Notes: generated by a model from the letters alone, not told the origin. A stretch of DNA of 12,493 nt from Candidatus Heimdallarchaeota archaeon (GCA_030668825.1 DAOVET010000078.1:1-12493); one strand, 5' to 3'. Positions 1-12,493 are shown, numbered from the stretch's first letter. Numbers and translations: made by a program.

Positions 1-300
1 GCGATTCTTGATTAAGGATATTTCTACCATCCCTTGTTTCTTAAGTGAATTCCTGATTTCCGATAATTCCTCATCTAAAATGGAAAAGAAGTGAGATTTC
101 TCCGGAAGAAAAACACCTGTCATTTTTCTGTTTGAAAGTAAGCCGCTAATCGCTACATAGCGTTTTTCCAAAGAAAGGTTTGATTGAATCTTTCTTATAT
201 TAATGAAATTGTTTGTTTCTAACTCCTCTAATATTGTTCTAGTGAATTTTTTTTCCTCAGAAGCAAATAGATCTTTTATCTTTTGTAAAAATGAACTCAT
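1..300 (-). CDS. Partial (runs off the left edge) protein with a winged-helix/PCI-like segment resembling DDRGK1/UFL1
   Basis: Not in the ORF track. ATG at 300 opens 100 stop-free codons to the window edge: MSSFLQKIKDLFASEEKKFTRTILEELETNNFINIRKIQSNLSLEKRYVAISGLLSNRKMTGVFLPEKSHFFSILDEELSEIRNSLKKQGMVEISLIKNR. The CDS is well supported; the domain call is by eye only. Confidence 0.75.
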   Translation of the reverse strand, partial: MSSFLQKIKDLFASEEKKFTRTILEELETNNFINIRKIQSNLSLEKRYVAISGLLSNRKMTGVFLPEKSHFFSILDEELSEIRNSLKKQGMVEISLIKNR

Positions 301-426
301 TATATTCAAGAATGATAATTTCGTTTCTTTTCTAAAATGTTACTCTTTGTGTTCATTCTCATATTGAACTAATTAAAGCTTAGAGCGATTGACAGGATAA
401 TTTACTCTCAAATAGAAATTGTGGAG

Positions 427-434
427 TTTATTTA
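427..434 (+). promoter_or_regulatory. Putative TATA box of the signalling cluster (probably leaderless mRNA)
   Basis: TTTATTTA begins 30 nt upstream of the ATG at 457; no SD-like motif before that ATG. Confidence 0.5.
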
Positions 435-456
435 GGTTGTTAGTGTATAAATATAG

Positions 457-1389
457 ATGTCTATGATAAACCACGAAAGAATATCTTCGGGGATAGAAGG
501 CCTTGATGTTCTAATGAATGGCGGAATAATCAAGAATTCTATAAATTCCATAGTAGGTAGTAGTGGAACAGGAAAAACTACTTTTGCTTTAGCTTACTTA
601 TATCAAGGACTTTTAGAAGGAGATCATACCCTTTATTTGTCCTTTGAAGAAACCCCCTCAAAATTAATTGGGGAAGCCGAATCTTTAGGAATTAACATTC
701 GTGAAATGACAAATGATGCTGAAGACCTAATTCATTTAGTTGAAAGTGAGAAGATTGTTGAGTTTATGACAAATATACTCCCTGCCCTAGCTCAAAAGTT
801 GAAACATCGAAATGTTAAACACACAAGAATTATTGTGGATCCACTCACACCTATATTGTGGGAATTTCCTTCAGAAAAAGAGCAAAGAAAAGTTCTAACT
901 AAGATCTATCACCATTTGAGCTCACTAGGTACGGTATTGCAAACTGTTGAAGAACCAAATGCTTTTGGTCAAACAGATATTGGTGCCAAAGAAACAAGAG
1001 TACCAATTTACTTATCTGATAGTGTCATTCACATACAAAATCTAGGTTTGGGGGGAAAATACAACAGAACTTGTAAGGTTGTTAAATCTCGAAAAACACC
1101 CCATCACGAAGGAATCTATCCTCTTAATTTTGTTAATGGACCAGGCTTAGTTATAGATACTAGTTCAATTCAGAACGTTGCATTTAATCCAGTTGTTAAC
1201 GACATAAGATACCAAGAGCTAATGAAAAGAGTGAAAGAACTCTCTAAAGATAAAGATCCAAAGAAAAGAGTGATTGCTCAAATTGCAAAGAACCTTCTTG
1301 GTGAAAGAGAGAATAGGGATAGTTCTCAGAATATGGAACTTGTTGAAGTATTAACAGATAAGCAGATATTACAAGAGGTAAGAAAATGA
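457..1389 (+). CDS. Single-domain KaiC-like RecA-superfamily ATPase (COG0467/RAD55-like)
   Basis: N-terminal RISSGIEGLD, Walker A GSSGTGKT, YLSFEE catalytic glutamates, Walker B RIIVD, and KVVKSRKTPH (K-x-R motif), plus a helical C-terminal extension. Confidence 0.9.
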   Translation: MSMINHERISSGIEGLDVLMNGGIIKNSINSIVGSSGTGKTTFALAYLYQGLLEGDHTLYLSFEETPSKLIGEAESLGINIREMTNDAEDLIHLVESEKIVEFMTNILPALAQKLKHRNVKHTRIIVDPLTPILWEFPSEKEQRKVLTKIYHHLSSLGTVLQTVEEPNAFGQTDIGAKETRVPIYLSDSVIHIQNLGLGGKYNRTCKVVKSRKTPHHEGIYPLNFVNGPGLVIDTSSIQNVAFNPVVNDIRYQELMKRVKELSKDKDPKKRVIAQIAKNLLGERENRDSSQNMELVEVLTDKQILQEVRK

Positions 1390-1745
1390 ATTTTAACCAA
1401 GGAATTGGTTCTGAATTAATGGATTTAAATCACTTAGATGAAGTAGAAGCCGCAATACTCTTCCGAATTGATGGGGATGTTGTTGATTCATCATTTAAGG
1501 AAGAATATTCTCACAATTTATTAAGAACAATTCAGTGGTGCAAAGCAAATGTTGACAAAGTTTCTTTAGAAATGAAATCAAACAATCTCAATAAAGTAAC
1601 TTACGAATTAAGTGAATTCTGTGTAATCTTTTATGTTGTAAATAGTATACTGATCCTAACAACTATTGCAAGCAAAAATGCTAATCTTAGTTTGTTATCT
1701 ATAGAATCCAAGAGAAAAGCTCTCTTAATCTCTAATTATTTGTGA
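1386..1745 (+). CDS. Roadblock/LC7 (MglB/LAMTOR2-like) domain protein
   Basis: 119 aa with the roadblock pattern VEAAILFRIDGDVV...helix...beta strands...ANLSLLSIESKRKALLI. ATGA overlap with the upstream gene and SD-like GAGGTA. Confidence 0.85.
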   Translation: MNFNQGIGSELMDLNHLDEVEAAILFRIDGDVVDSSFKEEYSHNLLRTIQWCKANVDKVSLEMKSNNLNKVTYELSEFCVIFYVVNSILILTTIASKNANLSLLSIESKRKALLISNYL

Positions 1746-3100
1746 GGGGTTTCTTTATGCAGATAGCAACAAGAACAACTAGCCACAGATCTATCAATAT
1801 AACTACAAAACATATCATCAAAGATGTTATTGGTGATATTAACGGCACACCTGACTTTCTGCTTATTGCGTATACTCCAAATTATCGTGAAAAAAGACAA
1901 TATGAGCAAGCTATATCAAAAATTTGTGAAGAAAGCGGAACACAGAATATAATCGGAGGAACATTTCCAGCTGTCGCTACATCGAATGATATACCAACTA
2001 CTCAAGGTTGTTCTGCAATGGCTTTCAAATCATCAGAATTGAATATTCATTCTTCAGTTTCCTATTCAAATATTAGAATAAACCCCAATAAGGGAATAGA
2101 TAAACTAATTCAACTCTTTAAAGATGATCAAAATAAGTTTAAGACAGGATTCTTCCTTACACCTGGTCCGTTTTTTCCACCCGATGCTTTCAAAGATATG
2201 AAAATATTGGATACTATCTTCGCACACAAATTTAGAGGAATGTTCAATATGATTGGTAAACTCATTAATCGAAATATGGGGAAGAATGGTTATGGTGTAA
2301 CATCGTTTGCATACAAGATGCTGATGAAATTACTGGAAAATAATGTAGAAAATGCCCTAGGAGGAGCCACTATTGATTTAGATATGCTCTCTTGTTATCA
2401 ATTTCAAGGAGAAAATGTTTTTCAAAATGCAATGGTTGGAACAGTCTTTTCTTCTGATACCCTGAACTTTGAACATAATTGGACATTTGATAAATCACAG
2501 AAGACTAAAAGCTTTGAGCTATCAAAGGGACTCAAAAGCAGCAGTTATGTTCATGAGATAAATGAAAGACCCGCCCATGAAGAATTTCTTGAATTGCTAG
2601 GTATGTCCAAAGAACTCTATGAAGAAGCTTTCAAAAATATGGCTTATGCTTCATTGTTGTATCTTTCTACATTGAAATCAAAGAATCAAGGGAATCTACC
2701 ATTTGTATCTGTATGTCATCCAACTTTGAAAGGAGTTATTTCAACAATTCCAGAGGAAATTTTAGATGAGAGCGAAAAAATCGCGGAATTTTTCACACAA
2801 TCTGGTTTAGGAGTGCAAAAATCTGCATATGAATGTGCTAATGCAGCAGCACAGAAAATTGATCATCCAATTTTTGGCCTTTTTATTAACTGCAGCAATA
2901 GATTGCTCATTGCTGGTGATAAAATTGAAGAGGAAAACAAGATGGTCAAAGAAGCAATAGGAACAGATGTACCTTTCATGACACTATATTCAGGAGGAGA
3001 ATTTTCCATAATTAAGAACAAGCCAATCTACTCTTCGGTTTCTGTACATGGGTTGGTTGCAGGATATAACAATTCACCACAAAAAAATGTGGTGCTTTAA
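1742..3100 (+). CDS. FIST (FIST_N + FIST_C, NosP-like) sensory domain protein
   Basis: PDFLLIAYT...IIGGT (FIST_N), GGAT, VHEINERPA, and GLFINCSNR...PFMTLYSGGEF (FIST_C C-x-x-R and GE motifs). GTGA overlap with the roadblock stop; alternative start ATG 1757 after GAGGGG. Confidence 0.85.
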   Translation: MRGFFMQIATRTTSHRSINITTKHIIKDVIGDINGTPDFLLIAYTPNYREKRQYEQAISKICEESGTQNIIGGTFPAVATSNDIPTTQGCSAMAFKSSELNIHSSVSYSNIRINPNKGIDKLIQLFKDDQNKFKTGFFLTPGPFFPPDAFKDMKILDTIFAHKFRGMFNMIGKLINRNMGKNGYGVTSFAYKMLMKLLENNVENALGGATIDLDMLSCYQFQGENVFQNAMVGTVFSSDTLNFEHNWTFDKSQKTKSFELSKGLKSSSYVHEINERPAHEEFLELLGMSKELYEEAFKNMAYASLLYLSTLKSKNQGNLPFVSVCHPTLKGVISTIPEEILDESEKIAEFFTQSGLGVQKSAYECANAAAQKIDHPIFGLFINCSNRLLIAGDKIEEENKMVKEAIGTDVPFMTLYSGGEFSIIKNKPIYSSVSVHGLVAGYNNSPQKNVVL

Positions 3101-3111
3101 ATATTTTTTTT
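3096..3111 (+). promoter_or_regulatory. Putative internal TATA box overlapping the FIST stop, followed by a T8 run
   Basis: TTTAAATA at 3096-3103 lies 29 nt upstream of ATG 3125; the T-run at 3104-3111 resembles an archaeal oligo-U terminator. Confidence 0.4.
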
Positions 3112-3721
3112 GGATATGATTATGATGAATGCAACGCCCCCTCAAAACTCACAACATGGCAATATATTGAAAATTGCTGTATTGGGGTTAGGTTCAGTGG
3201 GAAAAACTACAATATCTAAAAGCTATTCTGGAGAACTTGATGACCCAAACCAAATCTCAATGACAAAAGGTGTAGACATTACAGTGAAAAGAATAGTTCA
3301 CCAAGGTCGTACAGTAACTCTACAGATTTGGGATTTTGCTGGGCAAAAACAATTTCGATTTATGATTGATGTTTTCCTACGTGGAGTTAAAGGTGTAATG
3401 TATGTTTATGATATTACGGATATAGAAACCCTAGCCTATTTGAATGAATTTGTTGATCTAACCCGTAATTATTTAGCTAACCACTTCTATCCTAAAATTC
3501 CAGAAGTTTTAGTTGGAAACAAACTTGACTTGGAAGATTCGGAAGTATCCATAGAAGATATCCACGATTTCATGAAGAATTATGACATCAAAAAGCATTT
3601 TCTTGTGAGTGGTCTTTTATCAGGCAATGTTTCAGAACCCTTTGAGTATATTGTTAACCAGATAATAAACAAGGAACAAAGTCTAGCTGATGAGCTAGTA
3701 TCAAAATATCAGAGCTTCTAG
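3110..3721 (+). CDS. Ras-superfamily small GTPase (Rab-like/Roc-like), no prenylation tail
   Basis: G1 GLGSVGKT, G2 TKGVD, G3 WDFAGQ, G4 NKLD, G5 VSG; Rab-like RFMIDVFLRG and MYVYDIT segments. True start is probably one of the ATGs at 3116, 3122 or 3125. Confidence 0.93.
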   Translation: MDMIMMNATPPQNSQHGNILKIAVLGLGSVGKTTISKSYSGELDDPNQISMTKGVDITVKRIVHQGRTVTLQIWDFAGQKQFRFMIDVFLRGVKGVMYVYDITDIETLAYLNEFVDLTRNYLANHFYPKIPEVLVGNKLDLEDSEVSIEDIHDFMKNYDIKKHFLVSGLLSGNVSEPFEYIVNQIINKEQSLADELVSKYQSF

Positions 3722-3745
3722 CCAAATTGAAAGATAGGTAATCAA

Positions 3746-4063
3746 ATGAGAGATGTTGACAAATTTATTCGCAAAACATTCAGTTGTGATCATTGTGGAA
3801 AAATGCTAGAATGTAAAATTGAAAGAAAGCAATTGGAAAATTTAAGAGATAGTCAGTTGTTTAACTTTGTTTTAATGCACGCAGACGATCATACATTAAT
3901 CGTTTCAATTGACAGAAGAGGTGAAATTAGAAGATTAAGGATAGCATCACTTAGCTCCAGTGCCGTTCAAGAAACTGAATTTTCTGATTTGGAAATTTAC
4001 CACGCTTTAGAAAAATGTGAAAATATTATCGATGCCTTTAATGTTTTTTTAAAAAATAAATAA
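3746..4063 (+). CDS. Small putative Zn-binding hypothetical protein (CxxC...HxxxH)
   Basis: CDHC near the N-terminus and HADDHTLIVSIDRRGEIR; SD-like AGGTAA upstream; 24 nt after the GTPase stop. Confidence 0.75.
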   Translation: MRDVDKFIRKTFSCDHCGKMLECKIERKQLENLRDSQLFNFVLMHADDHTLIVSIDRRGEIRRLRIASLSSSAVQETEFSDLEIYHALEKCENIIDAFNVFLKNK

Positions 4064-4103
4064 AAAGATATTGAAAAAGAAAATAAGAAGGAAATAGAAA
4101 ATT
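4064..4103 (-). terminator. U-rich terminator region of the ribosomal protein operon
   Basis: The minus strand right after the rpl12 stop reads AATTTTCTATTTCCTTCTTATTTTCTTTTTC, between convergent genes. Confidence 0.55.
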
Positions 4104-4409
4104 CTAACCGAATAGAGCACTTAGACCTAAATCGGCATCTTCTTCTGGTTCTTCTTCTTTTTCTTCATTAGCTTCTGCGGGTGCTGCTTTATCACTTGCA
4201 GCTCCAGGAGATGCTGCAGCTGGTGCAGCAGCCATAACAGTAGCTTTCAAAGCTTCTTCAATATTAACGTCTTTCAAGGCTGCTACTAAAGCTTTAATTC
4301 GAGATTCATCTACTTTTGCTCCAGCGGCTTCAAGTATTCCTTTTACCTTTGTTTGAGTAATATTTTCACCTAATTCATGAAGTATTAATGCTGCATATAC
4401 ATATTCCAT
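4104..4409 (-). CDS. rpl12: 50S ribosomal stalk protein P1 (archaeal L12)
   Basis: MEYVYAALILH N-terminus, Ala-rich hinge, acidic tail ending GLSALFG. Start moved from GTG 4418 to ATG 4409 because SD AGGTGA (4420-4415) sits 5 nt upstream. Confidence 0.97.
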   Translation of the reverse strand: MEYVYAALILHELGENITQTKVKGILEAAGAKVDESRIKALVAALKDVNIEEALKATVMAAAPAAASPGAASDKAAPAEANEEKEEEPEEDADLGLSALFG

Positions 4410-4418
4410 ATTTTTCAC

Positions 4419-5423
4419 CTATCCAAATAACGATCCTAATCCTAGATCTTCCTCGGGTTCTTCCTCAGATTCTTCCTCGGGTTCTTCAGCTACAATAGTT
4501 TCAGTCTGTTGAACTTTTGGAGCTTCAGAAAGTTTGGTCTGAGCTTTGTCTGATAAAGCTCTCGAATCTTTTTCTGCTACAAAAGCTGCGACAGAAAGAG
4601 ATCCTCGAACTGCTTTTGTTAGAATTAATGACAGAGATTTCTTAGTTAGAAATCCAGCATTAACTGAAAGATTGAGAGCTAATTGATGAGCATTTGAAAG
4701 TATCAACAACAAGCTTTGTTTTGTTACAAATCCAGCATTAACTGCTAGATTCAAAGCAGAATTGTAAGCCCATTGAATGTTTGCTCTATATTGCTCATAA
4801 TCAAGTAATAAAGCATCCCCAGGAATGATTTCCCCGTCTTCAAAAGCAACAACAAAACTTAAACCAGTTTGAAAGGGATTGATGTCTAATCTTCTTAGAA
4901 GAAGAGCAACGGTTCTATTTACACGGTCACCTTCTTTAGTTACAACCGCTTCCTCTGCGATACGTATTTGTCCTCCTTCAATCCTTGTTTTGAGTCCTAA
5001 TGATTGTAATTCAGCAATGACAGGTCCAGGAGGGATTCCTGTATTCATTGGTCTAATTATAACATCATTAGGTGCGTATTGTCCAGCTTTTGCTGGTGCG
5101 GGTACTTTATTCTCATCCATGAAAGTCGCTAATTTGTAAGGATTTGTTTCACTTAGTAAGAATGCGCAGGAACCAACAATGTATTCTAATAATTTTTCAA
5201 TACCTGGAACCTTTTTCTTCAAATCAGAAATAGCGATTCTCATTAAGCTATTTCTAGCCATAACAATTTTAGCATCCTTTCGTAAATCTTTTCTCATTCT
5301 TTGAACAACGCTTGCATTGATATTATCAATTCTAACGAGTCCAATAATGGGATAGGATGTGAGATCGTTCTTTAGTTTCTCAACTATTTGTTTTTTCTTT
5401 TCAGAAACTTTTACGGTTGACAT
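4419..5423 (-). CDS. rplP0: 50S ribosomal protein uL10 (archaeal P0/L10)
   Basis: QRMRKDLR...MARNSL, APAKAGQYAPNDVII..NTGIPPGP, P1-binding helices, acidic tail GLGSLFG; SD GGTGA overlaps the rpl1 stop codon. Confidence 0.97.
   Translation of the reverse strand: MSTVKVSEKKKQIVEKLKNDLTSYPIIGLVRIDNINASVVQRMRKDLRKDAKIVMARNSLMRIAISDLKKKVPGIEKLLEYIVGSCAFLLSETNPYKLATFMDENKVPAPAKAGQYAPNDVIIRPMNTGIPPGPVIAELQSLGLKTRIEGGQIRIAEEAVVTKEGDRVNRTVALLLRRLDINPFQTGLSFVVAFEDGEIIPGDALLLDYEQYRANIQWAYNSALNLAVNAGFVTKQSLLLILSNAHQLALNLSVNAGFLTKKSLSLILTKAVRGSLSVAAFVAEKDSRALSDKAQTKLSEAPKVQQTETIVAEEPEEESEEEPEEDLGLGSLFG
4650..4744. repeat. Internal 78-nt-period duplication in rplP0 (P1-dimer-binding helices)
   Basis: AAATCCAGCATTAACTG is identical at 4650-4666 and 4728-4744; protein repeats ALNLAVNAGFVTK / ALNLSVNAGFLTK. 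Confidence 0.8.
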
Positions 5424-5431
5424 CTTGTCAC

Positions 5432-6073
5432 CTACTTAACCTTTATTGCAGGACCCATTGTAGTTTTAATGTAAATTGTACGTATGTTATTTTCCCCTTT
5501 TTCGAGTCTGTTTTCAACGTTTCTTAGTACAGTCAATGCATTCTCAACTATAGAATCATTTTCCATAGCTATAGTAGCAATCCTAGCATTAATAACGGGG
5601 GATTGTCTCAGACGGACTTGTATTGTCGTTTGAAAGTCATTGATGAGCGGTTCGATTGGTGCAGTTGGGGGTAAAGGTCTAGGCATTTTACCGCGAGGAC
5701 CAAGGAACTTTCCCAAACTTCTACCAATGGTTGGCATCAATGAAGCTGTTGCGATAAAGAAATCATATTGTTGGGCTAATTTCTTTGCTATCTTGGGTTC
5801 TCTACTAATGTTGTCCAATTCATCTTTATTGATGATTCTAGCTGCTCCCGCTGATTCAGCGTCTACTAGATGTGATCCTTCTCCAAGCACACAAATCTTA
5901 ATATCTTTCTCTAGAGGGTGAGGAAGTCTAACATCCATCTGAAACCTCTTTGAAGGATCCTGAAGATTAATATCTTTGAAATTGATCGCTATATCAACTG
6001 ATTCAACAAACTTACGAGCAGGTGAATCTTTTTTCATTTTTTCAATTGCAATTTTAAGTTCTTGTTCTACCAT
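5432..6073 (-). CDS. rpl1: 50S ribosomal protein uL1
   Basis: RKFVESVDIAIN, DFFIA...LGKFLGPRGKMP, and YIKTTMGP signature motifs. Confidence 0.98.
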   Translation of the reverse strand: MVEQELKIAIEKMKKDSPARKFVESVDIAINFKDINLQDPSKRFQMDVRLPHPLEKDIKICVLGEGSHLVDAESAGAARIINKDELDNISREPKIAKKLAQQYDFFIATASLMPTIGRSLGKFLGPRGKMPRPLPPTAPIEPLINDFQTTIQVRLRQSPVINARIATIAMENDSIVENALTVLRNVENRLEKGENNIRTIYIKTTMGPAIKVK

Positions 6074-6087
6074 AAGTATCAGCCTCT

Positions 6088-6126
6088 ACCACTTCCGTTA
6101 AGCCCATTGACAACGGTCAGCGTGGT
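6088..6126 (-). promoter_or_regulatory. Structured 5' leader of rpl1 (kink-turn-like hairpin, candidate autoregulatory site)
   Basis: Minus-strand RNA ACCAC-GCUGA-CCGUU...AACGG-AA-GUGGU: two 5-bp stems around an asymmetric loop, directly before SD-like AGAGG. Confidence 0.6.
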
Positions 6127-6155
6127 CAGAACTTAAGAGAAGAAAAGAATGTCTG

Positions 6156-6163
6156 CTTTTAAA
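6156..6163 (-). promoter_or_regulatory. Putative TATA box of the rpl1-rplP0-rpl12 operon
   Basis: TTTAAAAG preceded by purine-rich GATAAGA; predicted TSS near 6133, just ahead of the hairpin. Confidence 0.55.
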
Positions 6164-6186
6164 TCTTATCAAATGCGAGAGTATGA

Positions 6187-9018
6187 TTAAGTATTTATTG
6201 TCTCTTTAATCCCAAGAGAGAATCTTGTGAGAATGCTGTAAGCTTCATTTGGAGTTAGGATATTCTCTGAAATAAAGTCCACAACCAAAGTTTTTACTGT
6301 ACAAAAGACTAGATTTTCATCGAATTCAAGGTTTCTCTTCGTAGATATTGCGGAAACCAAGGAATTAAGTTCTCCTACATCAGTAAGCAAAATAGAAATC
6401 TCCTCAGTGGAACATTCATTGAGTATAGTGGATTTCACAACTTTTGCTCCCATATTATACTTCATGCAGTTTTTTCCGCCATCCTCCTGAAAACACAATT
6501 GTTCGCATATCAGATTTTCAGGCAGTAGTCCAGCGGAAGAAATGAAATCTAAAGTATCTTTTTCTACAATCATTTTCTTGTTAGAATCGACTTTCAATAC
6601 ATTTCTTGGTATGAAATTATCCAATTTGTTTTGCGATAGATCATGTTTTTTGCTTGCTAATTTCTTGCCTCTTCCAACAGCATTTGCGTTGCTCTGTTGA
6701 AAAATTGAAGTTCGCATATCTATGAAGCTTTTAAACAACAGCGGAAAAACGCTTCTACCATATTTTTTTAACATTTTTACCTGGTATTCTGCAAAACTAA
6801 TAGGATCTGTTATTAAGTCTAGCGTTTGAATCTTTACAGCAGAATCTGAACCTTCGAAGAACAAGAAACAATGTCGTGAAGGTAAGCTCTGAATGTTAGA
6901 TATTTCATCCTCTTCCAAATTTAGAGCCTTAGCAATGATATCTGTTTTTTCACTTGATCTGAATACAAACTTAGTAGCAGAATTACCATGAACAATTTTG
7001 CTTACACTATCCCACATTTGAAATATTGTGATGTGTCCTATACCTAGGCTTCTTCCCAATAAAAAATTATTTTCAGCAGTAATTAAAGATGCAGAGCTTT
7101 CAGAGTGATAGAAATTAGGGATTATATTGATCGCTTCTTCTAGGACTACTAAATATCTCAAATTGCGTGTCATTTCTTTTGCAGATGCTTGTCTATAGAG
7201 CATTTTGAGTATCAAATTACACACTAAAAAAATATCTGAGGGTCTTGCTGCTCTTCTTTGAAATTGGCTTAAATCAAGAATAATACTCTTACCTTTATCT
7301 AGAAGTGAAAGATCTAAAGTGGTTCTCATAGCCCCTAGAATCTCAAAATTAATCGGATTGAAAATGAAATTCAATCTATTCAAAACAGCATCTATTGTCT
7401 GCTGTAAATAGGTAATGTTGGAATGAGTTTGTAATTCGCGTGAAACCTTGAAGATATTTTCCACAAAGACTTGTAAATTCCTCTTTGGGGAGCTGTGAGT
7501 TAATATGAGCGCACTCTCAAACAGATTCTTCATTGCAGGTGTAAACTCTTGATTTGAAGAAACCAGCATTTCCTCAATAATTAGCAAAGTATTATGTAAA
7601 TCATCCGAATCAGTGGTTTCAAAAATATTCAAACATAATGGATGGGGTTTTCCAATTGTGTATATCTCAACATTTGGGTGGTCTGTGAATGTTCTAGCAT
7701 ATTCACCCTTAATATCGAAAACTAATGTACTGACCTTATTTTCCAGTAGTTGTCCAATAACAGAGGTGATTAAGTAAGATTTTCCTCGACCAATTTGCCC
7801 TGCAACCTCAAGATTAAGCAAGAAATCTTTTAAGCTAAGGAAAATCTCTTTTCCCACATCACTGTCACCTACCATTTTACCAACAAGGATTTGTTCATCT
7901 TCACCCCTTAGAAAAGAAGTGCCAAAACCATCTTTCACAGCACTAACGGGTAAAGATCCACCCCTATAAGCCATAGGAACATGCACTAAGGAAGCGACAT
8001 CATCAATTAATACAGATTCTTTCTTACGAATTGGGGAAAAAACTAGATTGAGGAAATTCTTGTTAGGTGCTATAATTTTTCTTTTCTTTTTGGACAAACC
8101 AGACGCATTTAAAATAAATGACTCTGTAGCATTGTCTTCAGATAGAAGAAGAAGATCAAAAACAATTTTCTTGGATTCTCTCCTTTTCTTATCTGTCTTA
8201 ATGATAAAACAAGTATCCTTTATATCATTCTTAACAAAGATGTTATACATTTGATCAGTCATGTTAAATTGAGTAATCAACTCAGAAGAAGATTCAATTT
8301 TACTCTTGGCTTTCATTTGATTCAGAGCTTGAACAAGATCTTTAGTCTGATCACCATTCAAAGTTTTAATTCTGCAATCATAATGACTATCAATGGAATT
8401 AGAAATGAAGATAATGTCTCGATTTAATCGTTGATTAGTTCTGTCCTTTAACCAACCTCTAGAAATAACTGGAAAAAATATGCTTACTCCCTTAGCATGT
8501 TTATAAATTGCTAACATTTTATCTTTTGTTCTCAATGAAAGACAATTAACGAAGGCTTCGTGAATCTTGTTAGCATAGCTACTGTGATTAAATTTATTGT
8601 TGCCATTTCCTATTGAGGAAGAAACCATTACTACACCAATCTTTCTAAAAAAGAAGGGTAGAAACAATTTCTTTTGAGTGTAGAATTTTGCATCATCAAT
8701 GTTGTAGAAAGGTAATAATCTAACTGCAATGAAAATTAAGAGTATAGCTGAAATTGAGGAAATGAAGGCCAAATTAGTAAAGAGAGTAACAAAGAGACCT
8801 TTCAAGAAAAGAGCAGTTTTTTCACTGAAAGCGGCTATAGAAACGAAAAAATCAGATGGAAACAATTTCAGTAACTCTGGAAAGAGAAATATAAAAGAAA
8901 CAAAACCAATAACAATTACACAAATCCAAGGAAGAATCACTCTAATAATCCTTCTAGTATTAGTTTGTTGTTGTTTATTAGAATTATAACGAAACTGCAA
9001 TTTCTTCTTTTTAGCCAT
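6187..9018 (-). CDS. Membrane-anchored HerA/FtsK-superfamily ATPase (DUF87/VirB4/coupling-protein-like)
   Basis: Basic N-terminus and two hydrophobic helices; Walker A GQIGRGKS, FDIKGEY, Walker B LVVLEEA, arginine-finger/glutamine motif GRSLGIGHITIFQ; SD AGGTGG upstream. Confidence 0.85.
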   Translation of the reverse strand: MAKKKKLQFRYNSNKQQQTNTRRIIRVILPWICVIVIGFVSFIFLFPELLKLFPSDFFVSIAAFSEKTALFLKGLFVTLFTNLAFISSISAILLIFIAVRLLPFYNIDDAKFYTQKKLFLPFFFRKIGVVMVSSSIGNGNNKFNHSSYANKIHEAFVNCLSLRTKDKMLAIYKHAKGVSIFFPVISRGWLKDRTNQRLNRDIIFISNSIDSHYDCRIKTLNGDQTKDLVQALNQMKAKSKIESSSELITQFNMTDQMYNIFVKNDIKDTCFIIKTDKKRRESKKIVFDLLLLSEDNATESFILNASGLSKKKRKIIAPNKNFLNLVFSPIRKKESVLIDDVASLVHVPMAYRGGSLPVSAVKDGFGTSFLRGEDEQILVGKMVGDSDVGKEIFLSLKDFLLNLEVAGQIGRGKSYLITSVIGQLLENKVSTLVFDIKGEYARTFTDHPNVEIYTIGKPHPLCLNIFETTDSDDLHNTLLIIEEMLVSSNQEFTPAMKNLFESALILTHSSPKRNLQVFVENIFKVSRELQTHSNITYLQQTIDAVLNRLNFIFNPINFEILGAMRTTLDLSLLDKGKSIILDLSQFQRRAARPSDIFLVCNLILKMLYRQASAKEMTRNLRYLVVLEEAINIIPNFYHSESSASLITAENNFLLGRSLGIGHITIFQMWDSVSKIVHGNSATKFVFRSSEKTDIIAKALNLEEDEISNIQSLPSRHCFLFFEGSDSAVKIQTLDLITDPISFAEYQVKMLKKYGRSVFPLLFKSFIDMRTSIFQQSNANAVGRGKKLASKKHDLSQNKLDNFIPRNVLKVDSNKKMIVEKDTLDFISSAGLLPENLICEQLCFQEDGGKNCMKYNMGAKVVKSTILNECSTEEISILLTDVGELNSLVSAISTKRNLEFDENLVFCTVKTLVVDFISENILTPNEAYSILTRFSLGIKETINT

Positions 9019-9161
9019 AGTATATTGACCACCTTAGGATATAAAAATACCAAAAAAAGTGTGAAAACTATATTTTTCCAATTAGATGTTGGCACAAAAT
9101 GTTTTGGGAGCTTAATATCTTTTCTTGAGGTAAATATCAGTAAAACTATCCGAGATGAAAT

Positions 9162-9224
9162 ATGATGCGATATTACGACCCAACAGACGACGATGATTGC
9201 TTACCACCTGAATGGTACCCTTAA
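9162..9224 (+). CDS. Candidate 20-aa micropeptide MMRYYDPTDDDDCLPPEWYP
   Basis: Below the ORF-track cutoff. TATA-like CTTAATAT at 9111-9118, SD-like GAGATGA at 9152-9158, 28/63 G+C in an AT-rich spacer, and immediately followed by a hairpin plus T-tract. Confidence 0.55.
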   Translation: MMRYYDPTDDDDCLPPEWYP

Positions 9225-9263
9225 AAGGATAATTCCGTTTGGAAACCTTTTTTATTTTTTATT
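9223..9263 (+). terminator. Hairpin plus oligo-T terminator after the micropeptide ORF
   Basis: AAAAGG(9223-9228)/CCTTTT(9246-9251) and TTCC/GGAA around loop GTTT, then TTTTTTATTTTTTATTT on the plus strand. Confidence 0.6.
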
Positions 9264-9273
9264 TCAAATTATT

Positions 9274-10950
9274 TCATTTACTATCGAGAAATTCAACAAC
9301 CATCTGTTTTGATTGTTTATCATAAATATCAGCAAAAGCTGTCTGTTGAAACTTATCAACTAAAGAATCTATAGCTTTTGTAGAGGTTATTAACTTTAGA
9401 AAAAGATTCACCTCTTCTGCCATTTTTATAAAATTGTTATTTTTACAAAAAATAGCCAAATCACCAAATTCTTCTAACACCTCTTTATTTGCTGGATTTT
9501 CCAAGTATCTTTTTAGCAACTTGAATAGTTTAATCCACAACTTTAGAACAGGGGTATCTGCTTGATCTTCTTGTGCGCTTATTTTCAAAACAACTTCTCT
9601 AAATTCTTCGAAATTACCAATGGATACATAAATTTTTCCAAGCACAATATCTGCATATAATGGATTATAAACATAATCTCTAATAAGTCTGAGATTGTCG
9701 ATTGTTTTATCTGTAGCAGTAAAGGCTTCTAAGGAAAGTAATTGCTGATGAATCAGCAAATTAAACTCATCAAGGTTTGTTCTTTTTTTAATCTTAATTT
9801 CATTTAGATGTTGTTCATCTAATGTATTATCAAATAGCAGTTCTTCTGATAAATTAGAATTTTCAATAAGCGTTTTTGTATAGTTATGAATCTTTCGTAG
9901 TTTTTCATCTTCAATATTTTCAATATTAATATCAAGTTGAGCAAAAATAAATAATAGCGTATAATATGCTCCAAAATATAATCTCTTCATTTTGATACCT
10001 TGATAATTTTGTTTCACAAAATCACTTTCTATGAAATTTAAAAATTCCATTAAAGTATCATAAGACAACTGAAATTTTCCTTGAAAAGCATAACATCTGC
10101 ATAGCAGCTTTAGAATCTCAATATATTCATACATCTTTGTTTTTTGAGAGCTAGATTCTTTCACTCTATTGTACGCATCTGAGAGAAAATGAATTGCTTC
10201 ATCAATTCTAGATCTAATTGCAAAAACCCTTCCAACAAATGAGTAGAGTAAAGCAAAGTGACTGTCAAGTATGCTATCTTGCATTCTCTCTTCTTCAAAG
10301 ACCCAATAAATTAGCTGTTTGAATTTTTCTTTTTTCCCTAAAAAACTATAATATCTAAGCAATCTAAAAATCCCTGTAATCATCGGTAAAGTATTTTGAT
10401 TCGAATGCCAATATTTGACACACTTTTCAACATTTTTTATAACTTCTAGGTGATTTTTATTATTCATCCATGAGAAAATACTAAACGTATAAAGAATTCT
10501 GTAATAGGTGTCAGGGTATTGTTCTCTTTTAATTTCTATTGTACTCATTGCATCAGATATTAGTGAATTTGAATCTTTAACTAAACCAACAAGTCGTTTT
10601 ACCAGAGACTTTGAAAGAGAAACATAAGCAAGATGTTCTACATTTTGAGATTTTGCGGCGATAGATTCCATTCTTTTTAGAATTTGTTTGACTTCATTTA
10701 GATTCTGCTCATAATAGTAGATTTGCTGAAAGTAGAGATTTAGAATTTTTAAACGTAAATCTTCACTTTCGATATCATCAATGTTGATAGATATGCTATT
10801 CAGAACAGAAGCTAATTCAAGTGATCTTTCATTAGTACACACAAGTTCTAAATCATCTATGTAATTTTCTAAAAAGGACAAATCATGTAAAAATCTTTTA
10901 TTTTCAAGTATTCTTTTCTTTGCTCTTTGAAACTCTTCAGTATCTAGCAT
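9274..10950 (-). CDS. TPR-like alpha-helical repeat hypothetical protein
   Basis: 558 aa with TPR-type helix pairs (ALLYSFVGRVFAIRSRIDEAIHFLSDAY; LCRCYAFQGKFQLSYDTL; LGKIYVSIGNFEEF); no catalytic motif recognised. Confidence 0.75.
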   Translation of the reverse strand: MLDTEEFQRAKKRILENKRFLHDLSFLENYIDDLELVCTNERSLELASVLNSISINIDDIESEDLRLKILNLYFQQIYYYEQNLNEVKQILKRMESIAAKSQNVEHLAYVSLSKSLVKRLVGLVKDSNSLISDAMSTIEIKREQYPDTYYRILYTFSIFSWMNNKNHLEVIKNVEKCVKYWHSNQNTLPMITGIFRLLRYYSFLGKKEKFKQLIYWVFEEERMQDSILDSHFALLYSFVGRVFAIRSRIDEAIHFLSDAYNRVKESSSQKTKMYEYIEILKLLCRCYAFQGKFQLSYDTLMEFLNFIESDFVKQNYQGIKMKRLYFGAYYTLLFIFAQLDINIENIEDEKLRKIHNYTKTLIENSNLSEELLFDNTLDEQHLNEIKIKKRTNLDEFNLLIHQQLLSLEAFTATDKTIDNLRLIRDYVYNPLYADIVLGKIYVSIGNFEEFREVVLKISAQEDQADTPVLKLWIKLFKLLKRYLENPANKEVLEEFGDLAIFCKNNNFIKMAEEVNLFLKLITSTKAIDSLVDKFQQTAFADIYDKQSKQMVVEFLDSK

Positions 10951-11028
10951 ACTTTATCCCCACAATACCTTTCCTCAAAGATCTGATATCAATTGTTAGT
11001 TTTACTTTGTATAATTTAAGAGAAAAAG

Positions 11029-11036
11029 GTATAAAA
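11029..11036 (-). promoter_or_regulatory. Putative TATA box of the TPR-like gene
   Basis: TTTTATAC preceded by CGAAGACG; predicted TSS near 11006, leaving a ~55-nt leader. Confidence 0.45.
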
Positions 11037-11072
11037 CGTCTTCGCATACAATTAGTTGTTTGAATAAAAGAA

Positions 11073-11143
11073 AGAAATAGAGGGATTCCCCCGATTGCTA
11101 AAAAAGCTAAACTATCCTTTCCTTATCACCACCCTCTATTTCT
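11073..11143 (-). repeat. Perfect 12-bp inverted repeat closing a candidate small RNA or attenuator
   Basis: AGAAATAGAGGG (11073-11084) and CCCTCTATTTCT (11132-11143) with a 47-nt spacer; followed on the minus strand by TTCTTTTATT. Confidence 0.7.
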
Positions 11144-11229
11144 CATAGGTGGTACTAGAGAATTATCTTTAATCTCCAAAGAAAAATTGTGTCAAATACT
11201 TTCAGAGTTAATTTACCTCTTTTAAGCCT

Positions 11230-11502
11230 CTAAACTGTGAATATTCTGGAAACTGTACAACGGAAAAAAGAGCAAAGTATATATATCGAACTCCATTTAA
11301 GTATATTGCCACGAACAGTCAGACTTATGTCTGATGAGTGGATGTTAAGCCATGTCTTTAGAGCGGGTTCGGCTAAAAGAATCCGCTCCTTTACGTTTAC
11401 TGATTCTTCTGAATTTACGATTGGTTTTTTGTAGCGGCAAAAAACACTTAAATCGCAACCAATAAAAGAGAAGAGACAGTAATCATATCTGCAAGTGTGC
11501 AA
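11230..11502 (-). pseudogene. Possible decayed membrane-protein fragment
   Basis: One frame reads MITVSSLLLVAI*VFFAAT and a neighbouring frame continues KKPIVNSEESVNVKERILLAEPALKTWL...WSSIYILCSFF, a hydrophobic-loop-hydrophobic pattern broken by a stop and a frameshift at an A-run. Weak evidence. Confidence 0.2.
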
Positions 11503-11540
11503 TATTAGTTATTGGAGGCTGTCTACAATAAGCCGTTTAA

Positions 11541-11554
11541 CGATAACTTAAAAA
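11541..11554 (+). promoter_or_regulatory. Putative BRE/TATA of the 16S rRNA gene
   Basis: CGATAA-CTTAAAAA; predicted TSS near 11576, giving a ~190-nt leader with short hairpins (AGAAC/GTTCT, TCTG/CAGA, ACAC/GTGT). Confidence 0.45.
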
Positions 11555-11762
11555 ACCCTTGCAAAACATAAAAAAGTACTGTATGAATTTTACACTCACC
11601 TCCAAGGAAAACAAGAACTCCGAGATGTTCTGATGCTACAGAAATTTAGAGAATTTTAAGGAACAAATTTAGTATGTACAAAAAACACTAGTACGTGTAT
11701 GTGCGCTAAAAAAGTTCAATTCATGGAAGATAGCAAATAGATCGTATCATAATCGAATCAGG

Positions 11763-12493
11763 AAGCCGGTTGATCATGCCGGACCTAGGTGCTATCAGAT
11801 TCGCAATAGACATGCAAGTTTAATGTCTCTTCGGAGGCATGGCGAAAGGCTCAGTAACACGTCGCCAATCTGCCCTATGGACGGGGATAACCTTGGGAAA
11901 CTAAGACTAATACCCGATAGGTATGGAATTCTGGAAGGAGCCAATACTAAAATGGGCTTCGGTTTGCCATAGGATGAGGCCGCGGCCGATTAGCTAGTAA
12001 GTGATGTAAAGGATCACTTAGGCAATGATCGGTAGGGGTAATGAGAGTTAGCGCCCCGAGAAGGACACTTAGACACTGGTCCTAGCACTACGGTGTGCAG
12101 CAGTTAGGAATTGTGCCCAATGCGCGAAAGCGTGAGACCGCGAATCTGAGTGCCAGGGAGAACCCTGGCTGTGATGGAGTGTTCGTAGCTCCAACAGCAA
12201 GCAGAGGGCAAGGCTGGTGCCAGCCGCCGCGGTAAAACCAGCTCTGCGAGTGCCTAGGACGATTATTGGGCTTAAAGCATCCGTAGCCGGGTAAGTAGGT
12301 CTCTGATTAAATCTGCAAGCTTAACTTGTAGGCTGTCAGAGATACCACTAACCTAGGGAATAGGAGAGGTGAACGGTACTGCGAGAGAAGCGGTGAAATG
12401 CGTTGATTCTCGCAGGACCCACAGTGGCGAAGGCGGTTCACTGGAATATCTCCGACGGTGATGGATGAAAGCCAGGGGAGCGAAAGGGATTAG
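11763..12493 (+). rRNA. rrs: Archaeal 16S rRNA, 5' part (truncated at the window end)
   Basis: CCGGTTGATCATGCCGGA 5' motif, CATGCAAGT, GGCTCAGTAACACGT, GTGCCAGCCGCCGCGGTAA (12217-12235), GGTGAAATGC, ending in GGATTAG; sharp rise in G+C. Confidence 0.99.

What the first reader, a model, noticed from the sequence alone, without database searches (positions are those of the whole stretch)
457..4063. Five-gene sensor-to-GTPase module: KaiC-like ATPase, Roadblock, FIST, small GTPase, Zn protein
Seen: five co-oriented genes; the first three overlap by ATGA/GTGA and the other gaps are 9 and 24 nt. No histidine kinase, receiver domain or transcription factor is present. Established: roadblock proteins regulate small GTPases (MglB as GAP for MglA; LAMTOR/Ragulator for Rag), FIST/NosP domains sense small ligands (heme/NO shown, amino acids proposed), and archaeal COG0467 ATPases are proposed signalling hubs. 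Inference: a self-contained pathway in which a prokaryotic-type sensor and a KaiC-like hub feed a eukaryote-like GTPase switch via a roadblock regulator, conceptually similar to Ragulator-Rag nutrient sensing. I do not know of this exact combination being characterised.
Basis: partly seen in the sequence, partly recalled or inferred. Interest (0 to 1): 0.82.

Follow-up and report, generated by a model that had tools for sequence, protein, structure and literature searches.

The report
Conserved KaiC-Roadblock-FIST-GTPase operon in Heimdallarchaeaceae

Summary
Five co-oriented genes lie at 457-4063. Pfam and PDB sequence matches confirm the KaiC-like ATPase, the FIST protein and the Rab-like GTPase. 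Gene 2 gets no Pfam hit here, but its AlphaFold2 model (pLDDT 91) matches MglB, MglC, LAMTOR and Asgard roadblock structures. Gene 5 belongs to a rare family seen only in Asgard archaea, with no fold match and a conserved CxxC...HxxxH pattern.

The five genes keep their order in all six genomes from four other genera of the family, where the downstream flank differs. A core of KaiC, the same roadblock subfamily and FIST recurs in two other Asgard lineages. One has a Ras-family GTPase placed upstream; the other has no GTPase nearby. In both, an MFS transporter gene follows.

The invariant partners of the roadblock protein are therefore the ATPase and FIST, not the GTPase. The Ragulator-Rag analogy is weak: the GTPase is Rab-like and has no C-terminal roadblock domain. 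No binding or activity was shown here.

Verdict: a real, conserved module that I did not find described in the papers I could search. It is a new variant of known roadblock-GTPase and KaiC-hub systems, and its mechanism is inferred.

The parts
457..1389 (+). Gene 1: single-domain KaiC-like (RecA-superfamily) ATPase, 310 aa. It has a Walker A motif (GSSGTGKTT), an SFEE catalytic-glutamate motif, a Walker B-like RIIVDPLT and a helical C-terminal tail of about 75 residues.
   Evidence: Pfam PF06745, E 2e-36, residues 10-233. Best PDB sequence matches are KaiC CI domains, E 1e-39. It falls below every NCBIfam KaiC equivalog cut-off. Invariant G37, G39, K40, T42, E64 and D128 in 12 sequences from three lineages.
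1386..1745 (+). Gene 2: diverged Roadblock/LC7-fold protein, 119 aa. Its start overlaps the stop of gene 1 (ATGA).
   Evidence: No local Pfam hit. All 41 relatives carry precomputed PF27410, and one also PF03259. AlphaFold2 model: pLDDT 91.1, topology alpha-beta-beta-alpha-beta-beta-beta-alpha. Foldseek top hits are MK-D1 Roadblock3, MglC, Thorarchaeota roadblock, MglB and LAMTOR subunits, E about 2e-7 to 1e-5, TM 0.7-0.8.
1757..3100 (+). Gene 3: FIST protein (FIST_N plus FIST_C), 447 aa from the conserved ATG. The longest ORF starts at GTG 1742.
   Evidence: Pfam FIST 28.4 bits (cut-off 23.2) and FIST_C 26.6 bits (cut-off 28.5). Conserved start. It groups with the other roadblock-linked FIST proteins of Asgard archaea in a 19-row tree (99/98 support, midpoint root). 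A profile of 11 sequences finds no PDB sequence relative.
3125..3721 (+). Gene 4: Rab-like small GTPase, 198 aa from the ATG at 3125. The longest ORF starts at TTG 3110. It has no C-terminal cysteine and no extra domain.
   Evidence: Pfam Ras, E 3e-29. Best PDB sequence matches are Rab43, Ypt1, Rab18, Rab7 and Thorarchaeota Rab. Invariant P-loop GxxxxGKT, T47, DxxGQ (D70, G73, Q74), K133/D135 of NKxD, and S162.
3746..4063 (+). Gene 5: small beta-rich protein, 105 aa, with a CxxC...HxxxH pattern (C14, C17, H45, H49; C23 is conserved only within the family). Probably a zinc-ribbon-like C2H2 site.
   Evidence: No family in Pfam or NCBIfam. Invariant residues. AlphaFold2 model: pLDDT 67.7, five strands plus a C-terminal helix; the Cys pair and the His pair each sit in a loop between two strands. 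No fold match: Foldseek none at E <= 1e-3; VIA-align best Z 3.5. Only 10 of 1.84 billion representatives match at E <= 1e-3. The distant relatives keep C-C-H-H.
1..309 (-). Upstream, divergently oriented neighbour, cut by the contig end: a UFL1/DDRGK/PCI-like winged-helix protein. Whether it belongs to the module is uncertain.
   Evidence: Weak DDRGK match. The full-length 255-aa copy in a near-identical relative matches PCI, E3_UFM1_ligase and DDRGK. The same kind of gene lies next to the module in loci of three other genera (L057, L060, L062) but not in L061.

Best explanation
This is an operon-like signalling module.

Its conserved core is three proteins: a single-domain KaiC-like ATPase, a diverged roadblock protein encoded immediately after it (overlapping stop and start), and a FIST protein of an Asgard subfamily that is regularly linked to roadblock genes. 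In Heimdallarchaeaceae this core is joined to one particular Rab-like GTPase, out of about 20 small-GTPase paralogs in the genome, and to a small zinc-knuckle protein.

Proposed working (inferred, not shown):
1. The FIST protein binds a small molecule. In two other lineages the core is followed by an MFS transporter gene, which points to a transported solute.
2. This changes the ATPase or autophosphorylation state of the KaiC-like oligomer.
3. The roadblock dimer is the adaptor. It reads that state and acts on the GTPase switch regions as MglB does on MglA, setting the GTP/GDP state of the Rab-like protein.
4. The zinc-knuckle protein is a partner of the GTPase (effector or co-regulator).

Shown here: gene order and its conservation, the families and folds, and intact catalytic motifs. 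Inferred: every contact and the direction of signal flow.
For: Conservation of the five genes:
- Same order in 19 of 23 loci of the genus; the other 4 are cut by contig ends.
- Same order in 6 of 6 loci from four other genera of the family, at 43-74% protein identity. There the downstream ribosomal P1/P0/L1 genes are not found and EF-1alpha takes their place in the three loci with downstream sequence.
- 24 of 28 loci from named records hold all five genes; the other 4 are cut. These largely overlap the genomes above.

The core outside the family:
- KaiC, then a small protein, then FIST, then MFS in 3 of 3 Pfam-scanned loci of another family of the class and in one genome of another class.
- The small protein is homologous to gene 2: hhalign probability 97.5% and 98.8%.
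- In that other family, roadblock and FIST are adjacent in 20 of 22 genomes. A Ras-family GTPase lies within about 1.5 kb in 17 of 22.

Folds and motifs:
- Roadblock fold matching the GAP MglB.
- GTPase with complete G motifs and the catalytic Gln.
- ATPase with Walker A and the catalytic Glu.

Gene 5 and GTPases:
- Its domain is found fused N-terminally to an Arf/Rag-like GTPase domain (L065) and encoded next to an Arf-like GTPase (L066).

Other:
- A second roadblock plus KaiC-like pair lies next to a Ras GTPase elsewhere in the same genome.
Against: - The roadblock-GTPase link is not universal. One genome has the core without a GTPase on its 34.7-kb contig at E <= 1e-8.
- In the other family the GTPase sits upstream of KaiC. 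It is only 33% identical to gene 4 and is not gene 4's best match there, so the two GTPases may not be orthologs.
- 16 genomes of three sister families in the same order lack the FIST gene, so the distribution is patchy.
- The upstream side (an OST3/6-like gene and the UFL1-like gene) is also syntenic across several genera. Part of the conservation may therefore be plain synteny.
- The link between gene 5 and GTPases rests on weak matches (genome-search E 3e-5 to 7e-3; hhalign probability 85-96%). Other relatives sit beside a type IV ATPase gene or unrelated genes.
- FIST_C is below the Pfam cut-off, and no ligand is known.
- No evidence of co-transcription was obtained.
Confidence: 0.45

Rival explanations
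1. The core triad is a self-contained KaiC-type regulatory unit. The roadblock and FIST proteins are the input and output partners of the ATPase, in the way KaiA and KaiB serve KaiC. The roadblock protein regulates the ATPase, not the GTPase. The GTPase and the zinc-knuckle protein form a separate two-gene unit that is merely co-transcribed or acts further downstream.
For: - The roadblock gene always sits between KaiC and FIST, in three lineages.
- Its start overlaps the KaiC stop in 11 of 13 loci.
- The triad exists without a nearby GTPase in one genome.
- The GTPase changes position and possibly identity between families.
- A second roadblock plus KaiC-like pair exists in the same genome.
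- The Roadblock/LC7 superfamily was proposed as a general NTPase regulator (Koonin and Aravind 2000, cited in passages of PMC4316618).
Against: - Two families keep a Ras-family GTPase within the same co-oriented cluster: 17 of 22 genomes and all complete loci.
- The gaps between FIST, GTPase and gene 5 are only 9-24 nt.
- Solved roadblock complexes among the fold matches are with GTPases (MglA-MglB, Ragulator-Rag), not with RecA-like ATPases.
Confidence: 0.3
2. The module mainly regulates, or takes part in, uptake or metabolism of a small molecule. The FIST subfamily works with a transporter or an enzyme pair, and the ATPase, roadblock protein and GTPase are accessory.
For: - An MFS transporter gene directly follows FIST in two lineages.
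- The sister FIST group is followed by LuxE-like and LuxC-like genes in 4 loci, and by LuxE alone in L144, whose contig ends shortly after it.
- These FIST proteins form one clade in the 19-row tree.
Against: - Heimdallarchaeaceae loci have no transporter or enzyme gene in the cluster.
- The partners there are switch and regulator proteins.
Confidence: 0.1
3. The gene order is inherited synteny without a shared function.
For: - Within the genus the whole 12-kb neighbourhood is syntenic, including unrelated ribosomal genes.
- The upstream neighbours are also kept in several genera.
Against: - The five genes stay together where the downstream flank changes and, in one genus, the upstream flank too.
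- Overlapping or very short junctions.
- The core recurs in distant lineages with different surroundings.
Confidence: 0.05
4. It is an anti-virus defence system built on a KaiC/RecA-like ATPase.
For: A weak P-loop-level match of gene 1 to the PADLOC model mad8 (24.7 bits), and a HerA-like gene 2 kb downstream on the other strand.
Against: - Genes 2-5 match no PADLOC model.
- The module is vertically conserved at a fixed place next to translation genes, unlike typical defence islands.
Confidence: 0.02

Closest known systems
MglA-MglB polarity switch of Myxococcus and Thermus (a roadblock homodimer acting as GAP for a small GTPase)
   Same: A stand-alone roadblock-fold protein is encoded with a single-domain small GTPase. 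The gene 2 model matches MglB and MglC structures.
   Different: - The GTPase is Rab-like and keeps the G3 aspartate. The passages read in PMC4316618 do not describe the MglA G3 motif; that it lacks this aspartate is recalled.
- A KaiC-like ATPase, a FIST protein and a zinc-knuckle protein are added.
- Gene 2 is 10-18% identical to solved roadblock proteins.
Streptomyces conservon CvnA-D (sensor kinase, roadblock protein, small protein of unknown function, small GTPase)
   Same: The logic is the same: sensor plus ATP-using enzyme, roadblock protein, small unknown protein, small GTPase, all in one conserved cluster (described in passages of PMC4316618).
   Different: - No histidine kinase; the sensing and ATP-using roles would fall to FIST and the KaiC-like ATPase.
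- Gene 5 is not DUF742 (recalled as the family of the conservon's small protein; no match).
- The GTPase is Rab-like, not MglA-like.
Asgard operon of a LAMTOR1-like roadblock protein, a Rab-like GTPase and a DENN-domain protein (Liu et al., bioRxiv 10.1101/2020.10.19.343400; passages read)
   Same: A conserved Asgard neighbourhood that pairs a roadblock-superfamily protein with a Rab-like GTPase.
   Different: - No DENN domain here.
- KaiC and FIST are present instead. Neither word occurs in that preprint's main text.
Archaeal KaiC-like ATPase 'signal transduction hubs' (Makarova, Galperin and Koonin 2017)
   Same: A single-domain KaiC-family ATPase encoded with putative input and output proteins.
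   Different: I could not read that paper (not held), so I cannot say whether a roadblock, FIST or GTPase neighbourhood is listed there. Passages of PMC4858521 link KaiC-family ATPases and, separately, roadblock proteins to type IV pilus loci.
Ragulator-Rag (LAMTOR roadblock heterodimers with Rag GTPase heterodimers)
   Same: A roadblock fold next to a small GTPase, and a possible nutrient-type sensor.
   Different: - One roadblock gene, not several.
- The GTPase has no C-terminal roadblock domain and scores as Rab, not Rag (Gtr1_RagA 26 bits against Ras 102 bits).

Membership tests
KaiC family ATPase (PF06745) | RecA-like core with Walker A, catalytic glutamate(s) and Walker B | tested here: met
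   125.9 bits against a cut-off of 26.6. GSSGTGKTT, SFEE and RIIVDPLT are present; G37, G39, K40, T42, E64 and D128 are invariant.
Circadian KaiC proper | Two tandem KaiC domains (CI and CII) in one chain of about 500 aa | tested here: not met
   310 aa with one domain. Both halves of KaiC align to the same region. It scores 112.5 and 77 bits against the NCBIfam KaiC equivalog cut-offs of 408 and 546.
Roadblock/LC7 superfamily | Match to the Pfam model Robl_LC7 (PF03259) | tested here: not met
   No hit even at E <= 10. One relative of 41 carries PF03259, and all carry PF27410, which the local library lacks.
Roadblock/LC7 superfamily | Alpha-beta-beta-alpha-beta-beta-beta fold superimposable on solved roadblock proteins | tested here: met
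   pLDDT 91.1 with that topology. Foldseek probability 1.00 and TM 0.7-0.8 to MglB, MglC, LAMTOR and Asgard roadblock proteins. The gene 2 profile also finds canonical Robl_LC7 proteins at E 1e-9 to 1e-4.
Roadblock/LC7 superfamily (MglB-type GAP) | Dimer that binds the GTPase and stimulates GTP hydrolysis | not testable with these tools
   This needs biochemistry.
FIST (PF08495 / PF10442) | FIST_N and FIST_C domains above the Pfam cut-offs | tested here: inconclusive
   FIST_N 28.4 bits against 23.2 (met). FIST_C 26.6 bits against 28.5 (just below). Many relatives carry both precomputed domains.
FIST / NosP-type sensors | Binding of a small ligand (heme/NO or other) | not testable with these tools
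   A profile of 11 sequences finds no PDB sequence relative. No ligand residue could be assigned.
Ras superfamily, Rab-like | G1-G5 motifs with the catalytic Gln; nearest solved relatives are Rabs | tested here: met
   Motifs are invariant. The top PDB sequence hits are Rab43, Ypt1, Rab18, Rab7 and Thorarchaeota Rab.
Eukaryotic Rab proper | C-terminal cysteine motif for prenylation (recalled feature) | tested here: not met
   The protein ends in ...SKYQSF, with no cysteine in the tail.
Rag/Gtr GTPases | G domain followed by a C-terminal roadblock domain (recalled feature) | tested here: not met
   198-203 aa with a G domain only. Gtr1_RagA scores 26 bits over the G domain, against Ras at 102 bits.
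MglA family | G3 motif without the usual aspartate (recalled; the passages of PMC4316618 read do not state it) | tested here: not met
   G3 is WDFAGQ, with D70 invariant.
Streptomyces conservon | Histidine kinase and a DUF742 protein alongside the roadblock protein and GTPase (DUF742 is recalled) | tested here: not met
   No HATPase/HisKA or DUF742 match in any of the five proteins.
Zinc ribbon / zinc knuckle (gene 5) | Two metal-ligand pairs, each on a beta-hairpin loop | tested here: inconclusive
   C14/C17 lie between strands 7-13 and 20-26. H45/H49 lie between strands 39-44 and 49-55 of a model with pLDDT 67.7. These four are conserved in distant relatives. No fold match. Metal binding was not measured.

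The most novel reading that the evidence does not exclude
Heimdallarchaeaceae wire a prokaryote-style sensory unit (FIST ligand sensor plus KaiC-type ATPase) directly to a eukaryote-like Rab-type GTPase. The link runs through a dedicated roadblock adaptor and a new zinc-knuckle GTPase partner. This would be a ligand-gated GTPase switch with an ATP-driven timer or amplifier. It would be the first defined regulator set for an Asgard small GTPase and a possible forerunner of roadblock-based nutrient sensing in eukaryotes.
Probability: 0.2. Interest if true: 0.8.

Novelty: new variant of a known kind. Interest (0 to 1): 0.6.

Why it matters
Asgard genomes carry dozens of small GTPases and many roadblock and longin proteins. 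This genome has about 20 GTPase paralogs and 8 Robl_LC7 hits. Who regulates whom is unknown. Tran et al. 2024 state that GTPase genes of strain MK-D1 are generally not in operons with roadblock genes, so partners are hard to predict from genome layout (PMC10933270, passages).

This module names one GTPase, one roadblock protein and three further candidate partners. They have stayed together across a whole family that includes closed genomes (record titles). That makes a small set of reconstitution experiments possible. It also links the archaeal 'KaiC hub' idea to eukaryote-like GTPase signalling, and defines a roadblock-associated FIST subfamily in Asgard archaea.

Tried and rejected
Complex prediction: two copies of the roadblock protein with the GTPase, both given as alignments, scored 0.00 and 0.01 against a mark of 0.32. 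The verdict was no answer and the controls were not run. This says nothing either way.

Transcription: 9 runs were listed and four were laid on 1-6200. All are contigs. The one run on record as RNA (X5) has short pieces, 95-99% alike, on gene 1 (478-744), gene 3 (2562-2753) and the ribosomal genes. No piece bridges a gene junction, and DNA carry-over cannot be excluded. Co-transcription is therefore untested.

Gene 5 fold: Foldseek against the PDB found nothing at E <= 1e-3. VIA-align wide gave a best Z of 3.5. The ESM Atlas listed only unnamed archaeal clusters, commonest in Promethearchaeota.

Wider relatives:
- A profile search of 1.84 billion representatives with gene 5 gave 10 hits. One is a HEAT-repeat protein that I take as spurious.
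- The word-index searches for genes 2, 5 and 3 returned only close relatives; every named hit is from Heimdallarchaeota or 'Asgard group' records.
- The genome-collection scan with the FIST alignment found the same family only.

Other checks:
- The roughly 325-aa protein of the Lux-type FIST clusters is not KaiC-like (hhalign probability 0.6%). Their roadblock protein is not of the gene 2 subfamily (probability 0.9%).
- PADLOC gave nothing meaningful.

Limits:
- Beyond the phylum, gene context could not be examined. The control genomes showed only that Methanocaldococcus jannaschii has FIST, Robl_LC7 and KaiC matches somewhere.
- Makarova et al. 2017 is not held.
- The bacterial promoter/terminator scan was not used, because it does not cover archaeal promoters.

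Full report
**What is in the window.** The window is a whole 12,493-base contig of a 2.76-Mb genome that is 90.6% complete. Five + strand ORFs lie at 457-1389, 1386-1745, 1742-3100, 3110-3721 and 3746-4063. Downstream and convergent are the genes for ribosomal proteins P1, P0 and L1, a 943-aa HerA-like protein and a 558-aa protein without a family. Upstream and divergent is an ORF cut by the contig end.

**Families of the five proteins.**
- Gene 1 is a KaiC-family ATPase (125.9 bits).
- Gene 3 has FIST_N above the cut-off and FIST_C just below it.
- Gene 4 is a Ras-family GTPase.
- Genes 2 and 5 have no family, even at E <= 10.
- NCBIfam agrees, and places gene 1 below every KaiC equivalog cut-off.

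**Start codons.** Comparison of 13 loci shows that the FIST gene's shared start is the ATG at 1757, present in 9 of them. The GTG at 1742 that produces the 'GTGA overlap' is not conserved. The GTPase start is probably an ATG at 3116-3125. The ATGA overlap of genes 1 and 2 is kept in 11 of 13 loci.

**Gene 2 is a roadblock protein.**
- All 41 relatives found are 56-98% identical and come from Heimdallarchaeota-type records. All carry a precomputed PF27410 (absent from the local library); one also carries PF03259. JGI names several of them Roadblock/LC7/MglB.
- The AlphaFold2 model from 21 sequences has pLDDT 91.1 and the alpha-beta-beta-alpha-beta-beta-beta-alpha topology.
- Foldseek places it with MK-D1 Roadblock3, MglC, Thorarchaeota roadblock, MglB and LAMTOR subunits, at E 2e-7 to 1e-5 and TM 0.7-0.8.

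**Gene 4 is Rab-like.** Its best solved relatives by sequence are Rab43, Ypt1, Rab18, Rab7 and the Thorarchaeota Rab. The P-loop, the switch I threonine, DxxGQ with the catalytic glutamine, K and D of NKxD, and the G5 serine are invariant in 14 sequences. It has no C-terminal cysteine and no second domain.

**Gene 1** aligns to the KaiC CI domain. It has Walker A, SFEE and a Walker B-like motif, plus a C-terminal tail of about 75 residues that is missing in the other family's copies.

**Gene 5 is new.**
- All 43 relatives from the word-index search are close ones without a Pfam family.
- A profile search of 1.84 billion representatives gave only 10 proteins at E <= 1e-3.
- The model (pLDDT 67.7) has five strands, a disordered stretch at 70-89 and a final helix.
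- Neither Foldseek nor VIA-align found a fold match.
- C14, C17, C23, H45 and H49 are invariant in the family. In three distant relatives C14, C17, H45 and H49 are kept and C23 is not.
- In the model, the Cys pair and the His pair each sit in a loop between two strands. This is the layout of a zinc ribbon with a His-His second knuckle. That is an inference; metal binding was not measured.

**Is the cluster a unit?**
- *Within the genus.* The FIST gene was found in 21 of 24 other genomes. The three without it are 72-82% complete. All five genes lie in the same order in 19 of 23 loci, and the other four are cut by contig ends. The whole neighbourhood is syntenic there, ribosomal genes included, so this alone says little.
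- *Other genera of the family.* The useful test is the four other genera: 6 of 6 loci keep all five genes in order, at 43-74% identity. P1, P0 and L1 are not found nearby, and EF-1alpha lies downstream instead in the three loci with downstream sequence.
- *Named records.* A scan of the named genome collection returned 28 loci. All are titled Heimdallarchaeota, Heimdallarchaeum, 'Promethearchaeati', plain 'archaeon' or uncultured archaeon. 24 are complete for the five genes and 4 are cut. These genomes overlap the set above and are not independent.
- *Upstream side.* This is less variable. A UFL1/DDRGK/PCI-like winged-helix gene lies next to gene 1 in four of the five genera, and an OST3/6-like gene lies near it. 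One genus has an RNA cyclase gene there instead.

**Beyond the family.**
- The Pfam FIST model matches 94 of 400 Asgard genomes. I fetched 20 contexts and scanned 111 of 164 ORFs from 16 of them with Pfam. I left out L131, L135 and L138, which duplicate genera already covered, and L136 (see 'Noticed in passing').
- Four of the 16 show KaiC, then a small protein, then FIST, then an MFS transporter. Three are from one genus of another family of the same class, where a Ras-family GTPase gene precedes KaiC. One is from a genome of another class, with no GTPase found on that contig at E <= 1e-8.
- The small protein is homologous to gene 2: hhalign 97.5% and 98.8%.
- In that other genus, roadblock and FIST hits are adjacent on one contig in 20 of 22 genomes, and the GTPase lies within about 1.5 kb in 17 of 22. 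That GTPase is 33% identical to gene 4 and is not gene 4's best match in those genomes. The two families may have recruited different paralogs, or the genes diverged fast; I cannot tell which.
- Five further loci share an unknown protein or proteins upstream of FIST and a LuxE-like gene after it. A LuxC-like gene follows in four; the L144 contig ends shortly after LuxE. A small protein of 134-139 aa heads the cluster in L142, L143 and L147, and matches Robl_LC7 only in L147. A weak gelsolin-like match occurs in L142 and L147.
- In a tree of 19 FIST proteins, the KaiC-linked and Lux-linked ones form one clade (99/98), apart from seven canonical FIST proteins (midpoint root, small sample).
- The remaining 7 of the 16 loci show no KaiC or roadblock neighbour. 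One of them is a FIST-PAS-GAF-kinase fusion beside a Ras GTPase gene.
- The gene 2 profile also finds canonical Robl_LC7 proteins at E 1e-9 to 1e-4 in many families, in mixed contexts. Three of the 13 loci scanned are next to GTPases.

**Gene 5 relatives outside the family** are weak matches (E 3e-5 to 7e-3). One is the N-terminal 67 residues of a 290-aa protein whose remainder is an Arf/Rag-like GTPase domain. One is the start of a 276-aa protein whose gene overlaps an Arf-like GTPase gene. One lies 1.1 kb from a Ras GTPase gene. Three, from one genus, precede a type II/IV secretion-type ATPase gene. Two are in unrelated contexts. This is a hint of a link to GTPases, not a demonstration.

**Elsewhere in the same genome.** There are 8 Robl_LC7 hits, 10 KaiC hits and about 20 small GTPases. 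On another contig a roadblock gene is followed by a weak KaiC-like gene and an unknown gene, convergent with a Ras GTPase gene.

**How it most likely works.**
- *Shown:* anatomy, conservation, folds and intact catalytic motifs.
- *Inferred:* the FIST protein senses a small molecule; the KaiC-like oligomer converts this into an ATP-dependent state; the roadblock dimer couples that state to the Rab-like GTPase in the manner of MglB; gene 5 binds the GTPase.
- *Main rival:* the roadblock protein serves the ATPase, and the GTPase pair is a separate or downstream unit. The gene order, the overlapping stop and start, and the triad without a GTPase all favour the ATPase and FIST as the constant partners. 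I hold the main reading at 0.45 and this rival at 0.3.

**Comparison with known systems.** The module works like MglA-MglB and like the Streptomyces conservon of sensor kinase, roadblock protein, unknown small protein and GTPase (passages of PMC4316618). It meets the membership tests of neither. It also differs from the Asgard LAMTOR1-like/Rab-like/DENN operon (passages of bioRxiv 10.1101/2020.10.19.343400). The Ragulator-Rag comparison fails on the GTPase type and on the single roadblock gene.

**Is it in print?** My searches found no description of it:
- KaiC + roadblock + GTPase + archaea: 2 papers, neither on this.
- FIST + roadblock + GTPase: 13 papers, none relevant by title or abstract. 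In the one I opened, 'fist' was a misspelling of 'first'.
- 'FIST domain' + KaiC: 0 papers.
- Heimdallarchae* + FIST: 1 paper, the same one with the misspelling.
- KaiC + roadblock + archaea: 3 papers.

The key KaiC-hub paper is not held, and I did not open supplementary tables of the Asgard papers. The neighbourhood may be listed in either.

**What failed.** The one complex prediction gave no answer. The read-laying gave no junction-bridging RNA. Both are reported only as attempts.

**Verdict.** This is a real, conserved, operon-like module. It is a new combination within known kinds of system, and its mechanism is inferred.

Noticed in passing
window 1-309 (- strand); full length in L071:2786-3553: The divergent upstream gene encodes a protein of about 255 aa that matches PCI, E3_UFM1_ligase (UFL1) and DDRGK winged-helix models. 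The same kind of gene lies next to the module in loci of three other genera. It may be a sixth component or a UFMylation-like eukaryotic signature protein.
   Followed up: partly
G000:C44, locus L193:3025-5825: A second locus in the same genome: a roadblock gene (173 aa), then a weak KaiC-like gene (275 aa), then an unknown gene (267 aa) on one strand, convergent with a Ras-family GTPase gene.
   Followed up: partly
L142, L143, L144, L145, L147 (other Asgard families): A recurrent cluster: a small protein (Robl_LC7-positive only in L147), an unknown protein of about 325 aa, a weak gelsolin-like protein, FIST, a LuxE-like acyl-protein synthetase and a LuxC-like acyl-CoA reductase. L144 and L145 share only the FIST-LuxE part; L144 is cut before LuxC. 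The FIST proteins are sister to the KaiC-linked ones.
   Followed up: partly
L065:7148-8017 (- strand): A 290-aa protein whose first 67 residues resemble gene 5 (hhalign 90%, C-C-H-H kept) and whose remainder is an Arf/Rag-like GTPase domain.
   Followed up: partly
L063:7967-8323, L067:7952-8272, L070:7918-8289: Proteins of 107-124 aa resembling gene 5 lie directly upstream of a 441-444-aa ORF. In L063 that ORF matches a type II/IV secretion-type ATPase (T2SSE). These loci lie about 13 kb from that genus's own KaiC-roadblock-FIST cluster.
   Followed up: partly
window 6187-9018 and 9274-10950 (- strand): A 943-aa protein with a central HerA/DUF87 ATPase domain and a long N-terminal region that looks hydrophobic in the sequence, followed by a 558-aa protein with no family. 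The 943-aa gene is syntenic within the genus.
   Followed up: no
G077:C96 (L136, L163; 6,848 bases): A genome binned in another family carries a short contig with a module typical of Heimdallarchaeaceae: roadblock profile E 2e-61, and KaiC-, roadblock- and FIST-sized ORFs in the same order. It looks like a mis-binned contig.
   Followed up: no
L137:4711-11430: Two tandem canonical FIST genes flanked by a V4R-domain protein, a RING-finger protein and a JAB/MPN protease gene in another Asgard family.
   Followed up: no
L139:6356-11455: A 1,315-aa FIST-PAS-GAF-histidine-kinase fusion with a Ras-family GTPase gene just downstream on the other strand.
   Followed up: no
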